Source: Podarcis filfolensis
Taxonomy: Eukaryota
DNA: 64,000 bases
NCBI GenBank assembly: GCA_964270895.1
Contig: OZ185444.1
Strand: one strand, 5' to 3'
A program made the position numbers and the translations under genes. Below the pieces are notes generated by a model. The model was not told the DNA's origin and searched no databases. It saw only the letters and a program-made list of their open reading frames with translations. Shown here one piece after another: positions 1 to 64,000 of the stretch; the first letter of the stretch is position 1; each line of letters begins with the position of its first letter.

Positions 1-78
1 TGCATGTGGAGGAGCAGAGACGTGAACCCGGTTCCTCAGATTACGAGTCTATCGCTCTTAACCACCACACCACACTGG
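1..78 (-). mobile_element. Squam3-type tRNA-derived SINE (long lacertid form), 5' part, cut by the window edge
   Basis: Reverse complement reads ccagtgtggtgtggtggttaagagcgatagactcgtaatctgaggaaccgggttc..., the same head as the full copies at 33554 and 46696. Confidence 0.85.
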
Positions 79-688
79 AGTTCCTCTACAGGAGCCTACA
101 TGGTCATATGGTCCAGAGAAGCAATAATTTAGCTTGGCTTGCCATGCCATGTGTGAACCAGTCCTTGTAGGGAGCCCAGCAGGCTCAGAACTAAGACTAT
201 GTACATATTAGCGACTTGAAACACAGGAATGTCAGCCCCTCCTGAGCCTCAAATCACTTTTTTACACACCAGATATGGGGGCGGGGGTGTCGTCTCCTGA
301 TGGACAACACCTGATTTTTCTCCCTTGCCAAACTCCTATTCAGTAAAGCAGACTCCTGGGCAAGAGCTGTTACCTGTGCATCCACAATGGCTGTTAGAAA
401 TGTATGCACCTCAGCTTGACTGAAACTTACGTTTTCAAATTGGATGGGAATTGGTTTAAGAGAAAACACATCAATCAGTAATGAGAGACTATGTGTGAAT
501 ACTTAGTGGCAATACGGCAGGGTGATAATGAGATGACATTTCTCTATTTTCTTCTTTCTTTGGACAAGATCCTCTGATCCTGAGGAGAAAGTTAGATTGT
601 AAGCACATTCTTTCTCTTCAAAGAATTATGGAGACTGTGGTTTACCCCTCACAGAGTTACAGTTTCCAGGAACCTTTAACAAACTACA

Positions 689-762
689 GTGCTGCTTCGG
701 CAGCACATAGACTGTACTAAAATTGGAACGTTACAGAGAAGATTAGCATGGCCCCTGCACAA
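689..762 (+). pseudogene. RNU6: U6 snRNA retrocopy, 3'-truncated (about U6 nt 1-70), flanked by a 13-bp direct repeat
   Basis: gtgct-gcttcggcagcacata(gactg)tactaaaattggaacgttacagagaagattagcatggcccctgcacaa matches the U6 5' stem-loop, the ACAGAGA box (733-739) and the AGC triad. The 3' ~35 nt and the U-tail are missing. caaactacagtgc occurs at 680-692 and 760-772. Confidence 0.93.
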
Positions 763-2010
763 ACTACAGTGCCCAGAATTCTTTGAGGAGAATAATGTGA
801 GTTGATTGTGGCTTAAATGCATAGTATGTACGCAGCCTATAGGACAGGACAATTGAACATTTACCACAATGTCGTTCACTTTCACCCTGTGCATCATTGT
901 GCACCCGGGATGAAAAGTCTCCTTTATAATGAGCACAACAATACATTCCTTACACTCCAGCTACCGTTTTCCAAGGGCAGAAAGACATTAAAAGGTGCAA
1001 GATGAGTGAGTTACATTTTATTATAAGCAGCGTATTTACAACATTAAAGGGTTCATTTTATTTGCCAAAGGAGAAATAATCCATGTCACATCGAGCTACG
1101 AACACAACCTTATTAAACAAACAAAAAACTAACAAAACATGGCACAAATATGAGAGAAACGCTCTACTCCCTCTTCTAAAGTATGCGTTTGACAACAGCT
1201 GCTACAGTTCTGGCTCAGGAAGCAGGTGTTAGACCACCTACAAGCTCAAAATGTTTTCTGTACCAAAATCATGCAGGCTTGCATGGAGACTTCAAAGAAC
1301 GGAGTCGGATGCAGCAGCAAAAAAAACTCCCCCAAAAACCAACAACGGTGGAATGCTGACACCGCCATTCCCTTTATTGCCTTAGCCCACTGCTATGAAG
1401 AGAGCCAAACAAATCTGTCAGATGAGAGGAAGAAAGCATTTTTCTCCTTTCCCCCAGTTCCTTAAGTGCTTTTGGAAGGGATAACTTTCGTCTGGATTGG
1501 TTGCTCACTTTCTGTAATGCCGCACTCTGAGCATAATTATTGCATGATTAACTTAGAAAGACGCAGTCTTGTATGTGTGTACCAGATTACTTAACTGAAG
1601 CTCCTATGCCATCATAGGATGAATATAAAAGTGTTTTAGTTTTCAGGCCCGGTGCTGCTTCCTTTCTGCATGTTTTTATTGGCCATTGAAACTATCTCAA
1701 GTTTTCAGAGAAGCATTTTTTTTAAAAAAACAACATTTTACATAAAATCGGTCAGGACTGACTTGAGACATTTGGCAGCCTAATCTAGGAGATGTGCCCC
1801 AGGGTCTCCTGCAGGTCACAGAAGAAACTGGAACACATATCTCTCAGATCATGGCAGGTTGCTTCATTGGCCCTTACTGCTGCTGATTGCTTGGGTTACC
1901 TGAATAGGTGGGCCTTGTTTGCCTTTAGTTCAGTGTATAGCAGTGGCTCTCAAACTTCTTTTTCTGGGCCATGCTTTCAGAATAAAAATTCACTTGCACT
2001 TTTTAAATAA

Positions 2011-2245
2011 TGGATTTGGATTTGATATCCCGCTTTATCACTACCTGAAGGAGTCTCAAAACAGCTAACATTCTCCTTTCCCTTCCTCCCCCACAACAAA
2101 CACTCTGTGAGGTGAGTGAGGCTGAGAGACTTCACAGAAGTGTGACTAGCCCAAGGTCACCCAGCAGCTGCATGTGGAGGAGCGGGGAATCAAACCCAGT
2201 TCACCAGATTACAAGTCCACTGCTCTTAACCAGTACACCACATTG
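2011..2245 (-). mobile_element. Squam3-type SINE, near full length
   Basis: Reverse complement of the 33554 copy, running from the (ggattt) tail to the tRNA-like head. Confidence 0.9.
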
Positions 2246-3303
2246 CAAAACAAAAACAAAAGCACTCCTAGCAGTGCTTGATTTCTAACATAAAGCACAA
2301 CTACTTTATAATATGACCACAGGACCTGATCCAATGCACCTCGTTCGTTTTGTACCTCATGTACTATGGGCCTGATCCAAACTCCCATTTGAATGAATTG
2401 GCAGCTTCTCTCCCTATGCCCATGGCTATGGATTGGATCCTGGGTTTGCAATGTATACCATTGATCCTGCAAGCGGAGGGTAAGTATCTATTACGGCCAG
2501 CTCTTTCTTTTAATTACGGCAATCCACTCTCATTATTTAATGGGGATGCTTATTTAGGATATTCTCCTGCCTTCAACCTCATTTGGAAACACTGTAATTT
2601 AGCCTCACTTTTGGCACCAAGATTTCAGCCTCGCTCTAATTAAGGCGAACAAAGTTGTGTTAAAACTTGATTGTGGCAGCTGAGAAGAATTTCCACACAC
2701 AGAAGGAATGCTCCTGCTGAATACAACACTCTGCTCCCTTGGTTATTCTTCTGCCACACCATCTGTCCTGAAGTCTGCAACCAAAGACACATGTTTAACA
2801 GCTTCGGTACATCACTTGGAAGCCACTGAAGAGCTAGTCCTATCTATCCGCTACCGATAATATTGTACTGACATTTGATCAAATTGTACTGATCAATATA
2901 GTACTGACGTTTGATCAAACTGCAAATCCGTGCTATAGTAGATGTTTCAAGGTCTTCCAGCATAGTTAATGGTATCCGTTTCTCAAAGCATCTCTTGTAG
3001 CATAAAGGAGATATCACAGAAGGTTTAAAACTTTAACCCAGGAAAATAGCAACAATTGCTCCAAAGAATGTTTAAGTGTCAGTGCTATTGGGAAATACAA
3101 GCACAACTCATTCAATGACGCACTCCTGCCAATTGTGTGCTCTTAAAAAATAAAAGTAAAAGTAGAAGTATTTGGGGAGATTTAGCTTTAAAAATAAAAA
3201 CAACAGATTAATGCAGGAACAGAACATAATTATGGGTAAAACATGTGAAAGCGATTCAGACTAGAAATAATCTCCCTGAAATTGTCTAGGTGTAATCACA
3301 GTT

Positions 3304-3656
3304 GGGACATGGGTGGCGCTGTGGGTTAAACCGCAGAGCCAAGGACTTGCTGATCAGAAGGTCGGCGGTTTGAATCCCCACAACGGGGTGAGCTCCTGTT
3401 GCTTGGTCCCTGCTCCTGCCAACCTAGCAGTTCAAAAGCACGTCAAAGTGCAAGTAGATAAATAGGTACCACTCCAGCGGGAAGGTAAACGGCGTTTCTG
3501 TGTGCTGCTCTGGTTCGCCAGAAGCGGCTTAGTCATGCTGGCCACATGACCCAGAAGCTGTATGCTGGCTCCCTCGGCCAATAAAGCGAGATGAGCACTG
3601 CAACCCCAGAGTCGGCCACGACTGGACCTAATGGACAGGGGTCCCTCACCTTACCT
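3304..3656 (+). mobile_element. Sauria SINE (Squam1), full length, 11-bp TSD
   Basis: Head gggacatgggtggcgctgtgggttaaaccgcagagcc and (acctt) tail. TSD taatcacagtt at 3293-3303 and 3657-3667. Confidence 0.93.
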
Positions 3657-5330
3657 TAATCACAGTTACCTGTGGAAAAGCCAGTTTGCCTTCAGACTTT
3701 TAGTTGTTTGTAGGAGGAATTCAAACACATATCAGAATTCTAGGTTTACACAGTTAATCAACTGGTTGACTAAATACACTTGAATACTCTTTGTTCTATA
3801 ACCTCCCTGTAAACAAATCAAAACACATCTCAATAAAAAGCTAGTCTTCCAGCAGAATTGGAAGACTGGAGATGATAGTTCATTGATACTTATATTTACT
3901 TTATGTTAAAGTCCTTATTTATTTATTTTTAGGCTGAAATCTGTGTAGACATGCATAGGAATGTAATGTTGTCGAATACACATCTGTAATGGACTCCACA
4001 GGAAACGTCCTTAAATGATGGATGTGAAACAATGTGAAACAATGAAGCAATATTTACAAATGCAGTTTGGGCTCTTTGTAGATATAATTGAAAGGGACAA
4101 ATTATTTTACTGGAACCTCAGAGAGGAATTAAAGCTCATCCAACCACATCAACTTCTAAAGTAGGAGCAATAGTTGCTGCTGGCCTTTCAGATGCATTCA
4201 ATGATTTTTCTATGACTTCACTCACATTCTTTGGCAACTGCGAGGCTCGCAAATGTTTCATTTTTATTCTCGTTCGCCTTTGATCGCAGAGCGAGTCACG
4301 GACCATGACCCATGTGGCATTCGTAGCTAAGCGAAGTCCTTAGCACTTTCCCTTACTTCACCCATGGTCTTGCTGATCTCTTCATCACTTTTTTAAAAAG
4401 TGCTTTAAATTATTTAACTCAATTACAGTTACATCCTGCAGCTTTAAGCAACAGACGCTCAATACCAGCCTCAAGGAGATGACACAAGCATTGGGTCTTG
4501 TTATTGTCATATAAAGACATGCTTTATCCGAGGGGTGGCTAACCTGCGGCCCTGCAGATGTTATATTCTCACTCTCATCCATCTCAGCTGGCATGACCAA
4601 TTGCCAGGGATGATGCAAGCTAAAGGGCTATAGATAGTCACCTCTGCTTTACGAGTCACTGTTTGTCCTCAGATCTGAAAGATGAGAATAAGCTGCAGCT
4701 GGATTTCTGAACGTCAGTTTTGATGCCTGAATACAAAGTGCATACTGTGTCAGTTGTGAAGGCTGCATGCTCTCATAAATAACATCGCTTCCTTTTAAAG
4801 TGGAATAGATTAGTGCCTGGGAACAGGCCGATGCCCTAAGGGAAGTTTGTTGGCTTACTATTCTAGACTGCAAAGCTTTAGACTGAAGGAAAAGGTACCA
4901 CATTTCTGAATGATCCCTAATGCAAAACCAGCCAGCCAACAAATACCTGCATGCAATAAACCAGGACATCAGTGAGATGTTTCACACAAGCCTCTCTGAT
5001 GTGCTAATTTACTACAAGCTGTTTTCACATTTAAAAAAATATGTCCTGCCCTTGCAGTCTGAATTGGGACCCAGTTCACATAATGGGTCAAATGGCAGGG
5101 GGTGCTTACTGAGGACACAAGAAAGCACAAACAGGCAGCCTAATTCCCCATCTGACTTGAGGAACCTTTTTGTGTCCAGTCCAGAAGTTGAAAAGTGTGA
5201 GATGCTGCTGCTGTTTCCTTGTGGCTGACTGACAGCTGAGAATTGGCAGTGCTGGGAAGGAATTTTACCTAGGTCCCTGACTGGTGACTGTAATCTGCAG
5301 TTTATAGCTTACCCGTAGCAAATCATAATA

Positions 5331-5567
5331 CAGTTGTACCTTGGAAGTTGAACAGAATCCATTCCAGAAGTCCATTCGACTTCCAAAACATTCGAAAACC
5401 AAACAGGAACCAAAACCAGGAAGCTCCTGCAGCCAATCGGAAGCTGTGGAAGCCCCATCGAACATTCGGCTTCCAAAAATAGTTTGCAAACAGTCATTTC
5501 CGGGTTTGAGATGTTCGGGAACCAAAATGTTCAAGAACTAAGCTGTTCGAAAACCAAGGTATGACTG
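5331..5567. mobile_element. Tc1/mariner (Tigger/pogo-like) MITE
   Basis: Termini cagttgtaccttgg...ccaaggtatgactg with TA on both sides. Confidence 0.85.
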
Positions 5568-6230
5568 TATGTTTGCTAGAGTTTGGCCAGCTAGTATCTG
5601 CAATCCTTCCTTAGGGCACAATGCATGTGTGTGTGGGCGGGGGGAGCAGGCTCTTTGCATTTAGAGCACCCCCTAAAATGGTGTTAGAGGTAGGCCAGCC
5701 CATCCTGGGGGTTGGTGCACCACCCCCACCCCCAGATTGTTGTTGGTGGCAGTGGTGTACGGTGAAATTCTTCATAGGGGAACAGTCAGGGCCAGAGATA
5801 CCAGTTTGCAAGGGCAATGTCTTGAGTCTCAGTATCACACCTGACTTCCTAAACAGGGCAGAAGCTCCCCAGGCTTTGGGAAGGAGGTGCCAGGAGAACA
5901 TTTAGGGGACTAGCTTAGTCCCTCTAGTCCACTGACTGCCCACCACTGGTTGGTGGGTGGGCCAAACGTTATATTTTCTTCCCTAGGTATGTTTCCTAGC
6001 AGGTGGACTGGGGCTTCCACTGTCGACATTTGGGGTGCCAGTGAACTGGGGGTACCTGGGCATGCAACACAACATTTTCTGAAAGTTGCAATCCATAAAA
6101 TTGTGGCCTGCTTTTTTTCGGGTGAGGGTTGATGCAGTCTCTGTTCTTTCTCTCCCTAACTCTACTCCCTGCTACAGGCTCAAATAATTGCAGATGCCAT
6201 GAAGACCAAGCTGTGGCCCACAAAGATATA

Positions 6231-6594
6231 TGTTGTTGTTTAGTCATGTCCGACTCTTCGTGACCCCATGGACCAGAGCACGCCAGGCACTCCTGTCTTC
6301 CACTGCCTCCTGCAGTTTGGTCAAATTCATGCTGGTAGCTTCGAGAACACTGTCCAACCATCTTGTTCTCTGTTGCCCCCTTCTCCTTGTGCCCTCCATG
6401 TTTCCCAACATCAGGGTCTTTTCCAGGGAGTCTTCTCCTCTCATGAGGTGGCCAAAGTATTGGAGCCTCAGCTTCACGATCTGTCCTTCCACTCAGGGCT
6501 GATTTCCTTCAGAATGGATAGGTTTGATCTTCGTGCAGTCCATGGGACTCTCAAGAGTCTCCTCCAGCACCATAATTCAAAAGCATCAATTCTT
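6231..6594 (-). mobile_element. BovB (RTE) LINE 3' fragment
   Basis: Minus strand encodes RIDAFELWCWRRLLRVPW...LQYFGHLMR...WLDSV...VHGVTKSRT, followed by a (caa)n tail. Has a 7-nt deletion near 6491. Confidence 0.95.
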
Positions 6595-6675
6595 ATAAAA
6601 TAAATACTACATTTTAAAGCCAGTTGTAAAAAAACAACCCTATTCATTCAGGAACCCTATTCATCCAGGGGAAAA

Positions 6676-6817
6676 CAGGAAGCTGTCTTATACCATTGCT
6701 CCATCTAGGCCCGTATTGTCTACACTGACTGACTGGGTCAGGATTTCAGGCCGATGCTGGGGATTAGACCTGGCGCATTCTGCATGCACAGCAGATGCCC
6801 TAACTACTGAGCTATGG
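6676..6817 (-). mobile_element. Degraded tRNA-Ala-headed SINE with CR1-like tail (Squam2-like)
   Basis: Minus strand has a tagctcagtagttagggcatctgctgtgcatgcagaa head and a ...gtataagacagcttcctg tail. Confidence 0.65.
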
Positions 6818-6828
6818 TTTAGCAAGGG

Positions 6829-6977
6829 CAGTGCCTTTCCCCCCTAAAAAAATGTTATGGGGTACTCTCATTTTCCTATTCATATTGAAATACTGCCCCT
6901 CAATGAGGCCAAACTTAGGTTCACAAAATGTTTAGGGGTATGCGTCCCCCTGTGTCACCCTAGAAAAAAAAGCACTG
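6829..6977. mobile_element. hAT MITE (cagtg.../...cactg family)
   Basis: 8-bp TSD agcaaggg/agctaggg with one mismatch. Body matches the copy at 28181. Confidence 0.85.
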
Positions 6978-7975
6978 AGCTAGGGTATGCAAATATGTTG
7001 GCTCTCAGGGAGGAGATTGCAGCTGCTTTGCTCCTCCCCAGTCCTTTTAGCTGAAGGTGATATGGCAGCTGAACCAAGGTTTGTTTTTGCATGGCAACCA
7101 AACCCGGGATCGTGATTAAACTCTTTCCTCCCTAACCACAAGGTTAACCTGTAACCAAGGTTTGTTCCTGGGAACTAATGTATTCCTCTGGTTTCTTATT
7201 CCTGGTGATAATTATGATTAATATTAGCAACCCTTCCATTTCCTTTAGTAACATCTGTAGGAAATCAAGCCTGATGGTGTTTTGCAGTCAACAGCTGCTT
7301 AGTATTACATTAAGTGAAACAGATAACAGTTCCTTATAGATAATCTCATCTATTCTTTATTTTATTTTAAACTTTCTCTCCCCCCCCCCCCCGCTTTATT
7401 GCAAGATTAATGTTTTCAAAGGCCTTGGTGCTCTTGGGAAAGCCATACATTCTTCTTTGGAAAACTATTTCTTGTTTTCAGTATTTTATAGTAAACTACA
7501 TTCACTCCAAAATAAAATTTCGCAGAGCTTCAATATTTCTCTGGAATATACACCATATGAAAACAAGAGCTTCAGTCTCCCTCAGTAATTTCCTGTCCTG
7601 AAGTGATTAACATATGATATTAATTACATTGTTACAAATTCCTAATAACTACCACCCTCCCAATCACCAAAATTTGAATTTTATTAAAATACCTTCTGGA
7701 TCAGAGCATGCCAGTCATACCATCTATTTAAATTTCACATCCAGACACCTGAGAAGCTCACAAGCAAGACTGGTGTTCCACACCACCCTTTGTCTTCCAG
7801 CAAATGATAATCTGAGGCATTTTGTCTCCAAACATGGAGCTTTTACTTACAAGTGTCACATGCAACAATTCATTTTATTGCAGAGGTGACTAAGCTTTGG
7901 CCCTTCAGATGTTGCTGGACTACAACTCCTATAATCTCTGACTATATTGGCCAATATTGGCCAATTGACTATATT

Positions 7976-8439
7976 GGTCTGTATAGTTAAAGCTATGGTT
8001 TTCCCAGAAGTGATGTATGGAAGTGAGAGCTGGACCATAAAGAAGGCTGATCGCCGAAGAATTGATGCTTTTGAATTATTGTGCTGGAGGAGACTCTTGA
8101 GAGTCCCATGGACTGCAAGAAGATCAAACCTATCCATTCTTAAGGAAATCAGCCCTGAGTGCTCACTGGAAGGACAGATCCTGAAGCTGAGGCTCCAATA
8201 CTTTGGCCACCTCATGAGAAGAGAAGAGAAGCCTCCCTGGAAAAGACTGTGATGTTGGGAAAGATGGAGGGCACAAGGAGAAGTGGACAACAAAGGACGA
8301 GATGATTGGATAGTGTTCTCGAAGCTACCAGCATGAGTTTGACCAAACTGCGGGAGGCAGTGGAAGACAGGGGTGCCTGGCGTGCTCTGGTCCATGGGAT
8401 CACGAAGAGTCGGACACGACTAAACGACTAAACAACATC
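7976..8439 (+). mobile_element. BovB LINE 3' fragment inserted into a hairpin MITE
   Basis: Encodes IVKAMVFPEVMYGSESWTIKKADRRRIDAF... and ends in an aacaaca tail. TSD atattggccaa at 7944-7954 and 8440-8450. A gagaa duplication near 8225 causes a frameshift. Confidence 0.95.
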
Positions 8440-8509
8440 ATATTGGCCAAACTTGAAGGCTAGAAGTTAGCCACCCCGTTTTAATGTATCCCTAGCCTCT
8501 AAATTTAAA

Positions 8510-8645
8510 CAGGGTTTTCCAAACTTGGGTCTCCAGCTGTTGTTGGACTACAACTCCCATCATCCTTAGCTTGCTGCACCAGTGGTCAGGGATGATAGGA
8601 ATTGTAGTCCAAAACCAGCTGGAGACACAAGTTTGGGAAACCCTG
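8510..8645. mobile_element. Palindromic hAT-type MITE
   Basis: TIRs cagggttttccaaact/agtttgggaaaccctg with internal actacaactccc...ggaattgtagt arms. TSD not clear. Confidence 0.8.
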
Positions 8646-8668
8646 CTCTCAAACAAGAGTGTCTAACT

Positions 8669-8809
8669 CGGGCTTCTTCAACCTCGGCCCTCCAGATGTT
8701 TTTGGCCTACAACTCCCATGATCCCTAGCTAGCAGGACAGGACTGGTGGTCGGAGATGATGGGAATTGTAGTCTCTAAACATCTGGAGGGCCAAGGTTGA
8801 GGAAGCCTG
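8669..8809. mobile_element. Palindromic hAT MITE
   Basis: TIRs cgggcttcttcaacct/aggttgaggaagcctg. Perfect 8-bp TSD gtctaact at 8661-8668 and 8810-8817. Confidence 0.9.
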
Positions 8810-9133
8810 GTCTAACTCCTTTTTTGCCAAAAGGGTTAAAGAGTCAAAGTGGCCAATGGTCAGCACCCCATAAGTCTGGATAAGTTTCAAGTTTCAAATA
8901 TCTTCTAAGCTGTGGCTGGAAATTGAACAGTGAATGTTCCTGCAGGATGTCATTAGGCAGGGAATTCCAAAGGGTAGGTGCTGTGGCAATTAGATTGCTT
9001 CAAGAGTGGAGTTTTGTGTGCATGGCTTGTGTTAAGTAGCTCTGAATGAATGAATGGCCTATTAAAGTACTGATCTGCTGTTATGTACGAGCAGAAGCAG
9101 AGGAATTGGTGGCTGCATTCAGTTGTAGTAATA

Positions 9134-9357
9134 CAGTGGTCCCTCAGTTTAAGAACAGTCCAGTTTAAGAACGATTTGGTTTACAAACTCCGCAAATCTG
9201 GAAATAGTATCTTGGTTTGAGAACTCTACCTCGGTCTAAGAACAGAATCCGAACAGTGAAAGGGCACTGGCAGCGGGAGGCCTCATTAGGGAAAGCGAGC
9301 CTCGGTTTAAGAACAGACTTCCAGAACAGATTAAGTTCGTAGACCGAGGTACCACTG
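9134..9357. mobile_element. Tc1/mariner (Tigger-like) MITE
   Basis: Termini cagtggtccctc...gaggtaccactg, TA-flanked. Confidence 0.88.
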
Positions 9358-9375
9358 TAGATGCTTCTTCAAATA

Positions 9376-9612
9376 CAGTCGTACCTTGGTTCTCCAATTT
9401 AATCCATTCCGGGAGTCCGTTCAACTCCCGAAATGGTTCGAAAACCAAGGTGCGGCTTCCGATTGGCTGCAGGAGCTTCCTGCAACCAATTGGAAGTCAC
9501 AGAAGCCAGATTGGACGTTCGGCTTTTAAAAAAGTTCACAAACCGGAACACTCATTTCTGGGTTTGCCGATTTGTTCGACAACTAAGGCGTTCAACTAAC
9601 AAGGTACCATTG
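9376..9612. mobile_element. Tc1/mariner (Tigger-like) MITE, same family as 5331
   Basis: Termini cagtcgtacctt...aaggtaccattg, TA-flanked. Shares the cctgcaaccaattggaag core with the 5331 copy. Confidence 0.85.
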
Positions 9613-10307
9613 TAGTATTTAATGATATGGCCGGTGGTACTACCTGTGCTTCACCATGCAATGGATTTGTGGTACAATATTCTTAGTCTGTTCACTTCCT
9701 CACTCCCAGCATAAGATGGTTCCAGTTCACTATAACTGCAGTCGGAGAGGTAAGCAATAGAGCAGCATGCAATTTCTGGTTGAGATGCTCAGGATGAAGA
9801 AAAACAAAAGTGTCGTTAGAAAACAAGAGCGAAGCTGGAATTATTCTTGGCCCACCAAAGATGATTCCTGGTAGTTCAAAATGGAGGCCCAAGCCCTTCT
9901 CATGATGGGAGGTCTGAGTAAATGAACGTGGCCCTTCCTTTGTTATTGCTGATAAGGTCCAACATTAAGATTATGGTTGCCAAACATATGGCTTTGCCAG
10001 GAAATTTAACAAAAGCTGCTTTGATCCCAGTCATCGCTGAACTTTAAGAATATACTGCCTCCCATCCCAGGTCTGCTTTCACAAGTTTCCTCAAACAAAG
10101 AGCTCTGTGTTTATTTATCAACAAGATAATTTGCTAACATTTCCCTTTTAAAAAAATACTTCCACCAGCTCTGTCTTGGACGGAAAATAAAATATATAAC
10201 CTCAACTATGTAGAAAGATTGTGATGTTGTTGAAAGGTTAATAGCTCTTTCTTCCTTTATGACATCTTTTGGGCCTTATTCAGATGCCATCAATACCTTC
10301 ACACCTG

Positions 10308-10357
10308 TCTTCTTCTTCTTCTTCTTCTTCTTCTTCTTCTTCTTCTTCTTCTTCTTC
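10308..10357. repeat. (TCT)n microsatellite
   Basis: About 16 perfect units. Confidence 0.98.
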
Positions 10358-11395
10358 GCCCAATTCAGCAAGTGTTGCATTTTCTTAAACCTCCTAAACT
10401 GTGAGGGATTGTCCAGATGAGCTTTTTTTCCAGCTGGGTATGGATAGTCCACAAAGTCAGCTGTGCAGAGTTAGCTGCCTCAATCCTGAGCCAGAATATG
10501 GAGCATGTGAATAAGGTGAAAACCGGTTGGATCCAGGCAAGACAGAAATGATAGTGTATAGTAAGGTGGTCTAATTCCCTGGAAGATGTTGGATTTGCTT
10601 GAAAGTCTCTTGTGCTCTGTGCAGGCCTAGCACCACTAGTAGAAAATGAGATTTGTCAGCTATACTATCTCTTAGACAGCAAGTTCTTTGCCATGGTCAT
10701 GCATGTTTTTGGTAACTTCTGGGATAAAAAGTCCTGTAATGTGCTCTGTCTACAGCTATCTTTGGTTTTGAAGCTTCAGCTGGCAAGCGTTTCAGCCCAC
10801 CTCTTAGCTGGTGAGGAGAGCCATGTTCATACTCAGACAATACTGTGACGATGGAATGATTATCTGTTTACTTCTGTCCTCAGTTCAAAGTGTTGCCTTA
10901 ACCTAGGCCCAAGACATTTTGGCACCTGAGGTGAACCACAAAATGGCTCCCCGCCCCCCGCCCCCTGTTGCTGTCAGAAAGCCGACAATGAGAGGGAAGG
11001 AGTGAGTGAAGACCTACATCAGGAACAAGGGAGGGAATAAAGATCTCCAGTGGCACGAGAAGACCATAAGTGCCTCCTATTTGCCAAGAGGTCACTGTAG
11101 CAGTGGCAATGGGGTGGGGTGCTGCTGAGGAGCCAGCAGATCAGGCCTCCAGATCATTGTTCCCCATGCCATGCAACAAAACAGGATCCCTGATTGTGGG
11201 ACAGGTGCCAGGGACCAGAGCAGGGAGGCATGATGGAAGTGAAGATGTTGTGGGCCGGGCCGACCATATCCACATTTTTGAAAGTTCAGGTGGATGTCCT
11301 TTAGGGATTATCAAAGGCAGTGTCAGCAGAGGGGAGTAGAATGCAAAGTGGAGGATCAGAAGACTCTGGAATGAGCTTCTATGGAAGGTATGGCA

Positions 11396-11935
11396 AAATT
11401 AAAAGATGCCTGCTTCTTGGGAAAAAAGCAATGACAAACTAGGCAGCATTTTAAAAAGCAGAGACATCACCTTGCCAACAAAGGCCCGTATAGTTAAAGC
11501 TATGGTTTTCCCAGTAGTGATGTATGGAAGTGAGAGCTGGACCATAAAGAAGGCTGATCGCCAAAGAATTGATGCTTTTGAATTATTGTGCTGGAGGAGA
11601 CTCTTGAGAATCCCATGGACTGCAAGAAGATCAAACCTATCCATTCTTAAGGAAATCAGCCCTGAGTGGAAGGACAGATCATGAAGCTGAGGCTCCAATA
11701 CTTTGGCCACCTCATGAGAAGAGAAGACTCCCTGGAAAAGACCGTGATGTTGGGAAAGATGGAGGGCACAAGGAGAAGGGGACAACAGAGGATGAGAGGG
11801 TTGGACAGTGTTATCGAAACTACCAGCATGAGTTTGACCAAACTGCGGGAGGCAGTGGAAGACAGGAGTGCCTAGCGTGCTCTGGTCCATGGGGTCACGA
11901 AGAGTCGGACATGACTAAACGACTAAACAACAACA
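11396..11935 (+). mobile_element. BovB LINE 3' fragment, the longest in the window
   Basis: Encodes ...SILKSRDITLPTKARIVKAMVFPVVMYGSESWTIKK... with a (caa) tail. Has a 7-nt deletion near 11668. No TSD seen. Confidence 0.95.
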
Positions 11936-14900
11936 TTTGTCAGATTACATAATACTCATCTGCTCAGACGAGCCTTTGGCAAATGAAGGATATTTGTGAA
12001 ACTAATAAGTTGCATCTTTTAGTGTGATCCGGTCTCCTGTTATCAGTTGTTTCATTCTTTTAGTTATGTTTGTTACTGCTAAGCTTCCTGAATAATAATG
12101 CAGTTAGCCACCTTACGCTTTAGGAAAGGCCTGGGTATTATTTTTTAATATGTTAATTAAACTAATGTAATATATGACTTATGGCCTTCCCAGCTGGCCG
12201 AATAAGTCTCTGCTTTGGGTGTCTGTTACTCTCTTAAATTATTTTTGTTGCATTCTGTACATCGCCTTGAGACATGTGGGGAAGGTGGTAAATAAATAAA
12301 TCATAAGATAAAAATTATGTAGATAGGTTCCCATTTGGCTCATGAGTGGGAGGCAGGAAGTGGATAATGAGCGAAGCTGATAGGCTAGCTAGTAGATTTC
12401 CCCATTGTCATTTCAAAAGAGAAATGTGATACCTGACAAAAGCCATCTGAGCACACAGCTCCCATATAGTTTTATAATGTGAAATTGATTGATGGAAAAT
12501 GGATAATGGTTGCTATGTTAAGAAAAATGGTGGATTATTCTCCTCTCCTCACCTTCCCTCCCAGCAGCTACTGGCTCTTGCAGAGGCTTGGGGTCAGATG
12601 CTTGATTAAGTGAATTATAGCTAAAATCCCCTAGTATAAACCATGTCATGCCCCAGGCTACCCGAAACAATGCTCCCTGTTTTAACCCATAATGGGTAGT
12701 TGCATTTGGTAAATGGCTTAATCATGGCAACATAAATATTTATGGGAGAATTGTTCCAATTAAGGTATAAGCTTGTTTAGATGCTATCAGACAGGGTTTT
12801 CCCAACAAGAAAATGATTGTTAAGAGACATTAGAAAGTGGTTAAACTCTGGAGGAAGGAAAGGTCACTGGACCAATGTCATGGAGGCTTTTAATATGGTT
12901 CAATCTAATGGCTGAACCTTCCCCCCCCCCTTTCAGTTTAAGAAACTGACCCTTTCTACAATGAAAAGAAAACCTTAATGAAATGAACTGCAGTCAGCAA
13001 ACTGCACTAAGTCCTTTATATCTTGGGTTTATTTTGACATAATCGTGAACTGCATATGTTTCTGTTCAATTTAATCAGACAAATACAGTGGTTTGCATCC
13101 AACTGTTATGCTCAGAGTAAACTCATTGAAATGGTTACACCTAAGTTAGTAATGTTTGCTAATTTCAATGGGTTTACTCTGAGTAAGACTGATATTGGCT
13201 ACAACCCAGTAATACTAATAAAGTTTAAGGGATTTAATCCAAAAGTTTTAGGCTAGAAAAATTATAGCAAAATTTAAAACTGTAGCTTTGTCTTGTCCAT
13301 GGATGTTTATAAGCATCCTCTTCCAAAGAGGATTGCAAGCTTTGTCGAATACCACACTCTGCCAATCAGTCTTATCACATCCTCTTGTGTAACCTGCGAA
13401 ATATTTTTAAAGGAGTGTTTAAGATGGGTTTGCAATTTATGGTGATCAAGGAAGTTTTCGGTTCTCATTTGAAGGTTGTCGGCACCATGAAGGGTTTAAA
13501 AATAATTGGACAAATAAGAGAATCTCAAATTATTTTCCATCAACCTTAATTCTTTTGGAGTCAATAATTTCACAGCAAGCATATTGCAGAACAAGCACAA
13601 CATGTTCACATGCTATGCCTTCACAACCTAACCATTTTATGGAAATGATATGCAAATCACATCACACTCCTACGATCAAACATGCAAATTAACAGAGGCC
13701 TCCAACTTGCAATATGTTTTGAATGACTGTTTGGGTTGAATGTGTTGCCAACACCTGGATTACAGTTTTTATTACACTAGTGTAAATCTAGAAAAATGGA
13801 ATTAATTCCAGATCTTTCAAAATTTCTCGTTTTGCCACTGGCACTGTAGTGCATAATTGCAATGCACACAAAAGATTAAAGGTATTTGTCTGGTCATTCT
13901 GCTTTTTGAGGTCTTCTGTTAAAAACGGTGGGTGACATAGGTACTCTCTTGCTTGTCAAGGTGTCAAACGAATAAAAGACTTTTAATAGGTTTCATTGGG
14001 GTTACATTAGAGTGGATTACCTAGGCTTTAACATGCAGTTTGTAAGCAATTCTACAGTGGAAGAGTGGTATAAAATTTTAAAAAGTACAGTTGAAGCAGT
14101 GATGTTCTTTGGGGAAATAAATATATGATCTCTGTGAAGCTTCATTAATCTCCGGAGCAGTGTGAGTGAGTGTCTGCCATATGGTATATGACTCTAAAGG
14201 AATAGCACAAAGGGAAAACTGAAAATCTGGATGATTTTTTTTAAAAGGAGTGTTCTGCAGCACTTCTGCCTGGGAGCAAAATCCATTGCTTTCCAATTAG
14301 AAATTATGTTTTTTGATGTAAGAAATCCTGTAGCTGACATAACTGATGTTCTTCATTATCGTTGGTTGTCTCTTTTTGAAGCTAGCAGCTGTAACACATT
14401 TCAGGCCAGGCCATTACACACAAGGAGTTAAACACTGCATCCATTTTATTACAAATCCAGCATTTATCTGCTCGTCAATGTAAACCAGCAACCAAACAGC
14501 AGATGAGGAATATGGCTTCATACAGGAGCTGGCCCTCGTTCATTCAAAATGGCAGAATAAGCAAGAGGTGAGGAAAACGCTTACCAAAGAGCATAGCTAG
14601 GGCAGGCAAGGCTCCAGGTCAATGAGACACCTGAAAAAAATAGGAATTATATACGTAATGCTCAGTCTTTTACATAATTATATCTGCAGGGAGGGAAGGA
14701 CAGTATTGTTAAATGTTAAATTTGCACCTAATTTGGAATACCAGGTATTTTCTTAGCTAGCCACTTCTGACTACATGTCCCAGTTCATAAGCTGTGATGA
14801 TGTAAATATTAATACAGTGATTTCTTCATGAACATGATCTATATGCACTTGTTACATATGCACATAAGTGATAATGATGTATACCCTCTTAAATCTTTCA

Positions 14901-15526
14901 TGACATCTAAGTTAAGTACTACCTCATGTGAAAAAGCAGTCACAAAAATAGCCACGATATTATACATATTTGCCCCAAGGAAACTAATTTTGGAAGCATA
15001 TGTTTAGTTTATTTGATCTACAGACCATATACATCAGCTACAGTGCAGGTTTACCAAGAAAACACACACAATAAACATGCACACAAATTTAAAAAAGAAG
15101 GAATATAACAAAATTCACAATCAAAAATATTCCCTTTGACAATTATGTCCTTGTTTTGATGGCCCTCAGCAAGGAACCTGGCTATATTTTATGTAACCTT
15201 AGTGTTGGAGTCTGCCATTAAAATCTGAACATAAAATTCATCTGAGTGCAAAGGAAGTACTGGAGAGTGTAATTGAAATCTGATACCCCTATAAAAAAAT
15301 ACAGTATAGAAGAACATGGGCTAACACTTCAGCTGAGCTGCTTTCACAAAGGCAGATTCTCAAATGCCAAGGCATCCTGGTACCTCAACCTTCCATCACT
15401 CCTGTTGGCAAAGCACTGAACCTACCCACTGAAAATGCTACACTGTCTCTGGAAATATTTAATGTAGCAGTTATCAACCTAGTATCTAGAGGTCCAGTGG
15501 TGAGAAAACCCCTTCTACACATCTAG

Positions 15527-15529
<3 letters not shown>

Positions 15530-15592
<63 letters not shown>
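15530..15592. repeat. (CT)n microsatellite
   Basis: About 30 units with one interruption. Confidence 0.98.
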
Positions 15593-15690
15593 ATATCAAT
15601 TAATTCTTCCTGAAAAGATTTCAATAGATGTATTAAAAAAGAAGCAGTTATCATTTCAAATAATGGAATGGCAGTGCTCTCTGTGAAAGG

Positions 15691-15840
15691 CAGTGCTGTT
15701 GTTGTTTTCCGAGGGAACTCATAGGAACTCAGATAAGTGTAGGAACCTCTCAGATAAGCACAACTGCCATTCTAAGAGAACAAGGGAGGCAGGTATTCAT
15801 GGTGAATTCAAGCTCCTCATTTTCTAGAAAAATAGCACTG
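15691..15840. mobile_element. hAT-type MITE (cagtgct...agcactg family)
   Basis: Reverse complement of the elements at 40454 and 63031 (ttctagaaaa...caccatgaa...ttgttctctt). Confidence 0.75.
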
Positions 15841-18203
15841 CTGAGGGTCTTCAAGAGGAATCTGGATAGCCATCTCTTGTCCCCACACCCAAGCTCATCC
15901 TGAAGAATCATAACATACACACAGGTCCCACCTTCCAAACACAATGTGTTCCCAGGAAATTGTTCGTTAGGTGTGCGTTTGCATATTGAGCTGATGATTT
16001 CCATTATTTCCTCTGGAAACATTTGTAATGCGTGGTTTGTCCTTTCTACCTCCCTCCATGGTTTCTGCCTGAAACTTCTGCAGCCAATCAGCAAAAGCCA
16101 AACAAAGGAAAAACAGATTTTCCCAATCTCTTCTGCTCTCTGATTTGTCCCGTCTCCAGTTGTTCAGATATCCGAATCAACCATTTGTGTAATGAGATTT
16201 GGGTATATTCTTTGTGTTCAGATAACCGAGATTTCAGATAATGAGCATTCCAATAGCGGGACCTGCATGTACACGTACTTGTGTTTCTTTGTCTATCCTG
16301 CCTTTCTAGGCAAAATGCCTACTTCAGGCAATTACCTCATGGGGCCTAGGCCCTAAATGTGTGCCACAAATATTTCAGATTAATAAGTAAATAGGTGCCT
16401 GGTTTTGCCATGGAAAAATATTGCTCCCCAAAAGCCTGTGGGCTTCATTTTTGTCCCCCTCCCTGAACTTCCACAGCCAAGCTCCATACAGCTTTCAAAT
16501 TATACACCGAGTAAATGCCAGCTACTTTCTTAAGTAGAATAGCATGAACTGGCTGCAAATCATAGTATCGCATTTCAGCACTGAAGAATTCATGCCAGTG
16601 ATTTCCCCTATAGAACGAAATGTGCATTTCACTGATAAAGGCTGCAGGGAGAATAGCTCCATGCTCTGTAATTTCCCGTGCTTTTGCCAACCTTCCAGAG
16701 ATAAGTGTTCAGACAACTGAGGTTTCCTTTCATAAATAGGCTCTCAAGGCATAAGCCCTCTGCTTCTATCTAACCTGGCGACAGCTTCTCAAATGCATCA
16801 GCAGTTTTCAACTACCTTGTGGCACTGCTGATAGTTTTCAGTTAGGCACGAAGAAAATGACACTAGATATCCTACCCCTTGCCCCCTTAAACACAAATAT
16901 TCACTGGTGATAAACATGGCTCTTATTCTTTCCTGACCCAGACAGGGATTTACAAATGCCTATTTGCCCTTTAGAGGACATTGTGTGTTGTGGAAAGAAT
17001 GCAGGGTACAGACACTCAAAGATTTCGTAAGTTCCGTGTCCGATAATCTAAGTAAGTCAAAATGAAATTGTGTTTTGTTTTTTTAAGTAAGAGATTATAT
17101 AACCTATTGAATCATGTGCTAATTGATCCATCAGCGGGCTGCATTATAATCATGCCTTTTACTCCATATGGCATATTAATAATGGCACAGTCTGAAACTG
17201 TCATACGGAGGCGTCTTTTGTAGTGGATGACACTTAAATTTTATTCAGGGACTTCTGGGTTTCATTAAAAAAAAATTAAGCCCTTTAAAAAACAGAATCT
17301 CTGCAGAACACCCATTTTTCACCATGATAATATGATTGTTTATGCTTGGATTAACCTGTCACTTGGCAAAGGAAGATGATGCATGGAGATTAGCAGGAGA
17401 ATGGGAGGGAAATGCTTTTGTTCAAGACGTTCTCCATCTTAAAATGTCAGGTCATTCAGATACTATAGCCAGAGACTTTTGTTTCAGCCGCTTACAATTT
17501 CCCCTCCTCTCCTCCCCTTTATAAGCTTCAAAGTGACAAACCGAGGATCGAAACATATCCCTAACAGTCGCAGAAGACTGTGCTGGGGGTGGAATATCTG
17601 CAATTAATATGCAAATTAGGCTGATCATGTCTGACTAAGGCAACAGATGCGGTACTCTGAGGAGTCACTATCAGGCTTGGCTGCTGGAAGCAGCTTCTAC
17701 CAGGACTTGGAACATCTGTGCTGTTATAAGATGCTAATTGAAGTTCAGGGGCTACACTCCCAGAATCGGTAAGGCTGTGGGTATAGCAGCGTGCTTGTGA
17801 TTATTTTTCACCTCATTGGTGAAGGGATTCTTTTGTAGTCTTCATCCCCTGAATATGTGGAGCTGTGACACACTGGAAGAGCTACAGTGACATTGATAAT
17901 CGGCTCCAAATAAGCACCGAGTGCAATGTCTGCGGTTGCTGAGAGAGAGAGATCCTAAGTCACTGTGGGACTTTAGAGATTAATTGGTTCCTTGCAGCTT
18001 GAGCATGGAAGCTCGCAGAAAGATAAACCAGCTTGGCTGTGTCCAAATGGCAGTTTTCTGTGCTATGGATAATAATTTATAATAATAATTTATTATTATA
18101 CCCCAGAAGCATTTGTGTGTGGTGTTCGGGGGTGGGGCGGGGGTGGGGGGGTGGCGGCTTCAGAAACTTACAGACCAGGGGCCAACTGCAGTGACAGTTT
18201 ATA

Positions 18204-18480
18204 CAGTGGTACCTCGGGTTAAGAACTTACGTTCCGGAGGTCCGTTCTTAACCTGAAACTGTTAATTTGTTCTGGAGGTCCGTTCTTAACCTGAAACTGT
18301 TCTTAACCTGAGGTACCACTTTAGCCAATGGGGCTTCCTGCTGCCGCCGCGCCATCGCCACGCTATTTCTGTTCTCATCCTGAAGCAAAGTTCTTAACCC
18401 AATGTACTATTTCGGGGTTAGCAGAGTCTGTAACCTGAAGCGTCTGTAACCTGAAGTGTCTGTAACCCGAGGTACCACTG
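18204..18480. mobile_element. Tc1/mariner (Tigger-like) MITE with an internal ~38-bp duplication
   Basis: Termini cagtggtacctcgggtt...aacccgaggtaccactg, TA-flanked. gttc(c/t)ggaggtccgttcttaacctgaaactgt occurs twice. Confidence 0.92.
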
Positions 18481-18824
18481 TAATTTAGGGACACTTCATT
18501 TTTTCAAATTATTATTTCAGCTTGTTTGCTGATTTCCCACATAAATGTTCCCATAGCGGTTCACAGCACAACTGTCTAATGCAAATTCATTTCCAGACAT
18601 CACATGACAGATCCAAATAAAGAACTCATTTTGATAGCTTGGGCGTTATTTTATAATGAATTTTTAAATGTTATATACTCTCAGCCATTCAAACACATTC
18701 CTTGATTTCAGTTGGTTGAAAATATATATGATCAACATTTCTAGTGCAGCCAGATATTCCTCAAAAGCGCCAAGTTCAGGAGATGGTAGATCTCTTAGAG
18801 TCCTGGAGTAGGGCCACAGTAACA

Positions 18825-18826
<2 letters not shown>

Positions 18827-18866
<40 letters not shown>
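18827..18866. repeat. (AT)20 microsatellite
   Basis: Perfect array. Confidence 0.98.
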
Positions 18867-18871
<5 letters not shown>

Positions 18872-19359
18872 CATAATACCACTTTAAACAGTTATGGGTT
18901 ACCCTAAAGAATTATGTAAGCTGTAGTTTGTGCTGGGAGCTGTTAGGAGATCCTTATTCTCCTCAATGACCTTTGATTCCCAGAGCAGTTTAATAATCAG
19001 TTTTTCTTCTCAGTGAACTCTGGGAACCATAACTCTGTGATGAGAAAATAGGGGTGTTAAAAAGAACCAAAACTGTCTTCTAGCCATTGATATTTGGGAG
19101 CCGCATGCCACCATATGCTTTGAATTGCAAGAGAGCAAGTCCGCCTGGGAGTGATGGGTCTTTGACTGTATTTAATTGTGACTTTTCAACTCTTGACTTT
19201 TCTGATGTGGCCCTATGCATTGAATGAAGTACCCTAACCTATTTTAGGTTAGTCTTCTATTCCAGAGAGATCCCATCACTGTGTTTGCTGCTGCAGAGAA
19301 ACAACATTATTCCATTTGAAACCTAAGGGGAGGAAAATCTTTCTGATCCTAAAATGAGT

Positions 19360-19360
<1 letters not shown>

Positions 19361-19394
<34 letters not shown>
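19361..19394. repeat. (AG)17 microsatellite
   Basis: Perfect array. Confidence 0.98.
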
Positions 19395-19396
<2 letters not shown>

Positions 19397-19933
19397 GATT
19401 TAGATGCAATCTCAGGTTCCAAGTCTTAAATTAAGCTCTCTGTCTTTTCTGTCTCCCATTGACTTTAGACTTAATTCTGCATGCACAAAGTCTGTTGCCC
19501 TAGATTTACTTCTGAGTTCCAAGAGCATCTTGTTTACAGAAATAACTGCTGAGAGAGCTCTTTTCTAGGAACTTTCTGAAAACCGTCTTCCAAGGGTTTC
19601 GAACACAGACTGTTAACATTTATTTTCTGCTACATTTGAGAGAGAAATGAAGTAGTATCCATGCAAGAAGCAATTGCTTAGGGCCTGTTCTAACTCTCCC
19701 CCCCCAACCTGAAGTCACTTTGAGCACATTGGATGAGGCATGCAGAGCGAAACAACCAACAGGTTAGTTTATGATTTTGCAAGTTTGCTTGCATAGTCTC
19801 CTATGCACTTTCCCGAAGAGGTGCAATTCTGGATAGCTCACCCAAAAAACAAAACAAAATGCACAAATGTTTCTTTTAGAACCTTTCCTGAAGGCCTTGT
19901 TTGTCCAATATGGTGCTAGGTAATCCCAACATT

Positions 19934-20409
19934 ACCTTGCCAACAAAGGTCCGTATAGTTAAAGCTATGGTTTCCCCAGTAGTGATGTATGGAAGTGAGA
20001 GCTGGACCATAAAGAAGGCTGACCGCCGAAGAATTGATGCTTTTGAATTATGGTGCTGGAGGAGACTCTTGAGAGTCCCATGGACTGCAAGAAGATCAAA
20101 CCTATCCATTCTGAAAGAAATCAGCCCTGAGTGCTCACTGGAAGGACAGATCCTGAAGCTGAGGCTCCAATACTTTGGCCACCTCATGAGAAGAGAAGAC
20201 TCCCTGGAAAAGACAGTGATGTTGGGAAAGATGGAGGGCACAAGGAGAAGGGGACGACAGAGGATTAGATGGTTAGACAGTGTTCTTGAAGCTACCAGCA
20301 TGAGTTTGACCATACTGCGGGAGGCAGTGGAAGACAGGAGTGCCTGGCGTGCTCTGGTCCATGGGGTCACGAAGAGCTGAACACGACTAAACAACTAAAC
20401 AACAATAAC
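19934..20409 (+). mobile_element. BovB LINE 3' fragment with an open ORF C-terminus
   Basis: Open frame reads ITLPTKVRIVKAMVSPVVMYGSESWTIKKADRRRIDAFELWCWRRLLRVPWTARRSN...VHGVTKS*. TSD aatcccaacatt/aatcccagcatt at 19922-19933 and 20410-20421. Confidence 0.96.
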
Positions 20410-20901
20410 AATCCCAGCATTCAGAGGTCACTACTGTAGCCAGGATTTATCTTAGGAGGGGGCTGGCTTTATGTTGGGGGGGGGGTTTGTCAGAACCTCA
20501 GTTAGTTGTTTTTTATTGATTTACTTAATTGGGGGGGCACCTGCAGTTTGTCCTTATTTCTATGGAGATCTTACCAAAGTAATTTGGAACATCATCATGT
20601 CACAATGCATGTGCCATTTAAGTCCCAGGGCACCCAAAGTGTAAGTAATTCTTAATGTGAAAACATTATGCTTCCCTCTCCCAGACAAGAAAAAGTTAAC
20701 CATCTTTAGAGTGCTGCAAGCATCTTAATAAAAGTTACCAGAGAAGTTAATCATGAGGGGAAATGAGATGAGCATGACAAAAACACATTTGGTATAGAAT
20801 TCCCAGATGACCCTGGATGTAAAGTTACAGAATAATACATTTCAGACTATCTATTTAAGGTCCTAACGGAATTTGCTCTGTATTATTTAAGCTTCAGATT
20901 C

Positions 20902-20902
<1 letters not shown>

Positions 20903-20944
<42 letters not shown>
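20903..20944. repeat. (AC)21 microsatellite
   Basis: Perfect array. Confidence 0.98.
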
Positions 20945-20949
<5 letters not shown>

Positions 20950-21847
20950 TTCTTGATTATAAAACAGGATAATGTATTATCTTTCTCCTTTACTGCCATT
21001 TCAGGGGCCTATTAAACATTACCCTAGCCATGTGGGAACTGTTTCTCTACTAGTGGACCCCAGGCAGCTGGGAAAAGATTCAGATGACCCAACCACAGCA
21101 TGTGTGTGTGTGTGTGTGTGGTGTGTGTGTGTGTGTAGTTTTTTCCCCTGTGGGTGTATTCTACCACATGTCACACTGATGCAGTAATAGTGCATTAGCG
21201 GTGAATGTTCTCTCCACACTTCTGGAGAGTTGTTGTTCTGCGATGCTTTCCCAGTGTTACTGCACTGTTGTTGTCTGGCAGGGCACTCTTGCACTATAGT
21301 GTATCAAAAGCAGCACACACACAAAAAGTGGCACATTTGTGGTATAAAAAGTTGCAGGATTTCAGCAGGAAGCTACAGGACAGGCACCTACTGGAAATGA
21401 AACAGTTACGTCCACCCCAAAACTTTTGCTGGTACAAACAGTGTTGAAAGCAAGATTGTGTGTAACCACCTCAGTAGCATCATAAATCATAATGAATGCA
21501 CAATGAAAAGTACATCTGGAGGGACCCTGTGTGTGATTACATGGGTCCTTCTCATGGAATCAGCCTCAACCTCCAAGTAGGGGGCTGAGTCTCAGTTGCC
21601 CTCACTCATGTATGTTGGGTCATTTCATTCTAGTTCTGTCAGATCAAGTGGCTCCATTTAGCCCAAAGCACCATTTGAAGGGACTGCTCCCCCTCCAAAT
21701 GAAGGGACCTCACAAATGAGTCATATGGATATATTTCTGCAGACCTCATTAATTGGATACTGAACTGCAGCTATATGATGTGGGCTGACAAGACCTTCAC
21801 AGAAGAGGTCCATGGAACAGAAAAAACATATACTGCCTCAAAAGTTT

Positions 21848-21945
21848 CTGAAGAAGTGTGCATGCACACGAAAGCTCATACCAAGAACAAACTTAGTTGG
21901 TCTCTAGGTGCTACTGGACATTTTTTAATTTAATTTTTATTTCTA
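21848..21945 (+). mobile_element. Penelope-like element fragment carrying a minimal hammerhead ribozyme core
   Basis: CTGAAGA-a-gtgtgcatgcacac-GAAA-gctc-atac, then caagaacaaacttagttggtctctaggtgctactgga. The same family appears on the minus strand at 41225. Confidence 0.75.
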
Positions 21946-21947
21946 CT

Positions 21948-22426
21948 GCCCCAAAAGTTGTAAGTGAGACTATCGAAGAATGGCAGAAGAAGATGATGGA
22001 CTATATGGAACTTGCCGAACTGACCGGGAGACTCCCAGACCAGAGAGAAGAGACGGTGGGAGAAGATTGGAAGAAGTTTAAGGACTATTTGAAGAAATAT
22101 GTTAATATTTAAATCTCAGAATAGCTTTGGAAGTGGACAAAGGCTGTAGGGTTAGAAGTAGAAGATAGTGTATTTTAAAGTAGTATTATTTGTTAGTGAT
22201 AAAGTGTGAAGTTTTTTATGGTTAAAGTAAGTGTGATAAAAAAATGGTTAGAAATTATTATATATGTAAACTGCTAAAGATGAAGTAAAATGAAAATCAG
22301 ATAGGTGGGACTTGGGGAAGCCCACTTAACAATGTTTAGGAAAAATAAGGATGATACAAGAATCTGTTTGTATTGTTTGTTTTTCTGTTTGTGTTCTTTA
22401 TTTGTGTTATAAAATGAATAAAAAAA
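21948..22426 (+). mobile_element. L1-clade LINE 3' end (ORF2 C-terminus, 3'UTR and polyA)
   Basis: Encodes IEEWQKKMMDYMELAELTGRLPDQREETVGEDWKKFKDYLKKYVNI*, followed by a T/G-rich UTR and aataaaaaaa. Confidence 0.8.
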
Positions 22427-23727
22427 TTTTTTTGGGGGGGGGGAGTTGTGAGAAAGTTTGCTTGTGGCTAAGCAAAGAAAAAAGATTCTAAGTAGACTAT
22501 ACTGAAACACAGTTTTACAAGGAGAAGGGAAAAAAAATGCATCCCTTCGTTATGAAGCCTTAGAATAAGTATGGATAGTATTTCACAAGACAATACAAAG
22601 AAACACATTTTGCTGAATGCCTTGTATGCTAAACGCGTTAAAGAGAAATTGGTTCTCGCTGGTTTTTTCTTTCAAGGGTGTGTGGCCGTGTGCAGACTTT
22701 GACATTATTTTCACCTTTTCCTCAGAACAGCAAGTTCCATTTCATAGACAGATGTTAAGGTCAGAAAGGAACACTGAAACCATGTAGTGTGACCTCCCCA
22801 CACCCCACCCCCAGTTACTGAGGCCAATTCCTTTTCCTTTGGCTATTTCTAACATGAGAGTCACTGACCTGCATTTGAAGTAAGCATATCGCTTAGAAGA
22901 ATGTCATAATCTATCTTTTCAAGTTGTGGAGAATCCACTAGATTCTTGGGCAATCTGGTTGCTGATAGACAGTTGCATCTTATTTTCAGTGTTTACGATG
23001 TTTCAATCCTTATACACCCATTTTCTTAATTTGTTTAAGATAACTGACGTATAATGAGATCTGGAGTCTCTTTTAACAACCCCATTTTCTTCGAGGGAAG
23101 CTTTTTTATGTTTGTGATAATCACACACCAAACATGAAAGATGCTTTTTTTAAAAGACAAGGTAGAGCCTCTACCAATCAGTGTTGACTGCAGATGGGGA
23201 ATTTCAGGCTGGGGGGAAAGTCAGACCGCCAAGCTTCTCTTTCTAGCCCTTGGACACTCGCCACACCACCTACTCCCAGGCCATACCCCTCACTGGCCTT
23301 TATTGTCACACTCTGTGAGTGTTTCTGCCTGGCTGGTGTGTCCTTGAACTCTAACAATGCTTCTTGCTTGCTTGAGTGAAGAATTGATGCACCCTGCTGT
23401 GCAAAGGTAAGAATCACCTGCTGCAAATATGTATAGAAGCTAGCCTACTGTATAAAGGCAAAATTCCCATTTGTTGCTCCTCCCACTTTTGCCACTGATC
23501 CAGCCCTTCAATGGGATAAACCCACAGAAGGTTGTCTAGAAGGGAATTTGGCTGAAAATCTCCCTCTACCTCCATGTGTAGACATTACTGACCAACAGTC
23601 TGATGTGGATATAAGACTGCTTTGGTTATTGTTGTTATCTGGTTTTTACAAAGTCTAATGTTTCCTTTATGCAAACTTATATTGAATGTATTATTCTTTT
23701 TTTATTTATTTAAAAAGTAAAATAAGT

Positions 23728-23867
23728 TGCTTTCGAACTGCTAGCTTGGCAGAAGCTGGGACAGAGCAATGGGAGCTGACCCTTTTGCACAGATTCGAAC
23801 TGCCGACCTTCCGATCAGCAAGCCCAAGAGGTTCAGTGGTTTAGACCACAGCGCCACCCGTGTCCCC
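23728..23867 (-). mobile_element. Sauria SINE 5' half (different subfamily), 3'-truncated
   Basis: Minus strand reads ggggacacgggtggcgctgtggtctaaaccactgaacctcttgggcttgctgatcggaaggtcggcagttcgaat...gcagttcgaaagca, with no tail. Confidence 0.9.
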
Positions 23868-23892
23868 ATTTTGTTGTTGTTGTTGTTGTTAT

Positions 23893-24072
23893 CAGTGTTT
23901 TTTTCTGGGAGGATGCAGGGGTACGCATCCCCCTAAACATTTTGTGAATCTTTGTACTTTTGCCGATTTACTGTATTTATTTTTCCTGATTTGAACTATA
24001 AAATGGTGATTTGTTTTTTTTAGTGAAAATGAAAGTTCCCCTAAACTTTTTTTTAAAAGAAAAAAAACACTG
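23893..24072. mobile_element. hAT-type MITE (cagtg...cactg)
   Basis: Related to the 28181 and 6829 elements (ggggtacgcatcccctaaacattttgtgaatc). Flanked by ttgttat repeats, a 7-8 bp TSD with an ambiguous boundary. Confidence 0.85.
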
Positions 24073-24610
24073 TTGTTATCTGGTTTTTACAAAGCCCAAT
24101 GTTTCCTTTATGCAAACTTATATTGAATGAATTATTCATTTTTTATTTTAAAAAAATTCTCCCCATTTCTGCACAGTTCTGTAAAATAGTTTTTAATAAC
24201 AAATCTACGAATTTAATTGTTGACTAACTTTTTCTCCACAGTAGCAAATGCTACAGAAAGATAGCTAAGTTTCAGTAGCTGCCAGTGTGATTGGGTACCC
24301 TCCCAACACGTGTCACAACAGCTTACATAGGTGGAGCAGGGCAGGGCAGCAGCAAGGCTAAGGTTGCGTGGACGCACACTTTGTCACAACAGTGCCTCAT
24401 CCCAGGCCCTCTGAGGTGATCTGCAGTGATACCAATGCCAGGAGGGCAGTTCTGCAGCTCTGCCTCACCACACTGGCCACTACTGGGTAGTTTTACTAAC
24501 GAAACATTTAAAACGTGACTTTGTCCAGGCAGCTCTCCCAGGAAACAAAGCATAGATCACACTCGCACCATGCATTTAAAGCATTTATACCGCTTTAACA
24601 GTTGCAGAGC

Positions 24611-24950
24611 TACTACTACTACTACTACTAATAAATTTTATTTATATCCCGCCCTCCCAGCCGAAGCCGGGCTCAGGGCAGCTAACAATAATAAAATAGT
24701 ACAACATTCTAAAATCATTTCATTATAAAATTAATTCATATGAAATTGATGGCAACCATTAGGCTAAAGTTCTGTGAAGATTGCCAAAGGAGGGAGTCAG
24801 GCTGTGCCCTGGCCAAAGGCCTGGTGGAACAGCTCTGTCTTGCAGGCCCTGCGGAAAGATGTCAAGTCCCGCAGGGCCCTAGTCTCTTGTGACAGAGCGT
24901 TCCACCAGATTGGAGCCACAGCCGAAAAAGCCCTGGCTCTAGTTGACTAC
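24611..24950 (-). mobile_element. L2-clade LINE 3' end with (TAG)n/AT tail
   Basis: 3'UTR ends ctgagcccggcttcggctgggagggcgggatataaa on the minus strand. Upstream coding remnant reads RAFSAVAPIWWNAL. Tail shared with the 29275 fragment. Confidence 0.8.
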
Positions 24951-25013
24951 CCCCAGAACCCTGAAAAAATATGGTTCCCATGATTCCTTGGATAACCAGT
25001 TACTTTAAATATA

Positions 25014-25517
25014 TGCAATTAATCCAGAATGTGGCAGCTAGACTGGTGACTGGGAGTGGCCGCCAGGACCACATAACACCGGTCCTGAGAGATCTGCACT
25101 GGCTCCCAGTACGTTTTTGAGCACAATTCAAAGTGTTGGTGCTGACCTTTAAAGCCCTAAACGGCCTCGGTCCTGTATACCTGAAGGAGCGTCTCTACCC
25201 CCATCATTCAGCCCGAACACTGAGATCCAGCACCGAGGGCCTTCTGGCGGCTCCCTCATTGCAAGAAGTGAGGTTACAGGGAACCAGACAGAGGGCCTTC
25301 TCGGTAGTGGCGCCCGCCCTGTGGAACACCCTCCCTTCAGATGTGAAGGAAATAAGCAGCTATCTTCTCTTTAAAAGACATTTGAAGGCAGCCCTGTTTA
25401 GGGAAGTTTTTAATATTTGATGCTGTATTGTTTTTAACACTTGATTGGAAGCTGCCCAGAGTGGCTGGGGAAACTCAGCCAGATGGGCGGGGTATAAATA
25501 ATAAATTATTATTATTA
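25014..25517 (+). mobile_element. L2-clade LINE 3' end
   Basis: Encodes QLIQNVAARLVTGSGRQDHITPVLRDLHWLPVRF*AQFKVLVLTFKALNGLGPVYLKERL...RAFSVVAPALWNTLP..., followed by an (att)n tail. Confidence 0.9.
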
Positions 25518-26514
25518 TGATATGGTGTGGATGGGACAATAGTTGGACACCAGGAAGAAAGCTACAGAGAAGTTGTATTTCTTGCGAGGGGAGTATCCTG
25601 TGTCCCCATATGCTGAATAGGAAAGTCCATGTTCTCATTTCACTACTGACATGTTTATGATGTATCATGACAATGTAGCATTATTATTAACAATTACTGT
25701 TCTTTAATGTGAGTATCTCATAAACAATGTTCTGCCAGATCTTTCTCTTCTGCAAACTGGCTAAACTTCACTGAATTTTATAGGGTTAGGCCAGACGATC
25801 CCAAGTTATTCAAGGAAATGTATTTATTTATCTGACATTAGTCCAAGTCAATGATTAAAGAAAACAGAGCCTTTTTGTTTTAAGAATCCACAAAGGAAGA
25901 CTCTAGCATGAGACTAAAATGAAATGTTAGCAGCATGTGGTAGACTTATTGTGCTGGTAAGAATGGGGGGAAAGTTGCTTTTAACTATATTTTGCAATTC
26001 AAAGCATATCCCTGCTAACTTTTTGATATTAATTAAAATAGTCTGTTGATGCGTCTTTGGAAAAGTTTCAGATCATGCAGCTTTTAGGAGAAAAATATGT
26101 CTTCTTGAGTTGTGGAAGTACAAAGAAAAAGGGAAAAAAGTTCTACTTGTTTAGATTAGTCTCACAAATGACAGGATTAGACAATGTGACAGTCGTAAGC
26201 CAACTTCCATTTAGATCTGGTATACACATGTGTGTACAGCATTTTTGGACACCTGATGACAGGTGAATGCATGAACTGACTCCATTGAAAAAGTATTACT
26301 ATTGAGGTGGTCTGATACAGCACATCCTCTCATATGGCATAATTGGAGAAGAAGTAATAAAGAGGCATGGATGAACAAGCCCTGAAATATTTCTTTTAGC
26401 ACAGGGATGAGAAACTTGTAGACCTCCAGAGACCATAGGCCATGTTCATCAGATCTGGCAACAGCTGGTGGACCACAGTTTCCCCATCAATTCTTTAGTA
26501 CCTCGACATCTGTA

Positions 26515-26740
26515 CAGTGGTACCTCAGGTTAAGTACTTAATTCATTCCGGAGGTCCGTTCTTAACCTGAAACTGTTCTTAACCTGAAGCACCACTTTAG
26601 CTAATGGGGCCTCCTGCTGCTGCCACGCCGCCGGAGCACAATTTCCTTTCTCATGCTGAAGCAAAGTTCTTAACCTGAGGTACTATTTCTGGGTTAGCGG
26701 AGTCTGTAACCTGAAGTGTATGTAACCCGAGGTACCACTG
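26515..26740. mobile_element. Tc1/mariner (Tigger-like) MITE
   Basis: Termini cagtggtacctcaggtt...aacccgaggtaccactg, TA-flanked. Same family as 18204 and 34497. Confidence 0.93.
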
Positions 26741-28180
26741 TATATGCATGCAGACCATGTACCCTTGTAAACATATATTCATATACACCACTTTACTCAC
26801 AGAAATAAATTTATATACTGATTTTGTTTCTTGTTTTGCATCATTTGCTCAATGAAATTTAAGCCTGGAAAGAAGCAGAAGAGAATAATATGTTTAAGAA
26901 CACTTTGTGACAGAGAAAGGAAATAGATACTGCTAATCAACATGAGAAATACAGGTTCGTTAATTATCATGGTACTAATCAAAGTTCTTGATCAGCTGAG
27001 ATATCATAATGGTAAGTGTGGAAAGTATTGTTGAGCATTTAATCATTTCCAGGTTAAGCTTTGCAGCAAATTAAACAATTTGAGTGTCGGGTATTTTGCA
27101 CAGTCTTCAAAATATGCTATTTCCATCACAACATTGCATTCTAAGGGTTTTTGGAAAAGTCACTATGTGGCCAGGGATAAACAAATATTTCGGACCATCC
27201 TTAACTGGTCTGAAATATCAGTAAAAAGATACATGGACCACATTGGGATTAGGGTTGTACCAAATCAAAAGGACCATTTCTCAGCAGTTTCACCTACCTA
27301 AATGAACTGTTTGTCTGTATTTCGGAAGTGAGGCAAAAATGTTTATGGGGCAAGAACAAGAGCAGAAGCTGTTTTGTTTTCTCCAGAAAGCCCTGTTCTG
27401 AGGTGGTTTTTCAATTTTGGGCAATTCAAAATGGCTGCCAATATTCAGCTGCCTCCTTTGCCAGTCTTTGGAGGGCAGTAATGTTTAACATTAACACTTT
27501 TACTGAATGAGTAGATTGTTCCTTTTGCAGCCTGTTTTGTTTCAGATGGGTAGAGCCTTCAAAGAAAGGACAGCGGTATTGTGCTTAAGAAGCTGCGGGG
27601 GCCACCTATTTTATAAGACCATTTCTCCTCAAATTTCTGGGTCAGTTTCACAAATGTTGGTAAAATCTTATCCCCTGTTTTGATGATTGGGTGAAGTAAG
27701 TGTTGTGGTCATGAGGGAAAACAGTGGAGGGGCAGTCTTTCTGATATACAGTGTCCAGCTGCACAAGCTTCATACATCAAAACCAGGACAACTGAGAGCC
27801 ATTGCAAACCCTGATGGACTGGTGTAGGAATTCTCCAGCAGCCTCTGACCAAACTGTTGCCAGCTGAGTCTGAACGAGCCTATCACAGCTACAGTTCTTC
27901 AGCCCCACAGTTTAACCTAGCAATGGGAAGAAGAGATGATATGCATGCTTTGTGTTGAAGAAAAAACATTTGCTTTAAGCAGCCTTGATTTATGGGGGTT
28001 TTAGAGAAATAAATGCATTATTTAACTGCCTGAAAGGTCAGCATCAAACTACAGACTCAGATTTGTCATAATTGTTGCCCTTCTGTGGCAAATCAGCTGG
28101 CAATTTATAACTCTCAGCTGGCTTTAGTTGTCAAAGAATGGAAATCTCATTTTAGATACACTGTGTGTGCTTGTTTTACC

Positions 28181-28329
28181 CAGTACTTTTTTTTTCTTTA
28201 AAAAAAATGTTTAGGGGTACTCTCATTTTCCTACTCATATTGAAATACTGCCCCTCAATGAGGCCAAACGTAGATTCACAAAATGTTTAGGGGTATGTGT
28301 ACCCCTGCGTACCCCCAGAAAAAACACTG
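28181..28329. mobile_element. hAT MITE
   Basis: Termini cagtact...aacactg. Perfect 8-bp TSD gttttacc at 28173-28180 and 28330-28337. Confidence 0.9.
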
Positions 28330-28971
28330 GTTTTACCTCAGACAATCCTGCCTTTATGTCACTGTTCATATAGATTGCCCACCTCTCCCTTTTCTCCAGA
28401 ATCTTCTAGGAGCACTGCTGCTACTTGTCACAGTGTTGAGTGGATAAAGGCAAGCCTCTTAAACCCTTTGAGAGTAGCTGCTATTCTTGCAAACTTGAAT
28501 GTACCAAACTTGAGGGCCCTCAATGTAATTTTGTCTGTGTTCAGAAGCCGCAATAATAAAGCCACTCTATAGCAAGTCACATCATTGGTTCATCTAGCAG
28601 AACATTGAATATACTTACTTGCAGCATCTCTCCAGGGTTCATCCAGGAGTTTTCCCCAGAAAGCTTATTTGTTGGACCAATGCACTGACTCCCTCTCCCT
28701 CTATATATATGGTGACTGAGACTGTCAGTGGCTTCAGATGTTATATAGAAACCAGGAGGGTATGACTAACTCATGTTTCTGCTTTTTTCCACTTCTGGTG
28801 TAATGTCCAAAGAAGATGCTGAGATCTGTGAATTGCTGATACCTCTGGTTAGGGAAAGAGGAGATAATTTGCTTAACATTTTTAAAGCAGAATTGTCACA
28901 GTTACACCTAATACTCATTTTGCATTTGTAATAAACCAATCTTTTACTGTGCCACGACTCACACTTTCCCA

Positions 28972-29262
28972 CCCCTTGCTTACAGATAGCAGGCAGGCAC
29001 TTTTCACGGTACTCTTTTCGGCATCTGCTGAAAACATTTTTGTTTAGACAAGCCTATGCAGATATGTAGAACGTTGAGATGCATTTTAATCTGAGTTTTG
29101 CTTATCATTGATTTCCATCATTTATGAATGTTTTAAATAATGGTTTTTACTGATGATTTCATTGCTTTATTCTTTTTGTAAAGCATTCTGAGGTTGTTTT
29201 ATTTGTTTTTACAATCAAGCAGTATATAAATGTTAATAAATAAATAAATAAAAACTAACTAA
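28972..29262 (+). mobile_element. Older L2-clade 3' end with (aaat)n tail
   Basis: ttttcggcatctgctgaaaacatttttgtttagacaagcct (FRHLLKTFLFRQA motif), then a T-rich UTR and tail. Confidence 0.7.
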
Positions 29263-29274
29263 ATAATAATATTT

Positions 29275-29397
29275 TTCTTTATTTATATCCCGCCCTCCCC
29301 AGCCGAAGCTGGGCTCAGAGCGGTTAACAACAGTAAAATGATACAACATTCTAAAATCATTTCATTCTAAAATCAGTTCAAATCAGATTAATGGCTA
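29275..29397 (-). mobile_element. L2 3' tail fragment, same family as 24611
   Basis: tttatatcccgccctccccagccgaagctgggctcag...acaacattctaaaatcatttcatt is nearly identical to 24640-24730. Confidence 0.85.
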
Positions 29398-29733
29398 ATA
29401 ATAAAATAAATAAAACCAAAACGAACCAACCTAATTATCTAATCCTGGACTCATATGCAGATTAGGATACAGTTGTCAATGGGATTGTGCACTTCTCTGG
29501 ATTTGGCAATGACATTTTGTTTGAAAAATGTGCACAAAATATTTATTTTATGGGGAATTTACAAAAATTCATATATTAGAAGAAGGTCGGCAAAATGGGC
29601 ATAATTTGAATGGTTTTTTGTGTGTTTTAAACAATCCACAAAAATGGGAATGAACAGACCTGTGAATGAGTGCACATGAAACTGATGCAGAATGGAAATA
29701 AATTCATTCCCACTTCTGATGCCCATCAATGTT

Positions 29734-29792
29734 ACCATGTTCACGGAAGACAATCTTACTCAGCTATGAGTGATCACCAAAGAAGAGAGAAG
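29734..29792 (+). mobile_element. Very short 3'UTR remnant of the RTE family at 36700
   Basis: accatgttcacggaagacaatcttactcagctatgagtgatcaccaaagaagag aligns with 37068-37125. Confidence 0.75.
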
Positions 29793-32474
29793 ATAGGAGC
29801 ACACATGACTTCATACTTTAGATGGGTCACAGTTGACGCATAAGTGTATCACACATTTATTGTCCCTCTTCAGTGTAACATTAAAAGCCACAATTTGCCT
29901 CGTTTCTATTCCTTGTCAGTTAACTCCAACATAGGCGTCTACATAGCACTGTTGAATGCTCAAATTTGACTGGGAAATTTAAAAATCTTTGCACAGTTCT
30001 GGCATCTTCCAGGACACCTCCTACATTTTCAATATAGAGGTTATGGAAAGGACTGGGGCCATACGATCAAAGTAAGCTATTCCACAAAAGAAATAATAGT
30101 TACAGCTTCCCCCTGAGTCCAAGAAAATGTTCCAGGGTTTTGCAAAAACGAAACAAAACAAAATGGGTGTGGTGATAGTTCAGATTACTTTCAGGCATCT
30201 GCAAATTGAATGAACAGTGCTTTCTCAGAAGATCACTCCCAGCATCGCTGACCTTGGAGGCATTACAGAGATCATATTCTCTTACTCAGAATGTACTCTG
30301 GATGTGCAATGGAAAGCATATTAGGAAGAGAAGGCCCACCCACTTAGCAAGGTGGATCAGGGAAAACTAAGAAAAATCTCTCCACATACGCTTTTGGTTA
30401 TTGTCTTAAAAACAAAAACCAAAAAAACACCCCCCAACCCCCTTCCTGACTCTAAAATATTGTTTGGTTATCCATTGCGAGCGTTAGTGGGACAATTGAA
30501 TTTGTCATGCTTGGAGTTAATGAAGGAGCCTTGGCTTAGACAGATGTGTCACTGGCATACAATTGACCTTTGGTTCATTTTAATAGTCCCGGGAGGGAAG
30601 ATGAAATGTTGATGCTGTTAAAACTGTTTCACAGCTCTTAGGCTTGTGTCTTTACAGTTATACAGTTTCACAATGTAACTAAACTCTTGGTCATGGCCCA
30701 CAAAATGGAAATCCCTTGAGCTGAAGCAGACAACAACTACAAGTGGTGAAACATAATCCCACTTCCAAAACTGTCATTAAAAACATTTCGACCTTGATTT
30801 ATGCTTGATTCTCTCCCCCCCCCCAATGTATGTATGACTTCTTTATTTACATACAGATATATTAAAAGCAGCATCAAAGTCGTGCCTGCAGGCCATGTAT
30901 AAAATTTTAAAACCGAAGGCAGACAAGAATAAACGAAATCCATGTGTATCTTTGTCAGTCACTGCCAGGACACTGAGGAAATGTAATTTTTTTTTTCTTT
31001 TCTGGAGGAAATTTGCTTTAGAAATCTGGAATGGCTTGATCAAAAAAGTGTCCTGCAACTATGGTAAAAGATCTACCAAGCAGAGGAACTCCCTTGCACT
31101 CCTCATCAGACACAGCTAAATCCAAGACAGAACTCTAAACTAGTTTCCTACAGCATATATAAATAAATTGTGTGGTAGATGGCACAGCAACATTATATTT
31201 CGAGGATGTGATCCTATACACAGTTACCCTGGGAATAAATCCCACTGAACTCAATGGGTCTTGCTTCAGAATATAAGTGTATGGAACTGCAATGTTAATA
31301 CAGTTTCCCCTATAGCCAGTTCTCCAATTTTCTGCACTTCAGAAGTCAGGCCAAAGTTTTAGAAACATGCGTCATGACAGCAACGCTGTAGCTGACAAGG
31401 AAAAAGCCAGAAGTCTGGCAATAATCCAAATCTGACAATTCAAAGTCACCGTTGTTCCTTCTCTACGGGTAGTATTTTTATAGGAAACACTGAGGAGGAG
31501 GGAAAAGGACAATTTCGCACTGTGCCTCAAGGCCATATCCTTAACATAGACATATGCCTATAAACTAACCTATAGCAAAACTGCTTGCTCACCCCCTGTT
31601 AAGAATCCACTATTTTTTGGAAGAGTTTATACTTATAAGCGTAACTACTGAATCAATATTACTGTTTAGATGACTGGCTTTTGACAGGAATCAGGAATTA
31701 AAAGGAAATGCCTTAATAAAGTCTTCACTGATGACTTTCTTCATCATGAGATCATGATGCCTTTCTGTTTTTCTTTAAAAAGTACTTTATTTAGACATGA
31801 ACGACCACTCAGAAGGAAAAGGCGCTGTCATATTAATTTCCCCACAAAGCAAAGCAATAGCAAAGTTGTAATAAACCGTTCTTCATGAAACAATGCTTAA
31901 TTCATATAGTGTAAACCTGTTGGTGCTGATTCATATCAGCAGTTTTACAGTTTATTATATTTAAATTAGTTTAAATAGATATATAGAGGGTTGTCATAAA
32001 TGGCTCTTATGACCATTACATAGATAATATTTTATTACAGGGGCGTTCTCTTGCAGTCACTCCAGGTCTGAAAAATAGGTTGAAATGTGTTAATTTATTA
32101 GTATATAACACACATATGTTGAGAACTGCACAGCTGCATATCATGGAAGCCTTATTTTAACGGCAAGCAGAGCATTAATATCGTCTGAGCTGGTGGAGTT
32201 TTGCACTCAACGCTCTATGTGGAGATGTTAATTTCAAGTCTAGCTCCAAAATTTTCCTCAGCTGGGAGTAACGGAAGGAGCACAGTTGGCTTTGTAGTGT
32301 GGCTCCACCTCATCCACCTCAGTCACATTTTTGGACAGGCAACCACCTACCCGTCCTCACAGTTTTTCCAGCTGCCAATTAAAATTTTGGGCCATTTCCT
32401 CACCTTAGATCCTGATCAGCCTTAGACTATTTAGGTTCTCCTCCCTCTTACAGCACATTGGTCCGGCTTGGTGG

Positions 32475-32989
32475 CATAGTTGTCAACCGTCCCTTATTTG
32501 GCGGGAAACTCCCTTATCCCAGTGCCGTGTCCCGCTGCTGTCCATTATTGATGATGTCCCTTAAATTTCCCGGGTTTCAAAGGAAGCAGCTCCTCTCCCT
32601 GCCGGCCAGGGAGGAGGGAGGCTCCAACTGGGTTGCTTGGCTGTGTTGCTCACCCAATAAGGAGTCTAAGAATGACTGGGGGGGTGGAGCTTGCATGCCT
32701 TGTGCCGATCAAATTGGCTGCATTGCCTGGGGACTCGCCTTTGCTCAGCACCTCCCAGCAGAGAGGTGACGGTGGTTTTCCTTGCTGCATCCCCTTTGCC
32801 AGGTTGCTGCGCTGTGGGAACCACCGCTTGAGGCTTCGTTTGGCTGCTGGCTAGGCTTTCTGCCTTTGGCTCGGAGGGGCTCAGAAGTTGAACATACCTG
32901 TACCCGGAAAATCCCTTATTTTGGCTGCTGATCCCTTATTTTCGAGGCTGCTGGTCCCTTATTTTTAATTCTGTAAGTTGACAGCTATG
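32475..32989. mobile_element. Non-autonomous hAT element, 515 bp
   Basis: TIRs catagttgtcaac/gttgacagctatg and subterminal tcccttat repeats. Perfect 8-bp TSD cttggtgg at 32467-32474 and 32990-32997. Confidence 0.92.
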
Positions 32990-33478
32990 CTTGGTGGTGG
33001 TTAGTCAAAGTATTGGGTTCTTGCATCTTACTTGGCAGATACAATGCAGGATTAGGGTGGAAAGGGAGCAAAGAGAAAAGAATTGTTGAGCACCTTGAAG
33101 TTCCTTCTGGGGGATGAAGAGTGGGCTGTTCCTCATACCTACCTATCAATGCCATGGGGCTCAAGGGTGGGGACAGGAGAGCTTTTTGAGGGTGGGTAAA
33201 CTCTACCCTTCTTGAGAGTAGGTCAACCCAATGTGAGAGTGCTGGAGGGGTGAAGGCAGTGGTGGACTTTGGGCTTTCAAATTTCAGTGGTGCGTTGTGA
33301 GATGCTAAAAATTGGCACCTCCACTTCTCGCCTTCTGTTCTAAGTCATGGTTGTGGCATCCAATGTGGGGGAACCGGTTGTGCCCCACCTTTGGTGGTGG
33401 TGAGGTGGCAAGAATCTCCTCAACACAGTTTATATACTAGCTAGGAAAGACTTGGAGTAAGGAATTAACTGCTCTGAG

Positions 33479-33553
33479 ACCGTGAGTTGAGGGAGCACAT
33501 TCCGTGAGTTGAGGGACCGTGAGTTGAGGGACCGTGAGTTGAGGGAGCACATT
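33479..33553 (+). repeat. Short tandem array, 4x ccgtgagttgaggga (units 1 and 4 extended by gcacatt), directly against a SINE head
   Basis: Units start at 33480, 33502, 33517 and 33532. Confidence 0.95.
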
Positions 33554-33800
33554 GAGAGCCAGTGTGGTGTAGTGGTTGAGAGCGGTAGACTCGTAATCTG
33601 GTGAACCGGGTTCGCTTCCCCGCTCCTCCACATGCAGCTGCTGGGTGACCTTGGGCTAGTCACACTTCTTTGAAGTCTCTCAGCCCCACTCACCTTACAG
33701 AGTGTTTGTTGTGGGGGAGGAAGGGAAAGGAGAATGTTAGCCGCTTTGAGACTCCTTTGGGTAGTGATAAAGCGGGATATCAAATCCAAACTCTTCTTCT
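33554..33800 (+). mobile_element. Squam3-type SINE (long lacertid form), full length
   Basis: gagagccagtgtggtgtagtgg (A box)...gggttcgcttccc (B box)...gggatatcaaatccaaactcttcttct. Confidence 0.92.
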
Positions 33801-34496
33801 AAAATTTGAGGTGCAGGAACAGCACTCCCATGCCTCTGATTTATAGGATCTCTCACTGTTTGGATTTTGTTCACAAAGAACCCGTTACCTGTTGGCAGGT
33901 CCTTAAAGTGTATTTAATAACATTTTGTTGCTATTTCAATCCCCATAATTTATCATGTCTCCTTTTTTCAGGGATGTAGATGGAATGGAATGCTTGTTTC
34001 TTCCAGAGCAAGTAAGTGTAGAAAATAATCACTGGAGCACCATAAATGTCCCTTATTTTTTTCCAGAATTATGATCTGGCAGCCAGAGATATGGATAGTA
34101 GGGCAATTGTATGTATTTGTGTGTGGGTGGAAAGTGTGCAAAATAATGATTACGTGTCACCGCTTTCTCTTCAGGCTCACTGCAGAATTTAAATCTGGTG
34201 GAATTAGCTGCATTTATGCATGCATTAACTGAAGCTGATATTAATACTACAGAGCACTAATATACCACATATCATGTACTCAAATCACAACACATACACT
34301 ATCTCTATAATGAATAGCGTAACCCTGAAAAATATGCCAGAAATGTTTTCGTCAAAGTGAAGACGAGGGAGGAGCAGTGACACTGAATAAAAACAATGGC
34401 TTGTGGCTTAACTAAGGTCAGCTACTGCATTTGCAGCTGGAGATTTCCTGGCTTATACCTCAAGCTCTTAGCTCCTATACGATGCAAAAGCAGATA

Positions 34497-34731
34497 CAGT
34501 GGTACCTGTACATACGCTTCAGGTTACATACGCTTCAGGTTACAGACTCTGCTAACCCAGAAATAGTACCTTGGGTTAAGAACTTTGCTTCAGGATGAGA
34601 ACAGAAATCGTGCTCCAGCGGCACGGCGGCAGGAGGCCCCCTTAGCTAAAGTGGTGCTTCAGGTTAAGAACAGTTTCAGGTTAAGAATGGACCTCCAGAA
34701 TGAATTAAGTACTTAACCCGAGGTACCACTG
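34497..34731. mobile_element. Tc1/mariner (Tigger-like) MITE
   Basis: Reverse orientation of the 26515 family, TA-flanked. Its right TA (34732-34733) is shared with the next element. Confidence 0.9.
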
Positions 34732-34733
34732 TA

Positions 34734-35409
34734 TAGTGGTACTTGGGTTCTCAAACACCTTGGTACTCAAACGCCTTGGTTCCCAAATGCCAAAAACCCG
34801 GAAGTACGTAAGTGTTCTGGTTTTCAAACGTTTTTCAGAAGCCAAACATCCGATGCAGCTGTCGGTTATTGTTTCCGGGGTGCCTGCACCAATCAGAAGC
34901 TGTGCCTTGGTTTTCGAACATTTCGGAAGTCAAACGGACTTCCAGAACAGATTAGGTTTGGCGCTTTTGTTTTTGCTATTTATTTCGTGTTTTTGTTTTT
35001 GAGGCTTTTTTGGTTAATTTGTTTTTGTGACTGTGTGGAACCCAGTTCAGCTACTGATTGATTAATTTGTGACTGCAGAAATGGATAAAAGCCCCCCACC
35101 CAAACAATGACTATCATCAGTGCAGGTAAGATTTTTTTTTAAAAAAAATGTATCATCTAAAATACTGTCTTATTTATTTTATTTTATAGTACAGGACATT
35201 GACTATTGCTTTCATTTTATGGATCAAGGGTCTCATTAGATAGTAAAATTCTTGTTAAATTGCTGTTTTAGGGGTTGTTTTTAAAAGTCTGGAACGGATT
35301 AATTTGTTTTGCATTACTTTCTATGGGAAAGCACGCCTTGGTTTTGAAACGCTTTGGTTTTGGAACAGATTTCCAGAACGGATTAAGTTTGAGAAACAAG
35401 TTACCAGTG
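34734..35409. mobile_element. Longer (676 bp) non-autonomous Tc1/mariner element
   Basis: Termini tagtggtacttgggtt...aagttaccagtg, followed by TA. Core is shared with the 5331/9376 MITEs. Confidence 0.85.
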
Positions 35410-36699
35410 TACATCAATTCAAATGGTAATCATAAACTTCAGAATGACTGTTGTAGCTGCCCATTGGTGCTGGCTTTTGGCTTGCAATTGGGGGGGAGGG
35501 GGAGCAATGTCGTGATGTTGCACACACAATGTTGCTACTGGATATTGAGAGGTTCCCTTATCAACTTTGGGTGGGGGGAGGCTCAAAGTGCATCCAATCC
35601 CGGGAACTGGATCCTCTCGACCCAACCTCCTTTCTCTTTTTCTTCCTCTTTTTCTATTTAGCATTTTTGAAGAAGTGGTGGAAAGCCCGAGGCCATCAAC
35701 CTGGACTCCAACTACCACCAGCCCCAGTCAAAATGACCAATTATCAGACATGATGGAGATTCTAGTGTGTGACATTTGGAGGGACACAGACTACACACAC
35801 CTGCTTTAAAGACTAGCTCTCTGGCACAATGTTTTCCTCCATGGAATGAGGAATGAAAAATTCATCTGTTTTGTTGGAAATTCCAAGGAATCAGAATTTA
35901 TAGGAATCTGGTGTTCTTCAGATCTCTACATCTCAAATTCAAGCATATATTTTTTTTAGTCCACTATAATATTTTCCACATGTTCCTGCCCTCCTTTCTG
36001 TGGGAAGTGTTCCAGAGAAATACCACTAAAATAAATGTCATGTTGAAGCTGGATCTAGGCCCATCTATATTCTAAGCTCAGAGTATTTAGATTTCCACTC
36101 AAGTTAATTTTAATGAGAAATAAAGTGAAGAATCTCTGGCCTTTGGACCTAATTAGGCCCACCAGACCTCAGAGTCATTTGGGGTGAACCACATTTTTTG
36201 GGTGAACCTTGTCATATTGCAGCCAAAATGTTTTACACCCACACACCCCTTTTTCTGCTGCCGTGCAACAGAAAAATATTCTTTTGCAGCTGGCCAGATC
36301 CCTTCTCAAACCCTGATCTATAGAATATTGTGCCTTATATTAGAAGTCAGTGGTGCAACTTTTAAGTGATTGATTGAGATTTTAGGTTCTGGTCCTCTTT
36401 TCAACACATCCTCCATCTGTTCATTGTCGCTGCTGATCTGTGATGTGCTGCTAGCAGACAGCAAAGAAACCAGCTCACTTAGGCACTTCACTAGGAGCAG
36501 GGGCAAAAGTTTAATTTGAGATAGTGTCAGTTATTGGTACTGAAACACCTATTATCATATGGCTGAGGTTAATCAGCGGCCAAGAAGACTTGTCATAAAT
36601 GAACATACAAACATTGTTACATTATGTCTGTAACATATATGTAGAGAGAGAGGTTATAATATAAAATACAACTCTTTGGCTTATTTGTTTGATAGTTGT

Positions 36700-37125
36700 G
36701 CAGATGCCAGATTATCCAATGCAACTACTCTATTCTGAACCTAAAAATGGAAAGCGTACTGCTGGTGGTCAACATAAGAGGTTTAAAGACTCTCTCAAGG
36801 CACAGCTAAAAAAATGTAGTATAAACACCAACAACTGGGAAACACTGGCCTGCGAGTGCTCCAATTGGAGAACAGCCTTTACCAAAGGTGTCATGGACTT
36901 TGAAGACGCTCGAACTCAGGACAAAAGGGAGAAACGTATTAAGAGGAAGGCACACTTGGCAAACCCTCACCATAATCAATTCCCACCCAGAAACCTATGT
37001 CCCCACTGTGGAAGGACGTGTGGATCCAGAACTGGCCTCCACAGTCACTTACGGACTCACTGTTAAAACCATGTTTATGGAAGACAATCTTACTTGGCTA
37101 CAAGTGTTTGCCAAAGAAGAAGAGG
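36700..37125 (+). mobile_element. RTE-clade LINE 3' end (non-BovB) with a C2H2 zinc-finger C-terminus and 42-bp flanking duplication
   Basis: Encodes MPDYPMQLLYSEPKNGKRTAGGQHKRFKDSLK...WETLA...CPHCGRTCGSRTGLHSHLRTHC*, followed by a (gaa)n tail. Direct repeats at 36658-36699 and 37126-37167. Confidence 0.92.
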
Positions 37126-37932
37126 AATATAAAATACATTTCTTTGACTTATTTGTTTGGTAGTTGTACTAATAGCATTCATTTAGATTAAAAAATTAAA
37201 GAACAATCTGGTTCCTAGTATGTGCTATCTGAACACAACTGGTTATGCTTATTAAAAAGAAAGAGTAAAAAACAACAACCTTGGTCCTGTATTTGTGGTA
37301 GCTGAGAAGACCTCCTAAGAATTTAAAATTGTCCCATAGCCAAGAGCAGTAACTGAAGGGCCCGCAAGCTTTCTAATCACATATGAGGTCCTACAGTTAA
37401 TTTGTCCTTCATAAGAAATGTATCTTTCTATTTCTCATTTCTTTGACCCAAGGGCAATATAAGAAAAGATGCAGATCCATTTTTACAATATGCATACCTT
37501 CCCTGAGCAGCTTAAAAAAGACCAACCTCATGGACAGAAAATAATTATTTCCTTCTGGACCGAAAGGAAGGACAGTAAAAACAATTTTTTGTTATTGCAC
37601 AGAAGGAATCAGCAGAGGCCATGAAGGAACATCTGCTTTAAGAGATGCTTGACATGTAATCAGGACATATTTTGGGGACAGAAAAAGTTGCGCGGCAGCA
37701 AAAGTCAAACAGAGTATTATTATTTTTTAAGAAAATGAAAGGGCATTCATGGGCAATGCGTTGGGCCAGTTTCCAACAAATAGCTATACATAAAAGTGCC
37801 ACAGAACTTTTCATCAGTCGCCCTTAAAACAACAAAGGTTAAATGTCTCTTGTAAGTTCCACTGGGCAGAATTCACCTAAGAAACCTCATCAGTGGAAAC
37901 CTCATGGAAGGGCTTCCAGCTTGTGCAAAGGG

Positions 37933-37935
<3 letters not shown>

Positions 37936-37983
<48 letters not shown>
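37936..37983. repeat. (CT)n microsatellite
   Basis: About 24 units. Confidence 0.98.
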
Positions 37984-37985
<2 letters not shown>

Positions 37986-38619
37986 AGTGCCCCCAAAATT
38001 GGCTCAGTGGGGTATTTGGGAGAATCCCCGGAGCAGCACATTAGCTTAGACCTGTGCCTAGTGCAAAGGTTTGCATAGAAAGGCATGCTGGGATAGAGAA
38101 GTAACGGAAACTCGCTCTTTGAAATCACAAAACCCAGCAGTTATCCCCATCTCAATCTGTTGCTGGCATTCACGTTGTGGAACCTGTCTGGCCCCAATAA
38201 ATACTGTAAAATTGCAGTATCATATTGTCCCATTTCCTAGTCAGACATTTCAAAAATAAGGGGTATTGAAGAAAACACAGCGCCTGGTCTATAAAGTACT
38301 TTAGAGCAGTGAGGTGCCTATTACAGAGCTCTCTGGCACAGTTTGCTCTAAAGTAAATGCAGTCACTTCAGAATGCAAGATGGCTTACAGCCTTGGTATA
38401 CAGACAGCATTTCCCTGGAAGCCAGTTCTTCAGCCAGCCAGTTTTGAGTGTCTGGATCTAGTGCTGGTTCCCATTTAAGATGCTCATTCGGACCCCTAGA
38501 CAATGTTGCCTGAGCCACGTGAAGGACTGCCTTCATCCATATCATCCTCACCTCAAGGAGACCCTCCTTGAAATGTCTTGAAAATTAACTTAGATATTAT
38601 TTACTTAGATATGATTTTT

Positions 38620-38706
38620 GTTGGAAGCCAGCCAGAGTGGCTGGGGCAATCCAGTCAGATGGGCAGAATTATTATTATTGTTATTGTTATTGTTATTGTT
38701 ATTATT
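38620..38706 (+). mobile_element. L2 3' tail with (ttattg)n expansion
   Basis: ggaagccagccagagtggctggggcaatccagtcagatgggc matches the tail of the 25014 L2. A similar remnant lies at 40612-40670. Confidence 0.75.
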
Positions 38707-39918
38707 TTACCACTACTAAATACATACAGTCAATCACCTAGGAACTGATATCTACAGCCTTCAGTCATCATCTGGTGCACAAAACCTCATCTCTCTATTC
38801 TTAAGCATCAAATCTTTTTATTACCAGAAAGTTGCTACTCTTCAAGACATGTCCTCAGGTGATAGAGGATATCGGTTGATCCCCTGCTACATGGGTCTCT
38901 TCTGTTGGATTGCTCCCTCTTCCTTTGTATTATGGTCTACTGCTGTCAGGTAATCATTCTCTGTTAAAGTCTTGAACGATCAGAATAGAAAAGTGATGTC
39001 TCTACCTTTTCGTCTACATACCTTTTTGTCTCTCAGCTTTTCTAAGTTAGCCACTCTTGGTCTCAAGAAAGCCTATTGCCCTGTGAGATTAAATCTGGTA
39101 GAAATAGAATTGCAAGCAACAAATAAAAGTCACTGATTTGTTTCCCCTTCCCCTTTGTCACGGAATACATTGATCCAGAAGATCACGTTACATTTTTCTA
39201 CATGGTCAGTTAAAACAAAAAACAACCCCCCCTCCAATATCCATAAATGTCTCTATTAGTTTTCCTAACACCAACAAGCTGGGCCTCCTACTATAAACAC
39301 TCATTTTGTTTTAAAGGAAAAAAGGGCATTCCTTGTGATAACCCCACGTTAGATGCTCCATTGAGCAGCTGTGCTAAATGAATCTATACTTGATTACATA
39401 CTAAAATATCATCCAACTCACTCAGTTCCACACAGGGGGCTCAAGCTTCCCACCATCATCTGGGAAGCGTAATTGCAACTGGCCATCTTAAAGGTCATGG
39501 ATAGAAGCTTAATTTAAAGCTCATATAATAATGTAATTTGATCCTGGGAAACACCATAAATATTGCCTTGTGAGGATTCCCTTCAGATGAAAAACGTAAC
39601 CAACTTCTTGGGGATTTTTTTTGTTTCAGACAGCCGAGCCTTTGTTTCTGATGGCACAGGGTAGTCCAGCATTGAATAGTGCCACCCAGGGTGCTACACT
39701 GCACAGCATACATGCCGTGGGGTGCCCACAAAGAACTTTTATGTGTGGGTTTCATCATCCCTTTTAGCTAAGGCATCCAATCTACAAAAGAAAGGTGTGT
39801 GAAGTGTATGTGGAGTGCAAGTGACAGGAAGTCTTCAAATGGGGAAGCTGGAGCTCGCATACACCTTGAAGAACCTCTGGATTGGTATGTAAATATATTA
39901 CCACCTGTGCCTAATAAC

Positions 39919-40344
39919 CCAGTAGTGATGTATGGAAGTGAGAGCTGGATCATAGAGAAGGCTGATCGCTGAAGAATTGATGCTTTTGAATTATGGTGCT
40001 GGAGGAGACTCTTGAGAGTCCCATGGACTGCAAGAAGATCAAATCTATCCATTCTTAAGGAAATCAGCCCTGAGTGCTCACTGGAAGGGCAGATCGTGAA
40101 GCTGAGGCTCCAATACTTTGGCCACCTCATGAGAAGAGAAGACTCCCTGGAAAAGACCCTGATGTTGGGAAAGATGGAGGGCTCAAGGAGAAGGGGACAA
40201 CAGAGGACGGGATGGTTGGACAGTGTTCTCAAAGCTACCAGCATGAGTTTGACCAAACTGCGGGAGGCAGTGGAAGACAGGAGTGCTCTGGTCCATGGGG
40301 TCACGAAGAGTCGGACACGCCTAAACAACTAAACAACAACAACA
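39919..40344 (+). mobile_element. BovB LINE 3' fragment, 11-bp TSD
   Basis: Perfect TSD tgcctaataac at 39908-39918 and 40345-40355. Has a (caa)n tail and a 9-nt deletion between gtgc repeats near 40283. Confidence 0.96.
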
Positions 40345-40453
40345 TGCCTAATAACTGAGGGGAGGATATAGGAAACCTGACATTTATGAGGAAAATGTAT
40401 TGAGCAAAAGAATAAGCATGTAGTAGAAAGAGCAACTCCAAAATGCTCGTAAG

Positions 40454-40580
40454 CAGTGCTCTTTTTCTAGAAAAAGATATATAGGAACTCACCATGAATG
40501 CCTTGGTTGTTCTCTTAAAATGACAATGGCGCCCACCTGAGAGGGACCGGAACTGATTTCCAGCTGAAAAAAAAGCTTTG
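40454..40580. mobile_element. hAT-type MITE
   Basis: Termini cagtgctctttttctag...aaaaaagctttg. Degenerate 8-bp TSD ctcgtaag/ctcctaaa. Confidence 0.75.
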
Positions 40581-41224
40581 CTCCTAAATCAGAATGTAAA
40601 AAAAGAAAGCCGTCCAGAGTGGCTGGGGCAGCCCAGTCAGATGGGCAGAGTAGAAATAATTTATTATTGTGATTGCTGCTGCTGAATCAGACCAAAGGTC
40701 CATCTTGTTCAGCACCTTGTTCTTCACAGTAGTCAACTAGATGGCCCTGGTAAGGATTTGCCCAACTGCAGTGCCTGGTGGGTTGCATAATTTTGATGGG
40801 TAAACGATTGATGCCACTAACAGACCAGAGTAATCGTACATCATATAATAGCATATCTTATAAACAATGTTGCATTTACAAAAGACCTGATGCAACTTTG
40901 AAGACTCTTTTCAATATGCACGTATATTTTTCAGTGACCTGGATCAAGGCGATTCAGATGACTCCTTTGGGGACATGCATATTTCTGCTACCTTATTCTT
41001 CCACAAAACTTGATTCATTTTGCCACTGCAAAATTCCAATTGAATCTATCTGTATCAGCATACGGATGTAGTCTTGAGATGTTGTGAACACTAAATAACC
41101 ATTTCAATACATGTACAGTCGATAAAGACCAGCAAAGAAAGCGCTCTGATTGAAAACAAGCCCCCAGAATGATGGCTTGGACTGATCCTCTAACAGCTGC
41201 GGGTAAGTGTAAATATCTAAGTGT

Positions 41225-41352
41225 AACAAAATAAAAATAAAATCCTTCCAGTAGCACCTTAGAGACCAGCTAAGTCTCTTGGTATGAGCTTTCGTGTGCA
41301 TGCACACTTTGGTATTGGTATGAGCTTTCGTGTGCATGCACACTTTTTCAGA
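41225..41352 (-). mobile_element. Penelope-like fragment with a tandemly duplicated hammerhead half-core
   Basis: ccagtagcaccttagagacc...ttggtatgagctttcgtgtgcatgcacacttt occurs twice with a 36-bp period. It is the reverse complement of the 21848 fragment. Confidence 0.75.
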
Positions 41353-43214
41353 CCATCTGAAGGTAATCTGACTGTAGTCCTTGGAATCTTGTCTGTTTCA
41401 ATAACCCCATATATTTGAGCAGGTTAACCTGTTAAGAGACAGACCTGTTAGGGAAACAGCTGTCTTACACCACCACCAAACCTGTCCCCTTCTAGTACTT
41501 CCTGTGAGGATTAGCAAGAATGCTTTCACAGACATGTGAGGGCAAGGGGGAGGGGGATAGAGAGAGAAAAACTTCTGGAAGAAGAATGTAACCAAATCCT
41601 GGTTCATCATCCTGCTAAAGTAGATTAGCATTTGTCATGCAGACAAAGAGTGGAGTCATTTCGGTGAGTTCTGCTCCAAAACTGAAGCAAATAATTTCAT
41701 AAACATTACGGAATGGTACTTCTTAATGAACAGAACCATTATCTGACGGCCCTTCAGAATGCAGTAATATATAGGAAAGAGTGTTCCTTGATCTCCTGCT
41801 GGCTGATTTTTAAAAAAATATGGTTTCCTTCTATTGAATATGGTGAACATAGTGTAAACATGTGCAAATAATAACAGAGACCTCCAGAAGATCAAAAGAT
41901 GTCTTTCAAAGAAGGCATGTGTGCACATTCAAATCCCCTACCTCAAATTACAGGTTTTTCAACAGACATTTCCTTAGAAGTCAGAAGTAAGGAATTTATA
42001 TTAATTCCCATGAACTGAAAAAAGGCAACTTGGATTTTTAAAAAGAAGCAGTTACTTATTTGACATTTGAAAATAAAACTATTGTTAGTTCACTTGTTTT
42101 GAAAAACTGCAGCTTATGAAAGTAAATGCAAGGCACTGATCAACATTCAAAATATATTTTATCAATAGAAAGGTATCACATTGTACGTCTTTAGGTATTC
42201 CATGCTAAGAGTTCTGGTCAAGTGAAGAAAAGGTCGTTTTGTTCTCAATGATTGCTCCTTTTTTATATCAAAACATTCTGGGGTAAAATTATCACAATCT
42301 GCAAGAACAGATGTTGAGAACAATAAACCCAGGATATAATTTGCATAGAATGGTATGTGTTGTAGCCTATTGAAAGAGATTTTAATCACAAATGCATTTT
42401 GGGGAAATGTAGAATAGAATTTTAAAATGTTATAAAGAATAATCCCTTTCACAAGTGCTTATTTGGGGGAAAACAGTAGCCCTGTGATCCATTACTTCTT
42501 TGATTTTGGAAAATGTAAACAGTTCTCATGGGGCTTTCAAACTGGCGTGTAATTCCCCATGTCTTAATTTTGCTTTTCATGTTGTATTTAATATAAATTG
42601 TGCTTTGGGCTCTGTTCCTCACATCCCCATCCCTTCCAGAGAAGCTCACACAAGAACAGGGTGCTTAGAGAGCACTGAACTGCCTGCCTCTAAAGTTGAC
42701 ATAATCACATTGTTGTCGGGAGGATAATTGCCAGGGAAACATATCATTTAAAATGGCCTCTGGGTTAAGGCAGTCTAGAGAAAGCTATGCAATGGTTCAC
42801 AGCAGATGTGCGCCTTACAAATGGCATATTGCTAGCTTCAGCCTTCCTACATGAGCCTCATTTCCACATTCCCTAAGAGCATGAGGCTCGTGGCAACTGC
42901 TTCTCAAATTACACATGGATACCATGGGACTCCCTGCCATAAGCCAGATCTGTTACCAAAATAGGAATAAACAACTCATGAGTCATGGAGGACCCCTGTG
43001 CCTCGAATACTTTTGTGGCCCAGAAATGTCTAAGAGGTCTCATTTCTTGTGTTGCAATGGCAACAGAAGCTACATCTGTTGACCTCTTCTTGTGATGCAG
43101 CAAGGAGGCACAGGGGCACAGAAACATTTACCGTGCAGGATTCTGGCTTAAGAGGCATGATGCAGAAACCGAAACTAAAAGAGGTCTGGTACCTGGTTGG
43201 AAGGCTATCTTAGA

Positions 43215-43361
43215 CAGTGGCGTAGCGTGGGTTGTCAGCACCCGGGGCAAGGCAAGTAATTTGCACCCCCTAACCCGTGGATTTGCGCCCCCTAACCCTA
43301 ACCCCCAGATGTTGCGCCCGGTGCGGCCGGCCCCCCCTGCACCCCCCACGCTATGCCACTG
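43215..43361. mobile_element. GC-rich hAT MITE
   Basis: TIRs cagtggcgtagcgtggg/cccacgctatgccactg. Perfect 8-bp TSD atcttaga at 43207-43214 and 43362-43369. Confidence 0.95.
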
Positions 43362-46300
43362 ATCTTAGAACCACATTTATGGTACCATTAACCACAAACC
43401 CCCAAATTTGGGATCCTCTGCAAGCCTGTGCCAAAGTTTAGCAGGTTTTTTTGGGTGGGTTCAATGTTTTGCAGCACCCCACAAACTGAATATCTGACAC
43501 ATCAAACATGGGGTTCATACTTAACACCTCACATTTATGCCATCTTCAATTGTGTTGAAGAATTGAGGCATTACCTTAATGACTCCAACTGATGTGATGA
43601 TGGTTTGAGAAGCAACAGTATCTTGTAACAAAGTACCTCATACATGCACACTGGAAATACAGTGAATGCGCAGCGAGAGGGCTTGGATTTCTGTGACTTT
43701 GATAATTGTATGTTCATCTCACTTACAGTACATATCCAAAGAGAAGAGGAACTCACTTAATGTGCCTTTCAGGACAGCGAGCAGCAAGAATTCAGATTCC
43801 TCTAACTTCTTTAACTTTGCAACGAAGGAGAGCAAAACTGGGCTTGCAGTATTTAAACCCTGTTGAAATTGGATTGGAAGCTGGCATGCAGAAGAGCTTA
43901 ATGGATTACACATTCCTAGCTATTGCCAGTTCTTGGGAGACAGAATGGAGCATGACTAAGCAAGAAACTAACACACTGCATAAATATGGTAGAAAAACAA
44001 AATTGTTATGGTTACATGACAGGTAGGATATTACCAGGCCTTCAAACTAACTGGAACGGGCAATGCAAGTCATTGGCAATTCGGGCTACAATATTTCAAA
44101 GATCTTAACATTATTGGAAAATACTAAGCCAGAAAAATATGTAGTGAATAAATGACACCATGCTTGAATATCACATACACACATGGCTTTAAATCTGGGT
44201 AATAACATGGTTTTATCTAAGCGGATGGTGTTCAAAATAAGGTGGCAATCATTTTTTTTGCACCGTGGAGAAATGGGCATGTCCCATGTGCTTCTACCAC
44301 ATGCCTAACATAACTTGTGAAGCAGGCAGACCACCCAGCGGTCTCTATATGTGTTGCAATCTTCAGGTTTTTCCCCCTCTCCATTTTAACGCAGCTTGAG
44401 GAAGGGTAAGAATAATGGGAAATGAGTCTCAGCATACTGTACATGAATGTTGCTCCTGTTGTTTCACTGGCTGCATTCCAACAGCACTTTATTTCATTTT
44501 CCTGACATTTCCTTACCTGATCATTTTTGTGTTTTATGTGATCTTTCACATGCTACAAAAGCAACTTCTGGAAATTTGGCATAATCAAGTGGCGGTTTAG
44601 GGCTCATTTTGGTGATGATAATAGATTCTGGAAAAAATATATGTCTGCAACTCCATTAACTGGGAACATCGCAGGAGTTTTGCATTGTAATTTTGCCACT
44701 GTTTTCACGGACCATGCCATGTGATGACATTTGGGGCAGTATCCCAGCATACTGTTCCTTTGTTTTCATGGCTTAATCATGGGAAAACTTAAGCATATAT
44801 GTGCATAAAGGGTGGTGACATGTCTGTTGATGTTTGCTGTTGTGTTACACCTTGTGAAATTTAGCCTGACATGGTGGTATTGTGACCCCAAAGCCACAGA
44901 CCCAAAATGCAACAAGTACTGCAGTGTGAACAAGACTGAAGCACTAGCCATGCAACTGGGAAAACTAACACAGCAATCCCTATGTCTGAATGATGAATGT
45001 GTGCTGTCTTTGGCTGTTTAACAGAAAGGCGGTACGCTATTTGACTCCTGGAGGCTATTAGCTCACAGGACATTGCAGCAGGGTGCACAGTTCTTGCAAA
45101 TGTTCCTTACTTGGCTTTTGTGATGTCCCCAACTTGAGTAACAAGACATTTTGTTTACAGACGGCAATGGCCACTGATGCAGTTTGCAAGATAAAACCAG
45201 CAGCAGCTTTGGCATGGGAAGAAGGGCAGGAAATGTGCCAGGAAATGTCAGTGGAGGTAGATAAACAAGCACATAGTTGCTGATTGGATGGACATTAGTA
45301 GTCTGCACCAGGGTAATGAATAAAAAACTGGATGACAGTAGTTTCCTGGCACCTATGGGGCCATCTCAAAATTCTTACCTCCTTGGGCAGAGGATTATCA
45401 CCCAATTCCCTATAGCCCCCAAATACGCTGTGAACCACCCTGATATCCTGTGAACCACCCTGAGACCTGTGGGTATAGTGCAGTATTCAATTATTATTAT
45501 AATTCTTATTATAATGATCATCGTCATCATTAAATAATACTCCCCGCAATATGCCACAGTGGAAAACAGATTTTGCATATAGTTAACATGTCTAAACCTA
45601 GCTAGTCTTAGCATAAAAACAGGCTGGGGGAAAAAAACACACATTTGATTCTTCCAGCAAAAAAACAAAAAACAAAACTCCCAACATCTGAGCTTTTGAA
45701 AGAGATAGCATGATCAGGATGAAAGCTTTACCTACTAGTCTTTAAACTTTCAGGAGCAATTTCAGAATCTTTTCCTCTCCCCACCCCTTTTGGTAAAGCA
45801 TTAACAAATATATGCCTGGTCACATTAGAGGTTTGTTGGCAGAGAAGACTCCTACAAGATTGACATTATATTAATTATGAGGCCTGTGGGCACTGGAAAT
45901 TGAACCATCAATGCTGAAACTGGCAAACTATCTAAGGAAAGCTGCCATCATCTTACTATCTAAGACCTGGAGGCAAGTCGTCACCTGAATTACGTACAAA
46001 GTAAAGTAAAACATTACATTAAGCAAGCAGAATGCACATTTCTCTTGACATTCAAACCATCTGGGATAATTATTCTATGTATTACAGATCTAATTACATA
46101 CGTCTCATTTCAAAACACAACAGCAATGAAAAGGATAGAATTTGCAATGTGGCTTCTGTTATCTGAACGATAATCACAATGTTCTTCTTGGAAAAGAGCT
46201 TTGTGAAATTAAAAAGTTGTCACCGAGCTTAACCAAGATCCAAAGAACTACTGAAATGGTGCCACGGGCCTCTGTGCCTTATGGCAAACCACTTTTGATA

Positions 46301-46508
46301 ATGAACGAATTTCAAAAGCGGTTTGCAAGAATCCTTAAGAGGTCTGCTGTTACAAAAGTAGACGATCTCATGAGGCGCATCTGAATTATCAGTCTAAAAT
46401 AGATCTTTGGATCCTTCTGGCCTTTGAAAGATACAACCTTGCCGATTTTGTGTGTGTCATACTTCAGCATGGATTTGACAACAATGGCAAGTGCAGTACA
46501 TAAATGTA

Positions 46509-46692
46509 ATAAAGAAGAGCCTTCCTGGATCAGACCAAAGAATTCTGTTCTCACAGTGGTCAGCCAGATGCTCAAGGGAAGCCCACAAGCAGGAGAGAAG
46601 CACAAGGGCACTCTCCCACTCATGGTCCTCAACAACTGGCATTGAGAGACACACCACCGCTGATAGTGGACATAAACATAGCCATCATGACA
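46509..46692 (-). mobile_element. CR1-like LINE 3' end, interrupted by a SINE
   Basis: aagaagagccttcctggatcagacc...ctgttctcacagtggtcagccagatg...catagccatcatg, same family as 63658. Confidence 0.7.
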
Positions 46693-46695
46693 GGT

Positions 46696-46940
46696 AGCCA
46701 GTGTGGTGTAGTGGTTAGGAGTGGTAGACTCGTAATCTGGTGAACCGGGTTCGCTTCCCCGCTCCTCCACGTGCAGCTGCTGGGTGACCTTGGGCTAGTC
46801 ACTCTTCTTTGAAGTCCCACAGCTTCACTCACCTCACAGAGTGTTTGTTGTGGGGGAGGAAGGGAAAGGAGAATGTTAGCCGTTTTGAGACTCCTTCAGG
46901 TAGTGATAAGGCGGGATATCAAATCCAAACTCCTTCTTCT
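46696..46940 (+). mobile_element. Squam3-type SINE, full length
   Basis: Closely similar to 33554-33800, with a (ttc) tail. Confidence 0.92.
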
Positions 46941-46952
46941 ATTGGTCTAAAG

Positions 46953-47188
46953 CAGAGCTTTCCAAACTTTTCAAGTTGGGGACACACTTTTCGGACATGC
47001 ATCATTTTGTGACACAGCAATTCAGTTTTGCATCGTTTCACGACACAGCAATTCAGTTATACTAGCAAACCAGAGGTTAAACTAACCCTTTCCAGCCCCG
47101 GGAGGAGAGTGGGGAGCGTTTGTGTGACACACCTACACATGGCGGCCGACACACTAACATGTTGTGACACACAGTTTGGAAAGCTCTG
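46953..47188. mobile_element. hAT MITE
   Basis: Perfect 16-bp TIRs cagagctttccaaact/agtttggaaagctctg. TSD gtctaaag/gtcttaag. Internal duplication of gacacagcaattcagtt. Confidence 0.92.
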
Positions 47189-48681
47189 GTCTTAAGCTTG
47201 GCTGCAATATTTTAATAAGTGAAATACTTTGACAAGTGCCTCCCCACAATGCAAAATGCACTATGAATCAAACCTGGCTTACACACATATGAATTGGCCT
47301 ACAACGTATGGAGAAGCTGGAATCCAAGTTTAGTTTTAAAAACCCAGCTTCAATTATTTCGAGCTTCAATCACTTATTTAACATAAATTAATGTTGAAAC
47401 TTCCAGCTTTCTAGCCATCTATTCTGGCAGCTTGCTAGAGAGAGGAAAAATTGGCCTGGCCACTTTTTTGGGTTTTTTTTAAAGGCCATTGGCTCTCTTA
47501 ATTGCAGCAATTTTTCTCATTCTAAAGCTAATACTAATGGGTATGTTAACTCTGAAATATTCATGTGAAGGGTTTGTAACATCAGCAGAATGGTACAATG
47601 GAACAGAACAGCATATATTACCAGAAAGATGTAAAGTGGTCTTTGTTTATATAGAAAGATGACCTAGGTTTCCCCCCTTCTAAATAATGGTAGGCTACAT
47701 ACCAAGTAACATTTACTTTTTGGGTAGAAAATTATGCAATTCTTAATGGATTTAAATCACATACATCAGTGAGTGCTACAGATGTAATTATAAAGTCAAG
47801 GGCTGGATCTAAATATTTCACGTAAGAGCCTTTAAAAAGTTGAAATGTCACCAACCAGCTATTCTCCAGGGAGAGTGGTGTGTACATGTGCATACATGGA
47901 TATGTGTGTGTGTACTCAGTTTCTTCCCCTGCCCTTTCAAATAACTGATTGGTGGGATTTGGGTTTTTTGTGTTCTGTTTTAGTTTGAGACCCAAGATAA
48001 TACACATATCTACGTTCCCCATCAAGCGGCTTCCCTTTCATCAGCTAGGAGGGTTCAAGGAAAATAAAATTGTCTTGCTTTGAAAACTGCACCATGCAGG
48101 GTTCATGAGTTCTTTTTTTTTTTTAAAAAAAAAAAGCTTGCCTGCATTCAGTTCTTTGTTTGCAGGGGACAAAAACAACTTCAGCTTGTTGTCATCGAGT
48201 TAAGGCAGAACCCCAACTGTAATTCATGAGTGGATTAGATAGGCCTGGTATCTAATCCATTCACTTTATTCCTGGATCACCATGAGTCCCTGAGGAAGAG
48301 TTTCCATACATGCCTTCTTCTTTGCAAGAGATAAACATTTGTGTTTCAAACTCTCTCTCTCTCTCTCTTCATTTTCTTGGCTTCATTCTCTGGCTCTGTC
48401 CTTCCCTCATGTCACCCAAACCCTGTGTTATGTATATACAAAAGTTACACTTCAGAGTCAGGTAATCTCCCCTCTAACCGCCCCTTGATGTTCCTCAGAA
48501 TGACAGGCCACTCCTGCTTCAGACTAGACCTGGTGAGCCTGGCTCATCATATGACCCTGCTACAGGCTTCTTCTACCTTTTTGTGTTCAGGTTTCTTCCC
48601 ACAGAATTAACACAGACTGCTGACCAACATATTCAAATAAACAATCTGCTGGTTGGTTGGTTCATTGGCTATTTTTCTAGT

Positions 48682-49450
48682 CAAGGCTGTCTTTACCCAG
48701 GGCTGCAAGGGGTGCGGCGCACCTGGGCGCCGAATTCGATGGGGCGGCAAATGTATCGGCAGCAGTGAAAAGCAATGGAGCGAAAGTCCCCCCCCATCAC
48801 TCTGTTACTCCGTAGCGTCAAATATTCCCGATGAGTCAGGAAACAAAAGCAGCTATTTCTGCTGCATTGTTACAGGTGAGCAATTTCCCTCCTCAAAAAA
48901 AGGTCAACAACTTCTTTGGCTTTTCCCTTTCCAAGCTCAACAACTTTGGCTCCCTCCTCCCAAAATAAGCTCAACAACTTTGAGTTGGCCCCCCTAAAAA
49001 AATTGGGGGCGGCTAAACTAAATTTGGGATGTGGGTGGCGCTGTGGGTTAAGCCACAGAGCCTAGGACTTGCTGATCAGAAGGTTGGCAGTTCGATTCCC
49101 CGCAACGGGGTGAGCTCCCATTGCTCGGTCCCTGCTCCTGCCAACCTAGCAGTTCAAAAGCACATCAAAGTGCAAGTAGATAAATAGGTACCGCTCTGGC
49201 GGGAAGGTAAATGGCATTTCCATGTGCTACTCTGGTTTCGCCAGAAGCAGCTTAGTCATGCTGGCCACACGACCTGGAAACTGTACGCCGGCTCCCTTGG
49301 CCAATAAAGCGAGATGAGCGCCGCAACCCCAGAGTCGGTCACGACTGGACCTAATGGTCAGGGGTCCCTTTACCTTTACCTTCAAACTAAATTTGGGGGC
49401 GCTGGGCGGATCTTTGCACCCCAGCGGTGCATATGCTAAAGATGGCCCTG
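48682..49450. mobile_element. Non-autonomous hAT element hosting a Sauria SINE
   Basis: Termini caaggctgtcttta/taaagatggccctg. Perfect 8-bp TSD tttctagt at 48674-48681 and 49451-49458. Confidence 0.9.
49026..49383 (+). mobile_element. Sauria SINE, full length, nested in the hAT element
   Basis: TSD aaactaaattt(ggg) at 49015-49025 and 49384-49394. Has an (accttt) tail. Confidence 0.95.
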
Positions 49451-50769
49451 TTTCTAGTCAATCAAAAGGTTATTTAGTCAACTCATAGCAATAGAAATTC
49501 AAAAGGATTTCTGCTTTTCTCCATTCTTCTAGTTGACAAGTGCCCTTCTCATTGGGTCCATGGGAAACATGGACAATTTTCATTTGAAGCTGGACTGTGC
49601 TTTCAAATTCTAGTTTTATGTGTTTGAATAAATATTTAGCCTAGCACTATATATACTTTAAATATACTGTCCTTTTTTCTGGCAAGCTGTTCCCATGCCT
49701 AAGGAATCCACTGGCCACCTGTTCTTATTACATGGTGCCTCTTACAACATTACATCTGGCTACAGTTAATAAGTCACATTATTAAATCACAAACTTTTGG
49801 TCCATTGATAACTTTCACCAGGCTCACGTGAGGAAACTTAGATTTCTGAAATCTTTGCCACTGCCCTTTTAGTAAGAACACACAGTTATTTTTCAGTGAC
49901 TTGAGGTTTTTCACCAATCACTAATAAAGGTGCTTAAAGAATAAGCCTCTCCATCATGGACACTGGCACCACAAATAAGTCAGCTGAAAAAGACTGGCAC
50001 AAGTAGTAAGAGGAAAATGAGTCAAGAACCATGTGGAATGTACAAATGCTTCAGCCTTAGCTTGTTTTTGTTGGAAATGCCACAGGAGGGATCATTCAGT
50101 TTGTTACTTAAGGGTTAATTATGTTCGTGTTAAAGTCCATTAGCCAAGAGTGGGATGCATGGGGGTTCTTCTTAGCAACCAAGCAGAGATGCATGATCTC
50201 TAGTAAGTAGCACATGTTCTGACTGTAGTTCTGAGGGAGTTCTTTCTCTGAATCTATATTTACTATGTACCAGGTCTAAAGTAAGAAATTAAAAAACCTC
50301 TCTGTTCCTTTCTCCTGAAGTTATGCACTATTTTGTTAAGCTTCCTCAATTAAGTTTTATCATAATTTCTTTTCCCTCTGGAGTCCATCTGCATTATTTA
50401 AGTGACTTTGGCCACAGTTTCTTGTCTAGGTCAGTTCTCAATCTTAATGAAGCACAAACGAACCTTTTCCCCAAGGTTCCTTGAGAAAGTTAGAAACCCA
50501 TAATATTCATGTTGACTTTTAAAGTGTACATTTCTAGTCCTCACAGCTGAATTCATAAATCTGGCTATAAGTCAGTTTTAACAAACTGACCAAAGAAAAT
50601 GCAGAGCTGAGCCCTACATAAGCTTGACTATGCAAACTTAGTCTGCCTTGAGCAGTATAACAAATGTGCACAGCCAAACCCAGAATCAAAATCTATTTTG
50701 AGATATTTCCCAAAGACTAACCCACCCTATAAATCCTTTTTTTGGGGGTGTTATTGGGTTATTGTTTTT

Positions 50770-50837
50770 ATTTTATTTTATACGTGTTGTGATTTTTTTC
50801 TGTGAACTGCCCTGAGACCTCCGGTATAGGGCGGTAT

Positions 50838-50877
<40 letters not shown>
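50770..50877 (+). mobile_element. L2-type 3' tail with (AAT)n microsatellite
   Basis: gtgaactgccctgagacctccggtatagggcggtatatt followed by about 12 aat units. Confidence 0.7.
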
Positions 50878-52122
50878 TGGGGTATGCCCTCTCAAATTGT
50901 AAAGTTTATCAGCAGTTCTGCAGTCTGAAGCCAGATGCAGGTTTACCATCTCAGTGATAAGTTGCATTATATCTCAGAGTCCTACAGAATCCAAAAGTCA
51001 TGACAAAGTCATATTGCTTTCAATAGGCTTAAGCCTGATCTACACATGAAGCAGATAATAGAATGTTTAGGCCTGGGATGCTGCTGGAAGACAATTCCCA
51101 TCATACTTTGCCACTAACCGTGGTGTCTGGGGCTAATGGGAGCTGGAATCCAAAACAGACTCTGTAGGGCCAGAAGTTCCCTACTCCTTAGGTGGTAGGA
51201 ACTGCACCACTTCAGACTGTAGGTGGGAGATTCCAATTTTTTTGGACTGCTCTTCCATGTAAGAACTCCTTTTAGGAGGAGGACTAAGACATCATGGAGA
51301 AAGATTCCAGCCAGCTCTACTTGCTGAGCTACTTTCCTACATACAGCAATCCTCTTTGACGTTGAGGAGCATTTCAAAACATGATTCCCTCCCCACAGAT
51401 GAAGCTGTGGCAGGTGAATCCCCAGCCCTTTTCACAATTCACATCAGTTCTTATGTCAGAGTTGCCTTGTCTTCCTTGGAGATGGCGTTTTTACTTTCCA
51501 AAGCTCCAAGGCAATAATAGAGAATGCAGCTGCTCTGCCTTCTGCTCAGACACGCATTCTGTGGGTGGAACAGCATAAAGGGACAGGTGGCAAGAGGCAC
51601 ACCTGACTTCATCCGCTGAAGGCCTCAGAGCACTTAAATCAACCACTGCCAGGTGGGGCCTGGACAACCATAGGTGTGTCCACGACTCATTTTTGTAACC
51701 TGATATTTTTAGATACAGGTGGGCAACTTTCCAGTAAATGACTAGACAGGCATTTTTTAAATTATTTGCTAAATATTTGTTTGACCTTGGTGAAAGCCAT
51801 AGGAAAGGAAATAACGTTCAAGGAAGCAGAAGTTAAAATGAAAAACACATTGAAATAGAATCTCCCCATGGAATGAAAGAATGAGACACCGGTTGTGAAC
51901 AGCGGGGTTTACTATTCCACAGCTCTCCCAATGCATTTGAGTAATATTTGAACCTTAAATTATCCATATGGGTAAAAGAAAAAGGAACATAAGCAAAGAG
52001 GTTGCATGGAAACTTTATGAGACATGAATCTGTTGGAATACAGTCGTATGTGTGAATTGTGTTATGAACATACTAATGAAGTTCACATATGTCTTTCATT
52101 TCAGCCAGAACATTAAATTACA

Positions 52123-52125
<3 letters not shown>

Positions 52126-52205
<80 letters not shown>
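52126..52205. repeat. Compound (GT)n(GA)n microsatellite
   Basis: About 14 GT units joined directly to about 25 GA units. Confidence 0.98.
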
Positions 52206-52208
<3 letters not shown>

Positions 52209-55200
52209 GGGCAGGAGAAAGAGAGAAAACAGAAAGTGTGTCTGCTTAATAAAAACCATGTATTTATTTACAATTCAAAGTAGAAGAGATTTGTTGCAGG
52301 TGTTTGAGACTGCCTAGTGGCAAGCATTAATTCACATGTGCTGACTTGCCACGGCCACTTCTGATGGTTTAAGATTACAGGTTTCTTTATTTCTTTGCAA
52401 AGTCAAAAAGAAAAAAGAAAGAAAAAAATCAACCCTCCTTCCTCTCACTCCCATCGAGCAGAGCACTTTTGCTCCTCAACAGGTTTCCGGTTGGAAGCTC
52501 TTCTTCCAACGCATTAAACTAATTTTCTCATTGTGAGGCTGGAGAACTCTAGTACATTCTGTGGGGGGTGGCTACCTCTGATGGAAACTTGACCCAGTTT
52601 GGAATGCTAAGGTCAACCTTACACTACAGCTCCAACAACTGCTCTACTTCCCTTTTCTCTTGAGTGCTCACCTGAAAGTGCAGGTTATGATCAAAGAGTG
52701 AGCATAACTTAACTCAAATGCTGCTCTGCCAAACCTTCTATTTTGAACCCTAAAATCAACAGAGTAACTTTTTGAGATTTTACTATCTGTGCTCCATGGA
52801 CCACAGTTGTCTTCACTGTGGATCAGCCCTGAAGTTGTTGTGTTCCATCCCAGAACATGGGAAGAGCAAAGAGTGTCTCTGATAGGGAACAGTGTCAGTT
52901 CATAATGTAACCACAGAAAATCTATACAAGAATGAATTTGACACTTAGTTTAGTCCATTTTTCCTAAGCTGTTATCTACTGGGACCATAATTTGTTCACT
53001 ATCTTCTCTTGAAAGGTTCCCCCCCCACCTCCACACACCCCTCACTGACTGCACCACAAGTGTGAATATGTGTGTACAACTGCGAAAATTCAGCATTAAG
53101 AAAACAAACCTCGGACCTCTGCATCTGGGAGAAGAAAAGTACACAAATAATGGGAAATGCATAAATAACGTATATATTTTTACGCTTTAAAATATTTATA
53201 AGCTGCCTTTTGATTTCAAGTCTCTAAGGCAGCTACTGGGACAGCATTAGTATGAGCAAAGCCGTAATAAAATAAAATGTGACAAAAGTGCTGATCTGTG
53301 TCTGCATTTGCCTTCTTCAGAGATGCAAGCTATAATCTAAGTGTTAGTAATATTTTGCTGATAGGCACATTCTGAGGACTTTTAACAAACTCTTGCTTTA
53401 TTCATGAAACGTGGAATATGGCAGCTATAAATTCTTGGCTTGAAGAAAAAAGTGTGAACATTTCAATTCCTCCCTCCTCAGACTGTGATTTCCTGTTTTA
53501 AAAGTTGCCACTTTGGTTCAGTGTGAATAAATTATCAGTTGGCAGGCCTTTACATTTCCCAACTGACTGTAACTACCTCAGAGGAAGAGTTTGACTGATG
53601 ACCAGAGAAACTCTGGCTTATAAAAAGGCACACAATTTGTCTTTGCTGCTTGTCCAATCTTTCTGCCTTTTGCTTTTCTTTGCTCTGTAGTCTCTGCTTG
53701 AAGTCACATGCCCCTTTATTTAGAGATTTCTACTATCTCCTGTGTCATAAGGGAGACATTGGTGAGGGTCAACTATGCAGTATAAGCTCATTTTGAGAGA
53801 AGTCATAAGCCAAGTGGTAACCATTATGCCATGCAGATAATTGCCTGTACATCAGTTGCAGACTTTGACTTGGTGGGGGACATGCAGTGCTTCAACCATT
53901 ACCACATGTTATCTGATATATACACAGTGTGATGTAATATAATTCACATAGCCAGCGAAAGCATATCACACATGCCTTCAGATTTGCAGAGAATTGTCTT
54001 TCAAAAGGGGGCTTGTCCCTGGAGCCTTGTGCTAACTGGACTGCGTAAGGCTCTAAAATCTATATAAATGGAGTGTAACTTTCAAGGTAAATAAAGCAAC
54101 TATAAAGAATCACAAGGGACAAAAAATAAGCCCTCTGTAAAATCTTAAATGGAAGAAGAATGACCCTGCTTTTGCTCTTATCAAAACGACGACAACAAAA
54201 ATCATGATTCTGCTATCTAAACCTAAAGGTTTGCTGAAAACTTCTATATGCCTCCAGGCTTAAGCAGGCATTAAAAAAATCTTCTGTAATAGTTAGTTGA
54301 AGCTCTTTGATTTTAAATTCTTATGTGCTCTCTCTCTCTCTGTGTGTGTGTATGTGTGTGTGTGTGTTGTTGTTGTTGTTCTTGTAAACTGCTTTTTTAA
54401 AGAATAAAAAGAGAGAATCTTAATTGAGTATTTCCAGTTCAAAGAAGAAATACAAGGCTGCATGCCATCAGTGGTAAGGATAAATAACTCTTAACTGAAA
54501 TAAAACCATATATAAAGTTAAAAAAAAAGTACATAACATTTGCTTTGATTTTTTAAAATAAAATGACAGTATGCAAGTATGGTTTTAAAATAAATAAATA
54601 GCCACAAGACTCACAGTTCCAAGTGCTGTACTTCCTCTGAAGAATAATGGTGAAAAGTCAAAGCCAAATGGCCAAGGAAAACCAGCCATGTGTTGTTTCC
54701 ACATGGGTATTATGTCTGAAGGCTACTGTTATAAACTTTGAATTCATTGATGCTGAAGAGTTGTTACATCAGTTTGGATTGGGAGCTCAGATGCCTTGAA
54801 ACTGAAAATTGACTAATATTTATTTTGATGTTCTGTTCTTCTGTGTCCCTTGGGGGGGGGGGGAATGTAATGAGTGATTATTGACAAGTATTCTACATCT
54901 GCCTCTGTTTCTGAACCCATGCATATTTCCTGCTTAGAAACAGATGGCAAAGGATAAATGGTCCAGAATAAAATCTGGATGACATAACAAGGCATGAGTG
55001 AGAAACAGAAATAATTAATGCAAAGTTAACACACCAGAACCACATTTACTGTTAAATGGAGAATTCTTTTTTTGTCTTTGTGTAGACCACTATAAACACC
55101 TTGGCTTTGAAATGTTATATTCAGCATTTGGTGTCATTTCCACCCAAAGGCTGGAATTTTTATATAAATTTCTGATTGCATAGTCAAGGAGCACACATGT

Positions 55201-56564
55201 AAACCTTTTCAGATGTGGCTTCAGAATCCACTACTTTTTGCATTGTTGTGTTTCCTACAGCTAACAGTGAGGTGTTAAGAGTAGTGGCTCAGAGGCAATA
55301 GAATTTAGCAGCAGCCCCACCACCCGAATGGAATTGCAGATATGCCACCACAATTGGGTAGCCATATTTCAAGCAGTGATAGTCAGGACAGAAAAGCTGT
55401 TTTGCCCAAACTTGTTGAGCCTTTTGGGCAAATTCACCATGGCAATGGGAGCCCCAACAGCCTCCAAACCCCAGATTAGATAAAGGCATTGCCAAGCACG
55501 TTCTAGAGCCATTCACGGCAACAGCATCCTGGGGATGTGCTTATGTTGCTGTGCTCCATCATGCCTCCATAGGCTACCCTGAAGCTGGGTGGTGGCCAAA
55601 GCTGCCTCTGGGATGTCTTAGGAATGCATCCCTGATGACTTGAACATCACTGAGCAGTAGGTGTCACTGGGTTACTGTTTTTGCTAAGCTCTCACAGTAC
55701 GAATTCACCTGGTGATAGTATGGACACAATTCTGAATAGCCCCATCTCCTCCAGCTCTGCTGTCATGCCCAGCACTAGGGTAGCTGGACCCCCTGTGCCC
55801 CCTTGCTGCCCATGCTACCAGGCACCCTTGCACTCATAAACCCTACAGAAGCCTTTATTGTTTCAGGATATTGTTCTGAGAAAGCAAATCTTGTTGCCCC
55901 ATAAGGATTACTCTTTGTGAGAATTATAAGACTTGCTTTGCTGAGATCAGACCAAAAGTCTATCAAGTCCAACAAGGGCTTGGCTCCTAAGTATCTCCTC
56001 CCTATCCCAAACCATTCTCAACAGCAGCATCCCCTAATACCTTGGATCAGATTTTCAGACGGTGCAGAAGAAACTTGGATACATGGAAGATCTATTCTTT
56101 GAACTATGTTTCATTCATGAAAGAAATGTTTAGGCCCTAAGCTAGGTACCTATGGGAAGAGCACAATCATTGCATGAATGAAAAGGACACTCTTGTTTGT
56201 CTCAAGAGATGAGTATCCAGTTACATACTTCCTTGATTCTCATCCTAATAACCCATGTTTATTTCTGGGTGGGAAACCTATTATAAATGATAATATATTA
56301 CATACCACTAAAACATTCTGAAGGCTGCTGAGCCTTTACATGAATAATATATTGATAGTTTTTCAAGCAAAATTGAGAAAGTGCTGTTAGATCAATGGCA
56401 GAACACATTATTTGAGTCCAAATTTTAGTCCTTGGCATCTTCAGCCAAAAGGATCTTGAGTAGCAGGGCTGGCCAAGAGTCCTCCCTAAGACCTTGAAAA
56501 GCCACTGCTAGCCAGAATACATGATCTAAGGCTAGATGGGCTGCTGGACCGGTGATGTATAACA

Positions 56565-56730
56565 TGTTGTTGTTTAGTCATGTCCGACTCTTCATGACCC
56601 CATGGACCAGAGCACACCAGGCACTCCTGTCTTCCGCTGTCTCCTGCAGCTTGGTCAAACTCATGCTGGTAGCTTCGAGAACACTGTCCAACCATCTCGT
56701 CCTTTGTCGTCCCCTTCTCCTTGTACCCTC
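56565..56730 (-). mobile_element. Short BovB 3' fragment
   Basis: Minus strand encodes EGTRRRGRQRTRWLDSVLEATSMSLTKLQETAEDRSAWCALVHGVMKSRT, followed by a (caa) tail. Confidence 0.93.
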
Positions 56731-57757
56731 AAGGTTGATATAATTATTTGCCTCGAAACAGTGCTTCAGTTGATATATGATTGGCTCCTGATTGGCTGAT
56801 TTTCAAACCAGTGGGTAGTGGGATAACCCAGCCACCTTTGCAGCTCTCCGGAAAATCCCCCCTGCAGCTGGCCTTGTGATGGGTAGGCCTTTATTCTGTG
56901 AGGCCAGAGGACTGACATGACAGGCCACAACTACAGCCCACCTGGATGCTGGGTAAGCAGCCAGTTCTGTTATAGTTTTTCACAATCAGGAGTGGACTGG
57001 CAGCAGTGCAGACTTTTGACCCCATGACAGAATTTGTAGTTCCGGCACTGCTTAGTCAATAACTTTATTCAGTATGCGGTCAAGGATTTCGGTTTTCTGT
57101 TTTTGTCATTTGTTATGGCAATGTTACATTGCATTAACAAAGCTGAATTCAGGAGATCAACCCACTAAGCAAGTCAGAAGTTATGCTGCTTATTATCCAA
57201 ATGACAGTCCTGCGTGTTCCAGGAAGCATCCTGCTGAGATTTTTTTTTTACCTGTTATTAAAGGTATTTTCATTGACATCCCAGCAACGAAAGCCGTAAT
57301 TAACTCAGAAAGAATGGCTAAAACAACCACAACACACCACCAAGAGGTAAAAACCTTCCAAAGGCCACTGTACCTTGAAAGAGAGGGGGGAAAGTCACAG
57401 TAGGAATGAAAACATGCAGTTGTTTCCTGCAGGAAGGAATCTGCCCACTAGAACTAGTTTCCTGGCCAGCTGGGGGGGGGGGGAATTGGCATGGTGATGT
57501 GTCCATTGCTCTGCACAAGGATCTGTTTAATATTATGTGCATTCCAACTTGCCAACGATTCATGAATCCTTTACTCTTATTCACATTCTGTATAAACTTA
57601 GTGTAGAAAAATAAAAAAGTAATAACATTTGTCCATCCAGAGTTGGCAATTTATTTTCATATTCATCAACATCCATTTTAACCTCACCTCACAATCTCCA
57701 GCTATTATGAAATTAATGCATAAGGTACTTTCCCCCAACATTTTTGATTTTCCTATA

Positions 57758-58454
57758 CAATCATACCTCGGGTTACAGACGCTTCAGGTTGCGTGTTTTT
57801 GGGTTATGGATGCGCCGAAACCCAGAATGTCAGGGAACTGCCATCGGAGCCAAGAGTGGAGGTAAGGCTCCCCAACGATGCAGGAGAAGGGACCAGCAGG
57901 GAGAGAGAGAACACTTCCTTTGGGGAAGGAAATCGGCGTGACACCAGGAAGAAAGGGGAGCAGGGAAGGACTTCGGAGAGATGGCTTCAAGACTCTTCCA
58001 CAGAGACCAGCGGGGAGAGCCCAGGACCTCCGCTGGCCATGCCCACTCTGCGCAGAAGACTTCCGTGCAGGGAGGCTAGGCGGAGACTTGGTGTCAAAGA
58101 GCTTTTATGTTGGAAGAAGTTCAGGAAATGCCCACTGACGGATTCTGCCAGTGACTGACACAGCCACGGAGAAAGGGCTGTCCAGCCAGGGAAAGGTTTA
58201 GCCAGACAACGTTGCCTAGAGCAGCAGCCCCCTTACGCACGAGCAACCCCCAATTCCCTTTACACAGAAGTACCGGAACGGGTTACTTTTGGGCTTTGGT
58301 GCTCGTGCATGCACAGAAAGACTAAATCGTGTTTTGCGCATGTGCAGAAGCGCCGAATCACAACCTGCGCAGTCGCAGCACTGCTGGTTGCGGATGCTGC
58401 GGGTTGCGAACGTGCCTCCCACACGGATCATGTTCGCAACCCAAGCGTCCACTG
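57758..58454. mobile_element. Tc1/mariner (Tigger-like) MITE split by an LTR
   Basis: Termini caatcatacctcgggtt...aacccaagcgtccactg, TA-flanked. The host sequence rejoins as aaacccagaa|gtaccggaacgggtt. Confidence 0.85.
57828..58264. mobile_element. Solo LTR (437 bp)
   Basis: TG...CA termini (tgtcaggga / tccctttaca). Perfect 5-bp TSD cagaa at 57823-57827 and 58265-58269. Confidence 0.85.
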
Positions 58455-58721
58455 TATGTGTGTGTGTGTGTGCGTGTGTGTGCGCGCGCGCACACACACA
58501 CACTGTATTCTCTCTTTCTCTCTCTCTCTCTCCATTAATTTTGAATCCAATGCTGCTGTTCTGCTAACAGAACAGACTTCTGCCTATGCAATGGTACTTT
58601 CCCTTCCTCTGCTCCCTCCTGCAGCCCCCAGAGCACACCTGAAAAGGGAGGTCCTATGAGTCTGCATTTTATCATTTATTAAAATAGCTTGCTCACTTTC
58701 CACAATCTGACCTACAAAACA

Positions 58722-58843
58722 CAGTGACTAGCTACGGCTTTCCAGGGTTTCAGGCAGAGAATCTACCTGGAGATGCTGGGGACTGAACCTGGAATCTTCT
58801 GCATGCAAAGCAGCTGCTCTACAACTGAGCTACGGCCCTTCCC
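58722..58843 (-). mobile_element. tRNA-Ala(TGC)-headed SINE (Squam2-like), 5' part
   Basis: Minus strand reads gggccgtagctcagttgtagagcagctgctttgcatgcagaagattccaggttcagtccccagcatctcca and continues into the SINE body (cctgaaaccctgga). Confidence 0.8.
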
Positions 58844-59038
58844 TAGTGACCTCACTGTATGCCACAGCTTATGCAAAAAGAGACAATTAATAGATAGCAG
58901 CAGGCTAAGAAAATGAATTTCATCACAACCTCCTAGGGACTCTGTAAGCAGTAATCTCCCAGCCTTCGGGTTAAAAGTTACCTTCAAAATTTCCAGAGGT
59001 GTTTTGTTGTTGTTGCAGCTGCTAGGACACATCTAAAG

Positions 59039-59380
59039 GTAAAGGTAAAGGGACCCCTGACCATTAGGTCCAGTCGTGGCCAACTCTGGGGTTGTGGCGC
59101 TCATCTTGCTTTATTGGCCGAGGGAGCCGGCGTACAGCTTCCGGGTCATGTGGCCAGCATAACTAAGCCACTTCTGGCGAACCAGAGTAGCGCACGGAAA
59201 TGCCGTTTACCTTCCCGCTGGAGCGGTACCTATTTATCTACTTGCACTCTGACGTGCTTTCAAACTGCTAGGTTGGCAGGAGCTGGGACCGAGCAATGGG
59301 ATCTCACTCTGCCACGGGGATTTGAAGTGCCAACCTTCTGATTGCCAAGTCTTAGGCTCTGTGGTTTAACCCACAGAGCC
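59039..59380 (-). mobile_element. Sauria SINE missing about 11 nt at the 5' end, flanked by a 120-bp direct duplication
   Basis: Reverse complement of the 3304/49026 copies. Flanks at 58919-59038 and 59381-59500 are identical at 117 of 120 positions. Confidence 0.95.
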
Positions 59381-60357
59381 TTCATCACAACCTCCTAGGG
59401 ACTCTGTAAGCAGTAATCTCCCAGCCTTCGGGTTAAACGTTACCTTCGAAATTTCCAGAGGTGTTTTGTTGTTGTTGCAGCTGCTCGGACACATCTAAAG
59501 CAGTCTTAAAAACTGAATTTGCTTCTGGTTGGTGTAAGACAAGTATCCAGCATTCTACCTTCCAAAAGTTGATGGAGTACAACTCCTGTCATCCCTGTCC
59601 ATTGACTGTGCTGACTGGGGCTAATGGGAGCTGGAGACCAAAAGCCATCTGGAGGGCTCCACCTTGGCTATCCATTATAACCTATTTTGAGTCTAAAACA
59701 TCCACTTTTTTGCACCATGTGGGCTCCAGAGTGCTCAAAATGACTGGAAGAGATCCACGATGTATTGAAATAATGCATGGGAACTTCCTGAAAAAGATGG
59801 AGAAACAATGTGTGGGAACTTCCTGAAAAAGATGGAGAATAGATTGGGCAATAGATGCGCGCAGCAGTCTGTTTTTCAGATTTCGGTTAGGCATTTTTTT
59901 TCTCCATATTTGGCAGCACTGAAGAAAATTTGCCTGGCATTTAGAAGACAAAATGCTTTGTGTGTACAAATTTTATCCAACGCTGCCAAATAAGGAAAAC
60001 ATGATGATTTTCGCATGAAAGGGTGGGCAGTTGTCATTAAAGAAATTATTCTGAAGTCTGCATGCATTGGCTGTTCAACTTCTTCACGTGGAATAAATGG
60101 AACACACATACAGATGGAAGATAGTATGAGTCTTGCTGCTCATAGATCAGGTGAGAGGCAGGTGATGTTTGACTTAGCAATTACATCCCAACAGTGCACT
60201 GATTGCTGCAGAGGACGACATCCAATGATGCCATGCTGCTCACAAACCAAATGTCCACTGGTGCAAATAGGACTTGCCCATGCTGTACCCTCCAGAGCAG
60301 GTGGGGGGCGTGGGTGTTACAGGGTGAAGGAGAGGAAAGGGGAGTTCCATTGCATCA

Positions 60358-60495
60358 CAGTGGTTCTCAACCTGTGGGTCCCCAGATGTTGTTGGACTAC
60401 AACTCCCATCATCCCTGAGCTCTGGCCTTGCTAGCTAGGGGTGATGGGAGTTGTAGTTCAACAACATATGGGGACCCACAGGTTGAGAAAGGCTG
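60358..60495. mobile_element. Palindromic hAT-type MITE with a SPIN-like left terminus
   Basis: cagtggttctcaacctgtgggtcc...ggacccacaggttgagaaaggctg with actacaactccc/gggagttgtagt arms. TSD not evident. Confidence 0.82.
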
Positions 60496-62285
60496 CTCTA
60501 GCACAATGTAGGATATCACTTGCAGATTCTGATACCAGGCTAAATGACATCTGTATTAGACTGTTTACTTCTAATAATGTACACACAACTTGCAACTTAC
60601 GTGTGTTTAACTTGTGCATATTCAGTATTACGTGCTTGGCTAATGTTATAAAAAATTGAGGGGGTGGGCATCTGGGAGAAAAAACTTTGGAAATTCCATC
60701 TGCGATTGAACCAGATGTGTTTTGACTATACATGATGTTGGCTTTCGGCAATATCCTCATAACATAACCTCAGAATTAATTGTGAGGTTATCCTGGGTTA
60801 TTCCTATTATCACCCACTAATGGTGAGTCAAGCAGTCCATAAGTGCTATATTCCACACATTATTATTATGCTTTATTAAATTTGTATACCACCCTTCATC
60901 CGCAGATCACAGGACAGTTGGCAACATAAAAGTACAAAATGAGAGCACAAAATATTGGGCCCAAGTTTCTGCAGTGGAAGGAGGTGTTTTTTTCCCCAGT
61001 TGGAAGCAACTACATATATCTCTGAAATCTGAAAACCAACTTTATGCTTCATGTTTGGATTTATGTCATTTTCCATTGACAACAGAGCTAACATAGGATC
61101 AGCGACAATATATTGCTCTGTAATGGCAGATGAAGGTGAAAAATTCAGTTACAGAATTCTTTAAACAATGGACAGTCCCACCACATATGGAGGTACATGC
61201 ATTTAAGCCTACAACTTTCCAGCATAAGGGTGAGTGTGTATGGTCAACTCTTGAAAGGTGTAAGGGTGTCCAGTGTCATCTTATGATGACCTTTAAAGAG
61301 GCTTCCTGCAGTTTAGCTGAAATATTATGCAGTGGAAGTTTAGACCATATAGAGCTCCATTTGTGTTCATTGATTTGTTGGCCTAAGCAGTCTTGAAGTC
61401 TCTTTTCATAACTGTTTTTAATGATCACTTTATACTAATTTGTAAACTACTTAGAGATTGATTGATAAAGCAGTATATAAAACTTGCTAAAAGAAAAAGA
61501 AAAGCTGGGTTATGGTATCCAGGTCTCCTCAATGTAAACTTACAGTGTTTTATACCACTGCTAATTCAGTAGTTTGAATCTCTCCACAGGAAACCTCCAC
61601 TGACGGCATTGCATGTTTTGCCTGAAATTTATGCACAGTTCTGCCTTTGTAGCTAGGATCTGGACCATGGCAGAATAACAGTTCATTAACTCCATTTCTG
61701 CAATGCATTTTCTAGTCATCTTGTACTTGCCTGCTATCTTGTTTATTCAGCTCCTTCTTCTTTAGAGCACCCATGCAAGAGATTACCAGCCCTTCTTTAA
61801 AAACAACAACTTGCTTTATTGCTTACACCTTCCTGTTAGAAGGCTTAATGTAATATTTAACCTAAATTTAGTATCCCGCAATTAAACCCCATTGTTTCTT
61901 ATCTTGGCTTCACTGGTCACCAGTAGCTATTGTTTTCATCAACTTTATGGCAGTCTTATGCACACTTGAAGAATTATCATGACCTCTCCTTGAATCTGTT
62001 TTCTGAACAATGCTCTGACACCTTTGGCAAAAGCCTTGACCCACATTTGCCGGATGACATGTTTAGTCTTAGGACAGACACTTGCCTAACCTTCTTCCAG
62101 AGCATCAGAATATTGTTCTGAACTTCTGTGTTTTATTAAAAAGGCCCCACAACTAATCTATGTCCTGCATCCCATCCCTTTATCAAATTTCTCATTCTGC
62201 ACAAAATTGAAAAAACATGGCATGCAATTATATCCACATTATGACTGCATTCTATTCTATTTTGATATAGTTTATATAAGACAAA

Positions 62286-62518
62286 CCAGTGTGGTGCAGT
62301 GGTTAGAGTGTTGGACTAAGGCCTGGGAGACCAGGGTTCAAATGCCCACTTAGCTATGCAACTCAGAACTGACCTTGAAGCCAGTCACACACTCTCAGCC
62401 TAACCCACCTCAGAGAGTTGTTTTGAAGATAACATTGGGAGGCAGGGAACTATGTGGGCCACCTTGAACTCCTTGGAGAAAAGAGTGGGATATAAACATA
62501 AAAATAAATAAATAAAAT
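62286..62518 (+). mobile_element. Older, short Squam3/Ther1(MIR)-like SINE
   Basis: ccagtgtggtgcagtggttagagtgttggact...gggttcaaatgcccact...tctcagcctaacccacctc..., ending in an (aaat)n tail. Confidence 0.85.
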
Positions 62519-63030
62519 AGCATAGTACTAAAGCAGGACAAAACACACCCATGTAAGAGTTGTTTCAGAATTTACCAATTGTTTATATGAGGGGCATCAC
62601 TGCTTCTACTTGAGCTTCCTTTCAGAGGTGACCATTTATGTATCACCAAGAAATGAAATGAATAATAATAACAAAGAATAATGACATACTGATTTGCATA
62701 AAATTTATGCAAATTATAAAAATGTGTGCTAATATAAATTCATGAGTCACTTCATGAATTGGTTGGCCACAGAAAGATTCGGAGACAGAAAGGAAGGGGG
62801 ACAAAAAGAAGAGAGAAGAGGCTGTCCTGTCTGCTTTGGGCTCTGGTGCTGACCACTATTGGCTGCCAGCACAGATCCCCCAACAGATTATCTCAACAGA
62901 AAAAAGGTTGCCCACCACTGTAGACAAAAACTGAGGGATTCTTTGCCTCTCAAGAGTCCAGTTTTGAGTCTGCACAACCTACTAAAGCTGTAGTGTCCTG
63001 AACACCCTCATGTAGCAGTAGTTGGGGATA

Positions 63031-63164
63031 CAGTGCTATTTTTCTAGAAAAAGAGGTACCAAAACTCACCATGAACACCTCTCTTGTTCTCTTATCATGG
63101 CAATGTCACCTACCTGAGAGGTGCTGGAACAGATCTAGGGAGTTCTGGCTGAAAAAAAGCCCTG
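63031..63164. mobile_element. hAT-type MITE, same family as 40454 and 15691
   Basis: Termini cagtgctatttttctagaaaaagagg...gaaaaaaagccctg. Confidence 0.8.
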
Positions 63165-63657
63165 CATAGAGTTGTAAAGATGGCAGCCACATTTGCAGAG
63201 ATAAGTTTGTATCCAAACTTATCCATCAAACCATCAAACCAATGGAACAAAGCACCGCTAGTATGAAGAACCTACAAATTCAAAATACCAAGGGGATGAC
63301 TCCCTATGTGGTGGGTAGATGATCTAAAGCTAACAACAAGTCTTATTATGTAGATGCAAGAAGCAAACAACAGAAAATGATGGAGAGAACCTGAAGAAGC
63401 CTGTACTATTTCCAAACATGGATGTGAGCTGCTGCAAAAGAAAAAGAAAGAAGTTAGTTGTGGCTATTAATTTCAACGGGTCCACTCTGAGTATGGAGAG
63501 CATTGGATACAACCCATAATTGCCTAGTTAGTAACTTCAAAAGTAGTGACAATGAACAGTGGTGGTATAGCTTCTTTAAACCAGCTTAGCGTTTAACCAG
63601 CCAATTCCTAATGAATGCAGCTTTCATGGATCACACTTGGTGTTGGTTGTGGGGCAA

Positions 63658-63872
63658 ACATAAGAATATAAGAAGAGTCCCTGCTGGATTAGGTCAGTGG
63701 CCCATTTTACCAGTTTCTGTTCTCATAGTGGCCAACCGGATGGCCATGTGAAGCCTGCAAACAGAACCTGAACCCAAGAGCTCTCTCCCCTCCCATGGTT
63801 TCCAGCCACTGGTATTCAGAAACATGCTGCCTTCAACAATGGTGTCAGAACATAGCCATCAGGCTTAGTAGC
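63658..63872 (-). mobile_element. CR1-like LINE 3' end, interrupted by an LTR
   Basis: Inverted (ttcttatg) tail cataagaatataagaag, then ctgctggattaggtcagtggccc...ctgttctcatagtggccaacc. Confidence 0.78.
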
Positions 63873-64000
63873 TGTCACGGTCCGGTTTATGGGCGGTCAA
63901 AGTCCTGATGGAGGACGTCGGGACCAGGGGCAAGTTGGCGGGGTGGGAGCAGGAACGAGAGTCCGGAAGCCAGGAGTCAGGAAGTCAAGAGTCAGAGAGC
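63873..64000. mobile_element. Probable LTR start (tgtcacgg...), truncated by the window edge
   Basis: Abrupt switch from the CR1 remnant to CpG-rich sequence beginning TGT, with repeated gagtc(a/c)gga motifs. The other end is not visible. Confidence 0.55.

Follow-up and report, generated by a model that had tools for sequence, protein, structure and literature searches.

In the window, by which we mean the whole 64-kb stretch of DNA that was analysed, a Sauria SINE lies on the minus strand between two copies of a 120-bp stretch of host sequence, and the three parts form a structure of 582 bp (Table 1). The two host copies align over 120 nt each without a gap and agree at 117 of 120 positions. 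The original prediction had given this same figure, and our ungapped recomputation reproduced it. The duplication was also said to sit exactly against both ends of the SINE, which is what we find: The identity of the copies breaks off at once outside them, where T at 58918 faces C at 59380 on one side and G at 59039 faces C at 59501 on the other. Around the locus, the coding potential is confined to short chance ORFs.

Table 1. Features of the duplicated unit and the SINE between its copies, in window coordinates.
Feature	Coordinates	Strand	Remarks
Left copy of duplicated host unit	58919..59038		117/120 identical to 59381-59500; 3' TSD copy in SINE orientation
Tail/target overlap, 5 nt	59034..59038		TAAAG on the plus strand, CTTTA on the SINE strand; last tail repeat or target
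Sauria SINE, 342 bp	59039..59380	-	Head at 59380, (ACCTTT)n tail at 59039; recognized by similarity to two copies in the window
Right copy of duplicated host unit	59381..59500		5' TSD copy in SINE orientation; keeps four CpGs
T5 run	59508..59512	- (SINE strand)	Upstream of the 5' repeat, at 9-13 nt from its first T; thymine stretch of the Tn-TA signature

The pairwise difference between the two copies is 2.5% and comes from unit positions 58, 68 and 106 (58976, 58986 and 59024 in left-copy coordinates). At these sites the right copy reads CG, CG and CG, and the left copy reads AG, CA and AG; a single CpG is left in the left copy, against the four of the right copy. The original prediction had remarked that all three differences fall at CpGs kept in the right copy. 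This stands insofar as the right copy indeed has CG at all three sites, but C/A transversions account for two of the three differences, and classic CpG deamination, which gives transitions, is therefore not the pattern. The one-sidedness of the changes, all of them in one copy, is not significant (p = 0.25, n = 3). Another question raised at the outset was whether the 120-bp unit is itself a dispersed repeat. Within the 64-kb window this is rejected: A blastn search at word size 7 returned the two copies and no further one. A self-comparison of the whole window gave just four direct-repeat pairs of at least 40 bp and at least 88% identity lying no more than 8 kb apart, and the 120-bp duplication is therefore not part of a background of such repeats.

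Sauria SINEs have a tRNA-related 5' region with pol III boxes and a 3' region in common with the Bov-B LINE. The element between the copies is a nearly full-length member of this family, as had been predicted; over its full length it is 89% identical to a copy at about 49030-49381 and 87% identical to a copy at 3306-3658, both on the plus strand. It begins with GGCTCTGTGGG (GGCTCTG), where both other copies begin with GGGACATGGGTGGCGCTGTGGG (GGGACATGGGTGGCGCTG), and this later start means that about 11 nt of its 5' end are missing. At its junction with the right copy, the SINE 5' end has no bases in common with the host sequence. The 3' end reads ...CCCTTTACCTTTAC and then CTTTAG, and the other copies end ...CCTTTACCTTTACCT; the tail of Sauria_POM is given as (ACCTTT)1-2 (PMC13295347, Table 4). 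We found at least four private differences of this SINE from the family majority (59082, 59161, 59188 and 59249), which amounts to about 1.2% on one lineage. The direct repeats around the two other copies measure 11-14 bp (AAACTAAATTT, up to AAACTAAATTTGGG) and 11 bp (TAATCACAGTT), in line with the 11-14-bp target-site duplications (TSDs) originally claimed for them. Since both have TSDs of normal length, the family behaves canonically nearby.

Neither ARAGORN nor Rfam reported a tRNA in 59039-59380; the SINE head still aligns with the heads of the two other copies. The sole tRNA hit, a tRNA-like sequence at 58768-58839 on the minus strand, scored 32.2 bits against the Rfam tRNA family, which exceeds the gathering score. 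It forms the head of another SINE of high copy number, some 80 bp to the left of the 120-bp unit, and the contig depth on it is 10^4-10^5 in four of four runs. In the four lizard runs, the summed contig depth on the Sauria SINE reaches 10^6-10^7, against about 10-100 on the unique flanks, indicating that this family has a very high copy number. In its head, the segment 59295-59345 has clustered differences from both other copies in the window, and the matching of many genomic contigs ends there, at 59301-59307, with a depth that is still about 10^6. Because of this depth, and because no differences from the majority are listed for the segment, it looks like a subfamily variant and not like private decay. 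Within the 64-kb window, we found no Bov-B 3' end resembling the tail region of the SINE.

The SINE tail was originally described as merging into the duplication through taaag, and the 5-nt overlap TAAAG is present at the 3' junction. This overlap can be read both ways, as the last tail repeat or as target, and the true TSD therefore measures 115-120 bp. An overlap of 5 nt or more between tail and target would be expected by chance with a probability of about 0.001. Elements of the RTE clade, including the Sauria SINEs of Podarcis muralis, have a Tn-TA insertion signature, in which SINEs ending in (ACCTTT)n have a T at the start of the repeat, usually followed by A (PMC6007223, PMC13295347). 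In SINE orientation, the sequence at the present junction is CAGTTTTTAAGACTG|CTTTAGATG, with T5 at P-13 to P-9 and TTTA at the repeat start. Of all window positions, 0.45% have both T5 at P-13 to P-9 and T at P1; the distance window was picked after the site had been seen. By the maximal-repeat definition of the cited papers, the first base of the TSD is C, not the Sauria-typical T, and the T's come at positions 2-4. Given these caveats on the distance window and the first base, the 3' junction has the appearance of a usual start by endonuclease nicking and tail priming. The site of the second break (GATGAA|ATTCATTTTC, minus strand) does not obviously repeat the first-nick signature. We also looked for a separate short TSD inside the long repeats and found none: The last 10-14 nt of the unit are absent between the SINE head and the right copy.

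We compared the locus with four sequencing runs, all of them available as Logan short-read contigs that break at the SINE, and none of these contigs covers the left copy, the SINE and the right copy together. One run, X1, has the same organism label as the window and comes from a separate, older study; its flanks diverge by 0.4%. The left-flank contig of X1 stops at 58948, and a contig of 1003 nt extends from exactly 59381 through the right copy into the flank. In a simulation of the k = 31 graph, a filled locus predicts contig ends at 58948 and 59381, and the empty-site model gives one unbroken unitig. X1 is thus independent support for the junction of the SINE head with the right copy in another individual. 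The original prediction had named long reads or PCR as the way to exclude an assembly artefact; the X1 contig ends, taken from short-read contigs none of which spans the structure, match what the filled locus predicts. Of the three variable sites, 59438 alone has a row in the difference table, and no difference between X1 and the window is reported for it.

The other three organisms (X2, X3 and X17) have a flank divergence of about 2%. A contig running from flank through unit to flank, as expected of an empty site, was not found in the four runs of SINE-broken short-read contigs. The right-flank contig of X3 starts at 59471, which leaves 30 nt (k-1) to the end of the right copy; those of X2 and X17 start at 59468, with a substitution 30 nt further on, at 59498. 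Contigs would be expected to start at such positions if the context of left copy and SINE tail is also present, and the starts therefore fit two copies in these organisms. Judging from these contig ends, the insertion is probably common to the three related species and older than their split. The 2.5% by which the copies differ and the private substitutions in the SINE are in keeping with such a shared insertion.

We had considered X2 as a single-copy site: Its left contig is unbroken to 59035, and the depth on 59398-59458 is about 0. This candidate was withdrawn, because its contig has a depth of 27.3 where the flanks have 17.5-17.8, consistent with two copies collapsed into one, and because its right-flank contig starts exactly 30 nt before the copy-distinguishing base, G at 59498. 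In addition, the X1 contig crosses three branch points that the simulation predicts, so an unbroken contig does not exclude a second copy. Further to the right, the window has a 35-bp tandem duplication (59767-59836, 91% identical); the X17 contig skips 59778-59812, which indicates a single 35-bp unit in X17 and thus a small copy-number difference between species.

From these observations, we suggest that the 582-bp structure was probably made by one event of target-primed reverse transcription, with a second-strand break at 115-120 bp from the first nick. The Bov-B endonuclease would nick the plus strand within ...CATCTAAAG|CAGTC..., at 59034-59038 of the single original unit, a site whose match to the signature is itself observed. 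This site is one helical turn from the A5 run on the plus strand, which corresponds to T5 on the SINE strand. The 3' end freed by the nick would then pair with the (ACCUUU)n tail of the Sauria SINE RNA and prime the cDNA. Since the plus-strand end ...CATCTAAAG-3', which is the 3' end of the left copy, stands directly before the antisense SINE tail, it can be identified as the primer of the first-strand cDNA. The opposite strand would be cut 115-120 bp to the left, between 58918 and 58919, in place of the usual 10-13 bp. A minus-strand break at this position gives 3' overhangs of about 120 nt on both ends, and the outcome is therefore a duplication and not a deletion. The cDNA, still lacking about 11 nt of the SINE 5' end, would be joined directly to the minus-strand end, without microhomology. 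Once both overhangs were filled in, the host unit would stand on either side of the SINE, one copy at each end.

The geometry of this scheme is the standard TSD layout, lengthened about tenfold. The second break may come from the enzyme of the element, from a pre-existing nick, from a repair intermediate or from a discontinuity at a replication fork. The ages of the two parts also agree roughly: The duplication differs by 2.5% pairwise and the SINE by about 1.2% on one lineage. The giant-TSD reading of the original prediction, by which the SINE insertion duplicated host DNA through a distant second-strand break, is thus supported, with the exact ends, the tail overlap, the T-run and the absence of a short TSD all bearing on it. 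The structure is a rare outcome of a known mechanism; it is no new mechanism.

Four other explanations can be weighed against this event. In one of them, an error of replication or repair, such as template switching or break-induced replication, made the duplication, and the SINE or its cDNA was captured as filler at the junction. Capture of retroelement cDNA during repair is known in general, and the slight 5' truncation and blunt 5' junction seen here do resemble end joining. Such fillers, however, are usually 3'-truncated and without an endonuclease signature, whereas the present tail is complete, overlaps the target and stands at a Tn-type site, and we consider this origin unlikely. With a pre-existing lesion as the second break, the two models would become one. 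Alternatively, a tandem duplication of the 120-bp unit might be the older event, with the Sauria SINE entering its exact junction later and without a TSD of its own. Small tandem duplications do occur in this region, such as the 35-bp pair whose copy number varies between species, and the three differences between the copies would permit a duplication somewhat older than the SINE. This course of events would nevertheless need a hit on the one junction among about 120 positions together with the absence of the 10-13-bp TSD typical of the family. There is no short repeat between the SINE head and the right copy, and this lack of a separate short TSD speaks against entry into an older tandem repeat. 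The nick signature and the tail overlap, moreover, mark a start that depended on the endonuclease in the normal way, and a TSD is the usual accompaniment of such a start. We therefore regard an older tandem duplication as quite improbable.

The reverse order, in which the SINE inserted normally beside a single unit and the unit was copied to its other side afterwards, would require breakpoints that match both SINE ends to the base. If the right copy is taken away, no 10-13-bp TSD remains, as the left copy ends in ...ACATCTAAAG and the right flank starts with CAGTCTTAAA; there is hardly any chance that this order is the correct one. About equally remote is the explanation that the second copy is a false duplication introduced by the assembler. 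It draws on the fact that no contig spans the whole structure in data consisting of contigs only, but the two copies differ at three sites, and false duplications do not normally stop exactly at both ends of a transposon. The X1 contig ends at 58948 and 59381 likewise fit the filled locus and not the empty model.

Rte-1 of C. elegans, an RTE-clade element, is said to have very long TSDs. The papers citing Youngman et al. 1996 do not repeat this claim for Rte-1, and we found no confirmation of long TSDs in the RTE clade in the literature searched. A TSD of more than 100 bp is thus seen here in an element family and an enzyme clade for which that literature held no earlier description. In the RTE clade, the commonest TSD lengths are 10-12 bp (Ichiyanagi and Okada 2008, as cited in PMC4245944 and PMC6007223), and TSDs longer than 20 bp have been handled as a separate category (PMC4245944). 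The canonical insertions of Sauria and Bov-B (PMC6007223, PMC13295347) resemble the present one in the SINE family, in the (ACCTTT)n tail, in the overlap of tail and target and in a run of thymines that precedes the TSD start by about one helical turn. Unlike the present one, with its 115-120 bp, they have TSDs mostly of 13 bp or less. The scans for TSDs of Sauria and Bov-B took perfect repeats of 10-49 bp only (PMC6007223, PMC13295347), and a 120-bp repeat with three mismatches was therefore out of their reach.

Long TSDs are better documented for human L1. Those of more than 100 bp make up less than 10% of the events recovered in HeLa cells, which are repair-proficient, and 57-91% of the events in cells deficient in nucleotide excision repair (PMC5223499). 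Large L1 TSDs in cultured cells were described by Gilbert 2002/2005 and Symer 2002, according to PMC5223499 and PMC2912911. The second primer for long L1 TSDs was proposed to be a distal, unrelated nick or an exposed end arising in replication or repair, and the long repeats were proposed to recombine later and delete the insert (PMC5223499). Extremely long TSDs have been tied to 5'-truncated L1 inserts (PMC2912911). The Sauria locus is like these events in that a target-primed, 5'-truncated insert is accompanied by a duplication at least 10 times the modal length, ascribed to a distant second-strand break. The L1 events concern an autonomous element in tumour cell lines, whereas the element here is a non-autonomous SINE fixed in the lizard germ line, with an enzyme of the RTE/Bov-B clade in place of that of L1; its insertion is apparently several million years old. 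Unusually long duplications around a retroelement have also been described for HERV-K (HML-2) loci (PMC5488345); these are LTR elements inserted by an integrase, and with a mechanism unrelated to the present one they are alike in outcome only.

The length of a TSD is a record of where the second strand was broken, which is the least understood step of LINE and SINE integration. A natural germ-line case from the RTE clade with a canonical first nick indicates that the two breaks can uncouple outside L1 and outside cultured tumour cells. Present TSD surveys of Bov-B and Sauria, restricted to perfect repeats of up to 49 bp, are blind to the long class. The value of the locus is chiefly that of one data point toward a genome-wide test of how the second strand breaks; for a single locus outside coding sequence, no functional consequence is evident. 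A further idea, which we put forward tentatively and think rather doubtful, is that long TSDs are a recurrent second integration mode of the Bov-B-driven Sauria SINEs in wall lizards. The second primer would then be a pre-existing discontinuity roughly 70-175 nt off, such as a repair nick or, on the nascent lagging strand, the end of an Okazaki fragment; the element itself would not make the cut. If this were true, duplications on the 100-bp scale would arise whose direct repeats could later delete the SINE precisely.

Other features of the window may be recorded here. A 5'-truncated 3' end of a LINE occupies 426 bp on the plus strand (36700-37125); beyond the end of its ORF (...CPHCGRTCGSRTGLHSHLRTHC*) come a short 3' UTR and a tail rich in GAA. 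Pfam gave weak C2H2 zinc-finger matches only for this LINE. A 42-bp direct repeat (36658-36699 and 37126-37167, 38/42 identical) abuts it exactly at both ends, a TSD longer than normal. A pair of 87-bp direct repeats lies at 23630-23716 and 24071-24154, about 92% identical with one 3-nt gap and 354 bp apart. Between them are a minus-strand SINE-head fragment (23728-23858) and about 210 bp of other sequence, which includes an apparent third partial copy of the repeat end. The stretch 23630-24154 could have arisen by an older insertion with a long TSD or by some more complex rearrangement. A 461-bp direct-repeat pair (7981-8441 and 11488-11936) is 93% identical over copies 3.5 kb apart and could be LTR-like or represent two copies of one element. 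Close to the Sauria locus, a MITE-like palindrome at 60364-60489 has 53-nt arms that are 94% complementary and a 20-nt loop. An 80-nt segment related to it at 73% (59562-59641) lies 820 bp upstream of the palindrome, just to the right of the duplicated unit.
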